Assembly: GCF_050320075.1 (NCBI RefSeq) | Contig: NZ_CP190021.1 | Length of the DNA stretch: 64,000 nucleotides | Reading direction: 5' to 3' (one strand) | From: Escherichia coli | GTDB lineage: Bacteria; Pseudomonadota; Gammaproteobacteria; Enterobacterales; Enterobacteriaceae | Made by a program: the position numbers and the translations under genes | Notes under the pieces: model-generated | The model's input: the letters and a program-made list of their open reading frames with translations, nothing else | Told to the model about the DNA's origin: nothing | The model's database searches: none | In this document: positions 1 to 64,000 of the stretch, piece by piece | How the letters are laid out: every line of letters begins with the position of its first letter | Numbering within the stretch: position 1 is the first letter of the stretch

Positions 1-1077
1 GTGTATAAATACACGGCACAATCGCTCCGCCATAAGCGACAGCTTGTGGCAGGTCTGAAGAATACTCCATATAACGCAGTACACTGGAGTCAGTTAGCAC
101 CCGAAGAGCAGATCCGTTTCTGGGAAGACTATGAAGCGGGAAGGGCGACCACTTTCCTGGTTGAACCGGAAAGGAAGCGCACGAAGCGTCGTCGTGGTGA
201 GCACTCCACCAAACCCAAATGCGAAAATCCGTCCTGGTATCGTCCTGAGCGCTATAAGGCGCTGAGCGGGCAGCTCGGGCACGCCTACAACCGTCTGGTG
301 AAAAAGGACCCGGTGACCGGCGAGCAGAGCCTGCGCATGCACATGTCTCTGCATCCTTTTTACGTGCAGAAACGAACGTATGTCGGTCGCAAATATGCTT
401 TCCGTCCGGAAAAACAACGCCTCCTCGATGCCGTCTGGCCGGTTCTGGTCAGCTTCAGTGATGCGGGCACACATACCGTAGGCATGAGTGTTTCCCGTCT
501 GGCCAGAGAAATCAGCCCGAAAGACAGCAAGGGGAAGGTTATTCCGGAACTGGAAGTGACGGTCTCCCGCCTTTCCCGTTTGCTGGCCGAACAGGTACGT
601 TTTGGTGTGCTGGGTGTTTCAGAGGAAACCCTGTGGGACCGTGAAACCCGCCAGCGTCTGCCACGTTACGTCTGGATAACACCGGCAGGCTGGCAGATGC
701 TGGGCGTCGACATGGTAAAACTTCACGAACAGCAGCAGAAACGACTGCGTGAAAGTGAAATCCGCCAGCAGCTCATTCGGGAAGGTGTTCTGCGTGAGGA
801 TGAAGATATCTCCGTACATGCGGCCAGAAAACGCTGGTATCTGCAGCGCAGTCAGGATGCGCTGAAACACCGTCGTGCGAAAGCAGCAGCCAGTAAGCGC
901 GCCAGACGCCTGAAGAAACTGCCTGCCGACCAGCAGATTCATGAGATGGCAGAGTATCTCAGGAAGCGTCTGCCTCCGGATGAAGCCTATTTTTGTTCCG
1001 ATGACCATCTGAAGCGAATGGCCATCAGGGAGTTGCGTCAGCTTGAACTGACGCTGGCTGCCCCGCCACCGCACTAG
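1..1077 (+). CDS. repZ: Replication initiator RepZ/RepA of I-complex plasmids; ORF opens at window position 1, so the true 5' end is probably upstream
   Basis: 358-aa ORF recognised from memory as IncI1-type RepZ (KRTKRRRGEHSTKPKCENP, C-terminal LAAPPPH); consistent with yacABC, nikAB, trbABC and traL-Y backbone in the same window. Confidence 0.8.
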   Translation: MYKYTAQSLRHKRQLVAGLKNTPYNAVHWSQLAPEEQIRFWEDYEAGRATTFLVEPERKRTKRRRGEHSTKPKCENPSWYRPERYKALSGQLGHAYNRLVKKDPVTGEQSLRMHMSLHPFYVQKRTYVGRKYAFRPEKQRLLDAVWPVLVSFSDAGTHTVGMSVSRLAREISPKDSKGKVIPELEVTVSRLSRLLAEQVRFGVLGVSEETLWDRETRQRLPRYVWITPAGWQMLGVDMVKLHEQQQKRLRESEIRQQLIREGVLREDEDISVHAARKRWYLQRSQDALKHRRAKAAASKRARRLKKLPADQQIHEMAEYLRKRLPPDEAYFCSDDHLKRMAIRELRQLELTLAAPPPH

Positions 1078-1650
1078 ACAGCACCATTCCCTCAGCACTG
1101 AATCATCACCAGCCCCTCCGGGGCTTTCGGCGCTGGTTCCGCTCAGCCCAAAATCCGCAGTAATCACCTTAAATCCCCTCAGAGGGGCATATCTGCCCAT
1201 AAAACCACGCATCAGTCATCAGAACATGGCCACGTTGTTTCAGTTATCCACATAAATCCGCAAACAAAGAACTTTAAGAAGCTGCAAACCTGAAACAGCA
1301 AACCTGCAATATAGTCTTAACCCCATTATTTAATCCCCTGCGTTGCTTCGCCGCAGGGAAAATCTTTATCTCTGAGACCACTGTGAACAAATACAAAGAG
1401 GCCTTCGCTTGCAGCGGCCAAGGCCGCGCCGCTCAGAATCTAAAAGCACCTCCCACGCTAACGCGCGGGCCCCGAACCTCACCGTTCTGAAACCACAACA
1501 AAAAGACATCAGGAATAAAAACACCACACAAACGCAGCACCGTGCCCACCCCTCATAACTGAAAAGCGAGGCCGCCCCCGCCCAAAGGGCGGGAACAACA
1601 TCGCTTTTAATTATGAATGTTGTAACTACATTATCATCGCTGTCAGTCTT
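1078..1650. other. Probable CIS/oriV region downstream of repZ (position approximate)
   Basis: Non-coding stretch immediately 3' of repZ; in IncI/IncFII-like replicons the origin lies downstream of the rep gene (established knowledge); no specific motif verified. Confidence 0.3.
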
Positions 1651-1985
1651 CTGGCTGGATGTTCTCAGTACACGCTCGTAAGCGGCCCTGACGGCCCGCT
1701 AACGCGGAGATACGCCCCGACTTCGGGTAAACCCTCGTCGGGACCACTCCGACCGCGCACAGAAACTCTCTCATGGCTGAAAGCGGGTATAGCTTAGCAG
1801 GGCTGGGGATGGGTAAGGTGAAATCTATCAATCAGTACCGGCTGACGCCGGGCTTCGGCGGTTTTACTCCGGTATCACATGTAACCACAGCGTGCCGCCT
1901 TCCATGCCGCTGGCGCGGCATATCCTGGTGACGATATCTGAATCGTTATATACTGTGTATATACGTAGTAATGACGAGGTGATAA

Positions 1986-2255
1986 ATGGCACAGGTTAAT
2001 ATGAGTTTAAGAATCGACGCTGAACTGAAGGATGCTTTTATGGCCGCTGCAAAAAGCATGGACCGTAATGGCTCTCAGTTAATCCGGGATTTTATGCGCC
2101 AGACCGTTGAACGGCAGCATAATACCTGGTTCCGTGACCAGGTTGCGGCAGGACGTCAGCAACTCGAGCACGGCGATGTGCTTCCCCATGACATGGTCGA
2201 ATCCTCTGCTGCAGCATGGCGGGATGAAATGAGCAGGAAGGTTGCCGGTAAATGA
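1986..2255 (+). CDS. yacA: RelB/DinJ-like antitoxin (YacA)
   Basis: 89-aa ORF, stop overlaps start of the next gene (ATGATGG); small acidic C-terminus typical of type II antitoxins. Confidence 0.7.
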   Translation: MAQVNMSLRIDAELKDAFMAAAKSMDRNGSQLIRDFMRQTVERQHNTWFRDQVAAGRQQLEHGDVLPHDMVESSAAAWRDEMSRKVAGK

Positions 2256-2533
2256 TGGAGATATTCTGGACCATGCTGGCCAGCCAGGACAGGAAGCGCA
2301 TTCGTGAGTACATTGCGGAGCAGAACCTGATGGCTGCCATTGAACTGGACGAACGGATTGGTTATTCAGCCAGCAGCCTGGCCGGGCAGCCGTATAAAGG
2401 CCGCAACGGTCGTGTGGAAGGTACCCGGGAACTGGTTATTCACCCGCATTTTGTTCTGGTTTATGAGGTCGACAGCCAGTGGGGAAAAGTGTATATCCTG
2501 CGCGTGTTGCATACTGCACAGAAGTGGCCATAG
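2252..2533 (+). CDS. yacB: RelE/ParE-superfamily toxin (YacB)
   Basis: 93-aa ORF translationally coupled to yacA; size and position typical of RelE/ParE toxin. Confidence 0.7.
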   Translation: MMEIFWTMLASQDRKRIREYIAEQNLMAAIELDERIGYSASSLAGQPYKGRNGRVEGTRELVIHPHFVLVYEVDSQWGKVYILRVLHTAQKWP

Positions 2534-2572
2534 AGGGGCTGTCCGGATATAAGGAAAGGAGATGCAATAACC

Positions 2573-3421
2573 ATGAATAATGATGAGCTGGCCACCAGAC
2601 GTGCGCAGGCGATTGCCGAAGACAGGTGTTTCTCGAAAGGACGTTTGCGCGATGAATTCAGAATGAAACCAGCCCCCGGTGCTGAGCCGGTTAAGTGGTA
2701 TAAAAACACTTATGGTGGCAGGTTCGCTGTATACCGAATTGCAGACTGTGTTCCGATGCGTGAGAAACGCCCTCTGACGAGTAAACAACAGCTGGCTGGC
2801 CAGCGACTTTCCGTTTTATCCAGACTTAACAGCACCAGTGGCCGGATGGCACGGCAGGCATATGACTGGCTGAGTCTGGCACCGCTCTTTCTGGATACTG
2901 AAACGACAGGACTGGATAATACCGCGGAAGCCCTGGAAATCGGCCTGACCGATGCGGCCGGTCAGGTGGTATTTGAAACCAGGCTGAAGCCCACGGTCGC
3001 CATCGGGGCGCAGGCCGCCGCTGTGCATGGTATCAGCGAGCAGGCTCTCTGCGGCGCACCATCATGGACAGATGTGGCGCGGCAACTGCGTCATGCAATC
3101 GGGGACCGACCAGTAATTATCTTTAATGCCCGGTTCGACATCCGCATTCTGAAACAGACTGCTGCCGCACATAGCGATCCGGCTGACTGGCTGGAAGAAC
3201 TGACGGTATATTGTGCGATGGAGCTGGCTGCAGGATATTATGGGGCCACCAACCGCTATGGCACGATTTCACTGGCCTGTGCTGCCAGCCAGGCCGGACT
3301 GACCTGGGAAGGGCAGGCACACTCAGCGATCGCCGACGCACGGATGACGGCAGGGGTGGTAAACGCTATTGCTGCATATCATCTGGAACTGCTGCAGGAA
3401 CAGGCACGGCTGAAAATCTGA
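2573..3421 (+). CDS. yacC: DnaQ-like DEDDh 3'-5' exonuclease domain protein (YacC)
   Basis: 282-aa ORF with Exo I motif (LFLDTETTGLD) and a C-terminal H-x4-D motif (HSAIAD). Confidence 0.7.
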   Translation: MNNDELATRRAQAIAEDRCFSKGRLRDEFRMKPAPGAEPVKWYKNTYGGRFAVYRIADCVPMREKRPLTSKQQLAGQRLSVLSRLNSTSGRMARQAYDWLSLAPLFLDTETTGLDNTAEALEIGLTDAAGQVVFETRLKPTVAIGAQAAAVHGISEQALCGAPSWTDVARQLRHAIGDRPVIIFNARFDIRILKQTAAAHSDPADWLEELTVYCAMELAAGYYGATNRYGTISLACAASQAGLTWEGQAHSAIADARMTAGVVNAIAAYHLELLQEQARLKI

Positions 3422-3492
3422 CCGCCTGGCCTGTATACCGCAATCATTTACGTTATCCAGACGTAAATCCGCCGCTTGTTGCTGTCAGCATG

Positions 3493-3524
3493 TTAATGCT
3501 AATGTATGTGTACATTAGCATTAA
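3493..3524. repeat. Perfect 14-bp inverted repeat with 4-bp spacer (TTAATGCTAATGTA-TGTG-TACATTAGCATTAA)
   Basis: Read directly from sequence between yacC and the Tn21-type IR. Confidence 0.8.
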
Positions 3525-3624
3525 TGAGGGATGATATGTGAGAGACAAAACCAGGGAGGCCATGCGGCTTTTTTTAGGCGGCAGGTGCTACACGGCTGAA
3601 AAACTTGAAAAGGATTATCTGGCT

Positions 3625-3662
3625 GGGGGCACCTCAGAAAACGGAAAATAAAGCACGCTAAG
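3625..3662. mobile_element. Tn21-subfamily 38-bp terminal inverted repeat (IRmer-type)
   Basis: Exact match from memory to GGGGGCACCTCAGAAAACGGAAAATAAAGCACGCTAAG. Confidence 0.85.
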
Positions 3663-3783
3663 GCATAGCTGACCTTGCCAGGCCTGCTTCGCCCTGTAGT
3701 GACGCGATCAACGGGCAGGAAACATTCCCCTTTCGTGCATGGCAGGCGCACACGAGTTCAGACAGCACGGTTTCCATGCGCGC
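3658..3783 (-). pseudogene. merR: merR 3' remnant (last ~41 codons of MerR)
   Basis: Minus-strand translation ends ...[39 protein letters not shown], matching the Tn21/Tn501 MerR C-terminus; upstream residues are unrelated. Confidence 0.75.
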
Positions 3784-4960
3784 CGTCGTGCGGAGATCAT
3801 CAGTCCGTTGGCGCAGTCGGAGACGGTCGGGCACGAAGCGGCCGATATGGCGGCTCAGGCGCTGGGCTTGTCTCGGCGCCAGGTATACGTTCTGATCCGG
3901 CGTGCCCGGCAAGGCAGCGGCCTCGTGACGGATCTGGTGCCCGGCCAGTCCGGTGGAGGTAAAGGTAAGGGGCGCTTGCCGGAACCGGTCGAGCGCGTCA
4001 TCCACGAGCTACTGCAAAAGCGGTTCCTGACCAAGCAGAAGCGCAGCCTAGCGGCCTTTCACCGCGAAGTCACTCAGGTGTGCAAGGCTCAAAAACTGCG
4101 AGTGCCGGCGCGCAATACCGTGGCCTTACGGATCGCTAGCCTTGACCCGCGCAAGGTCATCCGCCGGCGGGAAGGCCAGGATGCCGCTCGTGACCTACAA
4201 GGTGTGGGCGGCGAGCCTCCTGCCGTGACCGCGCCGCTGGAGCAGGTGCAGATAGACCATACGGTCATCGACCTGATCGTGGTCGATGACCGCGACCGGC
4301 AACCTATTGGCCGCCCGTACCTGACCCTCGCCATCGACGTGTTCACCCGCTGCGTGCTCGGCATGGTCGTCACGCTGGAAGCGCCGTCTGCCGTTTCGGT
4401 TGGCCTGTGCCTCGTGCATGTCGCCTGCGACAAGCGCCCTTGGCTGGAAGGACTGAACGTGGAAATGGATTGGCAGATGAGCGGCAAGCCCTTGCTGCTC
4501 TACCTAGACAACGCGGCCGAGTTCAAGAGCGAGGCCCTGCGCCGGGGTTGCGAGCAGCATGGCATCCGGCTGGACTATCGCCCGCTGGGACAGCCGCACT
4601 ATGGCGGCATCGTGGAACGGATCATCGGCACGGCGATGCAGATGATTCACGACGAACTGCCGGGAACGACCTTCTCCAACCCTGACCAGCGCGGCGACTA
4701 CGATTCCGAAAACAAGGCCGCCCTGACGCTGCGCGAGCTAGAGCGCTGGCTCACATTGGCGGTCGGCACCTACCACGGTTCGGTGCACAACGGCCTGCTC
4801 CAACCGCCGGCCGCGCGCTGGGCCGAGGCCGTGGCGCGTGTCGGCGTACCGGCCGTCGTCACACGCGCTACTTCGTTCCTGGTCGATTTTCTGCCGATCC
4901 TCCGGCGCACGCTGACCCGCACCGGCTTTGTCATCGACCACATCCACTACTACGCCGATG
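3781..4960 (+). pseudogene. tniA: tniA (Tn402/Tn5053-type transposase) fragment, 5' end replaced and 3' end cut by IS26
   Basis: ORF 3739-4977 matches TniA from memory from [19 protein letters not shown] onward; the last codons (GHCCK) are read from the IS26 terminal repeat. Confidence 0.7.
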
Positions 4961-5780
4961 GGCACTGTTGCAAATAGTCGGTGGTGATAAACTTATCATC
5001 CCCTTTTGCTGATGGAGCTGCACATGAACCCATTCAAAGGCCGGCATTTTCAGCGTGACATCATTCTGTGGGCCGTACGCTGGTACTGCAAATACGGCAT
5101 CAGTTACCGTGAGCTGCAGGAGATGCTGGCTGAACGCGGAGTGAATGTCGATCACTCCACGATTTACCGCTGGGTTCAGCGTTATGCGCCTGAAATGGAA
5201 AAACGGCTGCGCTGGTACTGGCGTAACCCTTCCGATCTTTGCCCGTGGCACATGGATGAAACCTACGTGAAGGTCAATGGCCGCTGGGCGTATCTGTACC
5301 GGGCCGTCGACAGCCGGGGCCGCACTGTCGATTTTTATCTCTCCTCCCGTCGTAACAGCAAAGCTGCATACCGGTTTCTGGGTAAAATCCTCAACAACGT
5401 GAAGAAGTGGCAGATCCCGCGATTCATCAACACGGATAAAGCGCCCGCCTATGGTCGCGCGCTTGCTCTGCTCAAACGCGAAGGCCGGTGCCCGTCTGAC
5501 GTTGAACACCGACAGATTAAGTACCGGAACAACGTGATTGAATGCGATCATGGCAAACTGAAACGGATAATCGACGCCACGCTGGGATTTAAATCCATGA
5601 AGACGGCTTACGCCACCATCAAAGGTATTGAGGTGATGCGTGCACTACGCAAAGGCCAGGCCTCAGCATTTTATTATGGTGATCCCCTGGGCGAAATGCG
5701 CCTGGTAAGCAGAGTTTTTGAAATGTAAGGCCTTTGAATAAGACAAAAGGCTGCCTCATCGCTAACTTTGCAACAGTGCC
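4961..5780 (+). mobile_element. IS26 copy 1 (820 bp)
   Basis: GGCACTGTTGCAAA terminal repeats at both ends; internal tnpA. Confidence 0.95.
5006..5728 (+). CDS. tnpA: IS26 transposase Tnp26
   Basis: 240-aa ORF MNPFKGRHFQRDIILWAVRWYCKYGISYREL... Confidence 0.95.
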   Translation: MLMELHMNPFKGRHFQRDIILWAVRWYCKYGISYRELQEMLAERGVNVDHSTIYRWVQRYAPEMEKRLRWYWRNPSDLCPWHMDETYVKVNGRWAYLYRAVDSRGRTVDFYLSSRRNSKAAYRFLGKILNNVKKWQIPRFINTDKAPAYGRALALLKREGRCPSDVEHRQIKYRNNVIECDHGKLKRIIDATLGFKSMKTAYATIKGIEVMRALRKGQASAFYYGDPLGEMRLVSRVFEM

Positions 5781-5903
5781 GGATTATGTCCACGATAAGC
5801 ACCTGGGTCGATTCCTGGGAGGCGGCCATGAGGGTAGGGAAGCGCCGTCCCGTCAAGTCAGCGTAATGCTCTGCCAGTGTTACAACCAATTAACCAATTC
5901 TGA

Positions 5904-6719
5904 TTAGAAAAACTCATCGAGCATCAAATGAAACTGCAATTTATTCATATCAGGATTATCAATACCATATTTTTGAAAAAGCCGTTTCTGTAATGAAGGA
6001 GAAAACTCACCGAGGCAGTTCCATAGGATGGCAAGATCCTGGTATCGGTCTGCGATTCCGACTCGTCCAACATCAATACAACCTATTAATTTCCCCTCGT
6101 CAAAAATAAGGTTATCAAGTGAGAAATCACCATGAGTGACGACTGAATCCGGTGAGAATGGCAAAAGCTTATGCATTTCTTTCCAGACTTGTTCAACAGG
6201 CCAGCCATTACGCTCGTCATCAAAATCACTCGCATCAACCAAACCGTTATTCATTCGTGATTGCGCCTGAGCGAGACGAAATACGCGATCGCTGTTAAAA
6301 GGACAATTACAAACAGGAATCGAATGCAACCGGCGCAGGAACACTGCCAGCGCATCAACAATATTTTCACCTGAATCAGGATATTCTTCTAATACCTGGA
6401 ATGCTGTTTTCCCGGGGATCGCAGTGGTGAGTAACCATGCATCATCAGGAGTACGGATAAAATGCTTGATGGTCGGAAGAGGCATAAATTCCGTCAGCCA
6501 GTTTAGTCTGACCATCTCATCTGTAACATCATTGGCAACGCTACCTTTGCCATGTTTCAGAAACAACTCTGGCGCATCGGGCTTCCCATACAATCGATAG
6601 ATTGTCGCACCTGATTGCCCGACATTATCGCGAGCCCATTTATACCCATATAAATCAGCATCCATGTTGGAATTTAATCGCGGCCTCGAGCAAGACGTTT
6701 CCCGTTGAATATGGCTCAT
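5904..6719 (-). CDS. aph(3')-Ia: Aminoglycoside 3'-phosphotransferase APH(3')-Ia (kanamycin/neomycin resistance)
   Basis: 271-aa ORF MSHIQRETSCSRPRLNSNMDADLYGYKWARDNVGQSGATIYRLYGKP...; flanked by direct IS26 copies (Tn4352-like). Confidence 0.95.
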   Translation of the reverse strand: MSHIQRETSCSRPRLNSNMDADLYGYKWARDNVGQSGATIYRLYGKPDAPELFLKHGKGSVANDVTDEMVRLNWLTEFMPLPTIKHFIRTPDDAWLLTTAIPGKTAFQVLEEYPDSGENIVDALAVFLRRLHSIPVCNCPFNSDRVFRLAQAQSRMNNGLVDASDFDDERNGWPVEQVWKEMHKLLPFSPDSVVTHGDFSLDNLIFDEGKLIGCIDVGRVGIADRYQDLAILWNCLGEFSPSLQKRLFQKYGIDNPDMNKLQFHLMLDEFF

Positions 6720-6806
6720 AACACCCCTTGTATTACTGTTTATGTAAGCAGACAGTTTTATTGTTCATGATGATATATTTTTATCTTGTGCAATGTAACA
6801 TCAGAG

Positions 6807-7626
6807 GGCACTGTTGCAAATAGTCGGTGGTGATAAACTTATCATCCCCTTTTGCTGATGGAGCTGCACATGAACCCATTCAAAGGCCGGCATTTTCAGC
6901 GTGACATCATTCTGTGGGCCGTACGCTGGTACTGCAAATACGGCATCAGTTACCGTGAGCTGCAGGAGATGCTGGCTGAACGCGGAGTGAATGTCGATCA
7001 CTCCACGATTTACCGCTGGGTTCAGCGTTATGCGCCTGAAATGGAAAAACGGCTGCGCTGGTACTGGCGTAACCCTTCCGATCTTTGCCCGTGGCACATG
7101 GATGAAACCTACGTGAAGGTCAATGGCCGCTGGGCGTATCTGTACCGGGCCGTCGACAGCCGGGGCCGCACTGTCGATTTTTATCTCTCCTCCCGTCGTA
7201 ACAGCAAAGCTGCATACCGGTTTCTGGGTAAAATCCTCAACAACGTGAAGAAGTGGCAGATCCCGCGATTCATCAACACGGATAAAGCGCCCGCCTATGG
7301 TCGCGCGCTTGCTCTGCTCAAACGCGAAGGCCGGTGCCCGTCTGACGTTGAACACCGACAGATTAAGTACCGGAACAACGTGATTGAATGCGATCATGGC
7401 AAACTGAAACGGATAATCGGCGCCACGCTGGGATTTAAATCCATGAAGACGGCTTACGCCACCATCAAAGGTATTGAGGTGATGCGTGCACTACGCAAAG
7501 GCCAGGCCTCAGCATTTTATTATGGTGATCCCCTGGGCGAAATGCGCCTGGTAAGCAGAGTTTTTGAAATGTAAGGCCTTTGAATAAGACAAAAGGCTGC
7601 CTCATCGCTAACTTTGCAACAGTGCC
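6807..7626 (+). mobile_element. IS26 copy 2
   Basis: Terminal repeats identified; same orientation as copy 1. Confidence 0.95.
6852..7574 (+). CDS. tnpA: IS26 transposase
   Basis: 240-aa ORF nearly identical to copy 1 (one difference, D vs G near the C-terminus). Confidence 0.95.
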   Translation: MLMELHMNPFKGRHFQRDIILWAVRWYCKYGISYRELQEMLAERGVNVDHSTIYRWVQRYAPEMEKRLRWYWRNPSDLCPWHMDETYVKVNGRWAYLYRAVDSRGRTVDFYLSSRRNSKAAYRFLGKILNNVKKWQIPRFINTDKAPAYGRALALLKREGRCPSDVEHRQIKYRNNVIECDHGKLKRIIGATLGFKSMKTAYATIKGIEVMRALRKGQASAFYYGDPLGEMRLVSRVFEM

Positions 7627-7695
7627 GGATTGAATATAACCGACGTGACTGTTACATTTAGGTGGCTAAACCCGTCAAGCCCTCAGGAGTGAATC

Positions 7696-8601
7696 ATGAC
7701 CGTAGTCACGACCGCCGATACCTCCCAACTGTACGCACTTGCAGCCCGACATGGGCTCAAGCTCCATGGCCCGCTGACTGTCAATGAGCTTGGGCTCGAC
7801 TATAGGATCGTGATCGCCACCGTCGACGATGGACGTCGGTGGGTGCTGCGCATCCCGCGCCGAGCCGAGGTAAGCGCGAAGGTCGAACCAGAGGCGCGGG
7901 TGCTGGCAATGCTCAAGAATCGCCTGCCGTTCGCGGTGCCGGACTGGCGCGTGGCCAACGCCGAGCTCGTTGCCTATCCCATGCTCGAAGACTCGACTGC
8001 GATGGTCATCCAGCCTGGTTCGTCCACGCCCGACTGGGTCGTGCCGCAGGACTCGGAGGTCTTCGCGGAGAGCTTCGCGACCGCGCTCGCCGCCCTGCAT
8101 GCCGTCCCCATTTCCGCCGCCGTGGATGCGGGGATGCTCATCCGTACACCGACGCAGGCCCGTCAGAAGGTGGCCGACGACGTTGACCGCGTCCGACGCG
8201 AGTTCGTGGTGAACGACAAGCGCCTCCACCGGTGGCAGCGCTGGCTCGACGACGATTCGTCGTGGCCAGATTTCTCCGTGGTGGTGCATGGCGATCTCTA
8301 CGTGGGCCATGTGCTCATCGACAACACGGAGCGCGTCAGCGGGATGATCGACTGGAGCGAGGCCCGCGTTGATGACCCTGCCATCGACATGGCCGCGCAC
8401 CTTATGGTCTTTGGTGAAGAGGGGCTCGCGAAGCTCCTCCTCACGTATGAAGCGGCCGGTGGCCGGGTGTGGCCGCGGCTCGCCCACCACATCGCGGAGC
8501 GCCTTGCGTTCGGGGCGGTCACCTACGCACTCTTCGCCCTCGACTCGGGTAACGAAGAGTACCTCGCTGCGGCGAAGGCGCAGCTCGCCGCAGCGGAATG
8601 A
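7696..8601 (+). CDS. mph(A): Macrolide 2'-phosphotransferase Mph(A)
   Basis: 301-aa ORF MTVVTTADTSQLYALAARHGLKLHGPLTVNELGLDYRIV...; high-GC codon usage; followed by mrx and mphR. Confidence 0.95.
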   Translation: MTVVTTADTSQLYALAARHGLKLHGPLTVNELGLDYRIVIATVDDGRRWVLRIPRRAEVSAKVEPEARVLAMLKNRLPFAVPDWRVANAELVAYPMLEDSTAMVIQPGSSTPDWVVPQDSEVFAESFATALAALHAVPISAAVDAGMLIRTPTQARQKVADDVDRVRREFVVNDKRLHRWQRWLDDDSSWPDFSVVVHGDLYVGHVLIDNTERVSGMIDWSEARVDDPAIDMAAHLMVFGEEGLAKLLLTYEAAGGRVWPRLAHHIAERLAFGAVTYALFALDSGNEEYLAAAKAQLAAAE

Positions 8602-9836
8602 GCGAACGTCGATATAGCCCGCTCGCGACGCTGTTCGCGGCGACCTTTCTCTTCCGGATCGGCAACGCGGTGGCGGCCCTCGCGCTTCCATGGTTCGTCC
8701 TGTCTCATACAAAGAGCGCGGCCTGGGCGGGCGCCACGGCCGCTAGCAGCGTCATCGCGACCATCATCGGCGCGTGGGTTGGTGGTGGCCTCGTCGATCG
8801 GTTCGGGCGCGCGCCCGTCGCATTGATCTCGGGTGTGGTGGGCGGCGTGGCCATGGCGAGCATCCCACTGCTCGATGCCGTTGGCGCCCTCTCGAACACT
8901 GGGCTGATCGCTTGCGTGGTGCTCGGTGCCGCGTTCGACGCACCCGGTATGGCCGCGCAGGACAGTGAGCTGCCCAAACTCGGCCACGTCGCCGGGCTCT
9001 CCGTTGAGCGCGTCTCGTCACTGAAAGCGGTGATCGGGAACGTCGCGATTCTAGGTGGCCCGGCCCTTGGGGGGGCCGCAATCGGCCTGCTTGGCGCTGC
9101 GCCAACGCTCGGGCTGACGGCGTTCTGCTCCGTCCTTGCAGGTCTGCTCGGCGCGTGGGTGCTTCCCGCGCGTGCCGCTCGGACGATGACCACGACGGCG
9201 ACTCTCTCCATGCGCGCCGGCGTCGCTTTTCTCTGGAGCGAACCCCTGCTGCGCCCTCTCTTTGGTATAGTGATGATCTTCGTGGGCATCGTTGGCGCCA
9301 ACGGCAGCGTCATCATGCCTGCGCTGTTTGTAGATGCAGGACGCCAAGTAGCAGAGCTCGGGCTGTTCTCCTCAATGATGGGGGCTGGTGGTCTCCTTGG
9401 CATTGCCATTCATGCGTCGGTCGGCGCCCGGATATCAGCGCAGAACTGGCTGGCGGTGGCATTTTGTGGCTCTGCGGTGGGCTCGCTTCTGCTTTCACAG
9501 TTGCCAGGCGTGCCGGTGCTGATGTTGTTGGGCGCGCTCGTGGGACTGCTGACCGGCTCAGTCTCTCCCATTCTCAACGCTGCCATCTACAACCGCACGC
9601 CGCCAGAACTTCTCGGCCGGGTACTCGGCACGGTCTCGGCGGTGATGCTGTCAGCCTCGCCCATGGTTATGCTTGCGGCCGGCGCGTTTGTCGACCTTGC
9701 TGGTCCGCTCCCTGGCCTCGTTGTATCGGCCGTGTTTGCGGGGCTCGTGGCTCTACTCTCGCTCCGTCTTCAATTTGCTACAATGGCGGCGGCAGCCACA
9801 GCCTCCGCCCCAACCCATACAGAAGGTGAACACTGA
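8598..9836 (+). CDS. mrx: MFS-type membrane protein Mrx
   Basis: 412-aa hydrophobic ORF overlapping the mph(A) stop; canonical mph(A)-mrx-mphR(A) order. Confidence 0.9.
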   Translation: MSERRYSPLATLFAATFLFRIGNAVAALALPWFVLSHTKSAAWAGATAASSVIATIIGAWVGGGLVDRFGRAPVALISGVVGGVAMASIPLLDAVGALSNTGLIACVVLGAAFDAPGMAAQDSELPKLGHVAGLSVERVSSLKAVIGNVAILGGPALGGAAIGLLGAAPTLGLTAFCSVLAGLLGAWVLPARAARTMTTTATLSMRAGVAFLWSEPLLRPLFGIVMIFVGIVGANGSVIMPALFVDAGRQVAELGLFSSMMGAGGLLGIAIHASVGARISAQNWLAVAFCGSAVGSLLLSQLPGVPVLMLLGALVGLLTGSVSPILNAAIYNRTPPELLGRVLGTVSAVMLSASPMVMLAAGAFVDLAGPLPGLVVSAVFAGLVALLSLRLQFATMAAAATASAPTHTEGEH

Positions 9837-10420
9837 TGCCCCGCCCCAAGCTCAAGTCCGATGACGAGGTACTCGAGGCCGCCACCGTAGTGCTGAAGCG
9901 TTGCGGTCCCATAGAGTTCACGCTCAGCGGAGTAGCAAAGGAGGTGGGGCTCTCCCGCGCAGCGTTAATCCAGCGCTTCACCAACCGCGATACGCTGCTG
10001 GTGAGGATGATGGAGCGCGGCGTCGAGCAGGTGCGGCATTACCTGAATGCGATACCGATAGGCGCAGGGCCGCAAGGGCTCTGGGAATTTTTGCAGGTGC
10101 TCGTTCGGAGCATGAACACTCGCAACGACTTCTCGGTGAACTATCTCATCTCCTGGTACGAGCTCCAGGTGCCGGAGCTACGCACGCTTGCGATCCAGCG
10201 GAACCGCGCGGTGGTGGAGGGGATCCGCAAGCGACTGCCCCCAGGTGCTCCTGCGGCAGCTGAGTTGCTCCTGCACTCGGTCATCGCTGGCGCGACGATG
10301 CAGTGGGCCGTCGATCCGGATGGTGAGCTAGCTGATCATGTGCTGGCTCAGATCGCTGCCATCCTGTGTTTAATGTTTCCCGAACACGACGATTTCCAAC
10401 TCCTCCAGGCACATGCGTAA
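9836..10420 (+). CDS. mphR(A): TetR-family repressor MphR(A)
   Basis: 194-aa ORF immediately after mrx. Confidence 0.9.
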   Translation: MPRPKLKSDDEVLEAATVVLKRCGPIEFTLSGVAKEVGLSRAALIQRFTNRDTLLVRMMERGVEQVRHYLNAIPIGAGPQGLWEFLQVLVRSMNTRNDFSVNYLISWYELQVPELRTLAIQRNRAVVEGIRKRLPPGAPAAAELLLHSVIAGATMQWAVDPDGELADHVLAQIAAILCLMFPEHDDFQLLQAHA

Positions 10421-10858
10421 ACGGAGGTGTGCAGAGTCCCTGCGGCAGGCGACGAACACGACCGTCGTCGATTAGTACCGGTACGGTCGGTGGTATCGAA
10501 GTCTTGATCACCACTCAGGTCTACGGCTTACAAATGGTGACCATCCCGATACTTGCGTCAGAGCACCGGGCCGATTCTTTGACAGTGAATCACTCCCGTA
10601 AGGTTGTGCCGGTGTGGGTGTCCCGGGTCGAGACGATACTCCGCCAATGCGCCCAGCAAACAACCTGGCCATCGCAGGTGGTGGGGAGCGGTGTGGCGGA
10701 TGAGTTGGACAAGTTGGTGTAGCAGCACGAGCACGGCGAGATAACATCGCAGGAGTTCGACATGCTCAAGAGACAGCTGATTGCGAATCGCGATGCAGAT
10801 TCATAACCCGATTGCGGGTTGGCTTCACTCCACCATCACCGAGCAGACTAGCACGGCG

Positions 10859-11297
10859 GGCTCTGTTGCAAAGATTGGCGGCAGTCAGAGGTAGGCTGTC
10901 GCTCTGCGCCGATCAGGCGGCTGCTGCGAAATGGTGGTTGAGCATGCCCATGGCCTCCGTCAGCGCCGAGGGCCCAATGCCAAAAGCTCTCTCCACAAGG
11001 CGCACCTCGCCCCTGATGCCGGGCTGCAGGCACCAGGGGCGAGCCTGTCCTTTGCGCAGGGCTCGCATGACTTCGAATCCCTTGATCGTGGCATAGGCCG
11101 TGGGGATCGATTTGAAACCGCGCACCGGCTTGATCAGTATCTTGAGCTTTCCGTGATCGGCCTCGATCACGTTATTGAGATACTTCACCTGCCGGTGGGC
11201 CGTCTCCCGGTCCAGCTTTCCTTCGCGCTTCAATTCGGTGATCGCTGCACCATAGCTCGGCGCTTTGTCGGTATTGAGCGTGGCAGGCTTTTCCCAG
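10859..11297 (-). mobile_element. IS6100 remnant (IR plus 3' part of tnpA), truncated by IS26 copy 3
   Basis: GGCTCTGTTGCAAAGATTGGCGGCAGTCAGAGG end at 10859; IS6-family tnpA C-terminal translation on the minus strand runs into the IS26 terminal repeat. Confidence 0.8.
10913..11297 (-). pseudogene. tnpA: IS6100 transposase 3' fragment
   Basis: Translation WEKPATLNTDKAPSYGAAITELKREGK... is IS6-family but distinct from IS26; the N-terminal 16 residues of the ORF are read from the IS26 end. Confidence 0.8.
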
Positions 11298-12117
11298 GGC
11301 ACTGTTGCAAAGTTAGCGATGAGGCAGCCTTTTGTCTTATTCAAAGGCCTTACATTTCAAAAACTCTGCTTACCAGGCGCATTTCGCCCAGGGGATCACC
11401 ATAATAAAATGCTGAGGCCTGGCCTTTGCGTAGTGCACGCATCACCTCAATACCTTTGATGGTGGCGTAAGCCGTCTTCATGGATTTAAATCCCAGCGTG
11501 GCGCCGATTATCCGTTTCAGTTTGCCATGATCGCATTCAATCACGTTGTTCCGGTACTTAATCTGTCGGTGTTCAACGTCAGACGGGCACCGGCCTTCGC
11601 GTTTGAGCAGAGCAAGCGCGCGACCATAGGCGGGCGCTTTATCCGTGTTGATGAATCGCGGGATCTGCCACTTCTTCACGTTGTTGAGGATTTTACCCAG
11701 AAACCGGTATGCAGCTTTGCTGTTACGACGGGAGGAGAGATAAAAATCGACAGTGCGGCCCCGGCTGTCGACGGCCCGGTACAGATACGCCCAGCGGCCA
11801 TTGACCTTCACGTAGGTTTCATCCATGTGCCACGGGCAAAGATCGGAAGGGTTACGCCAGTACCAGCGCAGCCGTTTTTCCATTTCAGGCGCATAACGCT
11901 GAACCCAGCGGTAAATCGTGGAGTGATCGACATTCACTCCGCGTTCAGCCAGCATCTCCTGCAGCTCACGGTAACTGATGCCGTATTTGCAGTACCAGCG
12001 TACGGCCCACAGAATGATGTCACGCTGAAAATGCCGGCCTTTGAATGGGTTCATGTGCAGCTCCATCAGCAAAAGGGGATGATAAGTTTATCACCACCGA
12101 CTATTTGCAACAGTGCC
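11298..12117 (-). mobile_element. IS26 copy 3 (inverted relative to copies 1 and 2)
   Basis: Terminal repeats at 11298 and 12117; tnpA on minus strand. Confidence 0.95.
11350..12072 (-). CDS. tnpA: IS26 transposase
   Basis: 240-aa ORF identical to copy 2. Confidence 0.95.
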   Translation of the reverse strand: MLMELHMNPFKGRHFQRDIILWAVRWYCKYGISYRELQEMLAERGVNVDHSTIYRWVQRYAPEMEKRLRWYWRNPSDLCPWHMDETYVKVNGRWAYLYRAVDSRGRTVDFYLSSRRNSKAAYRFLGKILNNVKKWQIPRFINTDKAPAYGRALALLKREGRCPSDVEHRQIKYRNNVIECDHGKLKRIIGATLGFKSMKTAYATIKGIEVMRALRKGQASAFYYGDPLGEMRLVSRVFEM

Positions 12118-12550
12118 CCACAAAATCCCCACGGCAGGCCTGATACGTTATGCCGTTCAGCTCCACCTCCAGATCAGTGGCAGAAGTGCCATCTGCGGGC
12201 AGACCTGCTGCCGGGACCAGCGGCAGTACGACGACTTCTGCCGCACGCTGTTCTGCCCGGAGGCGGTCCTGTTCTGTCAGCAGCAGAGGCTGTGCCACGG
12301 CCCGGCCGGCGTCCGTCAGCTCCACTGCCAGCTGCAGGTTCGGAGCGCGCAGGGTACGCAGCCAGCCGGCATCCTCCAGACGACGGCAGGAGGCGCGCAG
12401 GTTTGGCCCGTAGACCGGGGCTTCCCCGCTTCGCTCCAGCACCCGTTCTATGTCCCGCGTCAGCACGGGTCCTGGCCGTTTTTCATCAAGGGCAGCCAGC
12501 ACAATCAGCACTCTCCGCTGCAGTGGCGACGGTCGGCGGCTCTGAGTCAT
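12118..12550 (-). pseudogene. GC-rich gene of unknown function, 3' end truncated by IS26 copy 3
   Basis: ORF MTQSRRPSPLQRRVLIVLAALDEKRPGPVLTRDIERVLE... ends in GHCCK read from the IS26 terminal repeat; start overlaps the upstream gene stop. Confidence 0.6.
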
Positions 12551-12816
12551 TTCCAGTCATCCTCCGGCCAGATGAGCTTTCTGAGGCGCTGAAAGTCGGC
12601 GTCAATGAGCTCCTGTCTCTTTATGGCATTCATTGAGGCATAGCCATTTATGGCCAGTTCATGCCAGAAGATCAGCACGGCTCCGGCTTTGGCTGACTCG
12701 CAGAGATAAATCGCGCCCTGGCTGTCCAGATTGCATTCCCGGATGCGTCGTTCCGTAAACCGGGTTAGTTGTTCATAGCTGAGTGAAAACACCCTTTCTT
12801 CATCCATCCTGCACAC
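12547..12816 (-). CDS. Hypothetical protein, first gene of a two-gene operon
   Basis: 89-aa ORF translationally coupled to the truncated downstream gene. Confidence 0.5.
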   Translation of the reverse strand: MCRMDEERVFSLSYEQLTRFTERRIRECNLDSQGAIYLCESAKAGAVLIFWHELAINGYASMNAIKRQELIDADFQRLRKLIWPEDDWK

Positions 12817-12837
12817 TCCATCTGATAATGTTCTTAA

Positions 12838-12937
12838 AGGTAAAAATCACATCCTGCATGATTTGTGTGTTATTGATTTATGATAATATCAGGTATGGTT
12901 TTATATTTAATGGTGAAAATCACATCAGATATGATTT
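12838..12937. promoter_or_regulatory. Two ~26-bp direct repeats (GGTRAAAATCACATC-N4-ATGATTT) in an AT-rich intergenic region; candidate operator/res sub-sites
   Basis: Repeats at 12838-12863 and 12911-12937 read from sequence. Confidence 0.5.
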
Positions 12938-13375
12938 TATGTGTGCTGCTTAATTATCATATCTCCTGCCCGTTCTCTGCCGCACAGATCCGGTTTCCGG
13001 CTGTTACGGATCTTCCTCTCCCTCCGCACAGCGCCATCTCCCGTCAGCACAACATGTAGTGCTGAATTCAGCTGCTGATGACACTATATGTTGTGTCATC
13101 TCCCTGACCTGTGATGCGCCGCGCAGGGGCGGAAAACAGCGATATGATGATTTTCTCAGCGTGGTACACTTCCGGAAAGTTGTGATATTCCGGAAAGTCG
13201 GATCTGACGGAAACGGCTCTCCGGTAATTTAACGGCGTGGTTATATGGATGCTTGTTATCATGGTGATGATGATAACGGCATGATGTTATCAGACGGCGT
13301 GACGGTAAGGGCAGTGATGATGGATGACGTTATCGCATGACCGTCCCTGCCCGGAAAAGAAAAAAGGAGTCACCC

Positions 13376-13789
13376 ATGTTTTTTATTGAGAATGAAGGTC
13401 AGGCTGTCGCCGGAACGGATTACTGGCAGTCTGTACAGGCGCAGGCCGGATATGTCTACCTCAGCTGGAATGCCGGCGCAGCCAGGCTGCTTGTCCCGGA
13501 TGCGGCAAAACATTTACTCAGGGAGATGCGGGGGGCTGAGTACGTCATCATCAGTAAGGGAGCACTGCATGGCCGCGATGCGCTGGAACTGGTATTTGAA
13601 GACGGCAGCGATGCGCCGTTTGTGATCCACATGCTGAGTGAGCAGTGCGATCGCCTGCTCCCCGAAAACAACCAGGGAGGGGGTTTTGTTGTCACCGTCT
13701 GGACGCGTGGAGGTAACCAGCTCCGTTATCCGGGAAAGTACCGTGTTGTGGAAAACCTGCCCGACGTTTCCCCGTGGAGTGAACACTGA
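13376..13789 (+). CDS. Hypothetical protein translationally coupled to the downstream recombinase
   Basis: ATG at 13376 with AGGAG RBS (ORF track starts earlier at 13337); stop TGA overlaps TGATATG start of the recombinase. Confidence 0.6.
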   Translation: MFFIENEGQAVAGTDYWQSVQAQAGYVYLSWNAGAARLLVPDAAKHLLREMRGAEYVIISKGALHGRDALELVFEDGSDAPFVIHMLSEQCDRLLPENNQGGGFVVTVWTRGGNQLRYPGKYRVVENLPDVSPWSEH

Positions 13790-13790
13790 T

Positions 13791-14576
13791 ATGCAGCACC
13801 TGCCGGCACCGATCCACCATGCCCGGGATGCTGCTCAGCTTCCTGTTGCCATCGATTATCCGGCAGCGCTGGCACTCCGCCAGATGTCGATGGTTCATGA
13901 TGAACTGCCAAAATACCTGCTGGCCCCTGAAGTGAGCGCCCTGCTCCATTACGTGCCGGATCTGCGCCGCAAAATGCTGCTGGCCACACTGTGGAACACC
14001 GGTGCGCGCATTAATGAAGCACTGGCGCTGACGCGGGGGGATTTTTCGCTTGCGCCTCCGTATCCGTTTGTGCAGTTGGCCACTCTGAAGCAGCGGACCG
14101 AAAAAGCCGCCAGGACGGCAGGAAGAATGCCCGCCGGTCAGCAGACTCACCGGCTGGTTCCGCTCTCTGACGCCTGGTACGTCAGCCAGCTGCAGACGAT
14201 GGTGGCCACACTGAAAATCCCCATGGAACGGCGTAATAAACGAACAGGCAGGACAGAGAAAGCGCGGATCTGGGAAGTGACGGACAGAACGGTCAGGACC
14301 TGGATTGGGGAGGCGGTTGCCGCCGCTGCCGCTGATGGAGTGACGTTCTCTGTCCCGGTCACGCCACATACGTTCCGCCATTCCTATGCGATGCACATGC
14401 TGTATGCCGGTATACCGCTGAAGGTCCTGCAGAGTCTGATGGGGCATAAGTCCATCAGCTCAACGGAGGTCTACACGAAGGTCTTTGCGCTGGATGTCGC
14501 GGCGCGTCATCGTGTGCAGTTCGCCATGCCGGAAGCCGATGCGGTAGCGCTGATAAAACAACTTGAGAGGCGTTAA
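13791..14576 (+). CDS. Tyrosine site-specific recombinase (XerD/ResD-like, probable multimer resolvase)
   Basis: C-terminal HTFRHSYAMHMLYAG...LMGHKSISSTEVYTKV motifs (catalytic R-H-R-Y region); probable start MQHLPAP at 13791 within track ORF 13638-14576. Confidence 0.8.
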   Translation: MQHLPAPIHHARDAAQLPVAIDYPAALALRQMSMVHDELPKYLLAPEVSALLHYVPDLRRKMLLATLWNTGARINEALALTRGDFSLAPPYPFVQLATLKQRTEKAARTAGRMPAGQQTHRLVPLSDAWYVSQLQTMVATLKIPMERRNKRTGRTEKARIWEVTDRTVRTWIGEAVAAAAADGVTFSVPVTPHTFRHSYAMHMLYAGIPLKVLQSLMGHKSISSTEVYTKVFALDVAARHRVQFAMPEADAVALIKQLERR

Positions 14577-14823
14577 AAAGCCGTATTCGCGGTTCAGTCA
14601 AGGGGGAGCTGGTGCATTCATCTATGGAAGATAGAGCACCAAACTCATAGAGGCCACGTTCTCAGGCCAGAACAGTCTTATATCTCTGGCGCTGACAACC
14701 CATAGTACTTGCCTGGATGGGAAACTCTTCTTGTGCCGAGCGTAAGAGCCATCTGCCGGAACGCTTCCTCGCCAGTTCGCTCGCTACGCACAGTTACATG
14801 GCTGCGGCGAGGGCTGCCTGATT

Positions 14824-15150
14824 CTAATAATGATATTTCAGCATGATAGCAGCAATAAAATAGATTGCAGCTATCATGCTGTACACATACGGCCTAGCGC
14901 TCTGTTTATGTTATGCTATCTGCAATCTTGCGGCAATCTTGCTTCATCTGTCGATGCGATTCTGAATGAGGTTTCTTTTATTGTTAACGTGACACAAGTA
15001 TTCGGCTGTCAATTCCAGCACTCTGCTAAGTAGCAAGATTATTTATTGTTGCAATCTTGCTGCAAGCTGTTATCTTGTTCTGGAAGAGTTACTCTACCTA
15101 ATCTCAATCTGGTTTATATTGATGTTTGCTGCAAGATAGCAGCAAGTAAA
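14824..15150. repeat. Partition-site/operator iterons upstream of parA (TGCAATCTTGC and GCATGATAGCAGCAA units)
   Basis: At least six copies of the GCAAGATTGCA-type motif in both orientations, read from sequence. Confidence 0.7.
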
Positions 15151-15159
15151 GGGGGCTAA

Positions 15160-15792
15160 ATGGCCTGGATAGTTGGTTTTATTTCTCAGAAAGGTGGTGT
15201 GGGCAAAAGCACTAAAGCGAGAGCGTTAGCGCGTGAAGCATCCGCCTGTGGTATCAAAACAAAATTAGCTGATCTCGACTTGGAACAGGCAACGAGTGCT
15301 GAGTGGCATCGTAGACGTCTGTCAGCTGGTTTGTCACCGGTTGCTTCCGTTGAAGTGTTTTCAACAGCAAAGCAGGCGATAGAATCTGCCGGCGATTTTG
15401 ACCTTCTGATTCTTGATGGCCCTGCTCGTGCAAGTAAAGGTACTTCAGAAATTGCTAAGGTCGCCGACCTTATCGTCCAGCCAACGGGAGCCTCCCTTGA
15501 CGATCTTGTCCCGGCAATTAAAGTTTTCAACGCGTTGGTAAAAGAAGGTATACCACGTTCAAAACTGGTCTTCGCTTTAAGCCGGGTAGGTACCGAAGCG
15601 GAAGAGCTGGATGCTCGTGCATATATCAGTGAAGCAGGTTATGAAACTTTATCTGGATGCCTTTTTGAGAAGCCAGCATACAGAAAAGCGATGAATTCAG
15701 GACTCGCTGTGACAGAAACACGTTATAAAGGTTTAAACGAGAGAGCTGATGAACTTATCCAGGCACTCATCGATAAGATTGGAGAAGAGTAA
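15160..15792 (+). CDS. parA: ParA-family Walker ATPase (small type Ib partition ATPase)
   Basis: 210-aa ORF with deviant Walker A KGGVGKST. Confidence 0.9.
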   Translation: MAWIVGFISQKGGVGKSTKARALAREASACGIKTKLADLDLEQATSAEWHRRRLSAGLSPVASVEVFSTAKQAIESAGDFDLLILDGPARASKGTSEIAKVADLIVQPTGASLDDLVPAIKVFNALVKEGIPRSKLVFALSRVGTEAEELDARAYISEAGYETLSGCLFEKPAYRKAMNSGLAVTETRYKGLNERADELIQALIDKIGEE

Positions 15793-16166
15793 TGGCTGAT
15801 GCGTCAAAACTTAGAACTAAAAGAACCCGTAGTGGGTTGGGGGTACCCCCGGGCCCCGACGAAGTGGCTACCAGCTTGAATGCGCCTGAGATAGCTCCGG
15901 CTGTCGCTGCCACTGATGTTCAGAGACAACAGGCAGACTCATCGCCAGTGCACCATGAGCCTGTGGTTACGCAAACAGTGACCGAGGTATATACCCGCCG
16001 CGATGGCCGTTCTGCCAGAAAAACAAACAGGACGCTGGCATTTGCAACACGTGTCACACCTGCTTTCGACCAAGAGATCCGGGATATCGCAGAGCGTGAG
16101 GGGTTGAAACTGGTGGAAGTTCTGGAAAAAGCAGTTGAGGCATATAAGGAAAAACAGGGCTATTAA
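15792..16166 (+). CDS. parB: Partition adaptor (ParG/ParB-like, probable RHH C-terminus)
   Basis: 124-aa ORF coupled to parA (stop/start overlap); flanked by iterons. Confidence 0.6.
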   Translation: MADASKLRTKRTRSGLGVPPGPDEVATSLNAPEIAPAVAATDVQRQQADSSPVHHEPVVTQTVTEVYTRRDGRSARKTNRTLAFATRVTPAFDQEIRDIAEREGLKLVEVLEKAVEAYKEKQGY

Positions 16167-16167
16167 T

Positions 16168-16270
16168 CCGGGATGCAGCAATCTTGCTGCATTCTTTTTT
16201 TGTGTGCAATCTTGCAGCAAGATTTATGCTAGATAAATGCTAGATTGCTGCAAGATAAATGATATAATGC
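16168..16270. repeat. Second cluster of TGCAATCTTGC-type iterons downstream of the par operon
   Basis: Read from sequence (GCAATCTTGCTGCA, TGCAATCTTGCAGCAAGATT, AGATTGCTGCAAGAT). Confidence 0.7.
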
Positions 16271-16274
16271 TCAA

Positions 16275-16400
16275 ATTGAGTAGTTAACTGCCCAAGTGAA
16301 GTACGCAGCTTGAGTACTTACCTGTGGTTTATGAGCGTATTTACTTAATGTGAGTAGTTATTGTGTAAAGATGAATACTCAAGTTGAGTATAAATGGAGA
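16275..16400. repeat. parC-like iterons (TGAGTAnTTA units) upstream of the actin-like partition ATPase
   Basis: About six copies of (T/G)TGAGTA(G/C)TTA read from sequence. Confidence 0.6.
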
Positions 16401-16404
16401 TGGT

Positions 16405-17379
16405 ATGAGAATTTTTTGCGATGATGGTTCTACAAATGTGAAACTTGCCTGGTTTGAAGGCAAGACGCTGAAAAGTGCGGTATCAGTGAACTCTTTTCGC
16501 CATAACTGGAAAGTCGAGGGCTTAGGCAGCAGTCGTACTTATAACTATCTGCTTGATGGCCGTAAATATACCTACGACCCGGTCAGCGAAGATGCGATCA
16601 GCACGACTCATATTGAGTATCAGTACTCTGATACAAATGTGTTGGCAGTTCACCACGCATTACTGAACAGTGGCATTGAACCCCAGGAGATCGATCTCAC
16701 CGTTACGTTACCTATCAGCGAGTTTTACACGGCCGACTGCCAGAAAAATACGCTTAACATTGAGAGAAAAATTCGCAACCTGATGCGAGAAGTCACCCTG
16801 AACAAAGGGGGAACTTTTACCATTAAAAGCGTTGAAGTGATGCCTGAATCACTCCCGGCTGTATTTACTCGCCTAGTTACTGACAACGTTGGTCAGTACG
16901 AAAAATCATTGGTTATCGATCTCGGTGGTACAACTCTGGATGTCGGGGTTATTGTTGGCCAGTTTGAGGATGTTTCGGCTGTACATGGTAATCCTGATAT
17001 TGGTGTATCAATGGTCACGAAAGCCACGCTCACTGCACTGAAAATGGCCAGCAGTGATACCAGTCCAATGATTGCTGACGAGTTGATCAAAAACAGGAAT
17101 AACCTGGATTTTGTGGGGCAGGTTGTAAATGAGGTCTCTAAACTAAATCTGGTGCTGGATACCATTGATACAGCGATAAATAAACTGGGCGAGCTAGTTG
17201 TTGATGATTTGCTGCAGTATCGAAACGTAAACCGCGTATATATTGTCGGTGGCGGGGCTGCACTCATTGCTGATGCTGTTCGTAAGGCATGGAACCACCT
17301 TGGCGAAAAGGTGGTTCTTATGGATGAACCTCAGACAGCGCTGGTCCAGGCTATTGCACGCTTCAAAGCGGAGGAGTAA
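16405..17379 (+). CDS. stbA: Actin-like segregation ATPase ParM/StbA
   Basis: MRIFCDDGSTNVKLAW N-terminus (ParM phosphate-1 motif), DLGGTTLD and VYIVGGGA motifs; ATG at 16405 preferred over the TTG at 16384 used by the track. Confidence 0.85.
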   Translation: MRIFCDDGSTNVKLAWFEGKTLKSAVSVNSFRHNWKVEGLGSSRTYNYLLDGRKYTYDPVSEDAISTTHIEYQYSDTNVLAVHHALLNSGIEPQEIDLTVTLPISEFYTADCQKNTLNIERKIRNLMREVTLNKGGTFTIKSVEVMPESLPAVFTRLVTDNVGQYEKSLVIDLGGTTLDVGVIVGQFEDVSAVHGNPDIGVSMVTKATLTALKMASSDTSPMIADELIKNRNNLDFVGQVVNEVSKLNLVLDTIDTAINKLGELVVDDLLQYRNVNRVYIVGGGAALIADAVRKAWNHLGEKVVLMDEPQTALVQAIARFKAEE

Positions 17380-17382
17380 TCG

Positions 17383-17775
17383 ATGTACGAAGGCGAAGAA
17401 AGGAAAAAACTTTCACTCTACCTTCACCCGGAGGACTCTGCCGATTGTCTTGCACTGGCTGAAATCGAAACTGTTCCCCGGAAAAAACGGGGGGAGTTAT
17501 ATCGGCAGGCTTTGATAACCGGCCTGATAATGCATCAGCTTGATGAGCGAATTCCCGCCGTGTTAACCGCGCTATTCACCAGAGAATTGAATGCGGATGA
17601 GGTCATTAGTCAGATTGCCAGGATAACAGGCTGGAAACCCTCCTCCGGTGATTTAAAAGAGGTACTGAAGGCGTTGGGAGGGCTTCAGAGTACAGTTTCA
17701 CCAGAACACTCTCAGGATGACGGTGAACAGGCCCGTCTGAAAGCGGCTAGGGTGAAGATGCAAAACCTGATCTAA
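17383..17775 (+). CDS. stbB: ParR/StbB-like partition adaptor
   Basis: 130-aa ORF 4 bp after stbA. Confidence 0.6.
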   Translation: MYEGEERKKLSLYLHPEDSADCLALAEIETVPRKKRGELYRQALITGLIMHQLDERIPAVLTALFTRELNADEVISQIARITGWKPSSGDLKEVLKALGGLQSTVSPEHSQDDGEQARLKAARVKMQNLI

Positions 17776-17858
17776 AAAAGTCTCGCTCCGTGAAACCTGC
17801 AAAATTTCTCGGGGTGTGCGGCTTAATTTTTAGATTTCCGCGTTTCCCGTCATTTGAG

Positions 17859-18038
17859 TCAATGGAGTGCTGGTTGACAGCTCCTCACTCTGAAGGACGG
17901 GGATTCCCACATATGCAGCCAGATTTCCGGGTAGTGTGGTTTCAGACGTTGTTCGATTTCATTCTGTAGCGCCTGAAGTGTGCCTGATTTGAGTTTTTTT
18001 GTGCTCTGGCGGTCGAAAAGAATTTCAATGCGGATCAT
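17859..18038 (-). pseudogene. impC: impC-like (DinI-family) remnant, 59 codons, diverging after ~40 residues
   Basis: Minus-strand translation MIRIEILFDRQSTKKLKSGTLQALQNEIEQRLKPHYPEIW..., recognised from memory as the ImpC N-terminus; no umuD/umuC-like impA/impB follow; below the track's length cutoff. Confidence 0.55.
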
Positions 18039-18061
18039 GTTCTCATCTTCCTTTTCTTTTG

Positions 18062-18077
18062 CTGTATATATATACAG
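18062..18077. promoter_or_regulatory. Consensus LexA (SOS) box CTGTATATATATACAG
   Basis: Exact CTGT-N8-ACAG palindrome 24 bp upstream of the impC-like start. Confidence 0.85.
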
Positions 18078-18431
18078 TATTCTAATAACTGAATCCGCAC
18101 ACAGTCAAATGTCATTGTTCTGACTAAAAAACGCTCAATTCTCTGAGGGTATGGCTGTATGCCTGCTGTGGAGTGCTGTGTCCAGCTTATCCACAGCATT
18201 TTGTGCACGGTTCTGTGGACAAAATACCTGGTTACCCAGGCCGTGCCGGCACGTTAACCGGGCTGCATCCGATGCAAGTGTGTCGCTGTCGCCGGCCTCC
18301 TCACCCGGTCACGTTTCGTCGTTCCTCCTCCACGCGCTGCGGCTTCGGGGCCGCACCTGCATTCGTATGCGGTCGCCCGGTTACAGGTGCGGCACGGCCT
18401 GATGGAGGCCGCATGTGAGAGGAGAATTCCC

Positions 18432-19358
18432 ATGCCAAACTGGTGCAGTAACCGTATGCATTTTTCTGGTGAACCGGCACAGATTGCTGAGATTAAACGA
18501 CTGGCCAGTGGTGCCGTCACACCGTTTTATCGCCGCGCCACAAATGAAGGTATTCAGCTGTTTCTGGCCGGAAGTGCCGGACTTCTGCAGACCACTGAAG
18601 ATGTGTGGTTTGAACCGTGCCCCGGACTGACGGCTGCCGGACGTGGCGTTGTATCGCCGGAGAATATCGCGTTCACCCGCTGGCTGACACACCTGCAGAA
18701 CGGTGTACTGCTGGATGAGCAAAACTGCCTGATGCTGCATGAACTCTGGCTGCAGAGCGGTACTGGCCAGCGTCGCTGGGAAGGATTACCGGACGATGTC
18801 AGGGATACCATCACCGCGCTTTTCACCGCAAAAAGAGGTGACTGGTGTGGCTTCTGGAGTAACGAGGATGTATCGGTGTGGTGGAACCGTCTGTGTGACA
18901 ACGTACTGCCGGAAAAAACCATGCCGTTTGACCTGCTGACGGTTCTGCCCACCCGCCTTGATGTTGAAGTGAATGGCTTTAACGGTGGTGTTCTGAACGG
19001 TGTTCCTTCTGCATATCACTGGTATACCGAACAGTATGGCGTGAAGTGGCCTTGTGGGTATGACCTGAATATCAGCAGTCAGGGAGACAACTTCATTCAG
19101 GTTGATTTCGACACGCCGTGGTGTCAGCCGGAAAGCGACGTTATTGCAGAATTAAGCCGCCGTTTCAGCTGCACGCTGGAGCACTGGTATGCCGAACAGG
19201 GCTGTGATTTCTGTGGCTGGCAGTTGTATGAGCGCGGAGAGCTCGTTGATGTGCTGTGGGGGGAGCTGGAATGGTCTTCCCCGACAGATGACGATGAGCT
19301 GCCGGAAGTCACCGGACCTGCGTGGATAGTCGACAAGGTGGCGCATTATGGCGGATGA
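18432..19358 (+). CDS. Conserved leading-region protein of unknown function (cysteine/tryptophan-rich)
   Basis: ATG at 18432 with GGAGAA RBS (MPNWCSNRMHFSGEP...); track ORF starts earlier at 18387. Confidence 0.65.
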   Translation: MPNWCSNRMHFSGEPAQIAEIKRLASGAVTPFYRRATNEGIQLFLAGSAGLLQTTEDVWFEPCPGLTAAGRGVVSPENIAFTRWLTHLQNGVLLDEQNCLMLHELWLQSGTGQRRWEGLPDDVRDTITALFTAKRGDWCGFWSNEDVSVWWNRLCDNVLPEKTMPFDLLTVLPTRLDVEVNGFNGGVLNGVPSAYHWYTEQYGVKWPCGYDLNISSQGDNFIQVDFDTPWCQPESDVIAELSRRFSCTLEHWYAEQGCDFCGWQLYERGELVDVLWGELEWSSPTDDDELPEVTGPAWIVDKVAHYGG

Positions 19359-19742
19359 AGTATGACGGAGACGGGCGGGCTACCGCCCGTTTCTTTTCCG
19401 GTAAAGGATGTCGCCGTGCTCCTCTTTTTACTGCGCCGGCTGACGCGGCGCGGCATAAACGCTGCCTGTGGTCAGTGTCCCGCGTCCGGCCGGGCACGGG
19501 ACGGGCGCTTTTACCGCTCCCGGCTGGCGTCGGTGACAGTGTACGCCAGCCTGTCGCCCTTTTCTGATGAACGCCCTTCAAGCCGCTTTCGCGGCATAAC
19601 CTTGCCGTCAGAAAGACGACGGCTGCGGTATTCCACGGTCGGCCTGACCCGTTACCGGACGCGGTGAACAGCCCACAGGCAGCGGGGAACGGGCACCACA
19701 GGGGTGCCCTCCCGGTGCCCTCTGTAAGAGAAGGAGTTTGGT

Positions 19743-20426
19743 ATGTCCCGTTTTGTCCTCGGTAACTGCATCGATGTTATGGCCCGTATCCCTGATAACG
19801 CCATTGATTTCATCCTCACCGACCCGCCATATCTCGTCGGTTTCCGTGACCGTTCCGGGCGCACCATCGCCGGCGATAAAACCGATGAGTGGCTGCAACC
19901 GGCCTGTAATGAAATGTTCCGCGTACTGAAAAAAGACGCGTTAATGGTGAGCTTCTACGGCTGGAACCGCGTCGATCGCTTTATGGCCGCCTGGAAAAAT
20001 GCGGGATTCAGCGTTGTTGGTCACCTGGTCTTCACCAAAAACTACACATCGAAGGCCGCATATGTGGGCTATCGCCACGAATGCGCCTACATCCTGGCAA
20101 AAGGCCGTCCACGTCTGCCACAAAACCCGCTGCCGGACGTGCTGGGCTGGAAATATTCGGGCAATCGCCATCACCCGACGGAAAAGCCCGTTACCAGCCT
20201 GCAACCGCTGATTGAGAACTTCACACACCCGAACGCAATTGTGCTGGACCCGTTTGCAGGCAGCGGCTCAACCTGCGTCGCCGCCCTCCAGTCCGGACGC
20301 CGGTATATCGGTATCGAGCTGCTTGAGCAGTATCACCGTGCCGGGCAGCAACGCCTTGCCGCCGTGCAACGGGCCATGCAGCAGGGGGCCGCGAATGATG
20401 ACTGGTTTATGCCGGAGGCTGCGTAA
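19743..20426 (+). CDS. Orphan beta-class DNA amino-methyltransferase (N6-adenine or N4-cytosine)
   Basis: Motif IV DPPY at residues 27-30 precedes motif I (LDPFAGSGST) near the C-terminus; no restriction endonuclease gene adjacent. Confidence 0.85.
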   Translation: MSRFVLGNCIDVMARIPDNAIDFILTDPPYLVGFRDRSGRTIAGDKTDEWLQPACNEMFRVLKKDALMVSFYGWNRVDRFMAAWKNAGFSVVGHLVFTKNYTSKAAYVGYRHECAYILAKGRPRLPQNPLPDVLGWKYSGNRHHPTEKPVTSLQPLIENFTHPNAIVLDPFAGSGSTCVAALQSGRRYIGIELLEQYHRAGQQRLAAVQRAMQQGAANDDWFMPEAA

Positions 20427-20648
20427 ATGAACTATGCAGGACACGAAAAACTGCGCGCCGAAGTGGCGGAGGTGGCCAATGCCATGTGCGACCTGCGTAC
20501 AACCATGAATGAGATGGAGCAGCGGTACAGCTTTAATGCCGACACCCTGCCGGAACGTCTGGTGCGTCAGACGCTGTTTCGCGCAAACCGCCTCCTGATG
20601 GAGGCATATACCGAAATTCTGGAACTGGAAGCGTGCTTTAAAGATTGA
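20427..20648 (+). CDS. Hypothetical small protein coupled to the methyltransferase
   Basis: 73-aa ORF starting at the MTase stop (TAAATG). Confidence 0.5.
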   Translation: MNYAGHEKLRAEVAEVANAMCDLRTTMNEMEQRYSFNADTLPERLVRQTLFRANRLLMEAYTEILELEACFKD

Positions 20649-20661
20649 GAAGGAGACGAGA

Positions 20662-21096
20662 ATGTACGGAACATGCGAAACGCTATGCCGGGAGCTGGCA
20701 GTAAAGTATCCGGGAGACATGCCGCTGATGCTGGTTATCTGGTCCCCGGAAGAGATTCAGGCCCTCGCTGACGGAATGGATATTTCCCTGTCCGATCATG
20801 AAATCAGAACCGTCCTGGCGCGCCTGGAGGACATCCCGGAAGACCAGCGGACTGAATCCGGTATTTCTTCCGGCGTGGCGATGGAGATCATCAATAACGT
20901 GAGCGAAAACCGCCAGGTGACCGTCCCTGCTGAACTGCTGGCGTCCCTGATTCAGACCGCTGAACAGGCATTGTGGAAACGTGAATGGGCCGCCCGGGAT
21001 CATGGCCTCGCCGTCCCGGAATGCGTCACCCGCCGTCAGGCGGTGATTAATCAGGCCCGCACCCTGCTGAAAAACAACAGACACGAAAACGACTGA
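20662..21096 (+). CDS. Hypothetical protein, paralog of the 22808-23230 gene
   Basis: 144-aa ORF with RBS AAGGAGACGAGAA-ATG identical to that of the paralog; shared RQVTVPA motif. Confidence 0.65.
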   Translation: MYGTCETLCRELAVKYPGDMPLMLVIWSPEEIQALADGMDISLSDHEIRTVLARLEDIPEDQRTESGISSGVAMEIINNVSENRQVTVPAELLASLIQTAEQALWKREWAARDHGLAVPECVTRRQAVINQARTLLKNNRHEND

Positions 21097-21141
21097 TGTT
21101 ATCGCCGCCTCCGGGCGGCGATTCAGGGAGAACGATTAATC

Positions 21142-21918
21142 ATGAACGAAAACACAACACTGAACGCACTGATTTGTCGTCACGCCCGCAACCTGCTGCT
21201 GGCGCAGGGCTGGCCGGAAGAGACGGATGTTGACCAGCGGAACCCGAACCATCCGGGCTGGATCAGCATTTATGTTCTGCTGGATGCGCCCCGGCTGGCG
21301 ACGTTACTTATCAACCGTCACGGCGGCGCACTGCCGCCGCTCCTGGCCTCCGCCATTCACAAACTGACCGGAACCGGGGCGGAACTTGTACTGTCCGGCA
21401 GTCAGTGGCAGTCGCTGCCGGTACTTCCGGCAGACGGAACGCAGGTGTCTTTCCCGTATGCCGGTGAGTGGCTGGCAGAGGACGAAATCAGGGCAGTTCT
21501 TGATGCGGTACGCGATGCAGTACGCTGTGTCAGTTACCAGGTGGCAGAAGATACGCGGCGTATCCGGGCGGCGCTGACCACCACCGGTCAGACGTTACTG
21601 ACCCGCCAGACGCGCCGCTTTCGCCTGGTCGTGAAGGAGAGCGATCACCCCTGCTGGCTCGATGAGGACGACGAAAACCTGCCCGTGGTGCTCGACGCCA
21701 TCCTGAACCGGGGCGCACGTTTTTCGGCGGTGGAAATGTATCTGGTCAGCGATTGTATTGAACATATCCTGTCCAGTTGGCTGGCCTGGGATGTGCTGCG
21801 TATACCGGATGAACCGCCCCGCCGCTGGTTTGACCGTGGTGTTCTGCGGGAGGTGGTCCGGGAAGCCCGGAACGAAATCCGCAGCATGGCGGATGCCCTG
21901 GCAAAAATCCGGAAATGA
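21142..21918 (+). CDS. Hypothetical protein
   Basis: 258-aa ORF with GGGAGA RBS. Confidence 0.6.
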
Positions 21919-21974
21919 TGACACTGGCGGGGTAAATCCCCGCCTTTTTCCTGCCGGTCCCCGGACAGAGCACA

Positions 21975-22315
21975 AAGGACGTCGCCGCCGGCTCCGCTTT
22001 ACCCGGCCATGCAGGGCATGGCCTTGTGGTTTTTCAGTTATGTGGCCGCCGTGTCGTGTGCGGGCTGTGCCGTGCCTCCATCTTAGCCGGGCTGGCAGGG
22101 ATGCAAGGGTACGCTTCGCCGCTGCGGTCACCCGGTCCCTCCTTCCCGTCTGCCGTGATTTTCCGGTCGTTCACCCGCTCAGATTTCGCGGTCTCACCCT
22201 CCAACTCCCGCCAGCCGTGTGCGTCAGGCTGCGGCTTCCCTTGCGCCCTGTGCATCCCCACCTTATCGCCCGGCTTTTATGGAGGCACGGCACCGCCCGG
22301 TGTCGCGGAATATGT
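21975..22315. repeat. Leading-region repeat family A, copy 1 (~340 bp), candidate ssDNA promoter (Frpo/ssi-like)
   Basis: Near-identical to 28922-29265; ends immediately upstream of the KlcA-like gene. Confidence 0.65.
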
Positions 22316-22335
22316 GAACAACGGAGGAAAACATC

Positions 22336-22761
22336 ATGCAATATGCGAAACCTGTCACTCTGAACGTTGAAGAGTGCGACCGTCTGTCTTTTCTGCCTTA
22401 CCTGTTTGGCCAGGATTTTCTGTATGCCGAAGCGTCTGTATACGCGCTGGCGAAACAAATGATGCCGGAATATGAAGGCGGATTCTGGCACTTCATCCGA
22501 CTGCCGGACGGTGGCGGTTACATGATGCCGGATGGCGACCGTTTTCACATGGTGAACGGTGCAAACTGGTTTGACCGTACCGTGAGTGCTGATGCCGCAG
22601 GCATCATCCTTACCTCCCTTGTGATTAACCGCCAGTTGTGGCTGTACCACGACAGCGGGGATGCAGGACTGACCCAGCTTTACCGGATGCGCGATGCGCA
22701 GTTGTGGCGTCACATCGAATTTCACCCTGAATGCAACGCGATTTACGCAGCACTGGACTGA
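22336..22761 (+). CDS. klcA: KlcA/ArdB-family anti-restriction protein
   Basis: 141-aa ORF with pattern LSFLPYLFG...[19 protein letters not shown]...[10 protein letters not shown] resembling RK2 KlcA from memory. Confidence 0.75.
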
Positions 22762-22807
22762 TTAACGGACGGGGCGGCAATGCCGCCCCTGTAAAGGAGA
22801 CGAGAAC

Positions 22808-23230
22808 ATGTACTGTACTGTTAAAGAAATTATCCGCGATGTACTGGATACAGACGTGCCGGACAGTGAATGCGTTTTTGCCGTGGTGCTGACCCGTGGG
22901 GATGTGCGCCACATAGCCCAGGACTGGAGTCTGACAGACGATGAGCTGGAAACCGTCATGCAGCGGCTGGACGATGCCTTTGAATATGGTGCGGATGTCA
23001 GCGTTGTTCACGGCGTTGTTCGTGAACTGATGGAAGAAAAGCGCGCCAGCCGTCAGGTGACAGTCCCGGCGGTGATGCTGGAAAAAGTGTTGGCGCTGGC
23101 AGGCAGTGAAATGAAGCGCCTGTATGCCGTCGGGAGTGAGAACGGGGGCGACGGTGATGCGTTCGTCAGGGAAGAACGCGAAGCAATGGACGTTGTGTTA
23201 CAGGCGCTGGACGGGGAGCACATGTCATGA
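22808..23230 (+). CDS. Hypothetical protein, paralog of the 20662-21096 gene
   Basis: 140-aa ORF; shared RBS and RQVTVPA motif. Confidence 0.65.
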   Translation: MYCTVKEIIRDVLDTDVPDSECVFAVVLTRGDVRHIAQDWSLTDDELETVMQRLDDAFEYGADVSVVHGVVRELMEEKRASRQVTVPAVMLEKVLALAGSEMKRLYAVGSENGGDGDAFVREEREAMDVVLQALDGEHMS

Positions 23231-23418
23231 ATATCAGCACAGAAACCCGCGAAATTCTGCGCAATTACAAAGCCGTGATTAATGCGCGGCGTCGTGAAAT
23301 GGGGCAGAAACCGCTCACCACTGCGCAGATTGTTGATGAAATCTGCGATTTTGTGGCGAATCAGCAGGCGGTTTTCCTCGGTGGTCACTATATCCTTCAG
23401 GGCAGCAGAAACAGGTGA
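23227..23418 (+). CDS. Hypothetical small protein, translationally coupled (TCATGA overlap)
   Basis: 63-aa ORF. Confidence 0.4.
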   Translation: MNISTETREILRNYKAVINARRREMGQKPLTTAQIVDEICDFVANQQAVFLGGHYILQGSRNR

Positions 23419-23620
23419 TACAGGGCAGGCGGTGGAGGCCGCCTGTCAGCCCGCGCGAAAACCCCTGGCAGGCTGACGCCTGCCGGAAATGCGGGGTGCA
23501 GCGCCTGCGGCGCTGCCGGCCCGGCTTTCCGGTCAGAAGGTAGTGTATGGCTGTATGCAGGGAACAGGTGTGATATTCCGTGACACTGTCACCGTTTCTG
23601 GCTGTCTTTTATTGCGCCCA

Positions 23621-24125
23621 CTTCGGCTCCCGGCTGCCTGGCGGCATCCGGTCGTCAGGCCCGACTCCGACAGGCAGCTGCTGGCGCACCCGCCAGTCTC
23701 CGCCGAACCCGCTGGCGCGGTTTCGGGCTGCCGCTACGGTCCGATGCGTGAAAACCCGGCTTGCAGCGACCGTTCCGGTCGCGCCGCCCCTGTCGCGCCG
23801 TGACCTGCGCTCCCTGCACACCTGACGGTGTGTGAGGAAACTGCGCCTGATGGCGCAGCAGTCTTCCCTCCTGCCACCACCCCTGCGGCCTGTTTCCCGC
23901 TGTGGACTTTCCGGGGGGCAGACGTAACCCCCTCCCGTTCCATCTGTCCAGGGTGAGATGCACCGGCCACAAAATTTTTAGCCATGAACCCGGCTAAAAA
24001 TTTTGCGTCCGCCCCCGGACAGCTGTCCCGTGAGGCGGTAAACGGGCCCCCATCGGAAAGGTCCACTGCGGGGAGAAACCCCTGTGAAGTGGACGGCAGG
24101 AGGAGCTTTCGCTCCTCTGAAGGGG
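23621..24125. repeat. Leading-region repeat family B, copy 1 (~505 bp), candidate ssDNA promoter upstream of ssb
   Basis: Highly similar to 29964-30465 and partly to 33013-33345; contains a 14-bp perfect hairpin CAAAATTTTTAGCC-N8-GGCTAAAAATTTTG. Confidence 0.65.
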
Positions 24126-24186
24126 CACATGAACGTCCCGTCGCCGGTATCCGGTTTATCTCACATCTTTCAGTCAGGAGGTTCTT

Positions 24187-24714
24187 ATGAGTGCACGTGG
24201 TATCAACAAGGTCATCCTCGTCGGGCGTCTGGGCAATGATCCGGAAGTCCGTTACATCCCCAACGGGGGCGCAGTGGCAAACCTGCAGGTGGCCACATCA
24301 GAAAGCTGGCGTGACAAACAGACGGGGGAGATGCGGGAGCAGACGGAATGGCACCGCGTGGTGCTGTTCGGCAAGCTCGCGGAAGTGGCAGGTGAATATC
24401 TGCGCAAGGGTGCGCAGGTCTACATCGAAGGTCAGCTTCGCACCCGTAGCTGGGAAGATAACGGTATCACCCGTTACGTCACTGAAATTCTTGTTAAGAC
24501 CACGGGCACCGTGCAGATGCTGGGACGTGCACCACAGCAGAACGCTCAGGCGCAACCGAAGCCTCAGCAGAATGGGCAGCCACAGAGTGCTGACGCGACG
24601 AAAAAAGGTGGCGCGAAAACGAAAGGCCGTGGACGTAAGGCCGCGCAGCCAGAGCCTCAGCCGCAACCGCCGGAGGGGGAGGATTACGGGTTTTCAGACG
24701 ATATCCCGTTCTGA
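24187..24714 (+). CDS. ssb: Single-stranded DNA-binding protein
   Basis: 175-aa [36 protein letters not shown]... with Q/P-rich linker and acidic DDIPF tail. Confidence 0.95.
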
Positions 24715-24765
24715 CTGGCCTGACTGTGATAACCGCCCCGCCCTGCGCGGGGCATCACCGGAGAG

Positions 24766-25005
24766 ATGAGGATGAGCGAATATTTCAGAATACTTCAGGG
24801 ACTGCCGGACGGCTCCTTTACCCGCGAACAGGCGGAAGCCGTTGCCGCACAGTACCGGAACGTCTTTATCGAGGATGATCAGGGAACGCATTTTCGCCTG
24901 GTTGTCCGTCAGGATGGCACGTTGATCTGGCGCTCCTGGAATTTTGAGGACTGTGCCGGGTACTGGATGAACCAGTACATCAGGGATTTCGGGATTCTTA
25001 AGTAA
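24766..25005 (+). CDS. Hypothetical small protein
   Basis: 79-aa ORF between ssb and the ParB-like gene. Confidence 0.5.
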
Positions 25006-25057
25006 GAGAGGTGCCGGACGCGCGAACGTCCGGCAGGACATAAGCAATTATAAGGGG

Positions 25058-27022
25058 ATGATTATGCCTGTAACGAAGTGTGAACCAGAAACCACCCGCA
25101 AAGCAAGCCGTAAATCTGTAAAAACGCAGGAAACTGTCCTGTCTGCCCTGCTGGCGCAGACGGAGGAAGTGAGCGTGCCGCTGGCCTCGCTGATTAAATC
25201 ACCGCTGAATGTGCGCACGGTGCCGTATTCTGCGGAGTCCGTCAGCGAACTGGCGGAGTCCATTAAGGGCGTCGGACTGCTGCAGAATCTGGTCGTGCAT
25301 ACCCTGCCTGGTGACCGTTACGGTGTCGCCGCAGGTGGTCGCCGACTGGCTGCACTCAACATGCTGGCAGAGCGTGGCATCATTCCGGCTGACTGGCCTG
25401 TACGCGTGAAGGTTATTCCGCAGGAGCTGGCGACGGCTGCATCAATGACTGAAAACGGTCATCGTCGGGATATGCACCCTGCCGAACAGATTGCCGGATT
25501 CCGTGCGATGGCGCAGGAAGGCAAAACGCCTGCACAAATCGGTGATTTGCTGGGCTATTCGCCCCGCCACGTTCAGCGAATGCTGAAACTGGCAGACCTT
25601 GCGCCTGTCATCCTCGATGCGCTGGCAGAAGACCGCATCACCACAGAGCACTGTCAGGCGCTGGCGCTGGAGAACGACACCGCGCGTCAGGTGCAGGTGT
25701 TTGAAGCCGCCTGCCAGTCGGGATGGGGCGGTAAACCGGAAGTACAGACCATTCGTCGTCTGGTGACCGAAAGTGAAGTGGCGGTGGCAGGTAACAGTAA
25801 ATTCCGCTTCGTGGGGGCTGATGCTTTCTCACCTGACGAACTGCGTACTGATTTGTTCAGCGATGACGGGGACGGTTATGTCGACCGCGTGGCGCTCGAT
25901 GCTGCCCTGCTGGAAAAACTCCAGGCTGTCGCTGAACACCTTCGGGAAGCCGAAGGCTGGGAATGGTGCGCCGGACGCATGGAGCCTGTCGGTGAGTGCC
26001 GTGAGGATGCCGGAACATACCGCTGTCTGCCGGAGCCGGAAGCGGTGCTGACGGAGGCAGAAGAAGAACGCCTGAACGAACTGATGACGCGTTACGACGC
26101 GCTGGAAAACCAGTGTGAGGAATCCGACCTGCTGGAAGCAGAAATGAAGCTGATGCGCTGCATGGCGAAGGTCAGGGCGTGGACGCCGGAGATGCGTGCC
26201 GGAAGTGGCGTGGTGGTGTCCTGGCGTTATGGAAACGTATGTGTCCAGCGTGGTGTGCAGTTGCGCAGTGAAGATGACGCGACTGATGACGCTGACCGCA
26301 CGGAACAGGTGCAGGAGAAAGCGTCAGTGGAGGAAATCAGTCTGCCGTTGCTGACGAAAATGTCTTCCGAACGCACGCTGGCAGTCCAGGCAGCACTGAT
26401 GCAGCAACCGGACAAATCTCTGGCACTGCTGGCATGGACGCTCTGCCTGAATGTGTTTGACAGCGGAGCGTACAGTAAACCAGCACAAATCAGCCTGGAA
26501 TGTAAACATTATTCGCTGACCAGCGATGCGCCGTCAGGGAAGGAAGGTGCCGCATTCCTGGCGCTGATGGCAGAAAAAGCCCGTCTTGCGGCCCTGTTAC
26601 CGGAGGGATGGTCACGGGACATGACGACGTTCCTGTCACTCAGTCAGGAGGTGCTGTTATCCCTGCTCAGTTTCTGCACCGCATGCAGCCTTAACGGTGT
26701 CCAGACCCGCGAGTGTGGTCGCACGTCACGCAGTCCGCTTGACTCACTGGAGAGCGCCATCGGTTTTCACATGCGCGACTGGTGGCAGCCGACGAAAGCA
26801 AACTTCTTCGGACACCTGAAAAAGCCGCAGATTATCGCAGCCCTGAATGATGCCGGACTGTCCGGTGCCGCACGGGACGCAGAGAAGATGAAGAAAGGCG
26901 ATGCCGCTGAACATGCAGAGTTCCATATGAAAGACAACCGCTGGGTGCCTGGCTGGATGTGTTCACCACGTCCACAGACGGATGCCACTGAACGCGCCGA
27001 TAACCTGGCTGATGCCGCCTGA
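25058..27022 (+). CDS. ParB/Srx-like N-terminal domain protein of the leading region
   Basis: 654-aa ORF; N-terminal region has a ParB-box-like GGRRLAA motif and an HTH-like segment. Confidence 0.75.
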   Translation: MIMPVTKCEPETTRKASRKSVKTQETVLSALLAQTEEVSVPLASLIKSPLNVRTVPYSAESVSELAESIKGVGLLQNLVVHTLPGDRYGVAAGGRRLAALNMLAERGIIPADWPVRVKVIPQELATAASMTENGHRRDMHPAEQIAGFRAMAQEGKTPAQIGDLLGYSPRHVQRMLKLADLAPVILDALAEDRITTEHCQALALENDTARQVQVFEAACQSGWGGKPEVQTIRRLVTESEVAVAGNSKFRFVGADAFSPDELRTDLFSDDGDGYVDRVALDAALLEKLQAVAEHLREAEGWEWCAGRMEPVGECREDAGTYRCLPEPEAVLTEAEEERLNELMTRYDALENQCEESDLLEAEMKLMRCMAKVRAWTPEMRAGSGVVVSWRYGNVCVQRGVQLRSEDDATDDADRTEQVQEKASVEEISLPLLTKMSSERTLAVQAALMQQPDKSLALLAWTLCLNVFDSGAYSKPAQISLECKHYSLTSDAPSGKEGAAFLALMAEKARLAALLPEGWSRDMTTFLSLSQEVLLSLLSFCTACSLNGVQTRECGRTSRSPLDSLESAIGFHMRDWWQPTKANFFGHLKKPQIIAALNDAGLSGAARDAEKMKKGDAAEHAEFHMKDNRWVPGWMCSPRPQTDATERADNLADAA

Positions 27023-27073
27023 TGAACAACCACACCGCCCCGCCGGAGACGGGGCGGCAGAGGGAGAAATACG

Positions 27074-27511
27074 ATGATGAATACCGAACTGACACTGAAT
27101 GCCCTGCAGTCCATGAATGCCCAGGAATATGAAGAAATCCGTGCTGCGGGAAGCGATATGCGCCGTAATCTCACTCACGAGGTGATGCGTAAAGTGGACG
27201 CACCGGCTAACTGGATGATGAACGGAGAGTATGGCAGCGAGTTCGGGGGCTTTTTCCCCGTCCAGGTTCGTTTCACGCCAGCCCACGAACGTTTCCACCT
27301 GGCATTATGTTCGCCGGGAGACGTCTCTCAGCTCTGGATGCTGGTTCTGGTGAATGGTGGTGGACAGCCTTTCGCCGTCGTTCAGGTGCAACATATCTTC
27401 ACGCCTGCCGCGATCAGTCACACGCTGGCGCTTGCCGCGACACTGGATGCGCAGGGATACAGTGTTAACGACATCATCCATATCCTGATGGCAGAAGGAG
27501 GTCAGGCATGA
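27074..27511 (+). CDS. psiB: Plasmid SOS inhibition protein PsiB
   Basis: 145-aa ORF recognised from memory; immediately followed by psiA. Confidence 0.9.
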
Positions 27512-28227
27512 GCGCACGTTCACGGGCACTGATCCCCCTCAGCGCAGAACAACAGGCCGCCATGCAGGCGGTGGCTGTCACAGAACAACGTCGTCGTCAG
27601 GGACGCACACTTTCAGCATGGCCTTATGCCACCGCTTTCTTTCGCTGCCTGAATGGCAGTCGCCGGATTTCGCTGACCGATCTCCGCTTTTTTGCCCCTG
27701 CGCTGACGAAGGAGGAATTTCATGGCAACCGTCTCCTGTGGCTGGCTGCCGTGGATAAACTGATTGAAAGTTTTGGGGAAGTCTGTGTTCTTCCCCTGCC
27801 ATCCGATGCGGGGCACCGTCTGTTCCCGTCCGTGCCTTTTCGTGAAGGTGAGCGTCGTCGTCAGAAAACCACGCTGACAGAGCAGAAATACAGCCGCCAG
27901 CGGGAACGTGAGGCAGAACGACGGGAACTGGAATACCAGACATGTTTTGCTCAGGCGCAGATTGACCTTGCGTTTCATACTCCCGCCACGGTCGGAAGCT
28001 GGTTGTCCCGCTGGTCTGGTGTTGTTGAGGAGCATGATCTGGAAACGATTTTCTGGGGGTGGTGCGGGCGTTTTCCATCACTGTCATCATTTGACCGGTT
28101 TTTCTGGCAGGAGGAACCACTCTGGCGGCTGATTTTTGAAGCCGGTGAGGCCGGTCGTGGTGCACCGGTACAGGTACGTGCACTTGAGCAGTGGATGATC
28201 CCGAACAAGCTGGAGAACGTAATATGA
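27508..28227 (+). CDS. psiA: Plasmid SOS inhibition protein PsiA
   Basis: 239-aa ORF overlapping the psiB stop (ATGA). Confidence 0.9.
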
Positions 28228-28820
28228 TGAAATCAGACGAAAAATACCAGGTTCCCGCGTGGATGCGACCTCTGTTGCCGTTGCTCTGCAACACCGGGGG
28301 GAACGATCCGGAAGAACTGCTGAATGATACAGAAACCACTGCCAGTGCGAATGTTGTCCGTTATGTACTGATAGTTGCTGTGCGGTCGCAGGTTGATCTG
28401 CTGCAGCTTCTGTACAGGAAAGGGCTGTTGCGCACAGAGATACCAGGTGGCTTTTCACCGGAAGAAGCGCAGGCACTCCTGGATAATCTGGTGCGCAGCC
28501 ATATCAGCAAGGCGCTGTCGGGCGAGCGAATGGCAGCCCGTGACAGAAATGCCGATCTGGCCTGGATTGGACAGCAACTGGTCGATGACGCCTGGTTTGT
28601 CCGTGCCACACTGGAAGCGCATGGGATGAGCGTCGGAAATGAGAGTCCCCCTGCTCCGCCGGAGACAATGCCGGACATACAGACACGGGAACTGGTGATG
28701 TTGATCAAGCGACTGGCATCATCGCTGAAAGCGGTGAAACCGGACAGTTGTGTGGTGCGTGAAGCGCAGGACTGGCTGCGCGACAGAAAACTTGTGGATA
28801 TCACAGATATTCTCCGGTGA
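28224..28820 (+). CDS. Hypothetical protein translationally coupled to psiA
   Basis: ATGATGA overlap with psiA stop; 198 aa from ATG 28224 (track ORF starts at 28191). Confidence 0.55.
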   Translation: MMKSDEKYQVPAWMRPLLPLLCNTGGNDPEELLNDTETTASANVVRYVLIVAVRSQVDLLQLLYRKGLLRTEIPGGFSPEEAQALLDNLVRSHISKALSGERMAARDRNADLAWIGQQLVDDAWFVRATLEAHGMSVGNESPPAPPETMPDIQTRELVMLIKRLASSLKAVKPDSCVVREAQDWLRDRKLVDITDILR

Positions 28821-28921
28821 ACCAGGCATGTATATTTTACGCAGGGACACGCCGATCATGATCGTTTCATATCAGGGGTGGTCTGGAGGTCATGCGGCGT
28901 GTCCTCTGCACTCGCCGGAAT

Positions 28922-29265
28922 AAGGAAGTCGCCGGCGGCTCCGCTTTTACCCGGCCATGCGGGGCATGGCCTTGTGGGGTTTCAGCTCTGTGGCCTCAGC
29001 GTCGTGTGCGGGCTGTGCCGTGCCTCCATCTTAGCCGGGCTGGCAGGGATGCAAGGGTACGCTTCGCCGCTGCGGTCACCCGGTCCCTCCTTCCCGTCTG
29101 CCGTGATTTTCCGGTCGTTCGTCCGCTCAGGTTTCGCGGCCTCACCCTGCAACTCCCGTCAGCCGTGTGCGTCAGGCTGCGGCTTCCCTTGCGCCCCTGC
29201 ATCCCCGCCTTATCGCCCGGCTTTTATGGAGGCACGGCACCGCCCGGTGTCGCAGAACATGTGAC
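28922..29265. repeat. Leading-region repeat family A, copy 2, candidate ssDNA promoter upstream of ardA
   Basis: Near-identical to 21975-22315. Confidence 0.65.
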
Positions 29266-29281
29266 TATGGAGGATTCGGGA

Positions 29282-29782
29282 ATGTCTGTTGTTGCACCTG
29301 CTGTATACGTTGGAACCTGGCACAAATACAACTGTGGAAGCATCGCCGGACGCTGGTTTGACCTGACCACGTTTGATGATGAGCGCGACTTTTTCGCCGC
29401 CTGCCGTGCTCTTCACCAGGATGAAGCCGATCCTGAACTGATGTTTCAGGATTATGAGGGATTCCCGGGGAATATGGCCTCTGAATGCCATATCAACTGG
29501 GCCTGGGTTGAAGGCTTCCGCCTGGCACGGGATGAAGGCTGCGAAGAGGCTTATCGTCTCTGGGTGGAGGATACCGGTGAGACGGATTTTGACACCTTCC
29601 GCGATGCCTGGTGGGGCGAGGCTGACAGTGAGGAGGCTTTTGCGGTTGAGTTCGCCAGTGATACCGGCCTGCTGGCTGACGTGCCGGAGACGGTGGCGCT
29701 CTATTTTGACTATGAGGCGTATGCGCGGGATTTATTCCTGGACTCCTTCACCTTTATTGACGGTCATGTGTTCCGTCGGTGA
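29282..29782 (+). CDS. ardA: Anti-restriction protein ArdA (type I R-M inhibitor)
   Basis: 166-aa acidic protein [38 protein letters not shown]...; the track ORF 28892-29782 extends upstream through the repeat. Confidence 0.95.
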
Positions 29783-29963
29783 TTTACTCCCCCGCTCCGG
29801 CGGGGGTATGGCCTGCCAGGCCGCCGGAAAACCCTGGCAGGCTTACGCCTGCCTGAAATGCAGGAGGGCCGCGCCTGCGGCGCTGCCCTTCCTGCCCGTC
29901 ATGGTGTGAGGCATTTTTCTGTTATGTCGTTTCTGTTGTTCTGATTTCCGGAGGCGGGGACAC

Positions 29964-30465
29964 CTTCGGCTCCCGGCTGCCTGGCGGCATCCGGTCGTCA
30001 GGCCCGACTCCGACAGGCAGCTGCTGGCGCACCCGCCAGTCTCCGCCGAACCCGCTGGCGCGGTTTCGGGCTGCCGCTACGGTCCGATGTCTGAAAAACC
30101 AGGCTTGCAGCGACCGTTCCGGTCGCGCCGCCCCTGTCGCGCCGGAAACGGCGCTCCCTGCACACCTGACGGTGTGTAAGGCCACTGCGCCTGATGGCGC
30201 AGTCAACCCTTCCGCCGCCACCCCTGCGGCCTGTTTCCCGCTGTGGACTTTCCGGGGGCTGGAGTAACCACATCCCGTTTCAGCAGTCCAGGGGAAGATA
30301 TACCGTCCACAAAATTTTTAGCCATAAACCCGGCAAAAAATTTTGCGTCCGCCCCCGGACAGCTGCCCCGTGACGTGGTGACGGACGCCCCATCGGAAAG
30401 GTCCACTGCGGGGAGAAACCCCGAAGAAGTGGACGGCAGAAGGGGCTTTCGCCCCTCCGGGGAGC
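29964..30465. repeat. Leading-region repeat family B, copy 2
   Basis: Aligned by eye to copy 1 over ~500 bp. Confidence 0.65.
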
Positions 30466-30510
30466 AACCGGTCGGCCCGGCGACCTGATTCAGCAGAAGG
30501 AGACGTTTTC

Positions 30511-30945
30511 ATGACAGTCAGCAGCACGATTTCCGTTTTTTGCCGCGACGGGGTGTTCCGTACCGTTTACTGCCACCTGCACGGGGAGCCGACCTGGAAC
30601 GGTCGCATCCTGCATACCCACTATGCCACCGGTCAGCAGGCCGAAGCCCTGGTTGAACACGGTGATATCCGTTGCCTCGGTCCCCGTTGCGACAAACCCG
30701 CCGGGCATACGCTTCAGAACCCGGTGGACGGTGTGACGGCTTATTACGGACGTGACAGTGGTTTCCGGATGGACAGTGAGGCGCGTGAGTACCGTTCTTT
30801 CAGGGAGGCTATTGCCACTGAAAGCACTGAAGAGGTGCGCTTCCATTATGTGTTCATCGACGGCTACTGGAAGGTGATGTACCGCACGCCGGAAGGCTGG
30901 AAGATGAAAGCGCTCGCGCTGGCACTGCGTCGCTGTCCGAAATGA
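30511..30945 (+). CDS. Hypothetical protein
   Basis: 144-aa ORF with GAAGGAG RBS directly after repeat B2. Confidence 0.6.
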   Translation: MTVSSTISVFCRDGVFRTVYCHLHGEPTWNGRILHTHYATGQQAEALVEHGDIRCLGPRCDKPAGHTLQNPVDGVTAYYGRDSGFRMDSEAREYRSFREAIATESTEEVRFHYVFIDGYWKVMYRTPEGWKMKALALALRRCPK

Positions 30946-31038
30946 AAAAAAGGCAGGGCGATAAACCCTGCCTCTCTCCGCCGGCGCTTCCCCGCCAGGA
31001 AGTCCGGCATCTCAATCACTATCTATGGAGATTATGCC

Positions 31039-31305
31039 ATGAGACCATCAATTATCTTCGCAACCGCCGAGTATGTAAAGCGTCTGCGTGAAGAGTGCCT
31101 GCGGGAGAATAAACCCCTGCACCGCCATACCCGCTTCAGACGTCAGGAGCTGGCACAGGATGAGATTAACCCGGACGTCCTGGCGATGAGCGGCCATATC
31201 GCCAGACGCTGCAGTGAGCAGAAGCGGGTGCGTATCCCCGCTATGAAAGTCAGCGAATGGGGCCACCTGCTCCGCGCGCTTGAAATTGAGCGGGTCTGCC
31301 ACTGA
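31039..31305 (+). CDS. Hypothetical small basic protein
   Basis: 88-aa ORF upstream of the Rpn-like gene. Confidence 0.45.
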   Translation: MRPSIIFATAEYVKRLREECLRENKPLHRHTRFRRQELAQDEINPDVLAMSGHIARRCSEQKRVRIPAMKVSEWGHLLRALEIERVCH

Positions 31306-31369
31306 TTAACCCTTGCCGTCTGCCTGTGCAGGCGGCAGGATACGTTCAGACATCTCACCAGGAGGAACC

Positions 31370-32308
31370 GTGAGTCAGAAGAAAACCACCACGACGCCCA
31401 CGCCGCATGATGCCGCGTTCCGGTCGTTCCTGGCGAATCCCGACGTCGCCAGAGATTTTCTGGAACTGCATCTTCCGGCGGAGTACCGGCAGTTGTGCGA
31501 CCTGTCCACGCTGAAGCTGGAACCCGCCACCTTTGTTGAGCCGGACCTGCATCAGTACGCCAGCGATATCCTCTGGAGTGTGAAAACCACCGGGGGTGAA
31601 GATGGCTATGTTTATACGCTCATCGAGCACCAGAGCACCGAAAATCTGTACATGCCTTTCCGCATGTTACGTTACAGTGTGGCGGCGATGCAGAGACATC
31701 TGGAGCAGCACAAAACGTTGCCACTGGTGATTCCTGTACTGTTCTATCATGGTGAGCGCAGCCCGTACCCGTACAGCATGAACTGGCTGGACTGTTTTGA
31801 GAATCCGGCACTTGCGGCTAAAATATACACAAAGCCGTTTCCGCTGGTTGATATCACTGTCGTTGATGACAATGAAATCATGAACCATCGCCGGATGGCC
31901 GCACTGACGCTGCTGATGAAGCATATCCGCCATCGTGACATGATGGAGCTGCTGGACAAACTCCCGCAGGTCATGGTGGAAATTTCAGACGAGCAGGTGC
32001 GTGTTCTGATTCATTACATCGTTAACGCAGGGGACTCTGTATCACCGGAATTTATGCGGGCGCTGGCTGAGCGTCTGCCGCAGCATGAGGATAAACTGAT
32101 GACTATCGCAGAACGTCTTGAGCAAAAAGGTCGCCAGGAGGGCAGGATGGAAGGACGCATGGAAGGACGCATGGAAGGACGCATGGAAGGAGCGCTTGAA
32201 AAAGCCCTGGCTATTGCGTGCCAGCTTCAGAAAATGGGGATGACGCCGGAGCAGATTAAGCAGGCTACCGGACTTTCCGATGACGAACTGAAGAAAATCA
32301 CTCACTGA
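31370..32308 (+). CDS. Rpn (YhgA-like) family PD-(D/E)xK nuclease/recombination-promoting protein
   Basis: GTG at 31370 with GGAGG RBS; N-terminal TPHDAAFRSFL, core YVYTLIEHQSTEN...FRMLRYSVAAMQRHL, recognised from memory as the YhgA/Rpn family. Confidence 0.75.
   Translation: MSQKKTTTTPTPHDAAFRSFLANPDVARDFLELHLPAEYRQLCDLSTLKLEPATFVEPDLHQYASDILWSVKTTGGEDGYVYTLIEHQSTENLYMPFRMLRYSVAAMQRHLEQHKTLPLVIPVLFYHGERSPYPYSMNWLDCFENPALAAKIYTKPFPLVDITVVDDNEIMNHRRMAALTLLMKHIRHRDMMELLDKLPQVMVEISDEQVRVLIHYIVNAGDSVSPEFMRALAERLPQHEDKLMTIAERLEQKGRQEGRMEGRMEGRMEGRMEGALEKALAIACQLQKMGMTPEQIKQATGLSDDELKKITH
32141..32188. repeat. In-frame 12-bp tandem repeat (GGACGCATGGAA x ~4) encoding (EGRM)n inside the Rpn-like gene
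   Basis: Read directly from sequence. Confidence 0.9.
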
Positions 32309-32314
32309 GTAAAC

Positions 32315-32345
32315 ATCACAGCCCGGCAAAATGCCGGGCTTTTTT
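32315..32345 (+). terminator. Rho-independent terminator after the Rpn-like gene
   Basis: AGCCCGGCA-AAA-TGCCGGGCT stem followed by TTTTTT. Confidence 0.7.
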
Positions 32346-32369
32346 GTCAGCAGGAGCAGAGCAAATAGC

Positions 32370-32528
32370 ATGACGATTGCAGAACGTCTTATTCAAAAAG
32401 GCGCACTTGAAGTGGCGCGGGAAATAGCCTGCCGGCTGCGGGATATGGGCTGGACGCCGGAACGGATTCAGGAGGCAACCGGACTTTCCGGTGAAGAACT
32501 GAAAAAGCTGTTTCCTGATGAGCAGTAG
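32370..32528 (+). CDS. Small protein duplicating the C-terminal module of the Rpn-like protein (RpnS-like candidate)
   Basis: 52-aa ORF MTIAERLIQKGALEVAREIACRLRDMGWTPERIQEATGLSGEELKKLF..., parallel to the Rpn tail MTIAERLEQKG...ALAIACQLQKMGMTPEQIKQATGLSDDELKK. Confidence 0.55.
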   Translation: MTIAERLIQKGALEVAREIACRLRDMGWTPERIQEATGLSGEELKKLFPDEQ

Positions 32529-32558
32529 CCTGGCATTCAGCCAGGCTGTGAATCACGC

Positions 32559-32810
32559 TCACACATCCTCTGCCGTTTCCCCCAGTTCATTTTCCAGTCG
32601 CCTGATGATATCTGCCTTACGCATCCCCTGCATGTGAGGCAGCAGGTCACGGACTGAAAGTGCCTGGGTGGTCCTCCAGACGGTGACGTCCACCTGTTCC
32701 GCATTTTCCCAGGCGTGCCATGTTCTCTGCGTCACGCCAAATTCTCTGGCCGCTTTTTCGCGTGACCAGAGCATGCTTTTTCGCCAGATTCGCAGTTCCC
32801 AGCCGGTCAT
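32559..32810 (-). CDS. Small HTH DNA-binding protein (Cro/Xre-like)
   Basis: 83-aa ORF with EFGVTQRTWHAWENA HTH-like segment; twin palindromes in its 5' region. Confidence 0.6.
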   Translation of the reverse strand: MTGWELRIWRKSMLWSREKAAREFGVTQRTWHAWENAEQVDVTVWRTTQALSVRDLLPHMQGMRKADIIRRLENELGETAEDV

Positions 32811-32824
32811 AAAACACCTTTGAA

Positions 32825-32912
32825 AAAGTGAAAAAACTTCACTTTATTTTATCATCACAATTGCCAAATCAGCGCGATAAATAAGTGTAAAAAAGTGAAG
32901 AAATTTCACTTT
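32825..32912. promoter_or_regulatory. Two palindromic operator candidates AAAGTGAA-N5-TTCACTTT (32825-32845 and 32892-32912)
   Basis: Identical 8-bp arms in both copies, 67 bp apart, read from sequence. Confidence 0.6.
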
Positions 32913-33012
32913 TTTTGCTTGTAAATGTCGTGCGGTTTTCTCTGTTTTCACCTGTGCGGGAGTGGTGTGCCAGTGACCACCACATGCCATTGTTGTGCCG
33001 TCGTTTTTCTTC

Positions 33013-33345
33013 AGTCGCGCCGTATGCGGCGCTCCCTGCACACCTTACGGTGTGTAAGGCCACTGCGCCTGATGGCGCAGCTGTCTCTGCCTGTCTGCCG
33101 CCGCACTGCGGCCTGTTCTCCGCAGACGGACTTTCCGGGGGTACATACATGACCACATCCCGTTTCAGTCGTCCAGGGGGGAGATGTACCAGCCACAAAA
33201 CTTTTTGCCGCAGGCGTCAAAAACTTTTGCGTCTGCCCCCGGACAACTGCCCCGTGACGTGGTGAGCGTCCCCCGTCGGAAAGGTCCACTGCGGGGAAAT
33301 CCCCGAAGACCCGGACGGCAGAAGGAGCTTCGCTCCTCCGGGAAA
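33013..33345. repeat. Leading-region repeat family B, copy 3 (partial, 3' two-thirds)
   Basis: Aligns to 23792-24125 of copy 1, including a degenerate version of the hairpin. Confidence 0.6.
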
Positions 33346-33389
33346 TGACCTGGCTGTCCCGGCAGTCGTGACGATGAGGAGACAATGTG

Positions 33390-34238
33390 ATGAATCAGAC
33401 TTTACCCACTGCTGACCTGAATACTGCCGGCACGACAGATGTTATTCCGTCTGTGGCTATCGACCGCATCATCGCGCAGCGTAACGAAGGTATTGCACTG
33501 TTCATGCAGGCGATGGAATGCCTGGCGACAGCGCGCAAGATTCTGCTCGATGCGTCAGGTGATATTTTTCTTTACGGGTTTGAAGACTGCGTGACTGATT
33601 CCGTTCGTCGCATAGATAAACCGGAAGAAGCGAAAAGGAATATCACCCGTCTTGCCGACCGGAAAATCTGGGACCGCCTGATGACAGATACGGGCATGTA
33701 CACCTTCATGAGTTCATGCCAGCGTGATGAGTGGAACAGCCAGCTGATGAGCGACACCTGTCCTGAAATCACCCTGGACAATGTACTGGCAACATTCCGC
33801 CATCTGAATGCCTGCAAGATGCAGACATTTGAACAGGGACTGATTGATGTCTACCGGAAATTGTCATGGGATTACAGAACCAATAATCCCTGCCGTCTGG
33901 GTAAGAAAATCATTATTGAAAACCTGCTGTACCGCTGGAGTAACGGGCGTGTGACGCTGGACTGCAGCGGACGGGAGGCACTGGATGACCTGGTACGTCC
34001 GTTTTATCTGCTGGAGGGGCGCAACGTTCCTGACTTCAGGAACAGTATCGGGGCGCAGTATGGTGAATTTCTCGGGAACGGCGACAATGTCGGTAAGCTG
34101 TTAGAAGGGGAATATTTTACGGTGCGTGGCTACCAGAAAGGGACCGTACACATTGTCTTTAAGCGTTCTGACCTTGTTGAAAAACTGAATGATATTATTG
34201 CACGGCATTATCCAGGTGCATTGCCGCCACGAGTCTGA
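33390..34238 (+). CDS. Hypothetical protein, last leading-region gene before oriT
   Basis: ATG at 33390 with GAGGAG RBS (track ORF 33387-34238 starts at a GTG one codon earlier). Confidence 0.6.
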   Translation: MNQTLPTADLNTAGTTDVIPSVAIDRIIAQRNEGIALFMQAMECLATARKILLDASGDIFLYGFEDCVTDSVRRIDKPEEAKRNITRLADRKIWDRLMTDTGMYTFMSSCQRDEWNSQLMSDTCPEITLDNVLATFRHLNACKMQTFEQGLIDVYRKLSWDYRTNNPCRLGKKIIIENLLYRWSNGRVTLDCSGREALDDLVRPFYLLEGRNVPDFRNSIGAQYGEFLGNGDNVGKLLEGEYFTVRGYQKGTVHIVFKRSDLVEKLNDIIARHYPGALPPRV

Positions 34239-34243
34239 TTAAA

Positions 34244-34282
34244 CAGAAAAGCCCTGGTATTTATGCCGGGGCTTTTTTTTCT
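34244..34282 (+). terminator. Rho-independent terminator
   Basis: AAGCCCTGG-loop-CCGGGGCTT stem followed by a T8 run. Confidence 0.7.
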
Positions 34283-34323
34283 GTAATCATCATAATCTCA
34301 GAACACGATGTGACATTGTCACA

Positions 34324-34665
34324 TCAATTGTTGTTCATATCGATGCCATCTTTCCTGCCTGAATCTGTCTTTTTAGGTGCTGTTTTAGAGGAAGAACGGC
34401 GGGATGGTTTTTTCGATTCTGCTTCCCGAATAATGTCACGAAGTGCCTTCTCTCCTACTTCATACCCTGCATTTTTGAGCGTGTCACGAACATCTGCCAG
34501 TGTATAACCCTTTGTCCTTACCAGGACAATAATGTCATCACGAATGGCATCAAGAAAATCACGCAATGTTTTCCGTTGAGCGGTGAGATCTGGCAATTCC
34601 GATAAAGCAGCTTTTGCCAGCTGGATGTCATCATCTGAGTAAAATTTTTTAGAAGCCATTGGCAC
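34324..34665 (-). CDS. Hypothetical protein with basic C-terminal tail, divergent from nikA next to oriT
   Basis: 113-aa ORF ending ...KKPSRRSSSKTAPKKTDSGRK... Confidence 0.5.
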   Translation of the reverse strand: MPMASKKFYSDDDIQLAKAALSELPDLTAQRKTLRDFLDAIRDDIIVLVRTKGYTLADVRDTLKNAGYEVGEKALRDIIREAESKKPSRRSSSKTAPKKTDSGRKDGIDMNNN

Positions 34666-34718
34666 TTTCTCTCCGTTTCATGTTGAAGTCTGATTTTATC
34701 ATCAAAAACTGACTCCTG

Positions 34719-34846
34719 GCAGGGCTGCGCCCTGCCTCTGCCGTCTGCATAAGACTATGATGCACAAAAATAACAGGCTATAATGGCCTGAAAAACGGGA
34801 CAGGATGTGCAATTGTATAACCGCGCACGCGCGATTATACAATTGC
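34719..34846. other. oriT: oriT region: 8-bp perfect inverted repeat (GGCAGGGC-TGC-GCCCTGCC, 34719-34737) and 18-bp imperfect inverted repeat (34809-34846) upstream of nikA
   Basis: Inverted repeats read from sequence; position upstream of nikAB matches IncI1 oriT organisation. Confidence 0.65.
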
Positions 34847-34891
34847 CTCCTGGTCAGGGCTTCGCCCCGACACCCCAGTAAGGAGCTGACC

Positions 34892-35224
34892 GTGAGTGAT
34901 AAACGTCAAAGAAGTGGTAGTGAAAGACGGCAAAAGACGATCCTGAGAGCGGTCCGGTTCTCACCGGATGAGGATGAAACTATCTGTAAGAATGCTGAAG
35001 ATTCCGGACTTACTGTATCTGCTTACATCCGAAATGCAGCACTGAATAAGCGAATTAACTCCCGTACAGATGATGCTTTTCTGAAGGAGTTAATGAGACT
35101 GGGAAGGATGCAGAAGCATCTGTTTGTTCAGGGAAAAAGAACCGGTGACAAGGAATACGCAGAAGTGCTTGTTGCCATAACCGAACTTACAAATACATTG
35201 CGTAAACAGTTAATGGAAGGTTGA
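34892..35224 (+). CDS. nikA: oriT-binding relaxosome protein NikA
   Basis: 110-aa product from GTG 34892 with AGGAG RBS; the track ORF 34805-35224 is an upstream extension. Confidence 0.85.
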   Translation: MSDKRQRSGSERRQKTILRAVRFSPDEDETICKNAEDSGLTVSAYIRNAALNKRINSRTDDAFLKELMRLGRMQKHLFVQGKRTGDKEYAEVLVAITELTNTLRKQLMEG

Positions 35225-35234
35225 GGATTCTCCG

Positions 35235-37934
35235 GTGAATGCAGTCATTCCGAAAAAGAGAAGGGACGGCAAGTCTTCGTTCGAAGACCTGGTATCCTAC
35301 GTCTCTGTCCGGGATGACATGACCGATGAGGAACTGGATTTATCTTCTTCTTCGCAGGCTGAACAACCGCACCGAAGCCGTTTCAGTCGCCTTGTTGATT
35401 ATGCGACACGTCTTCGAAATGAGTCATTCGTGGCGCTGGTTGATGTCATGAAGGACGGCTGCGAATGGGTCAACTTTTATGGTGTCACCTGCTTTCATAA
35501 CTGTACTTCTCTTGAAACTGCCGCTGCAGATATGGAGTACATTGCCCGGCAGGCACACTATGCAAAAGATGACACTGACCCTGTTTTTCACTACATCCTT
35601 TCCTGGCAGTCACATGAAAGCCCGCGTCCGGAACAGATTTATGACAGTGTACGTCATACGCTGAAATCACTCGGCCTTGCCGACCATCAGTATGTCTCTG
35701 CCGTGCATACTGATACAGATAATCTGCACGTCCATGTGGCTGTTAACCGGGTACACCCTGAAACGGGTTATCTGAACCGGTTATCATGGAGTCAGGAAAA
35801 ACTCAGTCGTGCCTGCCGTGAGCTTGAACTGAAGCATGGTTTTGCTCCGGATAACGGTTGCTGGGTCCATGCGCCGGGAAATCGTATCGTTCGCAAAACT
35901 GCCGTTGAACGTGATCGCCAGAACGCCTGGACACGCGGAAAAAAACAAACTTTTCGTGAGTATGTTGCGCAGACAGCGGTCGCTGGTTTACGCAGTGAAC
36001 CTGTACATGACTGGTTATCCCTGCATCGTCGTCTTGCGGAAGATGGTCTGTACCTGTCTCAGATGGACGGAAAATTTCTGGTGATGGATGGCTGGGATCG
36101 CAACAGGGAAGGTGTACAGCTTGACTCGTTTGGTCCCTCCTGGTGTGCAGAAAAACTCATGAAAAAAATGGGTGACTACACGCCAGTGCCAAAAGACATT
36201 TTCAGCCAGGTGGAAGCACCAGGACGCTATAATCCGGACTTCATTGCAGCTGATGTTCGCCCGGAAAAAATCGCTGAAACAGAAAGTCTGCAGCAGTATG
36301 CCTGTCGTCATCTTGGAGAACGTCTGCCGGAAATGGCACGGGAAGGACGGCTGGAAAACTGCCTGGCTATTCACCGCACACTGGCTGAAGCGGGATTATG
36401 GATGCGTGTTCAGCATGGTCACCTGGTTATCTGTGACGGTTATGATCATAACCAGACTCCCGTTCGTGCTGACAGCGTATGGTCACTGCTGACGCTCGAC
36501 AATGTGAATCAACTCGATGGTGGCTGGCAGCCTGTACCAACAGATATTTTCCGCCAGGTTACGCCAACAGAACGCTTCCGTGGTCGTCGTATGGAGAGCT
36601 GTCCTGCGACCGATAAAGAATGGCACCGTATGCGTACAGGTACGGGGCCGCAGGGGGCTATCAAACGCGAACTGTTTTCTGACAAAGAAAGTCTGTGGGG
36701 ATACAGCATCAGCCATTGTAGCCCTCAGATTGAAGAAATGATCACACAGGGTGAGTTTACCTGGCAGCGTTGTCATGAGTTGTTTGCACAACAGGGACTG
36801 ATGCTACAGAAACAACATCACGGGCTTGTTGTCGTTGATGCTTTTAATCATGAGCAAACGCCGGTGAAAGCCAGCAGCATTCATCCTGATCTGACACTGG
36901 GGCGTGCGGAGCCACAGGCCGGACCTTTTGTGAGTGCTCCAGCAGATTTGTTTGACAGGGTGCAACCTGAAAATCGCTATAACCCGGAGCTGGCTGTCAG
37001 TGACAGGTACGGGGTCAGCAGTAAACGTGACCCAATGCTGCGCCGGCAGCGACGTGAAGCCAGGGCTGAGGCCCGTGCTGACCTGCGTGCCCGCTATCTG
37101 GCATGGCGTGAACAATGGCGTAAACCGGATCTGCGTTATGGGGAACGTTGTCGGGAAATTCATCAGGCATGCCGTCTGCGGAAGTCACACATTCGTGCGC
37201 AGTACGATGATCCGGCATTACGTAAGCTGCATTATCACATTGCAGAAGTTCAGCGAATGCAGGCATTGATCAGGCTGAAAGAAGACATCAGGGATGAGCG
37301 ACAGAAACTTATTGCTGACGGGAAATGGTATCCACCCTCTTACCGTCAGTGGGTCGAAATTCAGGCTGCTCAGGGAGACAGGGCTGCTGTATCGCAGTTG
37401 AGAGGCTGGGATTATCGCGATCGCCGTAAAGACAAGTCACGCACAACGACGACAGACCGCTGTGTCGTGCTTTGTGAACCGGGCGGAACGCCGGTATACG
37501 GTAATACCGGTGATCTCGAGGCCCGTCTGCAGAAGAACGGGAGTGTTCGTTTCCGTGACCGTCGGACGGGAGAGTTTGTCTGTACGGATTATGGTGACAG
37601 AGTTGTTTTCCGTAATCACCATGACCGCAATGCGCTGGCAGATAAACTGGATTTGATTGCACCGGTATTATTCGGGCGTGATCCACGCATGGGGTTTGAA
37701 CCAGAAGGAAACGACAAACAATTTAACCAGGTCTTTGCTGAAATGGTTGCCTGGCATAATGTGACAGGCCGTACCGGTCACGAAGACTACAGGATTACGC
37801 GACCGGACGTGGATCATCACCGTGAAGGAAGTGAACGCTACTACCGCGATTATATCGCGGCGAACAGCAACGATGACGCATCACTGCCTCCGCCGGAGCA
37901 GGATAAACGCTGGGAACCGCCTTCTCCAGGTTAA
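35235..37934 (+). CDS. nikB: Relaxase NikB (MOBP family)
   Basis: 899-aa ORF immediately after nikA; histidine triad region HTDTDNLHVHVAVNRVH. Confidence 0.9.
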   Translation: MNAVIPKKRRDGKSSFEDLVSYVSVRDDMTDEELDLSSSSQAEQPHRSRFSRLVDYATRLRNESFVALVDVMKDGCEWVNFYGVTCFHNCTSLETAAADMEYIARQAHYAKDDTDPVFHYILSWQSHESPRPEQIYDSVRHTLKSLGLADHQYVSAVHTDTDNLHVHVAVNRVHPETGYLNRLSWSQEKLSRACRELELKHGFAPDNGCWVHAPGNRIVRKTAVERDRQNAWTRGKKQTFREYVAQTAVAGLRSEPVHDWLSLHRRLAEDGLYLSQMDGKFLVMDGWDRNREGVQLDSFGPSWCAEKLMKKMGDYTPVPKDIFSQVEAPGRYNPDFIAADVRPEKIAETESLQQYACRHLGERLPEMAREGRLENCLAIHRTLAEAGLWMRVQHGHLVICDGYDHNQTPVRADSVWSLLTLDNVNQLDGGWQPVPTDIFRQVTPTERFRGRRMESCPATDKEWHRMRTGTGPQGAIKRELFSDKESLWGYSISHCSPQIEEMITQGEFTWQRCHELFAQQGLMLQKQHHGLVVVDAFNHEQTPVKASSIHPDLTLGRAEPQAGPFVSAPADLFDRVQPENRYNPELAVSDRYGVSSKRDPMLRRQRREARAEARADLRARYLAWREQWRKPDLRYGERCREIHQACRLRKSHIRAQYDDPALRKLHYHIAEVQRMQALIRLKEDIRDERQKLIADGKWYPPSYRQWVEIQAAQGDRAAVSQLRGWDYRDRRKDKSRTTTTDRCVVLCEPGGTPVYGNTGDLEARLQKNGSVRFRDRRTGEFVCTDYGDRVVFRNHHDRNALADKLDLIAPVLFGRDPRMGFEPEGNDKQFNQVFAEMVAWHNVTGRTGHEDYRITRPDVDHHREGSERYYRDYIAANSNDDASLPPPEQDKRWEPPSPG

Positions 37935-37937
37935 AAA

Positions 37938-37968
37938 AAAGGCCGCGCCAGAATCCGGCGCGGCCACT
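37938..37968 (-). terminator. Stem-loop terminator for the minus-strand trbC operon, at the convergent nikB/trbC junction
   Basis: GGCCGCGCC-AGAATCC-GGCGCGGCC stem; T-run follows on the minus strand. Confidence 0.7.
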
Positions 37969-37970
37969 GT

Positions 37971-40262
37971 TCAGTACATTCCGTCCCAGTCCGGACGGTT
38001 GGTTTTTTTATGATGAAACCCGTTTACAGGACGCCCTGTCGGGTGGTTATTGTCCTGTGGAAGCGTTAACAGGTTTATACCTGCTCTTTCTGCTCTCACT
38101 GATATCTGATTTTCCTCTTTTGTTTCAGGTAGTTCTGGTCTGTTCAGCGTGATATAGCGAATTCGTCGCTCTTCCCGTGTGGTCGTTTTAAGCGTATTCA
38201 CCGCTGTTTCCCACAAGGCACTTTCACGTGCGTTGATATCTGTGTCGTACTCTTCCAGCATTGCCATAGCCGCCTGACGTCCTGCAATGCGTTGCTGAAA
38301 TGTATCCACGATCGTGTGCGGCTCTGTGCGAATTTTTCGTCTTTTTCTGGAGGGTTTTGCAGTCAGGACGCCAATGATGGCACTGACATTTTCCGGTGAC
38401 GGTATTCGACGTTGAGTAGTACGGGGAACAAGACGGCGGAGACGGTCCAGGCGTGGCGCATCCACGCTGATATACCTGTTTATAACAACGGGATCGCTGC
38501 TGCAGCTTTTCTCATCGTCAGGGATGAAGAATGATGCTGATGGTACGGTTTCTCCCCGGAAAATAGAAAAGAACTCGCCAGGATGAAGTTCAATCAACTC
38601 CTGAACATTTATCTTGCTTTCCATCAGGATGCTGATTTGTGGGCTGTCAATCCATGATTCACCAAATATGCCGTCCTGACGCTGCAGGTTGTTCATTCTC
38701 GCCCTGGCTTCTTCACCGGCGGCGCTTTTCAGCGTTCTGGCCGTACTACCCTCGCTGACAATCCTGCCGGCAAATTTTGTCCCCGTGTTCTGCATCAGTG
38801 TTGCAGTATTCGTGGCTGTTGTCTGTCCTTCTATACGTTCCTGGTCCTGTGCCATCAAAATCAGAGCAAAATCCAGTGAACGCACCTGAGTGGCTTCCAC
38901 AGCAATACGGTCCGTATAGTATGCCCCTACTTCATCAAGGAAACACAGATAAGGGAAACGCCCCTTATATTTTTTGACTTCCAGTGCATCGGAATCAGTT
39001 CCTTCGAGGCGGTAGCCCAAATCACGGGCGAGAATCATACTTTTCTGGGTGATAAACATTCGTCCAAGAGCAGACGTTGTATGCGCTGATGTATCCAGAG
39101 CGGGGATCATTACCATCAGAATCCTGTCGCTGTGAATGCTGTCACGGATATCGATATCACCGGAATCTTCAGCAAAAATATCCCCGAATGCTTCCGTGAA
39201 TGTGCTGAAAGTTTCAGAAAACTGCCCGGAGAGATAAGCATGTTGTTTTCTGGGTTCTTCCGTCCAGGCTGATGGTGTCCTGACCAGCGACAGGTCGAAA
39301 CCGGGAACGTCCTGAAGGTAGTTACGTAACGGTGCGATAGCTTCTTCCGGCCACTGATCATCGAGGCCACGACAGTAAAGTTTGGCCATCCCTTCGAGAG
39401 TCATATGTTCACGGAGCATCTGCAGCGACATTGTTTTGCCTTCGCGCACACACCAGAATTTAGTACCAAATACCAGTGCCTTATTCATGGCAATGGCCCG
39501 GGACTGCCACTCGCCCCCCTGGACGTTCTGGGGCAGCATTGACTGCATTGTCTCCGCTGTGAATGCCTCGGTGCTGTAACAGAAGGGATTCCAGGTATTT
39601 GACTGAGGACGCGTTTTTTCACCACTCAGAATGATTTCACTGCGGGATTTTCCTCCGTTCATGAAGTTAATGACTTCCACATCGTCTTCACGTCCAAAGC
39701 GTCTGGCCAGATACCAGATCGTTCTTGCCGTATCATTCTGTGCCTTGCCATCGACAAGGGTGAATCCTCTTGCCCAGCAAAGTGGGTTAATCGCCCAGGC
39801 AAAGATGGTTTCCGTTTTACCGCCACCGGTGGTGGCGAAAAACATTATATGGCGGGTCAGATCGTCCATACTCAGCCATAACTCCCTGCCAATATCCCTG
39901 ACGCGTTGATAACCAACATAGAATATGCCGCTGGCCGGTGATTCCAGAATGACCTCATACTGGAACAGGGTTGGCCAGAAGCTGAAAAGACTTCTTTTAA
40001 TCATTCTGTCCTGTGACGGGTCAGCACATTCCAGCGTCATGGGCATACGAAGAGGGCAGCGCCATCGCTGCAGACTAAATACCAGCATTGTTATCAGTGT
40101 GAACAACAGACATGCCGGTAATGCAAGTGGCCAGATAAAACTGGCCACAAGACTTGCCACCAGGCAAAAGCCATAGATATTGAGACTCTGGAGTGCATTC
40201 CAGACAGGATTTCCCCAGGCTGTACGATGTAAAAGCTCGGGGTTAACGCGATGTTCACTCAT
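37971..40262 (-). CDS. trbC: TrbC, DotL-like type IV coupling protein ATPase
   Basis: 763-aa ORF with N-terminal TM segments and Walker A GGGKTET. Confidence 0.85.
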   Translation of the reverse strand: MSEHRVNPELLHRTAWGNPVWNALQSLNIYGFCLVASLVASFIWPLALPACLLFTLITMLVFSLQRWRCPLRMPMTLECADPSQDRMIKRSLFSFWPTLFQYEVILESPASGIFYVGYQRVRDIGRELWLSMDDLTRHIMFFATTGGGKTETIFAWAINPLCWARGFTLVDGKAQNDTARTIWYLARRFGREDDVEVINFMNGGKSRSEIILSGEKTRPQSNTWNPFCYSTEAFTAETMQSMLPQNVQGGEWQSRAIAMNKALVFGTKFWCVREGKTMSLQMLREHMTLEGMAKLYCRGLDDQWPEEAIAPLRNYLQDVPGFDLSLVRTPSAWTEEPRKQHAYLSGQFSETFSTFTEAFGDIFAEDSGDIDIRDSIHSDRILMVMIPALDTSAHTTSALGRMFITQKSMILARDLGYRLEGTDSDALEVKKYKGRFPYLCFLDEVGAYYTDRIAVEATQVRSLDFALILMAQDQERIEGQTTATNTATLMQNTGTKFAGRIVSEGSTARTLKSAAGEEARARMNNLQRQDGIFGESWIDSPQISILMESKINVQELIELHPGEFFSIFRGETVPSASFFIPDDEKSCSSDPVVINRYISVDAPRLDRLRRLVPRTTQRRIPSPENVSAIIGVLTAKPSRKRRKIRTEPHTIVDTFQQRIAGRQAAMAMLEEYDTDINARESALWETAVNTLKTTTREERRIRYITLNRPELPETKEENQISVRAERAGINLLTLPQDNNHPTGRPVNGFHHKKTNRPDWDGMY

Positions 40263-41325
40263 GGCCAGACTCGCTGTCGGTGGTTTTCAGGAATAAATTA
40301 AGCGTGCCAGTTTCCTGCAGAATTCCTGTAGGCAGATGCCAGCCGGTGTCGGACAGCACCCATGGGGTACCGGCAAATCCGAACTTACGGAAGGCGACAT
40401 TGTTAACATCAATCGCAGCTCTGGCTGCTTTCAGGCATGTTTCATCTGCAGGCGTTGTTTCTTCTGATGGCGTCATCATTCCGTTATCTGCGGAATACAG
40501 TCGGTGCCAGCCGGCAGCACGTTTCTGAGCATCTTTTTCACACAGCAGTGGTGCCACACGGTCGGTGGATTCCTCTCCACCAATAACTGAAACCGGGTAG
40601 ATAACGACATTGAAGTCGCTGGCCAGGCGTTTTAAGGCCGGCTCCAGAAGTCTGCAGTTAGGACAGGCAGGATCGAGAAATGCGAACAGGGTTCGTTCAT
40701 GACCGGATGACAGGTTGATGGTAAACATGCCCCGATCGGCGTTCCGCTTCAGAACAGTAGCCAGATTATGTCGCGCAGCTGCGGCTTCCGGATTTTTGCT
40801 TGTGATTGTTTTCTCCGGTACCTGGACGTCTTTTTTCGGGGGAACCGGGAGTTGAATGCCTTCATTTAATGGCACAGTGTGATTCAGGTGAGGGGGAAGC
40901 AGTCGTGGCTCACCTGCTGTCTGTACTGCTTCAGGCGTTGTATCATCCCAGAATACACGATCAACATAGCGGAACAGAGAGAAGCCAATCGTTGCCATTA
41001 CGAACAGCACAACGCTGGCGATTATGCCACGGAACAAAGGTGTTCTGCTGAAGCGGCGTTCCATCAGATATTCAAGGCGCAGGCAGGAATCAATAGCTGT
41101 AAGTATCTGGTCAGCGTTATGCTCCTGTTTATCAATCAGGACGGTTTCTCTGTTACGGGTGCCCATGGCGTCAAAGGCTATATGAATCAGTTGATTATTT
41201 CGTGTTACCAGCCCTGACAGGGCATCCCGTGGAAGGACGGCAATAATTTCTGTCCTGCCATCCGGCCAGATTGCCTGCACGGAAATATGTTTTGCAATAC
41301 GTGTTGCAAAGTACTCGATTGTCAT
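40255..41325 (-). CDS. trbB: TrbB, thioredoxin-fold disulfide isomerase-like transfer protein
   Basis: 356-aa ORF with CPNC motif. Confidence 0.85.
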   Translation of the reverse strand: MTIEYFATRIAKHISVQAIWPDGRTEIIAVLPRDALSGLVTRNNQLIHIAFDAMGTRNRETVLIDKQEHNADQILTAIDSCLRLEYLMERRFSRTPLFRGIIASVVLFVMATIGFSLFRYVDRVFWDDTTPEAVQTAGEPRLLPPHLNHTVPLNEGIQLPVPPKKDVQVPEKTITSKNPEAAAARHNLATVLKRNADRGMFTINLSSGHERTLFAFLDPACPNCRLLEPALKRLASDFNVVIYPVSVIGGEESTDRVAPLLCEKDAQKRAAGWHRLYSADNGMMTPSEETTPADETCLKAARAAIDVNNVAFRKFGFAGTPWVLSDTGWHLPTGILQETGTLNLFLKTTDSESGHE

Positions 41326-41343
41326 TTTCAGTTCTCCGGATAA

Positions 41344-42552
41344 TCAGAATTCGTTGTCTGTAGCAGGTGTGCGGGGCAGGATGTCGTCGGTGAGGGACCA
41401 GTTGGTCAGGATGCGGCGTTTCCGGTCGCGATCTGGTTGTGGTTCATCCCAGATAAGACCGAGACTGAGCATATCCCGCCGTAAGCCTTCCACCGCTTCA
41501 TCAACACAGGGTTCAGGGCAGGGAAGGCCAAAACGCATGGCTTCGGCCTCTGCACGTGCAACGGCCACCACGCCAGCGCCTTCAATAAATCCTTTCGTGG
41601 TATTGGCGCGGTGTAATGCATAAAACAGCGTCCTGTCCACGCCTTTCAGCCAAATCCAGTTGGGTGGCGTAAGCCGCAGGTCATGTGCATACAGCCAGAC
41701 CAGCCCACTGCGGACGTAGCGATGTTGTTTCAGCCATTGCTGTGCTCCGTTGCTTTTAATCACTCTCTGGAAAGCTGATTTGGCCAGTGAATAAACAGGG
41801 GTACAGAATTTCCCACTGTCCCGTTTGCTTTTAATTCTGCATGAGAGGTTCAGTGTATCCATGAGCTTTAATGCTGCCTTACGATCATCCAGGAAATACT
41901 GAAGACCAAATATGGCAAAGAGCGCTTTTTCATGTGGTGCCATGTCTTTCCAGGACGTTAAAGGTTTACCCAACTGGGCCATGAAACATCGTCTTGCAGC
42001 TGCAACATCGAGCTGCATATTGGTGATGAGAGTATGCTGCTCGACAAATGCTTCCGGGGTGAGAGCAACCCGCCGTTCAGGTCGTTTGCCACCATGAAAG
42101 AGTTTTTCCGGATCACCATCTGCCAGTACAGGGGCGATAGCAGGGGACAACGAAGCAAAGATGTATGGCAGGCGGGTAATATCTACTGGTCTGCGGGTGA
42201 AACGACTTTGTCCCGGATGTTGATACCACTCCCACAAACACCAGAGTGTCACAGGTAAGAGGTACATCCACAGAATACCTATGGTCTGCTCCATGACGTT
42301 AACCCACTGGCTATAGCTTATGTTGGCGGCGTTGTTACCGGTCATGGCAAGCAGGTTGTATCGTGGTGCTGCATAGTTATGAAATGGTCCCCAGTCAACC
42401 AGTCCCCATAAGGTATGAAGAATCAGGCAGCTGGCGTAAACCACTTCCGGCAAGAATAACCATATAACGAATAGCAGCAGGATAAGAAGGACACCAACAG
42501 CGCCCCATATCTGCATAGGATCTTCTGCGACAGGCTGTCGATTGTAAGACAT
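41344..42552 (-). CDS. trbA: TrbA, inner-membrane transfer protein (DotM-like)
   Basis: 402-aa ORF with hydrophobic N-terminus; position in trbABC. Confidence 0.85.
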   Translation of the reverse strand: MSYNRQPVAEDPMQIWGAVGVLLILLLFVIWLFLPEVVYASCLILHTLWGLVDWGPFHNYAAPRYNLLAMTGNNAANISYSQWVNVMEQTIGILWMYLLPVTLWCLWEWYQHPGQSRFTRRPVDITRLPYIFASLSPAIAPVLADGDPEKLFHGGKRPERRVALTPEAFVEQHTLITNMQLDVAAARRCFMAQLGKPLTSWKDMAPHEKALFAIFGLQYFLDDRKAALKLMDTLNLSCRIKSKRDSGKFCTPVYSLAKSAFQRVIKSNGAQQWLKQHRYVRSGLVWLYAHDLRLTPPNWIWLKGVDRTLFYALHRANTTKGFIEGAGVVAVARAEAEAMRFGLPCPEPCVDEAVEGLRRDMLSLGLIWDEPQPDRDRKRRILTNWSLTDDILPRTPATDNEF

Positions 42553-42785
42553 GACAAAGTCTCCATTTCTGGAATTTAAATCAAACGGAAAGGTTAAAAA
42601 TTTATTTGCAGGCGATAAGAGCTAACCAGAGGAATTAGCCGTGTGATAAAAGGATTGTTGCAGATACGAAAGTCGTTAGAATAGCTGCGGGCGCTTGAGG
42701 CTGTATGCCGAAAGCGTTTTGTGGACGGTATACAGCAGAAAGCCCCTGGAGATTTTTTTATCAATCAACCAAGGGCTCTACTGTA

Positions 42786-42989
42786 ATGCCTAGACAACAT
42801 TATAGTAGCCCGATAACCGCCGTAAGGCAATGGAGGGGCTATGATGCCACAGCGAACGTTTTTAATGATGTTAATCGTCATCTGTGTGACGATTCTGTGT
42901 TTTGTCTGGATGGTGAGGGATTCGCTTTGCGGACTCCGGCTCCAGCAGGGAAACACAGTGCTTGTGGCAACGTTAGCCTACGAAGTTAA
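42786..42989 (+). CDS. pndC: Possible PndC (mok-like overlapping reading frame); start uncertain
   Basis: Frame overlapping pndA in the track ORF 42705-42989, as in hok/mok systems. Confidence 0.35.
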   Translation: MPRQHYSSPITAVRQWRGYDATANVFNDVNRHLCDDSVFCLDGEGFALRTPAPAGKHSACGNVSLRS

Positions 42990-42996
42990 ACGTTAA
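42841..42996 (+). CDS. pndA: PndA, Hok-family membrane toxin (type I toxin-antitoxin)
   Basis: 51-aa ORF MMPQRTFLMMLIVICVTILCFVWMVRDSLCGLRLQQGNTVLVATLAYEVKR, read by hand (below track cutoff). Confidence 0.85.
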   Translation: MMPQRTFLMMLIVICVTILCFVWMVRDSLCGLRLQQGNTVLVATLAYEVKR

Positions 42997-43472
42997 CGGG
43001 CAACACGGCGGCAGGTTTTCTGCCGCCGCTTTGTTGCGAAGGCTGACCTCATTGCGCCCTTTCTTCTTCAATGAAGCGTATCCGGTATTGTTTCATTTCC
43101 CCTGAAGCCGATTAGCTCCAGCCGAATGCCTTTGCCATCCGGGGCCACGTTCTGCATTTCGCAGATACCACGTCGGGTCATGAGTGTGAAGGCTGTCATT
43201 GCCAGCATGGCTAACGCATTTTCCTCGCTTCCGCTGCGTTTCTCGAGAGCATCGGCAATTTATTCTATGCTCCCCACCTGAAAGCAAGAGTCGAATTCTT
43301 TACTCCACTTTTCTGACATCGGATTTTCTCTCTGTATTTATGGGTAGTTATCGAACTGAATGTGCCAGTTTTTTCAGGAGACGGCAAAGTTGAGATGGTT
43401 GGTTCTGATTCAAAGCATGAGTTTCCCCGGTGTGACGGGCATGTCGGGCGGATTTTGAGAAACAACAGATGT

Positions 43473-43503
43473 AAAAAAACCGACTGGTGAGGTCGGTTTT
43501 TTT
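43473..43503. terminator. Bidirectional rho-independent terminator candidate (A7-ACCGAC-loop-GTCGGT-T7)
   Basis: Read from sequence. Confidence 0.55.
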
Positions 43504-43526
43504 ACTGTTCCGTTACAGAGTGGGTG

Positions 43527-43747
43527 GCTCTGGTCGGAAAAGAACTGTCTATAACTGACCTGTAGATAGTACGTCTGGAATTATATTTCTGCAAGTACTG
43601 GATAAGTGTATACTCGGCATGTCAGCTCTGAGGCATGTTCTGTCCGGCATATTGTTCAGCGGGAAGAACAGGTTACAAGTCCTGGCCAAAACATCAGGTG
43701 GTGCTGGTTTTGGTGCTCTGGTCGGAGAAGAACTGTCTATAACTGAC
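43527..43747. repeat. Pair of 33-bp direct repeats (43527-43559 and 43715-43747, 32/33 identical)
   Basis: GCTCTGGTCGGARAAGAACTGTCTATAACTGAC read from sequence. Confidence 0.85.
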
Positions 43748-43979
43748 ACTATAGAAACCGTTGTGACAGGCAGTGTAAGAGCGAACAACGGGGTTCTTTC
43801 TCCAGTGATGGAGAAGCGGATGATTAATCTGTTAATCATCGTTCTCAGGGCAGTAGTTGCCGTTGCAAACGCGCTGATTGCTGTTCTGGAACTGATCCGG
43901 GAACTTATCGACTGATAAGCCTGGAAACGTAACTAAGGGCAGGGAGTTACCGCTTCCTGCCCTTTAACAAAAAGAGATC

Positions 43980-44156
43980 TCACGTTAAAAATTTGTACCC
44001 TTCTTTAACTTCCAGTGCCTGCTCCTTTGACTCAAACATCAGTCTTGTTTTCCCGGGAACGCCCCATGAAATGTATTCAACATCTATCCACCATTTTCCA
44101 TATTCTTTATATGGCCCGGATATTACTTTTTTGACAAAGGCATCTACCAGATTCAT
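43980..44156 (-). CDS. Hypothetical small protein in the AT-rich block upstream of excA
   Basis: 58-aa product from an internal ATG with AAAGGA RBS inside track ORF 43980-44264. Confidence 0.3.
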   Translation of the reverse strand: MNLVDAFVKKVISGPYKEYGKWWIDVEYISWGVPGKTRLMFESKEQALEVKEGYKFLT

Positions 44157-44541
44157 TGTTTTTTCCTTTTTGTGTTGAAAATAATTAATGCCAGAGCACA
44201 GCGAAAATAATGAATGCGCTGGCTGTGATAATTGCGATTTTCTCCCATATGATATTTTTCTCATGGGGGTTTCTACGGAGATTATTTCTTCGCATTGAGA
44301 TACCGGTATTCATGTTTTATCTTGGACTTTTGTTTTGTTGTCTGTCTGGCAGGCTGTTCTGCGCCCGTTTGTGACAAGGTTAGCTTATGGGGTTAAATGG
44401 TCACGGACATCATGCGGACGGTTCCCTGTCACATGCCATCTGGTTTTTTCATTCAAATTGAGAGATATTGCTAAGTTGAGTCGCTTGCGATAGTGGACTC
44501 CTGTTTGTAAGTGAGTGCCATTGTTTATTTCATGAAGAGGA

Positions 44542-44757
44542 TTGATTATGAGCATGCCTCCTGCGATAGCTAATACTTTCTTGTTTGAAATGATGAAGAG
44601 TAAATCAAAAGACGTTACACTTGCTGCGATCTATGCATTAGGTGAAGGCCGGTGTCAGGCGGAGAACATTACTCGTGAATTACATAGATTGAGTCAAAGT
44701 GATGATATGGAAATAAAAATTGCTGCGATTAAAGCACTTGGTCGAATTTATCGGTAA
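44542..44757 (+). CDS. Hypothetical small protein
   Basis: 71-aa ORF in AT-rich region; weak RBS. Confidence 0.3.
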   Translation: MIMSMPPAIANTFLFEMMKSKSKDVTLAAIYALGEGRCQAENITRELHRLSQSDDMEIKIAAIKALGRIYR

Positions 44758-44828
44758 CGGCATAAGTTATCTGTTGTAATGAACAAAAGCCGGCTCATTT
44801 GAACCGGCTGTTATGGAGGGAGCTTATC

Positions 44829-45491
44829 TTAAAATACTTCGGCTACAGGCATGCCTGCAATCTGCTCCCACTCCTTACGCTTCTCCTGAATCAGGCGAGG
44901 AAAGTCGACAGGGTAATCATATCCTCGACTTGCCATAGCGTGCATGGTGTTTGATGCGGTTTCTGGATGAGTACACCATGATGGAATAGGAACCATTGGC
45001 AGGTTGATGTATTTCGTATGAATTTCCAGTGTTTTGTCGTCTGTTACAGTACGAGTGAAATTATGAATGTCAAAACCGATAACATCCATAATGTTGCCTG
45101 GATAGATACGGACATACAACATTGTGCCATTTTTAAGGTCAATACCGAAATAAGCTCCCTGAGTTAAAGATAATCCTTCATACCCCTTCTCTGGAGAGTA
45201 GAAGCCTGACTCTTTTATTGTTTGTACAACTTTTCTTATCTTTTCTCTCCTTGTTTTTGCACGTGAATACATCCATATACCTGGCGCAAGTAATAAGAAC
45301 CAACTACCAAAAGTGACAACATAATCTTCAATGTTGTCACCATAATAACGAGAACTAAATAACATCAGTGTAGATGTCAGTGCGCAAAATAAAAAGAAAG
45401 GTATTCCTAAAAAGAAGTAAGCCTTCCTTAATACATAATATAACAACCACCAAGTTGGAAATCTGTCAGGTGTCTCTTTTTTATCTTTCAT
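44829..45491 (-). CDS. excA: Entry-exclusion protein ExcA
   Basis: 220-aa ORF with N-terminal TM helices, directly downstream of traY. Confidence 0.85.
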
Positions 45492-45555
45492 ACAATGCCT
45501 CCCCTCGTACTATCTATTATTTTAATGCCGATGGGGAGGTTGTGCAATATTTATA

Positions 45556-47787
45556 TTATCCTTTTATTCCGTCCTTGTCGTCACTTCCTTTATCTTTAAG
45601 ACGATCTGTTTTCATTCCAGGAGTATGTCGGATATTGCGACTTCCTCCAATAAATATTTCTTTAACAGAATTTGCCATGCTGCCAAGAGTGTTGGCTCCC
45701 TCACGCCCACCAAGGAAATTAATAACATGATCAGGTAGGTAGGCCTGAAGGGCAAATATGGCAGCTACAGAGGTTGTACAAATTCTGGCGTATATCAGCA
45801 AGAAACCAGCAAGACTGAAAATACCGGTCAGCGAATTGAACTGTACGTTAACCAGGGCAGCGCCAAATAATGCATTCAGTATTGTGCCTACGGCGATGAT
45901 GGCAACAGAAGCAAAGAAAAAACCAAAGACCATGATGGGCGGCCTTATCATACTATCAATTAAGTATATATAACCGTAGGCTGCCCGACTTCCTCTATCT
46001 TCTGATGTTCCGAGATGTGTTGCAGCCCACAGAGGTCCGGCGGTACATCCTATTAATACACTGACTATCCAGTTCCCAATGCCTGTCATCCAGAAAATGA
46101 ATGGTATAAATGGTAGGTAAATTGATAAGGAAAAACCCGCACAAAACAACAGGAACAACAAGAAATATATTGGGGGAGCTGCAGCATCCAGCAGAGCAAC
46201 TAATCCTTTAGGTAATCCAGAGAATAAATTGGCAACCTTTCCGAAAATAGAGTTATCACCTACTGTCGCGAGAACTCTAACTGTTGTATATCCACTCCAG
46301 AGAATCTCTGTTGTTCCTAATGTATAATCACCAATATTTTTCATCTTTATCAATGGATTGACCTGATCGCTTGTTGTTCCTGTGCCACTTATCTCTGTTG
46401 CTATCCAGTTGGTTCGATAGACAAAGAAGCTCATCATTTCAGATAAGGCAGACTTAGGATCTTGCGCATTGGCCATTCGTTGCTCATTGGCTGATGTAAC
46501 AGTGCCCAGAGGTGGTGTATAGGTGGTGTTCTGTAATTGAGTCTTGTAGGCACTCATGACTGCACTGAATAAGTCAGTATCACCAACTTCTCCCAGTGAT
46601 GACATTGAAGTTACAGCTGGAGCTCTGTCAGCCAGCTCGGCCAGACGCTGGTTAGCAGTGGCAAAGGTCTGATACCATGCGCCAAGCGTTACCCACCCGT
46701 AGGTTGTGAGATAAGATTTAAGAGCCTCTTTTCTGGATTGCTCTCCGTTATCAGTGGGTAGCGATTTTTGTACAGCACGTTCATACTCGTCGGCTGCTCT
46801 CTGAATCCGTGTCTCGATATCCGGCAATGTTCCGTTGCCAGAATTTCTTTTTTCCAGAAATGTTGTCACAAACTCACTGGCAGCGTTGTCCATGTCGCTA
46901 ATCATATTATCCATGGCTGCACGTTGTGCTGAGATAACACCGCTGTATTCGTTTTTACTGAAGGGATTAAAGAATTTTCCAATCGTCGATTGATCTGTTG
47001 TTCCGTTTCCTTCTACTGACAGGCTGGCTGAACCACAGATACCGCTGCCATTGGATACCGTGACAGTGTAATTACCACTGGCGGTTTTAGCTGATTCTGT
47101 CATCAGTGAAGTCGAGGATTTGGCCGTCTGATTAAAATCATTTAGTCCTGCGTTAACCGCATACTTACACAGTTCCATTTCAAAAATGCCACGCGCTGCT
47201 GTTTGTGTGGATGCCTGAACTGGCTGTACAGTCATTGAATAACCATTTGCGATATTATCAGCGGCAAGTTGCACCATCACATTGGCGGACCCAACCCCCA
47301 TTATCGATGCGCCCCATAACATAATGAGCTGAGCGATACTCCAGCCATTTCCGGTTGGAACGATCATCAGAAAACCTGCAACGACACTCAGTGTGCCGAC
47401 GATATCGCGTCCGGTGCTGAATACCTGTCCCTGATGCCCCGAACGCACAACATGACGGATACCAATGAACATAAACCAGACAACGGCAAGTACGGCGATG
47501 ATACTGTTGAACGCCCCGAACATGCTTCCGATCAGAGTGGGGGCGCTGGTTGACAGTGGATTGGTGACTACATCACCGAATATCGTGACCAGCGCCTGGC
47601 GAGACAGATCGTCAGGATTGGTTGCGGCAGACACAATATCCTGATAGGTCACTGAAGCCATTGCCGGCAGTGAGGATATAGCAAGGCCTGCACAGAGTGC
47701 GCGAAGTAAAATTTTCACAGTAACTCCGGAATAGAATTGCGTATGGGCAAAGGCCACACAGGATTTAATTAAGGGGGATGGCGACAT
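45556..47787 (-). CDS. traY: TraY, polytopic inner-membrane transfer protein
   Basis: 743-aa multi-TM ORF; gene order. Confidence 0.85.
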   Translation of the reverse strand: MSPSPLIKSCVAFAHTQFYSGVTVKILLRALCAGLAISSLPAMASVTYQDIVSAATNPDDLSRQALVTIFGDVVTNPLSTSAPTLIGSMFGAFNSIIAVLAVVWFMFIGIRHVVRSGHQGQVFSTGRDIVGTLSVVAGFLMIVPTGNGWSIAQLIMLWGASIMGVGSANVMVQLAADNIANGYSMTVQPVQASTQTAARGIFEMELCKYAVNAGLNDFNQTAKSSTSLMTESAKTASGNYTVTVSNGSGICGSASLSVEGNGTTDQSTIGKFFNPFSKNEYSGVISAQRAAMDNMISDMDNAASEFVTTFLEKRNSGNGTLPDIETRIQRAADEYERAVQKSLPTDNGEQSRKEALKSYLTTYGWVTLGAWYQTFATANQRLAELADRAPAVTSMSSLGEVGDTDLFSAVMSAYKTQLQNTTYTPPLGTVTSANEQRMANAQDPKSALSEMMSFFVYRTNWIATEISGTGTTSDQVNPLIKMKNIGDYTLGTTEILWSGYTTVRVLATVGDNSIFGKVANLFSGLPKGLVALLDAAAPPIYFLLFLLFCAGFSLSIYLPFIPFIFWMTGIGNWIVSVLIGCTAGPLWAATHLGTSEDRGSRAAYGYIYLIDSMIRPPIMVFGFFFASVAIIAVGTILNALFGAALVNVQFNSLTGIFSLAGFLLIYARICTTSVAAIFALQAYLPDHVINFLGGREGANTLGSMANSVKEIFIGGSRNIRHTPGMKTDRLKDKGSDDKDGIKG

Positions 47788-47814
47788 GCCAGTGGTACTG
47801 GCATCTGGACGTGA

Positions 47815-48399
47815 TCAGTATTGTTTACTGGTTACGGCAATTAACGTGGCATTGCGCCAGCCATTGCGGTCGTTCAGAAAATCACGGAAAGTCCCCTGCT
47901 CGGGTTCGCTGACTTTTCGTTCATGCAACTGCCAGAGGCGGTATGTAACAATCAGTGCTCTGGAAGCACAAAGAGCGACGCCTGACAGTATCAGCACAAG
48001 AGTGCTGATGGCGCGTACCAGAGTCGTAAGAGGTAATGAAGAGGCGGCAAAGAGCATACCACTGAGAAACAAAGCGATGGCCAGCAGACTCCAGCAACAG
48101 AATCGCCATACTGTTCTGCGCCGGCGGAAACGACGATCCAGATCGTCTACTGACATATGGCTGGCCTGCAGAGCTTCTTCCCACGTGAGGTGGAGTTGCG
48201 CCTTTTTATTATTTACCTGACGAAATCTGTCCAGTCTGCGTTTTTGTTGTTCCAGCATATGCTGTACAGAATTCGTTATCAGGCGAGTCTCCATCAGAGG
48301 AACAAAAATGTTAATAATCCCCCGGGTGGCTATGCGGGTTATGGATGGTGATTTTTTGACGTTTTTCGTCTGGTCTGAATTTTCCGGTAACTTATTCAT
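47815..48399 (-). CDS. traX: TraX transfer protein
   Basis: 194-aa ORF; gene order. Confidence 0.75.
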   Translation of the reverse strand: MNKLPENSDQTKNVKKSPSITRIATRGIINIFVPLMETRLITNSVQHMLEQQKRRLDRFRQVNNKKAQLHLTWEEALQASHMSVDDLDRRFRRRRTVWRFCCWSLLAIALFLSGMLFAASSLPLTTLVRAISTLVLILSGVALCASRALIVTYRLWQLHERKVSEPEQGTFRDFLNDRNGWRNATLIAVTSKQY

Positions 48400-48427
48400 T
48401 TTTTCAGTCCTGTTCTGACGTCAGCTT

Positions 48428-49630
48428 TCAACGTGCGTTTGCCTGATTGATTGTTTTCTCAAGGCTACCGAGTTGTTTTTCATAATACTGGCGGGCGGTC
48501 AGAGCCAGTTGCTGTCCAGAGATGACATTACCCTGGCGGATCTGTTCTTTCAGGTCGTTCAGTTGCCAGTTCATTTGCGCAGTGATTCTTACCAGTTCAC
48601 GGAGCAGGTTATCTCCCTGCATTTCCTGTAAATCCACCAGGTATGCTGTGTTGGCGTAGCGCCGGCCAGCCTCAAAAGCTTCAAACTCACGGGTACTCAT
48701 ATATCCCCGTGCTTTTGCTTCTGGTGAAGCCACCTGGTCGAAGTAAGCGGCCGCTGAGTCTGACTGCAGTGTTTCAGCCAGTGCTTTACGTGTGCTTTCA
48801 TTAGGCGTGCTGTCAGCAATCAGCGTCAGTTGGGGATTCGACGCAGAATCAATGATGCCGTTGTATTCGTTCTGGAGTCCGACGTAGGTTCGCCCACTCT
48901 GGGTATTCACTTCTCCTTTACCCAGAGCACGACCGGCAGAGGGGCGGGAAGTGTTTTTCATGTAAGCCGTCGCTGCATCTATTTGCTTCTGATCCCATGT
49001 CAGTGCTGCAGGTGTGTCCGCTGTACCTGCGCCGTGGTAAATCGAGCGTACCTGACTGTCTCCACCTGGTATTTCGCCCACAGAAGGACAAACGGCGGTT
49101 CCTCCAAAACGTGCATATTCTGCTTCTGTACAGTAACTGGCGTGTATGGCCGCGCCATCATAAGCTTCCCGCACGGGAGAGTTTGCTGCGCTGGCCAGAC
49201 GGTCGCGGATGCTACGGTTGCTCACACCGCCACCTTTACTGAGTTTTGAGGCTGCGGATGCTGAGGCACTTTTGCTTTCTGTTGCAATCCCTGATGCGGA
49301 TTCACTGCAGATGGAGTCTGGCACGGTGAAGCTTTTCCGTGCCTCCTCGAGGCGCTGAGTTTCATTACTGAAAATCATCTGCTGACGTGTCGCCTGTCCG
49401 TTCTGGGCAATGACACTTGCCAGCTTTTCAGAGTTCTGATTGATAGCGGTACCCGTGGCTGTCTGGGTACTCAGTATGTTGCCAAGGACATCTTTGATGG
49501 CTTCCATTCTGGGGATGACCTGCTCTTCAACAGGCCGGCTGGCGACGACGGTGACTGAATAAGCATGAGCCTGGCATGCCGTTCCACTCAGGGTGGCTAT
49601 AAGGGCTGCGAGTAATGTTTTTCTTTGCAT
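48428..49630 (-). CDS. traW: TraW lipoprotein
   Basis: 400-aa ORF with signal peptide and lipobox-like LSGTAC. Confidence 0.8.
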   Translation of the reverse strand: MQRKTLLAALIATLSGTACQAHAYSVTVVASRPVEEQVIPRMEAIKDVLGNILSTQTATGTAINQNSEKLASVIAQNGQATRQQMIFSNETQRLEEARKSFTVPDSICSESASGIATESKSASASAASKLSKGGGVSNRSIRDRLASAANSPVREAYDGAAIHASYCTEAEYARFGGTAVCPSVGEIPGGDSQVRSIYHGAGTADTPAALTWDQKQIDAATAYMKNTSRPSAGRALGKGEVNTQSGRTYVGLQNEYNGIIDSASNPQLTLIADSTPNESTRKALAETLQSDSAAAYFDQVASPEAKARGYMSTREFEAFEAGRRYANTAYLVDLQEMQGDNLLRELVRITAQMNWQLNDLKEQIRQGNVISGQQLALTARQYYEKQLGSLEKTINQANAR

Positions 49631-50211
49631 TTTATTGTCTCCTGCTCGGGATGGAGCACAAGGTCAGGAAGGCTGTCGTATTTTCTGTTTTCAGGTAGTG
49701 GGGCCAGTGGGAAACACTGAAATCGCCTGGTGATATAACCTTTCCTGTTCCGGTTATCGATGATGCTGAAAGAACGACGTCTGACGCGCCGTAAGGTGGA
49801 AGGGTCAGTATCCATAACAGGCCAGTCACCGGCACTCAGTGCCGGCGTTCCGGGAACGGATGGCCATAACCAGGTATCATCGGACATCAGCGAAGCCAGC
49901 GGTGAAGGGAGTATCCACTGGATGACATGCTGAACGTCGAATGGTGCTTCATCCGGGACAGAAACCTGCCATATTGCCGTTGTTATCAGCTCATCTGTGC
50001 TGGACGGCAACAACAACCGCATGCCTGTAACCTTTCCCTGTGTTCTGGCATCCGAGGCGTATATCACTCTGGGATTGGGGGCCGGATGTAACCTGAAGAC
50101 ACGTGACGGCAGAGTGAATGAGAAACTGTCACCTTTTACCTCAAGTTTTTTAAGAAATACCTGCCCTCTGGCAGGTCTCCGGCAGCGTGGGGTGATATGA
50201 ATTGTACACAT
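49597..50211 (-). CDS. traV: TraV transfer protein
   Basis: 204-aa ORF; gene order. Confidence 0.75.
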   Translation of the reverse strand: MCTIHITPRCRRPARGQVFLKKLEVKGDSFSFTLPSRVFRLHPAPNPRVIYASDARTQGKVTGMRLLLPSSTDELITTAIWQVSVPDEAPFDVQHVIQWILPSPLASLMSDDTWLWPSVPGTPALSAGDWPVMDTDPSTLRRVRRRSFSIIDNRNRKGYITRRFQCFPLAPLPENRKYDSLPDLVLHPEQETIKCKEKHYSQPL

Positions 50212-53200
50212 CAGAGATTGTATCCCTGTTTTCGGATGAGCTCCGAGGCCAGTTCTTCAATAACATTGTCACTGTTATGTTGGCCCGCCCGGTGCTCAAT
50301 TAATGACGTTGCAGAACCTCTGGGGAAGTTTTCGGCCAGAATCTTACGTGCCCGAACTGAACCTAACTTATTTGTCAGTGTTTTACGCAGGGCACTGTCT
50401 TTTGGCGATGAGTTCAGCGCCCATAGCTCCAGTGGACCGACGGTAAATTTGAGTATTCTCGCAAGCGTGCCACTTTTTACCCTGAATACTCCCAGAACAG
50501 GAACACCACTACCATCTGGTGCCGGGCCTTCCGGCATTTTCAGGAAGCGTTTCAGCATAAATTCAGGAACGTTGAAGTTATCCCTCAGTACGGGGATATC
50601 TTCGGGTTTGTAGCGCAGTAACCAGAGAGTATTTGCTGACTTAAGAACGCTTTCCGGGTAGTCCCTCAGATACTGCGTACTCAGAACCGTGCGGATAGCA
50701 AACTTGCGTTGCTCACGCTCCTGGGTATCCAGATTTTCCCAGATGAAGTCAATGCCCCGGGCGTTATGCAGTTCATCATAAACTTTTGTCTTAACCTCCT
50801 GATCAAGTTGGTTAATACGTTTAAGAGCGATTTCATGGTATTCCCGTGGAAGCTGCTTTAACACTTCATCCCTGTATTGTGGCAGGGTGAAGTCACCACC
50901 GGCGATCTGACCTGCAAGCAGGTACATGATGCCGGTTTTAAGCCTGCCTGCAGGCGTTTTGTCACCGGCAACATTATTCAGATCGACAGCGATGACCCGG
51001 GTTTCCGGGTTGATCATAAACCGGGTATACCCGGATATCATGGGGTAGTCGTTATGTCCCTGCTCCAGGGCGCGGCGGATGTAGTCCAGCAGAAGCTCGT
51101 TTGAACCATCACGCTGAACAGTACCGAAAACATCCCTGAGACTGGTATGGCCCAGCATCGAGGACACTTCGGGAAGCTGGGGCATTGCCTGATAATGTGC
51201 CCGCTGAGCCGCCATGATATACCCGGCATTGTGGAGCATATCCCGGACTTCGAACCAGGTTGATCTGGCCCACCAGGTTGCATCATGTTTTTCATACAGT
51301 CCCGAGTCCTGCAGTGCTGAATCCACCAGTTCTTCCGTTGAGGCGCGATAAAGTCGCGGATTATTTTCACCGTACTCTTTAAAAGCCAGCTCGATAAGCT
51401 GGTTGATAATTTGTCGGGTGTCTCCGGGGTTACAGGGTTGACCGGTACCGGTATCGACACAGAGAGCACACAGCACCGATGACATGAAATTCTTTTCCGG
51501 CGTAATAGGCTTTTTAGCGCCGTACATCACGTCAAAAAGGTTACGGGTGTATTCCGGATCATTGCTCAGAATAATACCGACAGCTTCGTCTTTTCTTTCC
51601 GGAGGAAGACTGTCGCGAATAAGCTGAACCAGTCCCTGAGCACTGTATCCCTTATCGATATAGGCAATGAAGGGCAGGTTTTTCTGAGCAGATGATATCT
51701 GTATTTCCGACAATGTATTAATCAGAACTGATTTACCCAGTCCCGGATCGCCTGGTGCGAGTTCTGTATGTTTATTTTGTTGGGATGACGCCAGACCAAC
51801 CTCAATTGCGGAACCGTCTTCTGTATGTAACATCAGATTCCCTTTGCCTCGCCAGACAGAGCCTGCCCTGTTAAGCGGGAAAAGCGAGATGGCATGTGAC
51901 AACGGGGGATACAGGGGAACCGGGCCGGAGCCTCCGGATGCCGCGAGAATGGTATTCACCCAGGCGCGTCGGGGATCGCCAAATGTTGTCGTGGTGCCAC
52001 ATACGCCCCAGCCTTCAATGGCTGATTTCAGAATGGCCTGGTTTCGTGTGCATATTTCACGTGTTTTTCCCCACGTGGAGGCCATGATGGTCATTATGCA
52101 GACAGGTTCTTTTTCATCCGTTGCCGCCAGGGCCATAACGGATTCATACATTGGACGAACGGCAGAAATGAAACTGCTGTAAGTCAGAAGCGTTTTCTTC
52201 AGATTAAGAGCCTTCATCCCGCCGGGCATCAGATCCATTCTGATGCGCCAGGGGACTGCGCGTGGGACGGCACGGACCAGTTCGTTAAACGTCTGCAGAT
52301 TTTGCGGAGGTAAAGTAATCGATACCATTCCGTGCCAGAGTCCGCCCGCCTGAACCAGGTTGCCCTGTGTGGTCACCTGAGTGTTGAATAACTGCAAATG
52401 CAATGAAGGAGCATGTAGTACGGATTCATCGTCAGTCCAGCGATATCCCGCTGGCTGGGCATCTTCAGGCAGGTGGGGTTGCCAGTTACGCGGTGTGCTG
52501 TGCCGTTCTGTCTGACGACGTATTTCACGCCCGACCTCGTGTATATCCAGTAGCCGGAGAATCAGGCCATCAGATGAATGTCTCAGTGCCTGTTCCACAT
52601 TATCAAGAAAAGCTTCGTGGCGGATTTTCAGTGCAGATAAGGTCCACTGCCAGGGGGACTGGGCAAAGCGTGCTTTCGGTACCCGTTCAGCCAGTCTTCT
52701 GACAAGCTCATCATGGGCGGTACGATCGCTGTTGCTGATAAGGTCGGGTCCACTCCAGATCGCCAGCCAGCAACGCTCCCGGACCAGCCATGGGGACAGT
52801 GTTGTGACTTTCTCATCGACCACATCCTGTAACTGGATACCTGTATTAGCCAGTGAGCGCTTTTGTGGGGCGACCATGTCTTCGATTTCTTCTTTCCCCA
52901 TGTCAGGATCACGCTCAAAAACGAAGCTGATTTTATGACCGCTGTTTTTATATGCCGTATTCAGGCTGTCACTCATGCTGGTGATCAGCGATTCCAGTGA
53001 ACCTGGGCCAGTCTGGTCGGATGCTTCATCCATTTCCCTGAAAGCACCGCTGACTTCAAAGACAGAGAGATATTCTCCACGCTTTGTGGCTGCAATATAG
53101 GGCGAATTCAGCCATGGGCGACGTTCACGATCCTGTCTGTCCAGACCTATTACAGTACGTAAATCGCAATACTCAACAAAACTGCTTGCGACAGAGAAAC

Positions 53201-53255
53201 GGGATAGCGTGTTCAGACAGTCTTCGATAGTGAAGATTAAACGGTTTATGTTCAT
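50211..53255 (-). CDS. traU: TraU, DotO/IcmB-like transfer ATPase
   Basis: Walker A GDPGLGKS; start at internal ATG (MNINRLIFT) with GGAG RBS gives 1014 aa; the track ORF extends to 53348. Confidence 0.85.
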   Translation of the reverse strand: MNINRLIFTIEDCLNTLSRFSVASSFVEYCDLRTVIGLDRQDRERRPWLNSPYIAATKRGEYLSVFEVSGAFREMDEASDQTGPGSLESLITSMSDSLNTAYKNSGHKISFVFERDPDMGKEEIEDMVAPQKRSLANTGIQLQDVVDEKVTTLSPWLVRERCWLAIWSGPDLISNSDRTAHDELVRRLAERVPKARFAQSPWQWTLSALKIRHEAFLDNVEQALRHSSDGLILRLLDIHEVGREIRRQTERHSTPRNWQPHLPEDAQPAGYRWTDDESVLHAPSLHLQLFNTQVTTQGNLVQAGGLWHGMVSITLPPQNLQTFNELVRAVPRAVPWRIRMDLMPGGMKALNLKKTLLTYSSFISAVRPMYESVMALAATDEKEPVCIMTIMASTWGKTREICTRNQAILKSAIEGWGVCGTTTTFGDPRRAWVNTILAASGGSGPVPLYPPLSHAISLFPLNRAGSVWRGKGNLMLHTEDGSAIEVGLASSQQNKHTELAPGDPGLGKSVLINTLSEIQISSAQKNLPFIAYIDKGYSAQGLVQLIRDSLPPERKDEAVGIILSNDPEYTRNLFDVMYGAKKPITPEKNFMSSVLCALCVDTGTGQPCNPGDTRQIINQLIELAFKEYGENNPRLYRASTEELVDSALQDSGLYEKHDATWWARSTWFEVRDMLHNAGYIMAAQRAHYQAMPQLPEVSSMLGHTSLRDVFGTVQRDGSNELLLDYIRRALEQGHNDYPMISGYTRFMINPETRVIAVDLNNVAGDKTPAGRLKTGIMYLLAGQIAGGDFTLPQYRDEVLKQLPREYHEIALKRINQLDQEVKTKVYDELHNARGIDFIWENLDTQEREQRKFAIRTVLSTQYLRDYPESVLKSANTLWLLRYKPEDIPVLRDNFNVPEFMLKRFLKMPEGPAPDGSGVPVLGVFRVKSGTLARILKFTVGPLELWALNSSPKDSALRKTLTNKLGSVRARKILAENFPRGSATSLIEHRAGQHNSDNVIEELASELIRKQGYNL

Positions 53256-53344
53256 AGGTGAGGGAACTCCGGACTTACAGGAGGGAGGTTTGTGCAGTTT
53301 GATTTTTTTAATGCCACCCCGCGCTGGAGTGGCATGAAGAAAAA

Positions 53345-54145
53345 TCAATCAACGTATTCTTTTTTGATGAATGAATCTGGTGTCAGAATCAGGGCAATCC
53401 CGTTCATTTTTTCACGCAGGGGCGAACGACCGGAAGGTGGATAGCGACGAAAAACGTCAGCGAAATCGGCCGGGCGGAAACTGCGGAATTTATCCTCAAC
53501 CGCCAGTCTGTTTTGCATCAGTGCAGAGAGCGCTTCCCGTCCCCGCCGGACCCGGAACTTATCATTACTGAAAACTTCCTGTAATGAACGACGGTTAAGG
53601 GCCACGACCGTGGATGGATGAAGGTCGGGTAGCCACACCATAACGCCCTGTGCTGCGGCATAACCATTCAGTGAATGCCAGGCGTGGCAGAAAGCACATA
53701 AGCTGTAAGGCGGGCCGTCTTCATGAAACAGTTCCTGCTCTTTCTCTGACAACGACTCTGTACTGGTGATTTCAGCTTTCTGTACATGGCGGAGTGAAAG
53801 ACGTCTGGCAGACAGACGGGCCTGCTCAAGCGCCCGTTCAGCGGCTTTTACTGCCGTGTTGTACTTTTCCTTTTCGCCGGTTGCGACTGGTTCACCACGC
53901 TTTTTTAACTTATCCAGATGTTCTGTGGCCTTATTAAGACGAACTCGTGTGTCACTGATTGTGTCGGTAAGCTGTCTGAGTGGCCATGAGTCATCCAGTC
54001 TGAAACGGTGCCTGACGTTTTGCCGGCAGCAGATACATCGACCGGGCGTTGTTAATTCCGGTTCCGGTAACAGTGGCTCCTGTGTATGAACCACATCAAT
54101 TTCTGGAAAGGGATACAACCACAAGTCTTTAATGCTGTGTTGCAT
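53345..54145 (-). CDS. traT: TraT transfer protein
   Basis: 266-aa ORF; gene order. Confidence 0.75.
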   Translation of the reverse strand: MQHSIKDLWLYPFPEIDVVHTQEPLLPEPELTTPGRCICCRQNVRHRFRLDDSWPLRQLTDTISDTRVRLNKATEHLDKLKKRGEPVATGEKEKYNTAVKAAERALEQARLSARRLSLRHVQKAEITSTESLSEKEQELFHEDGPPYSLCAFCHAWHSLNGYAAAQGVMVWLPDLHPSTVVALNRRSLQEVFSNDKFRVRRGREALSALMQNRLAVEDKFRSFRPADFADVFRRYPPSGRSPLREKMNGIALILTPDSFIKKEYVD

Positions 54146-54317
54146 GAGCAGGCTCCGTACTGGTGTAACGTTTCACGGCTTCCAGAATGATGTTTGCGAT
54201 TTCATCGGAACAGCATTCTGCAAAAATGAATTCCTGATCGTCCCGACTGTCGTGGGCAATCACATTGCCGTTTTCTGTTCGTCGTAACGTTATGTGCTCC
54301 GGGCTCCAGGCAGACAT
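54129..54317 (-). CDS. traS: TraS small transfer protein
   Basis: 62-aa ORF overlapping the traT start. Confidence 0.55.
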   Translation of the reverse strand: MSAWSPEHITLRRTENGNVIAHDSRDDQEFIFAECCSDEIANIILEAVKRYTSTEPAHATQH

Positions 54318-54380
54318 ATGTGCCTCCTTGTATTGCCGAACAGGAAGGGCACCGGATAAATGCCAGTGCCCTGGACAGGA

Positions 54381-54785
54381 TTAGCCAATGGAAATTGAGG
54401 AAATCCCCAACTGTTTCTGGCTGCGACTCATCATTTCAGGTCCGGCGGCAAGTAGCGCCCCAATGACGATAGATAGAATGCAACCAGCCAGTCCCATCCC
54501 CCCTTGTTTCCCAACTTTTTTCAGCCCAATCAGGCCCCCGAGAAACGCAATTACGCCGATGAACTGCGCAATAGTCAGTGATGATGACTGTGCTGTTTTG
54601 GCACCTTGTTCGACATTGCGAACCATATCGGCAAGATCTCCATCGGCAAGAACGGCTTTGGGCAGCAACATCATGGGAATGAGCAGCAGGAACTTAGTCA
54701 GTTTGCTCCGGCATGACATTACAAACAGTTGTGCGTGGATAAATGCGGCGTACAGACGGGCCGCTACGACACGAATACGTGACAT
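54381..54785 (-). CDS. traR: TraR membrane transfer protein
   Basis: 134-aa hydrophobic ORF. Confidence 0.75.
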   Translation of the reverse strand: MSRIRVVAARLYAAFIHAQLFVMSCRSKLTKFLLLIPMMLLPKAVLADGDLADMVRNVEQGAKTAQSSSLTIAQFIGVIAFLGGLIGLKKVGKQGGMGLAGCILSIVIGALLAAGPEMMSRSQKQLGISSISIG

Positions 54786-54835
54786 AGTTTCTCCTTAAAT
54801 GGATATATCAGTGGTTTATATGAAGGTGAAAAAAA

Positions 54836-55363
54836 TCAGAAGACGATTCCAATGCTTGCCAGCAGGGCATTGAGGACACGATCGATAAAGACCAGCAGGA
54901 CGCCGGCAATAAATTTGACGTTTCCCTTACTGACGGATTCACTGGCACTCAGTGCGGTATGTCCATCGAGTCCGGCCTTGCGCCAGATGGATATCCCGTT
55001 CATTACAAATCCAACACCGGCCAGCTTGGCCAGCGACAGAACTGCATTTGCTGCGCCAGCAGCAGCGCCAAACGTCTGAGGTTGTACATATGCAATCGGG
55101 CCAAATGAGTCAGCCCTGAATCCCATTTGTACGCCTCCGGCGTTAATCATTGCCGGGAGTGATACGAGCATGCAGCTGGTTAACATCCCCGCAATAAATT
55201 TTCCGGGAGACATTTTTACCGGACCGGCTGAACGGGCGCGGGCAAACAGGGTAATCATGCTGATCACCCCGATGAATTCTCCCCAGGTAAACAGGAAATC
55301 CATTCCGGCACTGAAAATACTGCTGGCAAAGTTCTCAATGGCGGTCAGGGCATCCATGTTCAT
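54836..55363 (-). CDS. traQ: TraQ membrane transfer protein (DotE-like)
   Basis: 175-aa hydrophobic ORF. Confidence 0.75.
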   Translation of the reverse strand: MNMDALTAIENFASSIFSAGMDFLFTWGEFIGVISMITLFARARSAGPVKMSPGKFIAGMLTSCMLVSLPAMINAGGVQMGFRADSFGPIAYVQPQTFGAAAGAANAVLSLAKLAGVGFVMNGISIWRKAGLDGHTALSASESVSKGNVKFIAGVLLVFIDRVLNALLASIGIVF

Positions 55364-56067
55364 CAGCGTAACGTCCCTGCACTGGTGATGATGGTCCGGG
55401 TAGTCGGATCAATCCGCTGGATCACCACATTGCCCAGCGTCTGACCTTCTCTGACAGCCCAGGTACTACCCTGCCAGCGAATCCAGGCCATACCAGTTTC
55501 CATCGACATGATTTTCATTCCGTTAAGTACAGACGACGTTTTTTTCTTTGCTGGATGCGGTGTGGAAGAGGATTCAGTGACGCTTTTCTGTGTCATTATT
55601 CCGTTCAGGCGGCTCCGGATATCATCCAGCTGACGGCGTGTTTCCTGTGCGTATTCTTCATCCTTTTTTATAGCTTCGCCCAGCTTGTTAATGCTGTCGT
55701 GAAGCATATTCAGTGTTGCCTGAATTTTTTCATCGCGGTTATCCAGCTCTGTTTTTACATCCCGGGCAAGCTGGCTCATATCTTCTCCTGTCCGGACAGT
55801 CATAGTCTCAGTGGACTGAACGGAAGGTGATGATTCTTGTGTGGTTTGCCAGGTCTGTACGCCAGCATCCGCATCATTAAACGGAGGCATGCCTGTTTCC
55901 GATGGCGCTCTCAGGAACAGATACCATATGGCTGCGAGCAACACGACTGCACATAGCCCCCATGTTGCTACAGATATCCCCCAGACGGAACGTTTCCAGA
56001 AGGGGGCGGGTTTCTCTTCGGGTTCACCGAAGCTGCCGGTTTCATCTATTTCTGTTTCAGGTTTCAT
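55363..56067 (-). CDS. traP: TraP transfer protein (DotF-like)
   Basis: 234-aa ORF with one TM segment. Confidence 0.75.
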   Translation of the reverse strand: MKPETEIDETGSFGEPEEKPAPFWKRSVWGISVATWGLCAVVLLAAIWYLFLRAPSETGMPPFNDADAGVQTWQTTQESSPSVQSTETMTVRTGEDMSQLARDVKTELDNRDEKIQATLNMLHDSINKLGEAIKKDEEYAQETRRQLDDIRSRLNGIMTQKSVTESSSTPHPAKKKTSSVLNGMKIMSMETGMAWIRWQGSTWAVREGQTLGNVVIQRIDPTTRTIITSAGTLR

Positions 56068-57356
56068 TATGGTGTCTCCGGTTGTTCATCATACCGACGT
56101 TGCATCACAGCTTTTCTTTGCTCCATGGCTGTCTGCATTCGTGCCTGCGAGCGTTGTTCCGCCTGTGATGTACGATTAACTGAAGGGGAAATGCCACTGG
56201 AAAGGGAAGATGACCTGGCGTCGTTTGTCATTACCGGGTCAACAAACAGAATTGATACGACTTCATGCTGATACACTTCTACCTGTTTATAGGGCTCACT
56301 TTCTGCCTGGCGGGTTAATATCTGACTTCCTCTTTCCGCCATACCACCGGCAATAACGCCCGCAACAGCTTCACCACTGGGCATTCCCACGCGTCCGGTA
56401 ACCGTGCCATAGTTACCCTGAATAACCTGCGTGTTGGCATCTTTATAAAGTGTGCCAATACTGCCCACACCTCCTAACACTGACGGCAGAATGATATGTT
56501 TAAACCAGCGTGTATTCACATTGCTGGCCACGGATGACATCAGGTTGTCTTCCCGTTGAGCATATGCATTGACCTTAAGGTCCATGCCGTTCCAGCTCAT
56601 CCGGTCGAAATGGATCTCCACGCCGTTACCCACCAGTTTGACTCCCGGACTGAACAGCGTTGCCCCTGCCCAGGGGCCAGCGGGAATGGTTGCGATAACC
56701 TTGGATGACGGGTTATCAGAATCCACTGCAGTATCAATATATGCCGGTATACGGGTCAGGGCAGGTATCAGTTGTATCCCTTTTTCTGCTACAGGCGTGG
56801 ACAGGCTGGCATTCTGTAATGCGAATTGCTGCGTACCATTCTGCCCTGTTGTTTCTGCCGGAGATTTATTCCACATAGTCGTTGCTATGGTTGGTGTACT
56901 ACCGGCAGGATGCTGATCTTTTATTCTTACAATCAGCTTTTGCAGCCGTTCCATACGCTTTTCACTGGCTGCTCGATCCTCCTGTGGTGTGCCGGAAGCC
57001 TGGCGATAAGCATAGTTTTCCGGTTTTGCTGCAGGCTGTTGTTGCTTTTCCGGAGTGTCCGGAATATCAAGCCCCTGCGGAAGACTGGCAATGAACGTCT
57101 GATTATTGCGGGCTGCCGCCGCAGCCCCTCGTTCATTATCCGCTCTTAACAGTTCACGATAGTGAGGCGTTTCGGTAACGCTGCGCGTACCGCCACTTGC
57201 AGCACTGTTTATGTTCACGGCTGACTGCATATCGCTGTTACTCCCTGATACTTTGGAAAACGCGATATAGCTGCCGCCAAATAAGATGATGCTGCTCAGC
57301 CCAAGCAGGGCAGCCAGTTTCTTTCCGGATTTACCGGCATCCTGTTCAGCACTCAT
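56067..57356 (-). CDS. traO: TraO transfer protein (DotG-like)
   Basis: 429-aa ORF; gene order. Confidence 0.8.
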   Translation of the reverse strand: MSAEQDAGKSGKKLAALLGLSSIILFGGSYIAFSKVSGSNSDMQSAVNINSAASGGTRSVTETPHYRELLRADNERGAAAAARNNQTFIASLPQGLDIPDTPEKQQQPAAKPENYAYRQASGTPQEDRAASEKRMERLQKLIVRIKDQHPAGSTPTIATTMWNKSPAETTGQNGTQQFALQNASLSTPVAEKGIQLIPALTRIPAYIDTAVDSDNPSSKVIATIPAGPWAGATLFSPGVKLVGNGVEIHFDRMSWNGMDLKVNAYAQREDNLMSSVASNVNTRWFKHIILPSVLGGVGSIGTLYKDANTQVIQGNYGTVTGRVGMPSGEAVAGVIAGGMAERGSQILTRQAESEPYKQVEVYQHEVVSILFVDPVMTNDARSSSLSSGISPSVNRTSQAEQRSQARMQTAMEQRKAVMQRRYDEQPETP

Positions 57357-57358
57357 GA

Positions 57359-58342
57359 TTACTCCAGTTCTGGTGTCACGTGAACGGACTGGCCATTCAC
57401 AGAGAAAGTCAGTAGTGGGGTGACGGGAAGCTTCCAGAGATGAGTTCCGTCGGCAGAGGACAAGGTCTGTTCAAATTCATCGCGCAATATCGCCCGGGAA
57501 CGAACCAGAAGGTCATCGCCGTGTTGCCAGATCGTTGTATCCGGGACATTACCTGTGAATTTCAGCCTCTTAACTGAAGGGTCCCGGGGAGGAATACCAT
57601 CCAGAAATGCCTGTAATGTTGCATCATGCAGGGCGATTTTATCCGTCGGGATGGAGACAACCGGGCTGGTTGGTCCCTGCCGTGGTATTCGCAGATCCAG
57701 ACGACTGTCCATTTCCTGACTGGATGACGGCGTATCTGTTTCGCCACTGGTTACGTTCAGGATGACCGGTACCGACAGACCTTTCAGGTAGACAGAAATG
57801 TTTCCGGATGCCCATGGCCGCAATGGTGTGATTGTCACCATGTTCTCGTTGTACTGCACATCAAAGAGTTTTGGTGCCGCGTTATAAGGAGGATCGGATT
57901 GTGGCCATGGTGAACCGTTGATATCGGTAAATGTCACTACGCTCAGGTTGTTCATGGCTGTGCGAACAAGAGGAAGGCTGGCACCGGGGGACAGATTAAC
58001 TGTCAGAGAGCTGATACGGGGTACAACACTGGTGATGGGCGCATTGATGGCCCGCTCGTTATCCGCCATGAGACTGCGTAGTGAGCGAATCTCATCGGCG
58101 GAGAGCTCAGAATCAAGTCTTGCCGCATCCTGTACCAGCGGGCTGGCCTGCCCGGGGGCAGGCAGCTCACCTTTTACCAGTGTTGCCGGAACACCTCCGG
58201 TGTTTTGGGAGGCGTTCTGAACGTGATCGCTGGCAGAATTTGTCGTTTGTGGTGTGCGTGCGTTCTGCCATCCTGCGTTATCGGCAGACGTGGCGGCGCT
58301 GCACACCAGGAGCAGTGTGCTCAGTAAATAACGTGATTGCAT
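57359..58342 (-). CDS. traN: TraN secretin-like outer-membrane protein (DotH-like)
   Basis: 327-aa ORF with signal peptide. Confidence 0.8.
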   Translation of the reverse strand: MQSRYLLSTLLLVCSAATSADNAGWQNARTPQTTNSASDHVQNASQNTGGVPATLVKGELPAPGQASPLVQDAARLDSELSADEIRSLRSLMADNERAINAPITSVVPRISSLTVNLSPGASLPLVRTAMNNLSVVTFTDINGSPWPQSDPPYNAAPKLFDVQYNENMVTITPLRPWASGNISVYLKGLSVPVILNVTSGETDTPSSSQEMDSRLDLRIPRQGPTSPVVSIPTDKIALHDATLQAFLDGIPPRDPSVKRLKFTGNVPDTTIWQHGDDLLVRSRAILRDEFEQTLSSADGTHLWKLPVTPLLTFSVNGQSVHVTPELE

Positions 58343-58352
58343 ATTACTTATC

Positions 58353-59045
58353 TCAGGAGTTCGGTCCGGCGTTACGGGAGATCATCTGCCGGATTTCCAT
58401 ACCGGATGGTTTCAGTCTGGGGTCAACACGCTGGATGGTGATTTCGAAAACAAAAGACTGTTCTGGCTTGCTGGTTGTCTGGCCGACCAGACGCATACGG
58501 ACAGGATACTGAAATGTCCAGAACCATACGCCGTCGGACATTTGTCCCTGTCGTACCAGAACGCCAGCGCCTGTCGTGGCGGTCAGATTCATCTTCTCTT
58601 TCTTGATCGTCTCCAGAATGTTAGATGCCTGTAATGCATTCACATATCCGGCAAAACCTTCGTCAGAAAAACGCGGAGACAGGGAGGAAATCTGTGAACG
58701 ATAGTGCACAAAATCCAGGTTGAATGCGGTCGCCAGTGCCTGGCTGCCAAAGGCCATTGCGTCATTCTGACTCCATGCTGGCTGATTTGTTGGTGCCAGC
58801 CTGACCAGACGACCATTGTCTGTAGCGAAATATTCGCGCTCCACATTCGTTGAGTGCCAGTACTGAATGGCGTTGCCAGTAATACTGATAAGAAGACATG
58901 TGCCCGTACATAAAAGCGCTTTTATCAGCGCAGGGACATTATTTGCCCGCTGTTCTGACTGCTTCATAGCCCTGATTGTGCTCTTCAGTATTTCCGGGTC
59001 AGGTGCCGGATGTGATGGCGAGGATAGCTCGGTATTTTCGGTCAT
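58353..59045 (-). CDS. traM: TraM transfer protein
   Basis: 230-aa ORF; gene order. Confidence 0.75.
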   Translation of the reverse strand: MTENTELSSPSHPAPDPEILKSTIRAMKQSEQRANNVPALIKALLCTGTCLLISITGNAIQYWHSTNVEREYFATDNGRLVRLAPTNQPAWSQNDAMAFGSQALATAFNLDFVHYRSQISSLSPRFSDEGFAGYVNALQASNILETIKKEKMNLTATTGAGVLVRQGQMSDGVWFWTFQYPVRMRLVGQTTSKPEQSFVFEITIQRVDPRLKPSGMEIRQMISRNAGPNS

Positions 59046-59389
59046 AGGTTGTAGTCCTTCCAGGGATCAATATTCCCCGGCAGCTTTTCATTCACCTTGT
59101 CCACGACCGCGTCGCAGACCTGGTTTTCCAGCTGCGACAGAATGTCGTCAAGGCTGGGGAACTGGGGGAGGTTTATGCTGATTTTTTTGATTCGTGACAG
59201 ACAGGACTGCAGGGATGAGGAAACATCGTTTTCACGTTGTGACCATGCATCCGCAGCTGCACGTGCTCGCTCATATCCTGTATTACTACCGGCCTGTGCC
59301 GCGCTACCCGCACGACAGGTTGCAGCACTTGCCGTGGATGAAATCAGGATAAGGCCGAGCACGGCAACCAGAGACTTATGCATGTTCAT
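59042..59389 (-). CDS. traL: TraL transfer protein
   Basis: 115-aa ORF with signal peptide. Confidence 0.75.
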   Translation of the reverse strand: MNMHKSLVAVLGLILISSTASAATCRAGSAAQAGSNTGYERARAAADAWSQRENDVSSSLQSCLSRIKKISINLPQFPSLDDILSQLENQVCDAVVDKVNEKLPGNIDPWKDYNL

Positions 59390-59406
59390 ATGGCTTCCTT
59401 ACCGGC

Positions 59407-62400
59407 TCATCGGCCGGGGCTGTGGGAGAGATCCTGATGCAGAGTTTTTTCCTGCCTGTCCTCCGGCTTTTGGCTGTTGGACCACTGCTGCCATGACTGC
59501 TCGAAGCCCAGGTTCCGGTACAACGCATCAGGTTGTTTTTCCGGCGTGTAGACAGCAGCAAAAAGCGGTTCTTCCCGGGTTTTCAGATGAAACTGCATAA
59601 GCTCCGGTGCGGGGCGATTCGTGCTGTCAGCATCGTGGTTTACCGCTTCACCATAACCTGCAAAGCGTAAACCTTTGTCGGTCAGCGCATTGATAACCAA
59701 CTGACTGTTGTCGGCCGATGGGGTGGCCAGTGCCGGATACAATGTGCCGTTCAGCCGGACCACACCCTGCAGATGTTCATCGGCACTCTGGACAAGTAGC
59801 AGGTTGAGTTCACGCGTATCCTTATCCACTGATCCCAGAACAGGTGTCAGCTTGTCAGGGGCTGCGCTGGTTATTTCTGTTACCTGATTTGCGTTCTGTG
59901 GCGCGGAGACCGGATGTCGGTCTTCACCGATAAACAGATGTGAGCCGACGTTTTCTGGCATACGTAACGCTTTCATCTCTTCGGGCCACCCCTGGCTGAT
60001 TTGCGCAGCCACTTTCATAAAGGTTTCGACCGGAATCGCCTGAATACGCTGACCTTTATCCGGATTATCATGTGATACCGAGATCCCGTTGGTAACTGAC
60101 TCCATGGACCACTTATTCCGGAAACGTGCTTTTTGCTCACCAGGGAGAATGAATTGTTCGCGGTTCTGAAGTGTCAGTGTCACCACGTCACCTTTCTGAT
60201 GGTTTTTGACCAGACTTTCCAGTTGTTCCCCCCAGTAGAGTTTGCTGCCACTGCGGTTTTTAAGCTCAACAAAGAAACTCTCTCCTTTGCCGGGTGCATA
60301 TTCAGCACGACCAAAATTGTGCAGTACGGCAGTCACGCTCTCTCCCGGGCGAAGTTTTCCTGGTGGTTCTTCACCTTGTGCCGCATCTGCCGTTTTGCCA
60401 GGTTCAGCCGGTGATGATGCAGGGACGGTGCTGACGGTTGATGCTTCAGGGGCAACTGGGGACGCCGGGGATTGTGTGGCTTCTTTTTCCTGAACGGGGT
60501 CAGGGACAACCGGTTGTTCAGGGGTATTCCGGTTAAGTTCCGGCGTTGGCTGATGGGTGACAACAGCATCCTTACCGACAGCCATTTCCTTACGTAATGT
60601 ATCGAGCTCCAGACGCTGATCAGCGTGTTTCATGCGCACATTGATGTTGTGCTCGATAATCAACCGCATCGCTTTTTGCTTAAAGGCATCACTGCCTGTC
60701 AGCTCAATGACGCCACCATAGAAATTAGTGGCCACAGCAAGTGCGGCCAGAACACTGCGATCGTCATTGCTGGCACCGTCGACCATTTCCAGCCGGTTTA
60801 CCCGGTCAATGAAGGCTGGTTTGCCATCCAGCTTGTACAGGACGGTTCTGTCTGCTCGTTTTTCACCCTTCAGTGATTTTATGATTTCGTCCAGATTAAG
60901 CGATATCGGTGCATCAGGACGTTCCGGGGCGTAGACAATACTGTCAGGTGTCGGTGTGGTCGTCGTGGTTTCCGGTGAGGGCGTGGGATCACTGTTCTCA
61001 TGTGCCTGTGAATCCGTTTTTTTACGCGTAAAAAAGCCACGCGCTTTGTCGAGAAACGATGAAGTATTATCAGAAGGTGATGTGCTCTGAACAGGTTGCT
61101 GTGGATTGGGTTCATCCCGGACAGCCGGTTCTGCAGTATCTGTTGTGGCCTGAAGTTCTGACTCATCTGCCTGAACGTGGTCTGTGTCCGGTTGCGACGG
61201 CATATCACTGTTTTCCTGCAGATGCTCAGGATTTTCATTGTTCATCAGCTCCTGATATGCGCTGTAGTTTTCGTATTCTTCGGGGCCATCTGACTCAGGA
61301 AGGAACGGCTCTGGCTGAAGGGGAATGTCTTCAGTTACATGGCTGACCGCCTCTTCCCGGGGAGTATCCGGGGATATTCCGGTGCTTTGTTTGTCATCAG
61401 GCTCCGTCATCACGGTCATTTCCTCTTTGACTGCATCAGGGGAAGGTGATGGCTCGGCTGATTCATTCATGGTTTCAGATGAGGGACTGTCTTCAGGGGA
61501 TGCGGGGGCGGCAGCAGGGGCCGGTATTTCAGGTGAAGTGCCGGATTCCTGTTGTGACTCGTTTTTTTCCGGTTGTGACAGTTCGGCTTCAAATTCACGC
61601 CAGTCTTTATCTGTGGCCACCGAGACAACTTTTTCCGGAGGTTCCGCCGGATGAGCGGGTTCATCAGGGGCAGATGCCGTTGTACTTTCCGGGGACGCCG
61701 GTGATTCTGCAGGGGAGTCCTGAACTACAGAGCTTTCCGTTTGCGCCTGAACGTTATCAGCGTGCCGCTCATCTTTGCCGTTATTTTCAGTGGCGTGACT
61801 GGTAAATGACTGTGTTTCGTCAGCAATGTTACTGCTGGAAGCAGCTGGTTGTTCCTGCTGCGTGGCGGACGGCAGAGAAGGTCCCTGGTCATGGCTGTGC
61901 CCTGTATCGGGTGATGTTTCAGGATATTCTGTCGGAGTCATGGTTTTTTCCTCAGTGTGGACCGGTGTAAAAACGAGGTTGCCGATCACCAGTGCCTCGC
62001 GGATTTCCGGGGTGTTACTGTTGGGGGTGGAAACCCCGATGTGTTCTAACTGGGCGTTGATGACATGCTGAAAAGCGGCCCGTCCCCGGCTTGCGTCCAG
62101 GTCATTGAAATCGGTCAGCCCCTGCGCTTTTTCGGCATCGGTGAACGCAGGAAAGATGACCGTTCCTCCTGTCAGTTCTGCGGCTTTTGTTGCACTGACG
62201 ATACCTTTGTTAACCCGGATTGCATGATCGTTGTCGGCACAGAAGATAAAGGGGCTTTGCGTCCACTTTTGCCGGGCATTTTCGGCAACGGCAATCATGT
62301 TGCCTCCATCCACCGTCATCAGTACCGGAAGGCCCGTGGCTTCGTGCAGGGAGGCCGCAGTGGCATAGCCCTCGGCAAACAGTACCGGCTGACCGTTGCG

Positions 62401-63174
62401 CGGTGTGCCCAGCGCAAACCAGTTACCGGTTTTCTCTGAATCTTTCAGGATGCGGGCATCCTTCCCCCCGGTGACCGGAATACGCTGGTAAGAGCGTATC
62501 GCGCCGTTACGGTTACTGAAGGGAATAACCAGTTCATTTTTGTTGTTTACCCGCACCCCCGGTGCAGCCTGAATGCCTTTCCGGGTCAGGTATTCATGTG
62601 CTGTGGCCTGCGGCCATTTGTTGACATAGCGGCGGGCATACGCGGCCTGTCGGTTGTACTGTGCTTTCAGTTCCCGCTCCGCGTCCTCCCTGCGTTGCAT
62701 TGAATGCGCTTTCAGGTGGAGTCTTGCGCGGGGATCTGTCTGTTCTCCGCCGGAGAAGGTCCAGGTGATCGGCGAATCATCCGCGCTGCGATAATCCCTG
62801 TACCAGCCGGCAGGTCTGCCGTCCAGGAATCCGCGATATGCGCCACTTTTTTGTCCTTTTTTGTCATCGGCAGTCGGGACACGGTGGATTTTCCCGTCCA
62901 TGACCGGCAGTTCTTTCAGAACCAGTCCGGCATTCTCCAGAACCTGGGCAAACTCGGTGACCGGATCACTGCCGTTCATGGAGACGTCCTGTGGCCGGGG
63001 CAGCCAGCGGTCCAGCCTGGACAGGTCCGCCCCCGGGCGGGCGAACCAGAGTTTGTGCTCCTTGTCCCAGATGACGGGCGTGTGCCCGTTCATCGGGGGA
63101 TGTGCTTTTTTGAGATCTTCTATTTCATCTGCAGGCACGGCAAGCCAGGTGCGGTAGCGGGATACAGACGGCAT
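59407..63174 (-). CDS. sogL: SogL DNA primase (SogS expected from an internal in-frame start)
   Basis: Start at MPSVSRYRTW gives 1255 aa (track ORF 59407-63210 is 1267 aa); long P/E/S/T-rich low-complexity linker. Confidence 0.85.
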   Translation of the reverse strand: MPSVSRYRTWLAVPADEIEDLKKAHPPMNGHTPVIWDKEHKLWFARPGADLSRLDRWLPRPQDVSMNGSDPVTEFAQVLENAGLVLKELPVMDGKIHRVPTADDKKGQKSGAYRGFLDGRPAGWYRDYRSADDSPITWTFSGGEQTDPRARLHLKAHSMQRREDAERELKAQYNRQAAYARRYVNKWPQATAHEYLTRKGIQAAPGVRVNNKNELVIPFSNRNGAIRSYQRIPVTGGKDARILKDSEKTGNWFALGTPRNGQPVLFAEGYATAASLHEATGLPVLMTVDGGNMIAVAENARQKWTQSPFIFCADNDHAIRVNKGIVSATKAAELTGGTVIFPAFTDAEKAQGLTDFNDLDASRGRAAFQHVINAQLEHIGVSTPNSNTPEIREALVIGNLVFTPVHTEEKTMTPTEYPETSPDTGHSHDQGPSLPSATQQEQPAASSSNIADETQSFTSHATENNGKDERHADNVQAQTESSVVQDSPAESPASPESTTASAPDEPAHPAEPPEKVVSVATDKDWREFEAELSQPEKNESQQESGTSPEIPAPAAAPASPEDSPSSETMNESAEPSPSPDAVKEEMTVMTEPDDKQSTGISPDTPREEAVSHVTEDIPLQPEPFLPESDGPEEYENYSAYQELMNNENPEHLQENSDMPSQPDTDHVQADESELQATTDTAEPAVRDEPNPQQPVQSTSPSDNTSSFLDKARGFFTRKKTDSQAHENSDPTPSPETTTTTPTPDSIVYAPERPDAPISLNLDEIIKSLKGEKRADRTVLYKLDGKPAFIDRVNRLEMVDGASNDDRSVLAALAVATNFYGGVIELTGSDAFKQKAMRLIIEHNINVRMKHADQRLELDTLRKEMAVGKDAVVTHQPTPELNRNTPEQPVVPDPVQEKEATQSPASPVAPEASTVSTVPASSPAEPGKTADAAQGEEPPGKLRPGESVTAVLHNFGRAEYAPGKGESFFVELKNRSGSKLYWGEQLESLVKNHQKGDVVTLTLQNREQFILPGEQKARFRNKWSMESVTNGISVSHDNPDKGQRIQAIPVETFMKVAAQISQGWPEEMKALRMPENVGSHLFIGEDRHPVSAPQNANQVTEITSAAPDKLTPVLGSVDKDTRELNLLLVQSADEHLQGVVRLNGTLYPALATPSADNSQLVINALTDKGLRFAGYGEAVNHDADSTNRPAPELMQFHLKTREEPLFAAVYTPEKQPDALYRNLGFEQSWQQWSNSQKPEDRQEKTLHQDLSHSPGR

Positions 63175-63263
63175 GAGTGCTTCTCCTGAAAAAAGACGGA
63201 AAAAAACCACCGCCGGAAGCCGGGGGTGGCTGGGGGGATAGAAAATCGGGGGAGAAATGTTTG

Positions 63264-63815
63264 TCAGGGTTTCCAGTCTGTACCCTTATTCCAGCGATCC
63301 TGCCAGTGTTCAAGATATTGTGCGGCTACATCCGGCATATTCTTGAGCACAACGACATTCTCTGAATTCTTGCGTGCAGCAGCACGAGAGAAGTTATAGG
63401 AGCCAGTTTCAACCGTGTTTCCGTCAACAATGATGACTTTGTCGTGATGGATGGGGAAGGCATCTACAGTCCGGAGAGGAATGTCCAGCAGGTTGATATA
63501 TTTCATCGCTTCCTGACTTGCCCGGTTCGTATTCCCCTTGTCATCAACAACAATACGGACGTCCACTCCGCGTTTTTTCGCTTTTGCCAGCGCATGCATT
63601 ACATCCGGGTCGGTGAAGGAATATGCCATCATCCTGATGGAGCTTTCCGCACTGTTGATTGTGTCAAGCACCAGAGCGGATGCGCTTCCTTCAGGAGAAA
63701 AGCCGACCTTCACGGATGGCGTGTCGATCATTGCAAACGATGGTGTCGTGAACAGTAACGGGCATGCCAGTAGCGATACCCGGAGCAGAGTAACGATAGT
63801 TTTTTTACCTGACAT
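63264..63815 (-). CDS. nuc: Nuc endonuclease (phospholipase D superfamily)
   Basis: Start at MSGKKTIVTLL (signal peptide) inside track ORF 63264-63998; HxK motif in PIHHDKVIIVDG. Confidence 0.85.
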   Translation of the reverse strand: MSGKKTIVTLLRVSLLACPLLFTTPSFAMIDTPSVKVGFSPEGSASALVLDTINSAESSIRMMAYSFTDPDVMHALAKAKKRGVDVRIVVDDKGNTNRASQEAMKYINLLDIPLRTVDAFPIHHDKVIIVDGNTVETGSYNFSRAAARKNSENVVVLKNMPDVAAQYLEHWQDRWNKGTDWKP

Positions 63816-64000
63816 AAAGACTCCAGAATTTAATCGAGGCCAGTCCAGTCTCGTGGTGATTCCGTATGGTGGCGATACCACCATGGACGACCGGAGGCGA
63901 TGGCCCCTCTCAGAATGCTGAAAATGCGTGTACAGATAGTCCTGACAGTCCAGCCTGAACGGTCGAGAATAACGAAAAATAAAATGATGCCGGTGCAAAT

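Follow-up and report, generated by a model that had tools for sequence, protein, structure and literature searches.

A putative R64-like origin of transfer in which the protein-binding repeat and the N-terminus of NikA appear to have been exchanged together

Plasmids of the I-complex rank among the main carriers of resistance genes, those for ESBLs included. Their origin of transfer (oriT) governs what can be moved by these plasmids and by small plasmids with a copied oriT. The oriT of R64 contains a 17-bp and an 8-bp set of repeats, both immediately upstream of nikA, within a minimal oriT of 85 bp (PMC3817090), and the minimal extents described range from 85 to 106 bp (PMC3817090, PMC6112013). 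In IncK2/Z and IncB/O plasmids the 17-bp repeat differs where NikA differs (PMC3817090). The nick consensus of MOBP systems is YATCCTG/Y, with the slash marking the nick (PMC3772185), and the small plasmid pEC156 is mobilized by R64 (PMC4743918).

We analyzed a stretch of DNA of 64,000 nucleotides (hereafter the window), in which the interval upstream of nikA very probably serves as oriT for a conjugative plasmid of the I-complex (R64-like, MOBP/MPF_I). Sites of this kind are well known. Judged from its alignments, we read this oriT as a minority variant that has exchanged its protein-binding repeat together with the DNA-binding end of NikA. Among the plasmids in PLSDB, 140 have the window type and 1,437 the R64 type; the kind of element is already known, and the allele is uncommon. 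The basic picture of IncI transfer is unchanged by these findings.

Gene context and nick region

Positions 17911-42844 of the window are collinear with R64 over about 25 kb at 96.4% identity, the flanks of oriT reaching about 99-100%, and pFORC44_1 (IncI-gamma/K1 replicon, MOBP, MPF_I) is 100% identical to the window. Window and R64 have the gene order yggA - oriT - nikA - nikB - trbC in common, with the nikA-nikB operon adjoining oriT and reading away from the nick. The nikA gene (34892-35224, plus strand) starts at GTG 34892, behind the Shine-Dalgarno sequence AAGGAG (34880-34885), and encodes a 110-amino-acid RHH relaxosome accessory protein with a variant N-terminus. This protein scores 77.9 bits against the Pfam NikA-like profile PF21983 (cut-off 27) and 117 bits against the NCBIfam MobA profile NF041264 (cut-off 80), and it matches PDB 2BA3, NikA(1-51), with an E value of 8e-17. 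Membership of the RP4 TraJ family was rejected, the TraJ equivalog model NF010451 giving 33.9 bits against a cut-off of 134; NikA is TraJ-like in its working only. The adjacent nikB (35235-37934, plus strand) encodes a MOBP relaxase of 899 amino acids, which matches Pfam Relaxase PF03432 and NCBIfam TraI_MobP_relax (410.8 bits, cut-off 250) and whose translation shows Tyr22 and the motif H-T-D-T-D-N-L-H-V-H. NikB is 99% identical to R64 NikB, the gene differing at 24 of 2700 nt. The homologue of yggA (34324-34659, minus strand, 111 amino acids) is the first gene of the leading region and diverges from nikA. Its product is 98% identical to the R64 protein and had no match among the Pfam and NCBIfam profiles, and its RefSeq label, [quoted passage not shown], is wrong.

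An earlier, sequence-only reading of this DNA had proposed an oriT upstream of nikA from two inverted repeats, both of which were recovered by a repeat search of the window (an 18-nt pair complementary at 17/18 positions and a perfect 8-nt pair). Alignment with R64 bears out the proposed location, in that the nick region is identical and the 18-nt repeat homologous. The repeats do lie upstream of nikA much as described, 46-174 bp from the GTG at 34892, but the start coordinate had been given one position off and should be 34718. The nick region falls inside the interval that had been proposed, on the minus strand and between the two repeats. An Rfam scan of 34000-35400 gave no family match for oriT, with sub-threshold terminator-like matches only, at 34147-34341, and full-text literature searches with the repeat and hairpin-2 sequences yielded no oriT papers, only vector sequences with the pBR322-type motif.

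The 13-nt nick region (34796-34808, minus strand), of which positions 34808-34797 read 5'-ACATCCTG/TCCC-3', is identical to that of R64 and contains the MOBP core ATCCTG. Its element GGGACAGGATGTG is unchanged in nearly all of 106 IncI-type oriT copies, while the neighboring repeat is hypervariable. Assigned by homology, the nick would fall between 34801 and 34800, leaving 8 nt (34808-34801) on the nicked strand between the predicted nick and the nick-proximal arm of the long repeat (repeat A, 34809-34826). For R64 itself we take the position of the nick, the binding of NikA to repeat A only and the role of the 8-bp hairpin in termination to be as Furuya and Komano described them in 1991, 1995, 1997 and 2000. 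The transferred strand is predicted to begin with T34800 at its 5' end and to run towards lower coordinates. In R64 the leading-region genes ardA, psiA, psiB and ssb are annotated upstream of nikA on the plus strand; their template is thus the minus strand, as would be expected of a transferred strand.

By homology to R64 and RP4, transfer would begin with the binding of the RHH protein NikA to repeat A. NikB, placed on the nick region by NikA, would cut the minus strand after ACATCCTG (34801/34800) and remain joined to the 5' end, and the minus strand would then move 5' to 3' towards lower coordinates, so that yggA would enter first, followed by the ardA/psiB/ssb leading region, with nikAB last. 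The nick-distal arm of the long repeat (repeat B, 34829-34846) and an imperfect 8-bp hairpin at 34853-34871 would complete a minimal oriT of about 90 bp; in R64, repeat B and the 8-bp hairpin reportedly serve termination and recircularization. The first three of these steps are modeled on R64 and RP4, and the architecture and the co-variation of its parts come from the present analysis.

The long repeat and the NikA N-terminus

The long inverted repeat has 18-nt arms at 34809-34826 and 34829-34846 (GCAATTGTATAACCGCGC / GCGCGATTATACAATTGC), complementary at 17/18 positions and separated by a 2-nt spacer. It is the homologue of the 17-bp repeat of R64, in agreement with the earlier suggestion that it carries the NikA site. 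The 64-kb window holds only two inverted repeats of 18 nt with at most one mismatch and a loop of 0-10 nt, and 20 dinucleotide-preserving shuffles held none. Across the repeat variants, 85.6% of cells were paired as against 20-41% in slid controls; the repeats were registered by maximal complementarity, which biases the count towards pairing, but the slid controls are still far lower. Compensatory double changes were found in 10 of the 16 pairs, and the observed covariation was reached by 0/500 shuffles. The asymmetry between the arms is also conserved, with repeat B pairing with repeat A except at position 13, which is unpaired in 17 of 20 variants. Within repeat A, the predicted NikA-binding site, columns G7, T8, C13, C14 and G15 do not vary between types, and A12 hardly does. 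The specificity bases of the window, TGT-ATAA-CCGCGC, depart from the R64 NikA-binding sequence at arm positions 10-11 and 16-18, differences that we interpret as another specificity allele and not another kind of site.

The differences from R64 are concentrated in a mosaic patch of 176 bp with sharp boundaries (34818-34993), which covers the inner half of both arms, the Shine-Dalgarno region and nikA codons 1-34. There are 2 differences in 34526-34817, about 50 in the patch and 0 in 34994-35130. Codons 1-34 of nikA hold 34 nucleotide differences, 8 codons being changed only synonymously, and codons 35-110 hold 1. At the protein level NikA and its R64 counterpart are 88% identical, with each of the 13 substitutions located in residues 4-34, a segment made up of the N-terminal arm, beta-strand and helix 1. 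As we read this pattern, the inner bases of the repeat and NikA residues 4-34 were replaced together by a recombinant patch. A search for the donor of the patch found no sampled NikA type nearer to the window N-terminus than that of R64 (27/40 identical residues, with 23/40 for the pMS1718-3 type, both counts read by eye off the NikA alignment).

The same association extends to other plasmids. Across about 100 oriT copies the inner repeat tetranucleotide follows the NikA N-terminal type almost one-to-one, and at least eight repeat types are each paired with their own NikA N-terminal type. The one exception, contig L029, combines a type-C repeat with a type-D NikA and belongs to a low-coverage assembly.

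Because the inner repeat and NikA residues 4-34 appear to have been replaced together, the window oriT would be expected to need its own NikA and not that of R64. The NikA and repeat of the window may be incompatible with those of R64, though some cross-recognition may persist, as the outer repeat, the invariant ACCG and the nick region are shared. With NikA-binding bases and a NikA N-terminus unlike those of R64, poor mobilization by R64 would not argue against oriT function; the valid helper for the window oriT would be a cognate plasmid (pFORC44_1 type), not R64 alone, and the choice of helper counts in mobilization assays generally. NikA specificity would move as a compact cassette, formed by the inner repeat with NikA residues 4-34, within a backbone otherwise identical to that of R64. 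Typing oriT by relaxase only would overlook such differences in specificity, and orphan-oriT plasmids may depend on particular NikA alleles.

Two short hairpins

Hairpin 2 (34853-34871; GTCAGGGC-TTC-GCCCCGAC), located between the long repeat and nikA, corresponds to the canonical 8-bp repeat in the minimal oriT of R64. This imperfect hairpin had been overlooked in the sequence-only reading, and the perfect repeat at 34718-34736, which had been put forward there, is not the canonical one. On the plus strand, 7/8 positions of hairpin 2 pair; the remaining one is a G.T pair on the minus strand, where the loop reads GAA. It is identical in R64, 100% identical in pWEC-2, and falls inside the functional 106-bp oriT of pCTX-M3. 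Small orphan plasmids have in common with the window only 34792-34876.

On the transferred strand the conserved 23-mer of hairpin 2 (34852-34874, GGTCAGGGCTTCGCCCCGACACC) folds into a GC stem capped by a GAA triloop. The same 23-mer also adjoins ColE1-type (MbeA) and MobQ-type oriTs. Its position on the nicked strand is the same, 5'-motif - specific repeat - nick-3', in three relaxase families, namely NikB/MOBP (IncI and IncM plasmids), ColE1 MbeA and MobQ, the MobQ set including contigs of unexamined source and host.

We think it unlikely, though worth stating, that the 23-nt motif is a relaxase-independent cis module of transfer origins with hairpin 1 as its leading-side paralogue. If this were true, the 23-mer would be read by something common to many systems, for example a factor of the host, a function in coupling or priming, or a structure intrinsic to the DNA and used at termination, and I-complex plasmids would have duplicated the 23-nt module onto the leading end. 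This cross-family motif is the sole part of the analysis that could raise a new question.

Hairpin 1 (34718-34736; GGCAGGGC-TGC-GCCCTGCC) is a direct-repeat paralogue of hairpin 2 that lies outside the minimal oriT, about 65-83 nt past the nick on the leading side and 156-174 bp upstream of nikA. Its 8-nt arms (34718-34725 / 34729-34736) are perfect and enclose a 3-nt loop. Perfect 8-nt inverted repeats with a 3-6 nt loop number 29 in the window, with a mean of 5.3 per shuffle; because such repeats are not rare, hairpin 1 is not significant alone, and its reality rests on its conservation. In 43 distinct contexts, all from large plasmids, its distance from hairpin 2 is fixed at 132-136 nt, and in pWEC-2 it is 84% conserved between neighboring segments that are 36-52% identical. 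The R64 copy is imperfect, with a 1-nt deletion (GGCA-GGC), and pFSIS1609569-3 offers one case of a compensatory stem variant (GGCAGGAC-TCA-GTCCTGCC). Hairpin 1 was seen in large I-complex contexts only; it is absent from all small orphan oriTs, and ColE1/MOBQ contexts gave 0 cases. No hairpin-1-like copy was found beyond the nick in ColE1-type and MobQ-type oriTs, so that the duplication would be specific to I-complex plasmids. We regard hairpin 1 as a conserved accessory palindrome that most likely either regulates the divergent yggA/nikA promoters or gives the transferred strand a stable hairpin at its leading end.

The first of these roles, which we put forward tentatively, would make hairpin 1 a double-stranded operator between the yggA and nikAB promoters, at which a dimeric regulator, possibly YggA, represses the relaxosome genes. 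The left arm of the palindrome overlaps the -35 of a predicted yggA sigma-70 promoter (34693-34722, minus strand; -35 CTGCCA at 34722-34717, an 18-nt spacer and an extended -10 TGaTAAAAT at 34698-34693), though this promoter is a consensus match only (9/12 positions in a consensus scan, TG present). In the other direction, hairpin 1 sits about 45-60 bp upstream of a perfect TATAAT (34779-34784), a candidate nikAB promoter -10. This hexamer is part of a conserved non-coding block (34739-34786, plus strand) whose identity is 100% in R64 and the IncK2/Z plasmids and still 81% in pWEC-2, where neighboring segments reach 36-52%. Its -35 is weak, and a consensus promoter scan for nikA did not call the TATAAT, no -35 reaching 4/6.

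In pCTX-M3 the yggA homologue orf35 represses nikA, nikB and traH 23-80-fold (PMC6112013), but that plasmid has no clear equivalent of the palindrome. YggA is 97-98% conserved where NikA N-termini diverge, which matches a near-invariant palindrome; with both nearly invariant, however, there is no co-variation to use. The AF2 model of YggA is a 4-helix bundle (pLDDT 68.8) whose best weak fold matches are DNA-binding domains (StbA, Fur and PadR), the R388 StbA domain being the closest (E 1.1), but these matches are not significant (E of at least 1.1), and YggA is without a family match. Regulation of the StbA type was considered separately and rejected: the 9-bp repeat of that type, TTGCATCAT, occurs 20 times in the window where 22 are expected, with a single copy near oriT.

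The second role, possible if somewhat unlikely in our estimation, is that hairpin 1 works single-stranded on the minus strand and, with hairpin 2, protects or organizes the ends of the T-strand. Its distance of about 65-83 nt from the 5' end mirrors that of hairpin 2 from the 3' end (about 52-71 nt), the spacing between the two is fixed, and hairpin 1 copies hairpin 2 as a direct repeat together with its flanks, both reading CAGGGCTTCGCCC in pWEC-2. A G-N-A triloop closed by C-G defines an unusually stable class of DNA hairpin, and on the minus strand both loops are of this kind (GCA in hairpin 1, GAA in hairpin 2), although the loops differ in other lineages (TAA, AAA, TGA). Beyond the one compensatory stem change, 4/5 one-sided stem changes preserve G.T pairing on the minus strand, a proportion that is not significant with so few cases. 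The minus-strand fold includes both hairpins (z = -7.35), but the plus strand folds almost equally well (z = -6.84). Moreover, the right half of hairpin 2 is kept as sequence and not as pairing (pBR322-type GGTCATGGCTGCGCCCCGAC), and a leading-end hairpin has no known function.

We consider it very unlikely that the two canonical R64 sets are represented by the 18-bp repeat and the one at 34718-34736, both within the minimal NikA/NikB recognition region. The description of R64 oriT as having 17-bp and 8-bp sets (PMC3817090) and the perfect, conserved nature of the repeat would favor this, but the R64 copy bears the deletion, and the repeat lies 156-174 bp from nikA where an 85-bp oriT lies immediately upstream of that gene. 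It is also missing from all small orphan oriTs and from the 106-bp functional oriT of pCTX-M3, and an R64-identical imperfect 8-bp repeat is found at 34853-34871, exactly the canonical location. Finally, it is extremely improbable that the repeats are nikA transcription signals only (terminator, attenuator or autoregulatory operator) with the true oriT elsewhere on the plasmid: the long repeat and hairpin 2 do lie in the likely 5' untranslated region of nikA and RHH proteins are often repressors, and autoregulation may occur alongside oriT function, but the nick region is identical to that of the experimentally defined R64 oriT, the same module alone renders small plasmids mobilizable by R64, as shown for pEC156 (PMC4743918), and neither hairpin is followed by a T-run.

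Comparison with known transfer origins

The window oriT, taken as that of an I-complex plasmid, is closest to those of R64 and ColIb-P9 (IncI1). The nick region, hairpin 2 and the leading-side block are identical, and the long repeats agree in position, roughly in length and in the arm position of the mismatch. The inner arm bases differ (TGT-ATAA-CCGCGC in the window, TGT-AATA-CCGTC in R64), as does the geometry of the repeat, with 18-nt arms and a 2-nt spacer in the window and 17-nt arms and a 6-nt spacer in R64. The 13 NikA positions in residues 4-34 and hairpin 1, perfect in the window and shortened by 1 nt in R64, complete the differences at this locus. The replicon of the window is IncI-gamma/K1 and not IncI1, yet R621a (IncI-gamma) has the R64-type NikA and repeat.

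The IncK2/Z and IncB/O oriTs (pO26-CRL125, pSH284-2, pMS1718-3) have the same architecture, and the pMS1718-3 type has the inner ATAACCGCGC and the NikA beta-strand residues AVRFSP in common with the window. They differ in having other outer arms (TAATCG or GGGAAT), NikA proteins of 58-68% identity and a more divergent relaxase, whereas the window retains the R64 outer arm and an R64-type NikB.

The likeness to RP4 (IncP, TraJ-TraI) is more distant and lies in the nick core ATCCTG and in the relaxase, which in both is of the MOBP type with an N-terminal Tyr (Tyr22 in the window) and a histidine triad. RP4 likewise has a repeat that stops 8 nt 5' of its nick, and its RHH accessory protein occupies the nick-proximal arm, as predicted for NikA. 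The repeats of the two systems are without sequence similarity, and the mating-pair type is MPF_I here and MPF_T in RP4.

The functional 106-bp oriT of pCTX-M3 (IncM) resembles that of the window in its nick region GGGACAAGATGTG, an 18-nt imperfect repeat with ACCGCC, the element GGTCAGGGCAAGCCCCGACACC, nikA and the divergent yggA homologue (orf35). Its NikA, however, is about 30% identical, there is no clear equivalent of hairpin 1, and nikAB is fused to the tra operon.

The small orphan-oriT or NikA-only plasmids (pEC156, the 1.5-kb Col(MG828) plasmids and the pCERC7/NTP16 family) have the nick region, repeat and hairpin 2 and are without the relaxase, hairpin 1 and the leading-side block. 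Their repeat types mimic given helper NikA types, or the plasmid carries a NikA of its own.

An R64-type oriT upstream of nikA

The region upstream of nikA is an R64-type origin of transfer, a known kind of element, present here in an uncommon specificity allele. R64, an IncI1 plasmid, is collinear with the window over 17911-42844 at 96.4% identity, with the gene order ssb, psiB, psiA, ardA (all plus strand), a small minus-strand gene, nikA, nikB, trbC, trbB and trbA. The E. coli plasmid pFORC44_1, typed as IncI-gamma/K1 replicon, MOBP relaxase and MPF_I, is 100% identical over 241 bp around the finding. In the window, nikA (110 aa) starts with GTG at 34892, just after an AAGGAG Shine-Dalgarno sequence; next comes nikB (35235-37934, 899 aa), with trbC converging from 40262. 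NikB shares 99% identity with its R64 counterpart, scores 410.8 bits against the TraI/MobA(P) relaxase model (cut-off 250), and shows Tyr22 and an HTDTDNLHVH motif in its translation. NikA scores 77.9 bits against Pfam NikA-like (cut-off 27) and 117 bits against NCBIfam MobA (cut-off 80), and matches the solved NikA ribbon-helix-helix (RHH) domain 2BA3 (E 8e-17). The sequence-only reading had located the oriT correctly.

The 18-nt imperfect repeat which that reading reported is present, with 17/18 complementary arms at 34809-34826 (repeat A, nick-proximal) and 34829-34846 (repeat B, nick-distal) and a 2-nt spacer. It is far beyond chance: the window holds two 18-nt inverted repeats with at most one mismatch, versus none in 20 dinucleotide-preserving shuffles. 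We read the oriT anatomy from an alignment of the intergenic region with R64 and eight other plasmids of the R64-like I-complex, in which R64 carries a 17-bp repeat at the corresponding place, bearing out the earlier interpretation. The nick region (34796-34808) is GGGACAGGATGTG on the plus strand and 5'-ACATCCTG/TCCC on the minus strand (slash, nick), and contains the MOBP core ATCCTG, 8 nt past the end of the repeat arm; the MOBP nick consensus is YATCCTG/Y (PMC3772185). The strand of this core and its distance from the arm predict a nick on the minus strand, which the sequence-only reading had left unassigned, between 34801 and 34800. T34800 is the predicted 5' end, leading towards lower coordinates; the minus strand would be transferred and, as expected, would act as template for ardA, psiB and ssb, the leading genes on the plus strand, and nikAB would enter the recipient last. 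Beyond repeat B, hairpin 2 (34853-34871, GTCAGGGC-TTC-GCCCCGAC) is identical in R64 and is followed by the Shine-Dalgarno sequence and nikA.

Furuya and Komano, in work of 1991, 1995, 1997 and 2000, reportedly located the nick in R64 at a distance of 8 bp from the 17-bp repeat, and are said to have found that NikA binds repeat A only and that both repeat sets act in termination. Secondary sources concur on the main points of this layout, describing 'nick region and repeat A' as the core needed for transfer (PMC4743918) and a minimal oriT of 17-bp and 8-bp imperfect repeat sets directly upstream of nikA (PMC3817090).

Several other features of the window deserve mention. In RefSeq the minus-strand yggA homologue (34324-34659), divergent from nikA, goes under the name 'molybdopterin-guanine dinucleotide biosynthesis protein MobC', which it shares with thousands of cluster members. 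This looks like a propagated misnomer: neither Pfam nor NCBIfam yields a match for the gene, and the homologue in IncM, orf35, represses transfer genes. Between the end of yggA and a DUF4942 gene lies a perfect 8-bp hairpin with a T-rich tail (GATGTGAC-ATT-GTCACATC, 34307-34325), which resembles a terminator, potentially one shared by the two convergent genes. Secondary blastn matches to R64 revealed dispersed leading-region repeats of about 350 bp (21975-22328 / 28922-29274) and about 500 bp (23621-24117 / 29964-30457 / 33014-33342), similar to the repeated Frpo/ssi-type sequences described in the leading region of IncI plasmids. A second 18-nt inverted repeat (17/18; CAGCATGATAGCAGCAAT / ATTGCAGCTATCATGCTG, 14839-14856 / 14864-14881), the only one in the window besides that of the oriT, occupies the gap between a 312-aa ORF (13638-14576), within a stretch matching the R64 site-specific integrase region, which in R64 precedes a ParA-family gene, and a 210-aa ORF (15160-15792); it may function as a res, par or operator site.

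A mosaic patch across the repeat and nikA

Differences from R64 number 2 in 34526-34817, about 50 in the 176 bp of 34818-34993, and 0 in 34994-35130, so that the patch is sharply bounded by flanks about 99-100% identical to R64. It spans exactly the inner repeat and the NikA N-terminal arm, beta-strand and helix 1: codons 1-34 of nikA hold 34 nucleotide differences (13 amino-acid changes and 8 synonymous-only codons) and codons 35-110 hold one, and divergence is 0.9% in nikB and 1.2% in yggA. The patch is a recombinant import, not local drift. R621a, the IncI-gamma prototype, has the R64 allele, and the window allele is therefore not tied to replicon type. The window-type repeat occurs in 140 PLSDB plasmids (Escherichia 85, Salmonella 47, Shigella 5, Klebsiella 3), 138 of them typed conjugative, versus 1,437 for the R64 type; none of the listed records annotates a feature beneath the match. 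Joint divergence of NikA and the 17-bp repeat within the I-complex had been noted before (PMC3817090); a description of this particular allele was not found in the literature searched. A mobilisation test would call for a cognate helper plasmid, rather than the generic IncI1 helper proposed from the sequence alone.

A scan with the 23-mer of hairpin 2 (34852-34874) returned 120 metagenome stretches, which with plasmid loci gave 106 IncI-type oriT copies. Among these the nick region is essentially invariant, and at least eight sequence types of the long repeat can be told apart, all of them still inverted repeats. For 20 distinct variants, 85.6% of cells were paired versus 20-41% with slid partners, both sides had changed in 10/16 pairs, and 0/500 shuffles reached the observed covariation; the construct registration was picked for maximal pairing, a bias in these counts, though the margin is large.

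Columns G7, T8, C13, C14 and G15 of repeat A are invariant and A12 nearly so; repeat B keeps the partners of G7 and G15 only, and the invariant ACCG is kept by repeat A, not repeat B. Arm position 13, mismatched in the window's long repeat (34809-34846), is unpaired in 17 of the 20 variants. This asymmetry fits a model in which repeat A holds a protein site and selection on repeat B is for complementarity alone. The repeat A tetranucleotide between TGT and CCG tracks the NikA N-terminal type almost one-to-one: AATA accompanies the beta-strand TVVRTLRF (R64 type), ATAA accompanies TILRAVRF (window type) or, with another outer arm, NVLIAVRF (pMS1718-3 type), CGGA accompanies IVKFTARF (IncK2/Z, pSH284-2 type), and TATA accompanies AISRPVRL (pCERC7 family). 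The C-terminal 45 residues of NikA are conserved across types. The sole exception, a 4.4-kb contig with coverage of about 1.9x (L029), joins a pMS1718-3-type repeat to a pSH284-2-type NikA, and reflects either natural hybridisation or chimeric assembly.

The leading-side hairpin

The perfect 8-bp repeat of the sequence-only reading (hairpin 1; arms 34718-34725 / 34729-34736, 3-nt loop) exists, but it is not the canonical R64 one, being imperfect in R64 (GGCA-GGC) and outside borrowed and functional oriTs. It lies 64-82 nt beyond the predicted nick on the leading side; small plasmids borrowing the IncI oriT share 34792-34876 only, and the functional 106-bp oriT of pCTX-M3 begins at the nick region. 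Perfect 8-nt hairpins are not rare (29 in the window versus 5.3 per shuffle), so its reality must rest on conservation. Large plasmids supply 43 distinct contexts in which it is found, each with a spacing of 132-136 nt to hairpin 2; none of the ColE1- or MobQ-type oriTs in the contexts scanned has it alongside. Hairpin 1 is a direct-repeat copy of hairpin 2 plus its left flank, and one compensatory variant, GGCAGGAC/GTCCTGCC, occurs among the aligned I-complex plasmids. Conservation in pWEC-2 is 81-84% for hairpin 1 and the next 48-nt block, which holds a perfect TATAAT (34779-34784), against 36-52% identity in the segments beside them. Hairpin 1 is a real element, though not the canonical repeat.

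Two readings of hairpin 1 remain. It may be an operator, as its palindrome overlaps the -35 of the predicted yggA promoter and the pCTX-M3 yggA homologue represses nikA, nikB and traH 23-80-fold (PMC6112013); the YggA structure model is helical, although its fold matches are not significant. It may instead be a hairpin on the transferred strand, where the loops of hairpins 1 and 2 are G-N-A triloops closed by C-G and the mismatch of hairpin 2 becomes a G.T pair. Folding is far better than in shuffles on both strands (z = -7.35 minus, -6.84 plus), and computation does not separate the two readings.

The hairpin-2 motif beside other relaxase families

The exact 23-mer of hairpin 2, GGTCAGGGCTTCGCCCCGACACC, adjoins oriTs of the NikB/MOBP, ColE1 MbeA and MobQ families (the window and loci L046, L061, L071, L043, L080 and L138). 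The searchable literature yielded nothing on this cross-family occurrence, which older papers may describe. Because its right half is conserved as sequence, not as pairing, a sequence-specific reader of the motif would be as likely as a structural role. On tiny plasmids resembling Col(MG828), about 1.5 kb long (L012, L036 and the 1.6-kb contigs L078 and L079), the motif occurs twice in opposite orientations, one copy by a ColE1-type nick region and the other by an IncI-type orphan oriT; each such plasmid thus appears to have two oriTs.

In ColE1-type oriTs the 23-mer comes after TAAGCCAGTATACACTCCGCTATCGCTACGTGACTG, and an MbeC-like gene and the gene for an MbeA relaxase (NF047848, 866 bits) lie downstream; in MobQ-type oriTs it comes after GCGCACTTA and a short repeat, and a MobQ relaxase (NF041496, 246.7 bits) is encoded 14-50 nt downstream. 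The IncM plasmid pCTX-M3 has a form one base shorter, and the pBR322 bom site, in printed vector sequences, has the form GGTCATGGCTGCGCCCCGACACC. On the nicked strand, all three families show the order motif, specific repeat, nick, the specific repeat always standing between the 23-mer and the nick.

Follow-up and report, generated by a model that had tools for sequence, protein, structure and literature searches.

Characterisation of the pnd locus goes back to about 1990, and the locus serves as a standard IncI1 marker. The native locus of plasmid R483 mediates post-segregational killing (Nielsen et al. 1991, as reported in a paper that cites this work). Tagged R483 PndA was reported to be non-lytic in one over-expression study and toxic in another. 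When pnd was deleted from the plasmid pESBL, plasmid-free cells survived better, and the stability of the plasmid was unchanged by deletion of pnd alone (PMC7602700). To cure the IncI1 plasmid pJIE512b, it sufficed to neutralise its pndBCA locus by an interference plasmid supplying pndB, and an identical pndB was present in all 125 IncI1 sequences examined in that work (PMC5330492). The structural model for the family comes from the hok/mok/sok system of plasmid R1, for which the ucb and mok Shine-Dalgarno (SD) elements have been described and in which removal of the fold-back inhibition element (fbi) permits the mRNA to refold into a translatable form that is accessible to the antisense RNA (PMC9841398).

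Here we describe a locus of this kind in a 64-kb stretch of Escherichia coli DNA (hereafter the window), to whose coordinates all positions refer unless another record is named. We assign it, with a probability of about 0.95, to pndBCA, an intact type I toxin-antitoxin module of the hok/sok type on an IncI1-type conjugative plasmid. The locus is an intact, ordinary R483-type pnd that is already known in kind; its interest lies in the corrected coordinates. The functional unit extends from about 42655 to about 43061 and exceeds the interval originally reported on both sides.

Identity and plasmid context of the locus

The toxin gene pndA occupies 42844..42996 (+ strand) and encodes a Hok/Gef-family membrane toxin of 50 amino acids. 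All 153 nucleotides of the coding sequence are the same as those of R483 pndA (supplement file 10 of bioRxiv 10.1101/2025.08.07.668861), the product is exactly the UniRef protein PNDA2_ECOLX ("Protein PndA"), and the gene limits are those given by PGAP in identical plasmids. The Pfam model PF01848 (HOK_GEF) matched the 51-aa open reading frame that contains pndA with an E-value of 1.4e-12 and a score of 47.4 bits against a gathering cutoff of 22, while the NCBIfam models HokA and Hok matched PndA below their curated cutoffs (68.8 versus 89 and 44.3 versus 73, respectively). The original prediction of a Hok-family toxin gene pndA is in agreement with these results, as is the comparison with R483 pnd that had been proposed as its check. 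In a motif search, RDSLC...LAYE occurred once in the 64-kb window, where PndA is the sole Hok-like peptide. A chance open reading frame was rejected as an explanation of pndA on the Pfam, Rfam and R483-identity evidence, and an additional hok copy in the window was rejected because both the motif and the Rfam model gave a single match.

A 501-bp segment spanning the locus was compared with plasmid records. The best 25 records showed 100% identity and 801 showed at least 99%, out of 1945 matching records in all, 1898 of which are conjugative plasmids. Nearly all of the records are conjugative plasmids of Escherichia, Salmonella and Shigella. In TY474p2, a plasmid with an identical region and IncI / MPF_I typing, the annotated gene order is nikB, trbC, trbB, trbA, Hok/Gef, hypothetical, dqlB, excA and traY, which puts pnd into the IncI1 transfer region, after trbA and ahead of excA. 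From the identity to R483 pndA and the IncI/MPF_I context, we conclude that this part of the window belongs to an IncI1-type transfer region and that the locus is pnd.

The gene upstream of pnd is trbA (41344..42552, - strand), which encodes a TrbA/DotM-like protein with a DotM C-terminal domain (PF23127, E = 1.6e-49). This gene and the pnd mRNA point away from each other across a gap of only ~136 bp (42552-42689), so that the pnd promoter and the start of the trbABC operon share a short intergenic region. On the other side, a hypothetical gene (43068..43319, - strand) converges on the 3' end of pnd. It encodes a conserved protein of 83 aa, and a C-to-A difference from TY474p2 and RCS80_p at position 43262 introduces a premature stop, leaving an open reading frame of only 46 aa in the window.

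A second type I toxin-antitoxin module was observed ~500 bp downstream of pnd. It consists of dqlB (43820-43915, + strand), encoding DqlB, a DinQ-like toxin of 31 aa (NF041473, E = 5e-19), and an AgrB-like RNA (43471-43558, - strand; RF02891, 53.7 bits versus a gathering score of 40) whose terminator lies at 43505..43471. Two direct copies of a 33-nt repeat, at 43527-43559 and at 43715-43747 on the + strand, agree at 32 of 33 positions, and the AgrB-like RNA is therefore complementary to the dqlB 5' UTR. The dqlB/agrB pair has been validated on pOXA-48 and was reported in 67% of IncI1 plasmids (PMC12365149); its experimental validation concerns only this IncL plasmid. It is conceivable, though we rate it somewhat below even odds, that pnd and dqlB/agrB together make up a double, redundant addiction cassette within the transfer region of IncI1 plasmids. 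If true, such a cassette would explain why an IncI plasmid stayed stable after deletion of pnd alone (PMC7602700).

Reading frames, leader and predicted antisense RNA

Two adjacent ATG codons, at 42841 and 42844, could start the toxin frame, and a 51-aa open reading frame at 42841..42996 (+) does appear in the mechanical ORF list. The pndA SD sequence GGAGG (42832..42836, + strand), which is conserved in pnd-like variants, lies 4 nt from the first ATG and 7 nt upstream of the second. In the IncF, IncB/O and IncK/Z variants (90-92% identical), the first ATG is replaced by GCG or ACG and the second never varies; both PGAP and LT985289 annotate the start at 42844. The conservation of the second ATG, the spacing of GGAGG and the two annotations together indicate that PndA has 50 residues. 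The 51-residue PndA that had been proposed earlier thus exists as an open reading frame, but a start at 42841 was rejected because this codon is not conserved in related plasmids.

The overlapping mok-like leader frame, pndC, runs from 42786 to 42989 (+ strand, 67 aa). These exact limits are annotated in LT985289. The frame overlaps pndA in frame -1 relative to pndA and its stop lies 7 nt before the pndA stop; its product has no family in Pfam or NCBIfam. The presence of a pndC-like frame had been predicted correctly and the relative frame is the same as that of R1 mok, but the start is at 42786 and not at 42705. In the mechanical ORF list, the frame is open over 42705..42989 and gives 94 aa from its first ATG, and a 94-aa "post-segregation killing protein" is annotated in some records (P0018, C7SA41), which would fit a genuine protein gene starting at 42705. 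We consider such a gene most improbable. In both IncB/O and IncK/Z variants, a 1-nt indel shifts 42705-42785 out of the pndC frame and leaves no in-frame upstream ATG there, so that ATG 42786 is the only start conserved in the four pnd-like lineages; it also aligns with the R1 mok ATG. Moreover, the 42705 ATG is part of the long 5' hairpin, at a distance of only 17 nt from the 5' end of the mRNA, and has no SD sequence, the 67-aa version is found on most contigs, and the 94-aa product matches no protein family. The 94-aa pndC was rejected on this comparative evidence, though some database entries carry it. The 67-aa pndC is used below.

The putative promoter of the pndCA mRNA lies at 42655..42682 (+ strand) and consists of a -35 element TTGTTG (42655-42660), a 16-nt spacer and a -10 element TAGAAT (42677-42682). 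On reading the sequence, TAGAAT is followed by 6 nt and then by G at 42689. The segment TTAGAATAGC at this site is invariant across all pnd-like variants, and in an R1-type hok locus the hexamer TATGAT likewise precedes the GGCGCTTGAGG start by 6 nt. The full-length mRNA of about 373 nt would then span 42689 to about 43061 (+ strand). Its 5' end was set by position 1 of the Rfam model RF01794 and by the conserved GGGCGCTTGAGG, and its 3' end by the end of fbi; the exact ends are placed by analogy with the R1 hok mRNA. By the same analogy, the 3'-processed, translatable mRNA is expected to end near 43031, just past the 3' stem-loop.

RF01794 matched 42689..42846 (+ strand) with 134.2 bits against a gathering score of 59 (E = 1e-31). 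The match is full-length (model positions 1-157 of 157) and is the only one for this model in the 64-kb window; 10 comparison loci are matched as well. The model is named "sok antitoxin", and its match here is on the plus strand, begins at the 5' end of the mRNA and extends as far as the toxin ATG, with AUG as its last three letters. The matched segment is the hok/pnd toxin leader and not the antisense RNA of ~63 nt on the opposite strand. Automated annotation that uses this match therefore labels the toxin leader as the antitoxin, with the wrong strand and the wrong extent.

Two hairpins were identified in the leader. The long 5' hairpin (42700..42736, + strand) is present in every fold and has compensatory pairs in the RNAalifold alignment, e.g. 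at columns 15/63, 17/61 and 20/58. The ucb hairpin (42741..42777, + strand) brings the anti-SD sequence ucb (AGCCCC, 42741-42746) together with CAAGGGC (42770-42776) and so sequesters the ribosome-binding region of pndC. The R1 ucb/mok-SD hairpin aligns with it, and the predicted terminator hairpin of pndB is its mirror image.

The antisense RNA pndB (antitoxin) is predicted on the - strand at 42795..42733, with a length of about 60-63 nt and ends good to within 3 nt on either side. The minus-strand fold of the 63-nt RNA has a free 5' tail of 12 nt and a terminator-like hairpin followed by UUUCU (-26.5 kcal/mol), and a slightly longer minus-strand stretch gave a z-score of -5.6. The predicted PndB is complementary to the pndC start codon and ribosome-binding region, with the 12-nt tail covering the start codon region. 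The percentages of pndB target overlap given in the literature, 87.3% and 14.3% (PMC3562002), would fit a target of ~63 nt and agree with the predicted length. A putative pndB promoter is located at 42830..42802 (- strand), with a -35 element TTGCCT (42830..42825), a 17-nt spacer, a -10 element TACTAT (42807..42802) and a predicted start at G 42795. It matches 8 of 12 consensus positions, which is below what the promoter scan reports. The TTG of the antisense -35 element is invariant in nine hok-family loci, and the -10 element fits TAnnnT in eight of the nine (alignment columns 133-162); R1 has TTGCGC-17-TATCCT at the aligned position. A sigma-70 consensus scan over 42500-43700 called no promoter at either the pndCA or the pndB site, and both promoters are thus assigned from position and conservation only. 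The predicted pndB and its promoter (42733-42830, - strand) fall inside the region of ~42700-42840 to which the original prediction had assigned the antisense RNA.

These coordinates are mainly of value for annotation and matter little as a discovery. Because of its small size, pndA can escape annotation under ORF-length cutoffs, pndC mostly lacks an annotation or carries a wrong start, and pndB has no annotation at all. Correct coordinates are also useful for plasmid curing by pndB supplied in trans.

Pairing of the mRNA ends

The translational activator element (tac, GGGCGCTTGAGG) occupies the extreme 5' end of the mRNA (42689..42700, + strand), and the complementary fbi element, CCTCATTGCGCCC, lies in the 3' UTR at 43047..43059 (+ strand). 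The two are paired in the full-length fold. Between the pndA stop and fbi, a G+C-rich stem-loop, CGGCGGCAGG-TTT-TCTGCCGCCG (43006..43028, + strand), forms a terminator-like site that is kept in the pnd variants with changes in the loop only. Other hok loci have a hairpin with compensatory changes at the same position (RNAalifold columns 347-369). By analogy with R1 (PMC9841398), this stem-loop is expected to protect the 3' end of the processed mRNA.

The minimum free energy fold of 42689-43064 pairs the ends of the RNA at -164.8 kcal/mol (z = -9.4), and none of 100 shuffled sequences folded as well. RNAduplex placed the tac/fbi duplex at stop+45..64 with -22.9 kcal/mol, only ~2 SD better than shuffled 3' UTRs (mean -18.1, SD 2.3), a weak discrimination in the G+C-rich pnd. 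The case for tac/fbi therefore rests on conserved position and covariation and not on duplex energy.

For the comparative analysis, pnd-like, R1-type, srnB-like, Proteus, Photobacterium and Vibrio loci were used, each anchored by its Rfam match. The R1-type locus L003 (CP134899.1, 1-400; IncF R1-type hok) has an IS150-family insertion in the leader that eliminates the 5' half of the mRNA and with it tac, and it was replaced by L008. An IncHI2 locus (L013) with IS421 downstream and without a clear fbi was excluded from the alignment, and no Rfam leader match was obtained for L014. An fbi equivalent was located 45-76 nt after the toxin stop in 8 of 10 loci, and a separate scan placed it at stop+52..65 in the R1-type locus. 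Across nine hok-family loci, tac position 4 covaries with its fbi partner, being C-G in four (pnd, R1), U-A in three and A-U in one (Vibrio); the srnB-like locus has U-A at tac position 6. RNAalifold on nine mRNAs gave compensatory changes at 31 of 62 consensus pairs, and the consensus structure recovered the end pairing, the long 5' hairpin, the toxin-internal helices and the 3' stem-loop. The predicted fold, the recurrence of the element and its covariation together indicate that the fold-back inhibition element is real. Structure prediction, which had been suggested as a check for fold-back pairing, thus bears it out, but the element does not lie in the leader, where it had been placed; fbi is in the 3' UTR, past the reported end of the locus.

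Instead of fbi, tac can pair with ucb (42740-42746), and the corresponding GCUU/AAGC pairs are contained in the RNAalifold consensus. We compared the predicted energies of the closed form and of an open form in which the tac-ucb pairing was enforced. In the full-length RNA (42689-43061), the closed and open forms have -164.8 and -156.9 kcal/mol, respectively, so that opening costs 7.9 kcal/mol. For the RNA without fbi (42689-43031), the values are -141.8 and -141.3 kcal/mol, and the cost is 0.5 kcal/mol. The open form of the fbi-less RNA is thus predicted to be about equal to the closed form and not favoured over it. As thermodynamic predictions, these tac/ucb energetics agree with the published R1 model.

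Proposed mechanism and comparison with known systems

The proposed mechanism combines features observed in the window (identity to R483, family membership, overlapping frames, end pairing with covariation and closed/open energetics) with 3' processing, translational coupling, RNase III cleavage, RNA half-lives, killing and exact RNA ends as published for R1 hok and R483 pnd, which would apply here by analogy. A stable mRNA of ~373 nt would encode the pndC leader frame and the 50-aa membrane toxin PndA. Newly made mRNA would be inert, with tac and fbi paired and the pndC ribosome-binding site hidden in the ucb hairpin. The fbi would be lost by slow trimming of the 3' end as far as the stem-loop at 43006-43028, and the freed 5' end could then pair with ucb, exposing the pndC start region; pndC would be translated and translation of pndA would be coupled to it. 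In plasmid-bearing cells, the short, unstable PndB would bind the exposed region, block the translation of pndC and pndA and trigger cleavage by RNase III. After plasmid loss, PndB would decay first, the processed mRNA would be translated and PndA would kill the cell.

Several chromosomal hok copies have been proposed to be decayed, non-functional relics, and the same could be asked of the present locus. Inactive relatives do exist, such as the pCTX-M-1.B1 variant, in which a divergent patch destroys the pndA start and truncates pndC, and the R1-type hok locus whose leader is cut by IS150; the unchanged stability of pESBL when pnd alone was deleted points in the same direction. However, the coding sequence here is identical to an experimentally active R483 gene, the locus is conserved at the above level of at least 99% in 801 plasmids, and the window holds every element in intact form, namely both frames, tac/fbi, the ucb hairpin, the 3' stem-loop and the predicted promoter and terminator of the antisense RNA. 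We therefore regard a relic as extremely unlikely and an intact pndBCA module as the preferred reading.

The hok/sok systems have been linked to phage exclusion and stress phenotypes. On this general knowledge of hok/sok, the main role of the locus might be phage exclusion or a stress response and not plasmid addiction, a view that is compatible with the assignment to pndBCA. Neither PndA nor the pndC product matched the PADLOC defence models, however, and the IncI plasmid experiments show a post-segregational killing effect. We consider it quite unlikely that such a role is the main one, and plasmid addiction by an intact pndBCA module is retained as the proposed function.

The closest known system is the pnd locus of R483 (IncI1), which has the same pndA nucleotide sequence, the same PndA protein and the same position between trbA and excA. 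No difference from R483 pnd was detected, where the direct comparison covers the pndA coding sequence and the leader and 3' UTR were judged via identical IncI1 plasmids. The pnd-like loci of IncB/O (R16), IncK/Z and IncF plasmids are ~90-92% identical to the window over the whole mRNA. They have the same tac, pndC start, pndA start and 3' stem, while their fbi is CCTCAATGCGCCC, with one extra pair to tac. They also differ by the 1-nt indel upstream of pndC, by 4-5 amino acid changes in PndA and by the absence of the ATG at 42841. In the variant of pCTX-M-1.B1 (NZ_MW978789.1; IncI-gamma; L007), a divergent patch of ~45 bp lies over the pndA start (1640-1700 of that record). The Hok N-terminus is lost, a product of 43 aa is annotated and pndC is reduced to a few codons; this pnd is probably an inactivated copy.

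Outside the pnd group, the best relatives of PndA are 38-61% identical. An srnB-type locus on an IncF plasmid (L012) belongs to the same Rfam leader family (90 bits) and has a covarying tac/fbi pair, GGGUGU with ACACCC, but its toxin gene is not overlapped by a mok-like frame in frame -1, and its toxin is 45% identical. Compared with R1 hok/mok/sok, the long 5' hairpin is shorter, the SD sequence and the pndC ATG are separated by 9-11 nt (the value varies with the G that is counted) versus 7 nt in R1, and PndA has 50 aa versus 52 aa in Hok. The mok ATG of R1 lies ~60 nt upstream of hok and the mok stop 4 nt before the hok stop. The likeness to R1 extends over the 5' GGCGCTTGAGG of tac, the 3' fbi, the ucb/SD hairpin and the 3' stem-loop, the overlapping leader frame in the same relative frame, and the putative antisense promoter TTGnnn-17-TAnnnT at the aligned place.

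Follow-up and report, generated by a model that had tools for sequence, protein, structure and literature searches.

Known toxin-antitoxin systems of the dinQ-agrB family

The dinQ/agrB pair of the Escherichia coli K-12 chromosome has been characterised in some depth (PMC3567139, PMC5066626); its family was described in 2013 and 2016, the dql family and the structure of its leader being described in the latter year (PMC5066626). In the published model, the primary dinQ transcript is inert: its 5' end occupies the AgrB-target region by pairing (stem S1), and its Shine-Dalgarno (SD) sequence is held in a hairpin (PMC5066626). Loss of 43 nt from the 5' end frees an element 2, which pairs with the anti-SD element so that the SD opens (PMC5066626), and binding of AgrB to the dinQ target re-closes the SD and creates a substrate for RNase III (PMC5066626). 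Two plasmid-borne members have been studied: for dqlB-agrB of pOXA-48 (IncL), toxicity, rescue by agrB and addiction were shown, and a compensatory 4-nt mutation served to test the pairing (Baffert et al. 2025, PMC12365149), while for agrB-dqlB of the IncX3 plasmid pOXA-484, a 2025 study demonstrated toxicity, its neutralisation and plasmid stabilisation (PMC12317039). A 2025 survey found dqlB in 67.4% of IncI1 plasmids (PMC12365149). The small RNA (sRNA) family is already represented in Rfam, and the toxin family in NCBIfam and PGAP.

Here we describe a locus between pnd and excA in a stretch of 64,000 nucleotides of E. coli DNA (hereafter the window). We consider it very probable that this locus belongs to the dinQ-agrB family, as a complete dqlB/agrB type I toxin-antitoxin module carried by an IncI1-type conjugative plasmid beside pnd. 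Direct support for this comes from the homology of both genes, the duplex between their RNAs, its covariation and the predicted folds. Judged from its sequence, the module is functional and already known; by analogy with the studied members, we infer that the IncI1 dqlB product is toxic, that the sRNA neutralises it by pairing, and that the pair stabilises the plasmid.

The locus is co-linear with K-12 agrB-dinQ in promoter geometry, a/a' pairing, SD and terminator. Both have divergent, non-overlapping genes, an sRNA whose 5' end is complementary to the toxin 5' UTR over about 31-32 nt, a UTR laid out as a/a', S1 lock, SL2 and SL4 blocks and SD hairpin, a homologous single-helix peptide with the LELIR motif, and a homologous terminator. 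The K-12 counterpart of the repeated element was named the 'agrAB repeat' by Weel-Sneve et al. 2013 (PMC3567139). The two loci differ in that the window has one sRNA gene, without agrA, whereas the K-12 dinQ locus has two, and in the toxin, which has 31 aa and an ATG start in the window as against 27 aa and a GTG start in DinQ. The recognition sequences also differ: the window sRNA is predicted to bind the K-12 dinQ target at -26 kcal/mol, as against -62 kcal/mol for its own. As the window locus lies on a plasmid, unlike the chromosomal dinQ, a part in addiction rather than an SOS role is implied.

The pOXA-48 locus agrees with the window in family and gene order; its sRNA-UTR complementarity spans 35 nt, its 31-aa DqlB is about 25/31 identical to that of the window by our count, and an S1 lock and SD hairpin are predicted in its full-length UTR as in the window. 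It differs in recognition sequence, plasmid backbone and neighbours (repA-trbC as against pnd-excA). The Rfam AgrB model gave no match at E<=0.1 on the validated pOXA-48 agrB (NC_019154, segment L015 8330-8430); the Rfam annotation therefore misses part of this sRNA family. The direct-repeat signature of pOXA-48 is obvious by eye all the same. The IncX3 pOXA-484 locus resembles the window in having a plasmid-borne DqlB with an adjoining Rfam-detectable AgrB, and differs in incompatibility group, in recognition sequence and in the DqlB C-terminus (…IRQFID as against …IRELID in the window). The IncX4 and IncX5 relatives share the architecture of the window locus.

More distant parallels are found in tisB/istR-1, zorO/orzO and shoB/ohsC, where a divergent upstream sRNA likewise targets a short stretch within a long 5' UTR and the mRNA as first transcribed is likewise inert before 5' processing. 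Their toxins are without sequence homology to DqlB, and the window locus lies outside these families. The neighbouring pnd (42689-42996) is also a type I plasmid addiction system that combines a small membrane toxin with an antisense RNA, of unrelated sequence. Its antisense RNA is cis-encoded and overlaps the leader, and a direct repeat is therefore unnecessary there.

A pair of direct repeats between pnd and excA

By their predicted gene content, the surroundings of the locus are those of an IncI1-type transfer region, and the placement between pnd (42689-42996) and excA given in the preliminary description is accurate. The neighbours are as follows:

41344-42552, minus strand: trbA
42689-42846: sok/pndB RNA (Rfam, 134 bits)
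42841-42996: pndA
44829-45491, minus strand: excA, followed by traY

The pnd module, of hok/sok type, and dqlB/agrB are unrelated type I modules that adjoin each other at 42689-42996 and 43471-43968, between trbA and excA. Two adjoining RNA-controlled addiction modules on an IncI1-type plasmid bear on plasmid persistence and on plasmid-curing strategies.

The most conspicuous feature of the region is a pair of 33-nt direct repeats, at 43527-43559 (GCTCTGGTCGGAAAAGAACTGTCTATAACTGAC) and 43715-43747, whose coordinates had been given exactly when they were first noticed. The copies are identical at 32/33 positions, the sole mismatch being an A->G change from copy 1 to copy 2 at repeat position 13; they start 188 bp apart and are separated by 155 bp. 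No third copy with <=3 mismatches occurs in the 64-kb window, and dinucleotide shuffles yielded no such repeat (0/100). Internal dyad symmetry was looked for within the 33-nt repeat and is absent. Close to copy 1 lies a hairpin (43471-43505) with a perfect 14-bp stem, a 7-nt loop and A7 and T7 on its flanks, which looks like a terminator on both strands. The module to which we assign these elements consists of the following parts, of which those of the leader and promoters are predictions:

43471..43558, minus strand (RNA running 43558 -> 43471): AgrB-like sRNA gene, 88 nt (Rfam RF02891)
43471..43505, minus strand: sRNA Rho-independent terminator, a perfect 14-bp stem followed by U7, which falls on the terminator stem in the alignment to the Rfam AgrB consensus
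43527..43559, minus strand: repeat copy 1, whose complement is sRNA nt 1-32, the antisense recognition region
43566..43594, minus strand: predicted sRNA promoter, with -35 TTGCAG (43594-43589), a 17-nt spacer, -10 TACTAT (43571-43566) and 7 nt to 43558
43609..43614, plus strand: predicted dqlB promoter -10 TATACT, 6 nt 5' of the predicted +1 G43621
43621..43968, plus strand: predicted dqlB mRNA of about 348 nt, co-linear with the dinQ transcript of K-12 and made up of a 199-nt 5' UTR, the 31-codon ORF and a terminator
43715..43747, plus strand: repeat copy 2 (mRNA nt 95-127), predicted sRNA target and 3' strand of the S1 lock
43720-43733, plus strand: element 2, GGTCGGAGAAGAAC, inside copy 2, which can pair with the anti-SD element
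43792-43804, plus strand: anti-SD element 3, GGTTCTTTCTCCA, forming with the SD a hairpin that spans 43792..43813
43820..43915, plus strand: dqlB, encoding a 31-aa DinQ-like type I toxin, MINLLIIVLRAVVAVANALIAVLELIRELID (NCBIfam NF041473)
43935..43964, plus strand: hairpin 3' of dqlB, probable mRNA terminator, homologous to the dinQ terminator stem-loop

The predicted toxin gene and antitoxin sRNA

The predicted ORFs here had been called weak in the preliminary description, a judgement that does not hold for the strongly conserved 31-codon toxin ORF at 43820-43915, which occupies the 3' end of a 98-codon ORF. Its product matches the NF041473 DinQ_rel model, an equivalog, over profile positions 1-31/31 with 67.2 bits against a cut-off of 35, whereas the model for DinQ proper gives 19.6 bits, under its cut-off of 30. 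In plasmids 100% identical over 43300-44000 (a 701-bp query), PGAP annotates dqlB at the same site. An SD sequence, GGAG (43810-43813), lies 6 nt 5' of the ATG at 43820, and the 31-aa peptide is near-invariant across 8 variant loci and across incompatibility groups. By homology, this hydrophobic 31-residue peptide would damage the inner membrane. We rejected the 98-codon ORF (43619-43915) as a protein, conservation being confined to its last 31 codons; an in-frame stop lies 8-12 codons 5' of the dqlB ATG in 5/8 variant loci, and the placement of the SD before the internal ATG at 43820 also counts against the longer reading. As dqlB had been overlooked, so had the role of repeat copy 2 as an mRNA target site.

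In a scan with all Rfam covariance models, RF02891 (AgrB) matched with 53.7 bits against a gathering score of 40, over model positions 1-84/84; AgrB and sok are the two gathering-level Rfam matches in the window. As the full-length AgrB match lies on the minus strand, we assign the hairpin at 43471-43505, which had been described as a bidirectional terminator, to the sRNA as its Rho-independent terminator. In the predicted fold of the 88-nt RNA (-27 kcal/mol; z = -5.97 against shuffles), the first 19 nt form a single-stranded tail, which is followed by an internal stem-loop and the terminator. Thus, of the readings offered for the repeats at the outset, that of a small RNA locus is borne out by the Rfam match and the fold, with copy 1 as the 5' antisense region. 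The OrzO-P family was considered for this RNA and rejected (33.8 bits against a gathering score of 60, mostly over the terminator). The sRNA gene is absent from the plasmid records examined, and the PLSDB gene table that we used omits RNA genes; annotating the sRNA at 43471-43558 (minus strand) is therefore a small but real improvement, and the sole local addition made here. Literature searches for AgrB expression data for IncI1, ColIb-P9 or pCol1B9 returned no match.

The two RNAs are joined by the repeat. Nucleotides 1-32 of the sRNA pair with 43715-43746 without gaps or mismatches, through 31 Watson-Crick pairs and 1 G:U pair, at -62 kcal/mol, and the single difference between the repeats becomes a U:G wobble in the RNA duplex. 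The sRNA target lies 73 nt 5' of the dqlB ATG. As the sRNA and its target gene lie on opposite strands and do not overlap, the complementarity of the RNAs appears in the DNA as a direct repeat. Once they are read as marking a type I toxin-antitoxin pair encoded in trans, the repeats lose their apparent oddity, and we would advise the same reading wherever a divergent 'direct repeat plus terminator' is found beside a tiny hydrophobic ORF.

Predicted divergent promoters between the repeats

Going by homology to K-12 and to the variant loci, the 155-bp interval holds a pair of divergent promoters and the beginning of the toxin mRNA. A consensus promoter scan called neither promoter at threshold, owing to weak -35 or -10 matches in both; both were therefore placed by homology, and it is on this basis that we infer the IncI1 transcription start sites. 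The geometry of the sRNA promoter agrees with that of K-12 agrB (TTGCAA-17-TAGTAT-7-+1) and of the plasmid variants. For dqlB, the -35 is weak and overlaps the -35 of the sRNA; the placement of its -10 is homologous to TATAAT-N6-GTTAGC in the variants, and G43621 aligns with the mapped +1 of dinQ (GTCAGC in the window, GTTAGC in dinQ; PMC5066626). With start sites so placed, 62 bp separate the sRNA 5' end at 43558 from the predicted mRNA start at ~43621, and the two transcripts are divergent and non-overlapping.

A LexA box of the form CTG-N10-CAG is absent from the dqlB promoter, whereas the K-12 dinQ control has one at -15. We thus rejected dinQ-like SOS control, and the plasmid dqlB is probably not SOS-controlled at its promoter; its regulation would in this respect differ from that of the best-studied member, the chromosomal dinQ. 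The missing promoter box and the DinQ score below cut-off are the grounds on which we file the locus as dqlB rather than dinQ. The only CTG-N10-CAG within 43400-43900 is at 43682-43697 (CTGGCCAAAACATCAG), in the transcribed leader and within the conserved SL2 stem-loop. The homologous spot has been listed as a putative LexA box for dqlB of the IncI1 plasmid pTF2 (HI 11.64; PMC12211044); its conservation is more simply accounted for by RNA structure than by LexA binding.

Leader folding and the proposed mechanism

In the minimum free energy (MFE) fold of the full-length mRNA, nt 1-28 pair with nt 101-127 to form the long stem S1, and a closed hairpin takes up all of the SD (nt 190-193), whose unpaired probability is 0.00. 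Elements 1-4 are recognisable in the window leader, with compensatory changes relative to dinQ; for instance, the a/a' pair co-varies, being GUCAG/CUGAC in the window and GUUAG/CUAAC in dinQ, with GU(C/U)AG...CU(G/A)AC as the pattern across loci. A closed SD hairpin is predicted by MFE in 9/9 loci, and pairing between the 5' end and the target in 8/9, the set including the SHAPE-validated dinQ and the validated pOXA-48 locus. Truncation of the 5' end raises the SD-unpaired probability from 0.00 to about 0.1-0.2 in the window and from about 0.1 to about 0.3 in the dinQ control, which is a weak thermodynamic signal.

We propose that an 88-nt AgrB-like sRNA would be made constitutively from the minus strand, from 43558 to 43471, and that a divergent promoter would yield the dqlB mRNA from about 43621. 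As in dinQ and pOXA-48, the full-length mRNA would be translationally inert, its 5' end being folded onto repeat copy 2 (S1) and its SD held in the hairpin. Processing of the 5' end would free copy 2, and with it element 2, to pair with the anti-SD element, and the SD would open. The single-stranded 5' tail of the sRNA would bind copy 2 over 32 bp, so that the SD stays closed and a substrate for RNase III is formed. Upon loss of the plasmid, the labile sRNA would decay ahead of the stable mRNA and DqlB would be made, killing or arresting the plasmid-free cell (post-segregational killing).

Retention and loss of the module in related plasmids

We made the R64 and ColIb-P9 comparison suggested when the repeats were first noticed. 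R64 (NC_005014) has one AgrB-like gene and dqlB, as in the window, with a different recognition sequence. In ColIb-P9 (NC_002122) there are three AgrB-like genes and dqlB is missing, a deletion having removed the toxin transcription unit from just 3' of its promoter to past its terminator. The ColIb-P9 genes, at 48309-48396, 48682-48769 and 48928-49015 of NC_002122, lie as follows in segment L013:

3310-3397, minus strand: AgrB-like gene
3683-3770, minus strand: AgrB-like gene
3929-4016, minus strand: AgrB-like gene

Like ColIb-P9, pOW967977-P2 (L008) has three AgrB-like genes, of three recognition types, without dqlB. The ETEC1720 plasmid 'unnamed7' has the three AgrB-like genes of the ColIb-P9 type together with dqlB. 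At a coverage of at least 80%, the AgrB-like array is present in about 315 PLSDB records. In the ColIb-P9-type relatives, we also observed a second, partial sok-like element (67.5 bits; L013 3510-3651) between AgrB-like copies, with no annotated Hok ORF.

A different kind of loss is seen in pAVS0968-C (NZ_CP124395; segment L005 1010-1070 against window 43511-43698), which lacks exactly the 188 bp between the repeats and retains one hybrid copy; the deletion has cost it the two promoters together with the first half of the leader of dqlB. Judged by what is missing, pAVS0968-C is a clean case of repeat recombination inactivating the module. The repeats can thus recombine, while the module of the window is intact.

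Such decay in relatives, comprising the pAVS0968-C deletion and the loss of dqlB from ColIb-P9 and pOW967977-P2, might be extended to the window itself, so that the locus would be an inactive remnant of dqlB/agrB that has ceased to work on this plasmid, whether as a toxin-antitoxin pair or for addiction; that both promoters fall under the threshold of the consensus scan would fit such a state. We judge this improbable, because every element is intact in the window, namely the ORF with its SD and ATG, both terminators, both promoters at conserved positions and the 32/32 pairing. Moreover, 701 PLSDB plasmids cover at least 80% of 43300-44000, 526 records carry this 701-bp region at identities of at least 99%, and the peptide is conserved across incompatibility groups.

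Covariation of the sRNA and its target

We fetched variants of the locus from IncI1, IncI-gamma/K1, IncK2/Z, IncX4, IncX5 and IncF plasmids, from R64, ColIb-P9 and pOXA-48, and from the K-12 chromosome; by the Rfam model, an AgrB-like RNA lies 5' of dqlB in all the fetched loci but pOXA-48. For covariation, sRNA nt 1-32 were joined to the target in an alignment of 7 distinct loci (IncI1, IncK, IncX4, IncF and the K-12 chromosome). The recognition region is strongly divergent among loci, and its two copies change together: in this 7-locus alignment, 95.5% of the intermolecular cells are paired, and 15/32 intermolecular pairs have changes on both sides. None of the column shuffles (0/500) equalled the observed pairing and covariation, and sliding the partners by 1-3 columns lowered the pairing to 36-46%. 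In a cross-energy matrix, the cognate sRNA-target duplex is the most stable in nearly every row and column, the exception being the closely related IncX/IncF group. That the copies co-vary as complementary RNA argues that selection acts on the RNA duplex rather than on a DNA motif. A contribution of gene conversion to this covariation is possible in principle.

The covariation, which includes G:U-compatible differences, also tells against the duplicated protein-binding site of the preliminary description, a reading that we framed as operator- or iteron-like sites for a DNA-binding protein around a regulatory region. The near-identical 33-bp pair does flank 155 bp that hold two promoters. However, copy 1 lies within an RNA gene matched by a covariance model and copy 2 within a conserved 5' UTR; the sequence is free to vary, with G:U tolerated, as long as the RNA complementarity holds, which is unexpected for the site of a conserved protein; the repeat is devoid of dyad symmetry; and the equivalent pairing in pOXA-48 has been proven through compensatory mutations (PMC12365149). 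We accordingly attach almost no probability to protein-binding sites. Just as improbable is the recombination scar that had also been suggested, or a duplication scar, in either case without function, for example a target-site-like or slipped duplication: the repeats are indeed recombinogenic, and pAVS0968-C is an exact single-copy deletion product, but all family members examined, that of the E. coli chromosome among them, have the two-copy layout with different sequences, and the interval between the copies holds promoters and an mRNA leader rather than features of a mobile element.

Specificity types and toxin-less AgrB arrays

With the repeats taken as the recognition sequences of a toxin-antitoxin pair, at least three co-varying sRNA/target types circulate at the same site, namely those of the window, of R64 and of pESI/ETEC1720. 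The members of the array show near complementarity to these types in turn: copy 1 to the dqlB target of the window, copy 2 to that of R64 and copy 3 to the pESI/ETEC1720 target. Copy 1 of the ColIb-P9 array forms 26 Watson-Crick pairs, 5 G:U pairs and 1 mismatch with the window target, at -46.7 kcal/mol; for comparison, the non-functional AgrA on dinQ gives -42.3 kcal/mol. These values being close, cross-neutralisation of the window dqlB by the ColIb-P9 sRNA cannot be claimed.

For the genes of the toxin-less arrays, the possibilities are orphan antitoxins that act against addiction and decaying paralogues like K-12 agrA. A broader and rather unlikely idea, which we put forward as speculation, is that the 33-nt repeat represents one 'specificity allele' in a competition code of IncI-type plasmids, with the toxin-less arrays as anti-addiction devices. 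If this were so, a toxin-less array would let a plasmid displace incompatible dqlB-bearing rivals while the host is spared.

Neighbouring hypothetical genes

A conserved 83-codon hypothetical gene (43068-43319, minus strand; WP_001291965 in relatives) lies between pnd and the sRNA. At window position 43262 it has a nonsense change at codon 20 (GAA->TAA; C->A on the plus strand), which is one of only two differences from pSS2017-2b across 5.7 kb. The gene is probably a pseudogene in the window, or else 43262 is a sequencing error. On the other side of the module, a conserved 58-codon hypothetical gene (43980-44156, minus strand) is convergent with dqlB, and the terminator hairpin at 43935-43964 is common to both. 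Further along, a 69-codon ORF at 44548-44757 (plus strand) is a 'HEAT repeat domain' ORF. Some relatives, pOW967977-P2 among them, have hha in this place instead.

Follow-up and report, generated by a model that had tools for sequence, protein, structure and literature searches.

SogL of an IncI1 plasmid carries a long acidic spacer, predicted to be disordered, between its primase region and LPD7 module

The closest described systems are SogL and SogS of the IncI1 plasmids R64 and ColIb-P9, whose primase activity and protein transfer into recipients are known from the literature (PMC8406263, PMC5512222). SogS (844 aa) is made by translational reinitiation within sog (PMC6112013), and in pESBL sogS is annotated as the 3' 2532 nt of the 3765-nt sogL, with transposon sequencing of the same plasmid indicating that the SogS part is needed for transfer and that 26% of SogL is dispensable (PMC4288162). 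Export of the Sog polypeptides runs to hundreds of copies and does not depend on DNA (PMC8406263, PMC6112013). Pri of IncM pCTX-M3 and TraC1/TraC2 of IncP RP4 are large conjugative Toprim primases like SogL. In RP4, TraC2 arises internally within traC, in the same frame. Pri has 1070 residues, could encode a 689-aa C-terminal product and is 23-30% identical to SogL (PMC6112013), while TraC1 and SogL are both transferred in conjugation (PMC5512222). A wider comparison is with the polyvalent proteins that Iyer et al. (2017) described from conjugative elements, which combine a Toprim primase with LPD modules and are delivered with DNA, and in whose description SogL is cited as a transferred primase (PMC5512222). 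SogL carries LPD7 joined to the primase region in one ORF, as polyvalent proteins do; unlike them it has few modules and no peptidase module, and yields two products via internal translation starts.

The window (the whole 64,000-nt stretch of Escherichia coli DNA analysed here) contains sog as a single ORF of 1255 aa on the minus strand (59407-63174), with an ATG start and an AGGAG ribosome-binding site. Extended mechanically to its longest form, the sog ORF would begin 12 codons further upstream, at a GTG; the RefSeq annotation gives the same 3768 nt as ours. The gene is 100% identical across 3768 nt to the IncI1 sog of pFORC44_1 (NZ_CP018625) and to CP066329, and 98.1% identical to LC567056 and LC567086, which are annotated 'SogL DNA primase'. 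Neighboring ORFs in the window match TraL, TraM, TraN and nuc, and the identical plasmid records show the order traJ, a traK-sized ORF, phospholipase D (nuc), sog, a traL-sized ORF, DotI/IcmL and traN. Judged by sequence matches, the ORF is sogL of an IncI1 plasmid in the usual MPF_I transfer-region setting, and the name SogL given in the first-pass annotation is correct (95-100% identity to annotated sogL genes). Relative to SogL/SogS of R64 and ColIb-P9 it is the same gene with the same length, internal frame and tra-region position, and nothing essential differs. The allele is a mosaic, its LPD7 segment being divergent (dS of 0.37-0.39 against four other IncI1 alleles). The gene divides into the following features:

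59407..63174, minus strand: sogL coding sequence, 1255 aa plus stop (ORF and translation, plasmid identity, RefSeq annotation between nuc and traL)
61990..63174, minus strand: N-terminal primase region, aa 1-395 (Pfam, motif, homologue identity, dN/dS)
60943..61989, minus strand: acidic P/E/S/T-rich spacer, predicted disordered, aa 396-744 (composition, disorder prediction, no Pfam domain, indels)
60565..60942, minus strand: folded middle module, aa 745-870, with Pfam LPD7 at 60607-60849 (Pfam, AF2, motif)
60343..60564, minus strand: second, shorter proline-rich spacer, aa 871-944 (composition, charge-hydropathy, pLDDT)
59410..60342, minus strand: C-terminal beta-rich domain(s), aa 945-1255
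59407..61941, minus strand: sogS, in-frame internal frame from M412, 844 aa plus stop (literature sizes, ATG codon 412)
61949..61953, minus strand: GAGGA, Shine-Dalgarno-like, lying 8-12 nt ahead of the sogS ATG (position derived from the gene coordinates)

The primase region contains a DUF5710 match (Pfam, E of 1.3e-8; 62998-63153) and a Toprim_3 match at aa 266-365 (62080-62379; E of 8.4e-5) that at 23.4 bits lies under the 27.2 gathering score. Within the latter is the motif EGYATA (aa 268-273, 62356-62373), which Strack et al. in 1992 reportedly took to define a primase family. Across homologues aa 1-395 retain 66-97% identity without indels. The middle module is recognized by LPD7 (E of 2.1e-13; 50.5 bits, cut-off 27) and by AF2 pLDDT values of 82-92, and in distant homologues its start is marked by a conserved D-x-I-x-x-G-P-R-R-P motif. 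The second spacer (20% Pro, 48.6% P/E/S/T) falls on the disordered side of the charge-hydropathy plot with pLDDT of 34-53, and ranges from 56 to 99 aa among homologues. For the beta-rich domains every one of the top Foldseek matches is an ssDNA-binding OB-fold protein (RPA70, POT1 and SSB among them), matches that do not establish an OB-fold nature, and a PDB sequence search with Sog returned no relatives. The only NCBIfam match, of 18 bits, pairs the LPD7 region with the final part of a model for MOBP relaxases and was set aside as too weak for use.

Between the primase region and the middle module lies the spacer. The first-pass annotation gave the span of the whole gene for it; the spacer proper occupies 60943-61989. 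Its description there as an acidic, P/S/T-rich middle of roughly 300 residues is borne out, the length of 349 aa being somewhat above that estimate. P, E, S and T make up 173 of 349 residues (49.6%), where the folded parts have 23.2% (binomial p = 8e-27), and hydrophobic residues fall to 13.8% from 28.1% (p = 1e-10). This richness is not read here as a PEST degradation signal, a notion from the proteolysis of eukaryotes. With 73 D/E and 16 K/R the spacer has a net charge of -57 and a pI of 4.05, compared with a net charge of -1 for the folded parts. In the charge-hydropathy plot it lies on the disordered side (H-Hb = -0.105), and in an AF2 model of SogS, built on a 40-sequence alignment and with low pLDDT read as a proxy for disorder rather than as a measurement of it, residues SogS 1-330 have pLDDT of 35-50 compared with 80-94 for the flanking domains of the same model. 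Pfam and PDB sequence searches gave no match within the spacer. Disorder prediction had been proposed as a check, with an invariant length combined with predicted structure as the contrary outcome; that combination is not what we find, since both predictors place the spacer on the disordered side. On the strength of these models the spacer is probably intrinsically disordered, an ordinary linker within a known gene. A literature search on Sog and intrinsic disorder found nothing relevant.

The SogS start, M412, sits by sequence at the N-terminal edge of the spacer. The DNA preceding it reads ...ACTGAGGAAAAAACC ATG, and in 17 homologues position 412 is M in 14 and V in 3. Because SogS starts at M412 the spacer doubles as the first 333 residues of SogS. 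Calling the segment a linker is thus apt for SogL and incomplete for the gene as a whole, the same residues forming the N-terminus of the shorter product. The predicted masses are 137.8 kDa for SogL and 92.2 kDa for SogS, and the apparent sizes were reportedly 210 and 160 kDa (Merryweather and colleagues, in 1986); our literature search found no paper text giving the 210 kDa size. The acidic spacer would account for Sog polypeptides running ~70 kDa too large on SDS gels, and it probably explains the gap between the predicted (138 and 92 kDa) and gel-estimated masses.

The DNA of the spacer had also been described as locally repetitive, a claim that does not survive analysis. Tandem Repeats Finder (minimum score of 30) reports no repeat in the spacer, and a direct-repeat search yields merely imperfect pairs of 13-24 nt, of the kind expected by chance and spread across the whole gene. 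The longest exact repeat in spacer DNA is 10 nt (codon-shuffle mean of 10.1), and the excess of repeated 8-mers (z = 3.0) resembles that of primase-domain DNA (z = 2.7), with equal compressibility. At the protein level, self-alignment by Smith-Waterman against shuffles, used since self-BLAST is blank even for repeat-bearing relatives, finds no internal repeat in the spacer (z = 0.7). The coding strand is 30% A, 31% C and 17% T, and the top codons are GAA, CCG, CCT, GAT and TCA. The apparent repetitiveness is codon and composition bias.

Whether the spacer is prone to length variation, as the first-pass annotation held, depends on the scale of comparison: between lineages it is (181-477 aa), within IncI1 it is not (349 or 348 aa). 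Among 117 clusters of Sog homologues the spacer takes 27 distinct lengths, the shortest 181 and the longest 477 aa, and total length follows spacer length with r = 0.9956; the N, LPD7 and C modules are constant in length in every cluster, and the second spacer varies far less. In distant representatives the spacer spans 47-731 aa, and those at 30-35% identity again have an acidic P/E/S/T-rich spacer of variable length between the primase and LPD7 modules. Within IncI1, 58 records sampled evenly from 1,361 matching ones (1,327 of which cover >=80% of the spacer) have a spacer of 1047 nt in 49 cases and 1044 nt in 5, the remaining 4 being frameshifted; over about 1,330 IncI1 plasmids the usual spacer is 349 aa, the 348-aa form belonging to one lineage. 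The four frameshifted records have no annotated gene. Large in-frame deletions occur in two singleton clusters only, compared with a main cluster of 10,386 sequences; they remove aa 622-733 or aa 567-734, and lie on plasmid-sized contigs. The stability of the IncI1 length is in keeping with spacer DNA that is free of repeats, although the near-invariance could instead reflect selection on the length itself.

The relatives on IncK2/Z-type (IncB/O/K/Z) MPF_I plasmids have the same three folded modules (63-76% identical, module by module), an acidic spacer with the conserved motifs seen in IncI1, and the internal start; nuc is absent upstream of sog, unlike in IncI1. Their spacers, unlike those of IncI1, are made up of repeats that have diverged (z = 8.6-17 for self-alignment of the protein; three copies of a 164-nt unit and four of a 70-nt unit in the DNA) and fall into classes of about 224, 295, 337, 353, 410-415 and 477 aa; in the shortest class tested (224 aa) the internal repeat is not significant (z = 1.6). 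Over aa 401-750 identity to homologues drops to 6-46%, and this stretch holds most gap or inserted columns, with much of the rest at aa 876-950. The homologue alignment also has one 7-column insert at aa 301-325 and some gap columns at its N-terminal end. Values of dN/dS for the spacer are mostly 0.23-0.39 (up to 0.74 where differences are few), compared with 0.11-0.13 for the primase region, counting comparisons with enough differences only, and 0 for the C domain. A dN/dS of ~0.3, below 1, and the conservation of three motifs speak against a purely passive role for the spacer. These motifs, and a typing amplicon in the same segment, are:

61579..61611, minus strand: conserved island DKDWREFEAEL at aa 522-532, predicted to form a short helix (alignment, AF2)
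61243..61281, minus strand: acidic-aromatic island EEYENYSAYQELM, aa 632-644 (alignment)
61018..61062, minus strand: basic amphipathic island SSFLDKARGFFTRKK at aa 705-719, predicted to form a short helix (alignment, AF2)
60922..61212, minus strand: 291-bp sogS amplicon of IncI1 pMLST, aa 655-751 (primer matches)

The first island coincides with an AF2 helix at SogS 113-120 (SogL 524-531), where pLDDT rises locally, and EEYENYSAYQELM aligns with ADDWSAFAEDL of IncK2/Z-type proteins. The island SSFLDKARGFFTRKK, with a predicted helix at SogS 296-304 (SogL 707-715), is the sole basic patch of the spacer; IncI-complex homologues keep it as PSFMGKARGFFSRR, PSLFSRLRRFLTG or LLDRFRGFFSRR, and it is not recognizable in homologues at 30-35% identity. 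What we take to be the sequences of the IncI1 pMLST sogS primers each match the window exactly once. Our literature search confirmed sogS as a pMLST locus (PMC5779644) and found the primer sequence in no paper. For typing it is worth noting that this amplicon sits where the gene is least constrained.

In the reading we prefer, the spacer in SogL would serve as a tether between the primase at the N-terminus and the C-terminal module, made of LPD7 and the beta-rich domains, which is the part that conjugation appears to need. Selection appears to hold its composition (acidic, rich in P/S/T, poor in hydrophobic residues) and a few short motifs, while its length and the bulk of its sequence can drift from one plasmid lineage to another. 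It may act as a flexible, DNA-repelling, solubilizing tether, and it would supply the transferred protein with a large segment that is already unfolded.

A rival proposal, that of the first-pass annotation, is that spacer length tunes Sog transport into recipients. Type IV substrates presumably pass through in an unfolded state, which counts in its favor, as do the presence of the segment in both exported polypeptides and the strong differences in length between plasmid groups; however, IncI1 spacers keep to 349 or 348 aa, their DNA lacks repeats that would permit quick change, and the IncK2/Z length classes could have arisen as repeat units were gained and lost neutrally, so that we regard tuning as unlikely. 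It is highly improbable that a second gene is hidden in the spacer, whether antisense to sog or in a different frame. The spacer is overlapped by open frames 109-119 codons long (61325-61654 and 61446-61805, plus strand; 60879-61238, minus strand), but an equal or longer stop-free stretch in a non-coding frame arises in 61% of codon-shuffled spacers, and the substitutions fit purifying selection in the sog frame. The overlapping ORFs were rejected on the codon shuffles as artefacts of composition.

Two further alternatives would give the acidic segment a binding role. In E. coli SSB and phage T7 gp2.5 a disordered acidic segment adjoins the ssDNA-binding module, a functional analogy to Sog, and the acidic tails of SSB-type proteins are displaced by ssDNA. 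By this analogy the segment might be a DNA mimic or auto-inhibitory tail that occupies or shields the DNA-binding surface of the C-terminal module in the donor until ssDNA displaces it, consistent with a net charge of -57 in one disordered segment beside beta-rich domains that have OB-fold Foldseek matches, and with the proposal that Sog coats the transferred strand (PMC6112013); at 349 aa the Sog spacer is far longer than the SSB and gp2.5 tails and lies N-terminal to the putative binding module, and the idea seems improbable to us. Docking of the motifs at aa 522-532, 632-644 and 705-719 onto the I-type (Dot/Icm-like) secretion machinery or coupling complex, with the spacer displaying an export signal, strikes us as quite unlikely. 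IncI1, IncK2/Z-type and Salmonella MPF_I plasmids all keep the motifs amid sequence that is otherwise not conserved, AF2 helices are predicted exactly at motifs, and IncI1 variants deleting aa 622-733 or aa 567-734 are rare singletons; yet the motifs are not recognizable in homologues at 30-35% identity, and those variants, being on plasmid-sized contigs, may be functional. It is similarly doubtful that the segment is functional in SogS in a combined sense, with the helices FLDKARGFF (basic, amphipathic) and DWREFEAEL/YSAYQELM (acidic-aromatic) docking Sog onto the Dot/Icm-like coupling complex or regulating DNA binding and the repeat-driven length in IncB/O/K/Z adjusting Sog delivery.

The sog gene is already known, and its spacer, which we read as a tether, is real but ordinary: the finding leaves the understanding of IncI1 conjugation unchanged and matters little beyond housekeeping. 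Conjugation machines have few natural substrates among proteins, and Sog is one of these; with ~40% of SogS predicted to be a disordered acidic tail bearing three motifs, the segment may offer a start for mapping the control of export and DNA binding.

The gene is the already known sog of IncI1 plasmids. It forms one ORF of 1255 codons on the minus strand (window 59407-63174) that opens with an ATG preceded by AGGAG, the start chosen in the RefSeq and GenBank records; a GTG 12 codons upstream (window 63175-63210) would give the mechanically longest ORF, but its ribosome-binding site is poorer than that of the ATG. Across all 3768 nt the gene is 100% identical to sog of the IncI1 plasmids pFORC44_1 (NZ_CP018625) and CP066329, and its identity to genes annotated as SogL DNA primase is 98.1%. 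At least 80% of it is present in 1,318 plasmid records, of which nearly all are conjugative plasmids from Escherichia, Salmonella and Shigella. The surroundings are the usual IncI1 neighbours, in the order traJ, a traK-sized ORF, nuc (phospholipase D family), sog, traL, traM (DotI/IcmL) and traN, and together with the 98.1-100% nucleotide identity to sog genes they bear out the name SogL primase given in the first-pass annotation. Sog homologues also occur in a traJ ... DotI/IcmL context on other replicon types: the mobilizable plasmid pTB502 (L010, typed IncHI1B) encodes one of 1236 aa without a nuc gene upstream, and a Salmonella Hadar plasmid (L011, MPF_I) one of 1205 aa.

Features of SogL (minus strand; residue numbers of the full 1255-aa product)
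aa 8-59: DUF5710 (Pfam)
aa 266-365: Toprim_3 (Pfam, sub-threshold match)
aa 268-273: EGYATA motif
aa 396-744 (window 60943-61989): acidic P/E/S/T-rich spacer, 349 residues
aa 522-532: conserved island DKDWREFEAEL within the spacer
aa 632-644: conserved island EEYENYSAYQELM within the spacer
aa 705-719: conserved island SSFLDKARGFFTRKK, the sole basic patch of the spacer
aa 776-856: LPD7 (Pfam)
aa 871-944: second spacer, proline-rich and shorter than the first

The limits of the spacer follow from sliding-window composition, which shifts sharply at about residue 396 and back at about residue 744. Proline, glutamate, serine and threonine account for 49.6% of the spacer versus 23.2% of the folded parts (binomial p = 8e-27), while hydrophobic residues make up 13.8% versus 28.1% (p = 1e-10). 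With 73 acidic and 16 basic residues the spacer carries a net charge of -57 (pI 4.05); the summed net charge of the three folded parts is -1. The biased middle region is thus real, as the first-pass annotation had it, although it spans 349 residues rather than roughly 300 and is confined to window 60943-61989 within the gene span first given. In a charge-hydropathy comparison the spacer falls well on the disordered side (H-Hb = -0.105) and all three folded modules on the folded side. An AlphaFold2 model of the SogS polypeptide built from a 40-sequence alignment gives pLDDT values of 35-50 for SogS residues 1-330 (SogL 412-741) and 34-53 for the second spacer, compared with 82-92 for the LPD7 module and 80-94 for the beta-rich C-terminal region. 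Just two short helices are predicted within the spacer, at SogL 524-531 and 707-715.

The suggestion that this region is encoded by locally repetitive DNA was not borne out. Run with a permissive score, Tandem Repeats Finder detected no tandem repeats in the spacer DNA, and a direct-repeat search of sog returned just short imperfect pairs scattered across the entire gene. The excess of repeated 8-mers over 300 codon shuffles is similar in the spacer (z = 3.0) and in the primase-domain DNA (z = 2.7), the longest exact repeat is 10 nt (codon-shuffle mean 10.1), and the compressibility of the spacer DNA equals that of domain DNA. The window spacer likewise has no internal protein repeat (self-alignment z = 0.7). 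The apparent repetitiveness is codon bias arising from a small amino-acid alphabet, and opposite-strand open frames within the spacer were dismissed as genes because they are composition artefacts. The sole Tandem Repeats Finder match in sog is a perfect 10-nt tandem duplication, CTTTTTTGTC x2 (plus strand, window 62846-62865), which lies within the primase-domain coding sequence and is probably trivial.

The closest relatives of the window sog differ mainly in the spacer. When the three folded modules were used to anchor 117 full-length homologue clusters, the N module ended at residue 393-400 in all 117, the middle module measured 126 residues and the second spacer 56-99 residues, while the first spacer took 27 distinct lengths from 181 to 477 residues that correlate almost perfectly with total protein length (r = 0.9956). 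Across an alignment of 17 sequences, identity to the window protein drops to 6-46% over residues 401-750, where most gap-bearing and inserted columns lie; a second cluster falls at 876-950, and minor indel sites are a 7-column insert at aa 301-325, within the primase region, and the N-terminal end. When 1.8 billion representative proteins were searched with the C-terminal half, distant proteins (30-35% identity) of the same primase-spacer-LPD7-C architecture were recovered; their spacers measure 47-731 residues, and those of up to ~350 residues are acidic and PEST-rich too.

Within IncI1, among 58 records evenly drawn from 1,361 matches, the spacer is 1047 nt in 49 and 1044 nt in five, all from a 96%-identity lineage; the one-codon difference was placed in a PAPAAAPASP run near residue 554, and the remaining four have frameshifted lengths and no annotated gene. 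Two singleton clusters from other assemblies, P0003 and P0004, lack long stretches in frame (aa 622-733 and 567-734); the main cluster comprises 10,386 sequences. The deletion junctions lie at short P-E / S-x-E-T matches, both deletions take out the basic motif at aa 705-719, and both variants are carried on contigs of 68-80 kb. Unlike the repeat-free IncI1 spacer, that of IncK2/Z-type plasmids has strong internal repeats (protein self-alignment z = 8.6-17), with DNA units of 164 nt x3 and 70 nt x4 plus a 36-nt tandem array; in pMS7163B (L003 859-4920) and proteins P0018-P0095 the spacer is made of diverged repeats of ~65 aa, with 164-nt DNA units. These repeat units match the stepwise lengths in which the spacer occurs there, about 224, 295, 337, 353, 410-415 and 477 aa. 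The basis of length variation differs from lineage to lineage, and the spacer is prone to it, as first proposed, between lineages but not within IncI1.

Across five IncI1 alleles, dN/dS of the spacer is 0.23-0.74, mostly about 0.3, above that of the primase region (0.11-0.13), the LPD7 module (about 0.2) and the C domain (0); the spacer is therefore less constrained, yet not neutral. By segment, dS against the four other alleles marks the window allele as a recombinational mosaic: 0.37-0.39 in the LPD7 module (window 60565-60942, aa 745-870), about 0.03 throughout the C domain, and in the primase region 0.0035 against the IncI1 allele L001 and about 0.18 against the other three. Both primers used to type sogS in IncI1 plasmid MLST, in what we take to be their sequences, match the window exactly, at 61194-61212 and 60922-60942, spanning 291 bp (aa 655-751); sogS is a locus of the IncI1 pMLST scheme (PMC5779644).

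SogS, a product of 844 residues, is reported to arise by reinitiation within the sog frame (PMC6112013), with which the pESBL annotation agrees (PMC4288162). Its length places the start at M412, which is preceded by GAGGA at 8-12 nt; of 17 homologues, 14 have M at this position and three have V. M412 lies close to the N-terminal limit of the biased region, so that the SogL linker doubles as the first 333 residues (~40%) of SogS. In pESBL, transposon sequencing indicated that transfer needs the SogS part, while about 26% of SogL is dispensable (PMC4288162). This fits a dispensable primase-only part and is silent on the spacer itself, since any insertion in it truncates SogL and SogS alike. Predicted masses are 137.8 kDa for SogL and 92.2 kDa for SogS. 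In the 1980s literature the apparent sizes were reportedly 210 and 160 kDa; an excess of ~70 kDa in both products would be expected on SDS gels from a shared acidic, proline-rich segment.

The best-supported reading is that the spacer acts as a tether, flexible, strongly acidic and intrinsically disordered, which in SogL would join the primase to the conjugation-required module and in SogS would form a long N-terminal tail, its composition and a few short motifs being kept as sequence and length drift between lineages. That spacer length tunes export of the Sog proteins, a role the first-pass annotation had floated, seems unlikely, and a DNA-mimicking auto-inhibitory tail is to our minds equally doubtful. 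Slightly less probable still would be a platform for docking motifs. In alignment, conservation of the three islands extends from IncI1 to IncK2/Z-type and Salmonella MPF_I plasmids, and two of them coincide with the AlphaFold2-predicted helices; none is recognisable in homologues at 30-35% identity.

The spacer is an ordinary finding, a compositional feature of a known gene. Other conjugative primases likewise combine a primase module with modules transferred alongside the DNA, an additional, internally initiated product has been proposed for the IncM Pri gene (PMC6112013), and sog fits the 'polyvalent protein' theme (PMC5512222). Part of the LPD7 region (window 60715-60891, aa 762-820) weakly matches the C-terminal tip (positions 445-502 of 502) of an NCBIfam TraI/MobA(P) relaxase model (E 0.0012, 18 bits versus a cut-off of 250). 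If real, this likeness could hint at a module common to proteins that pass the transfer channel.
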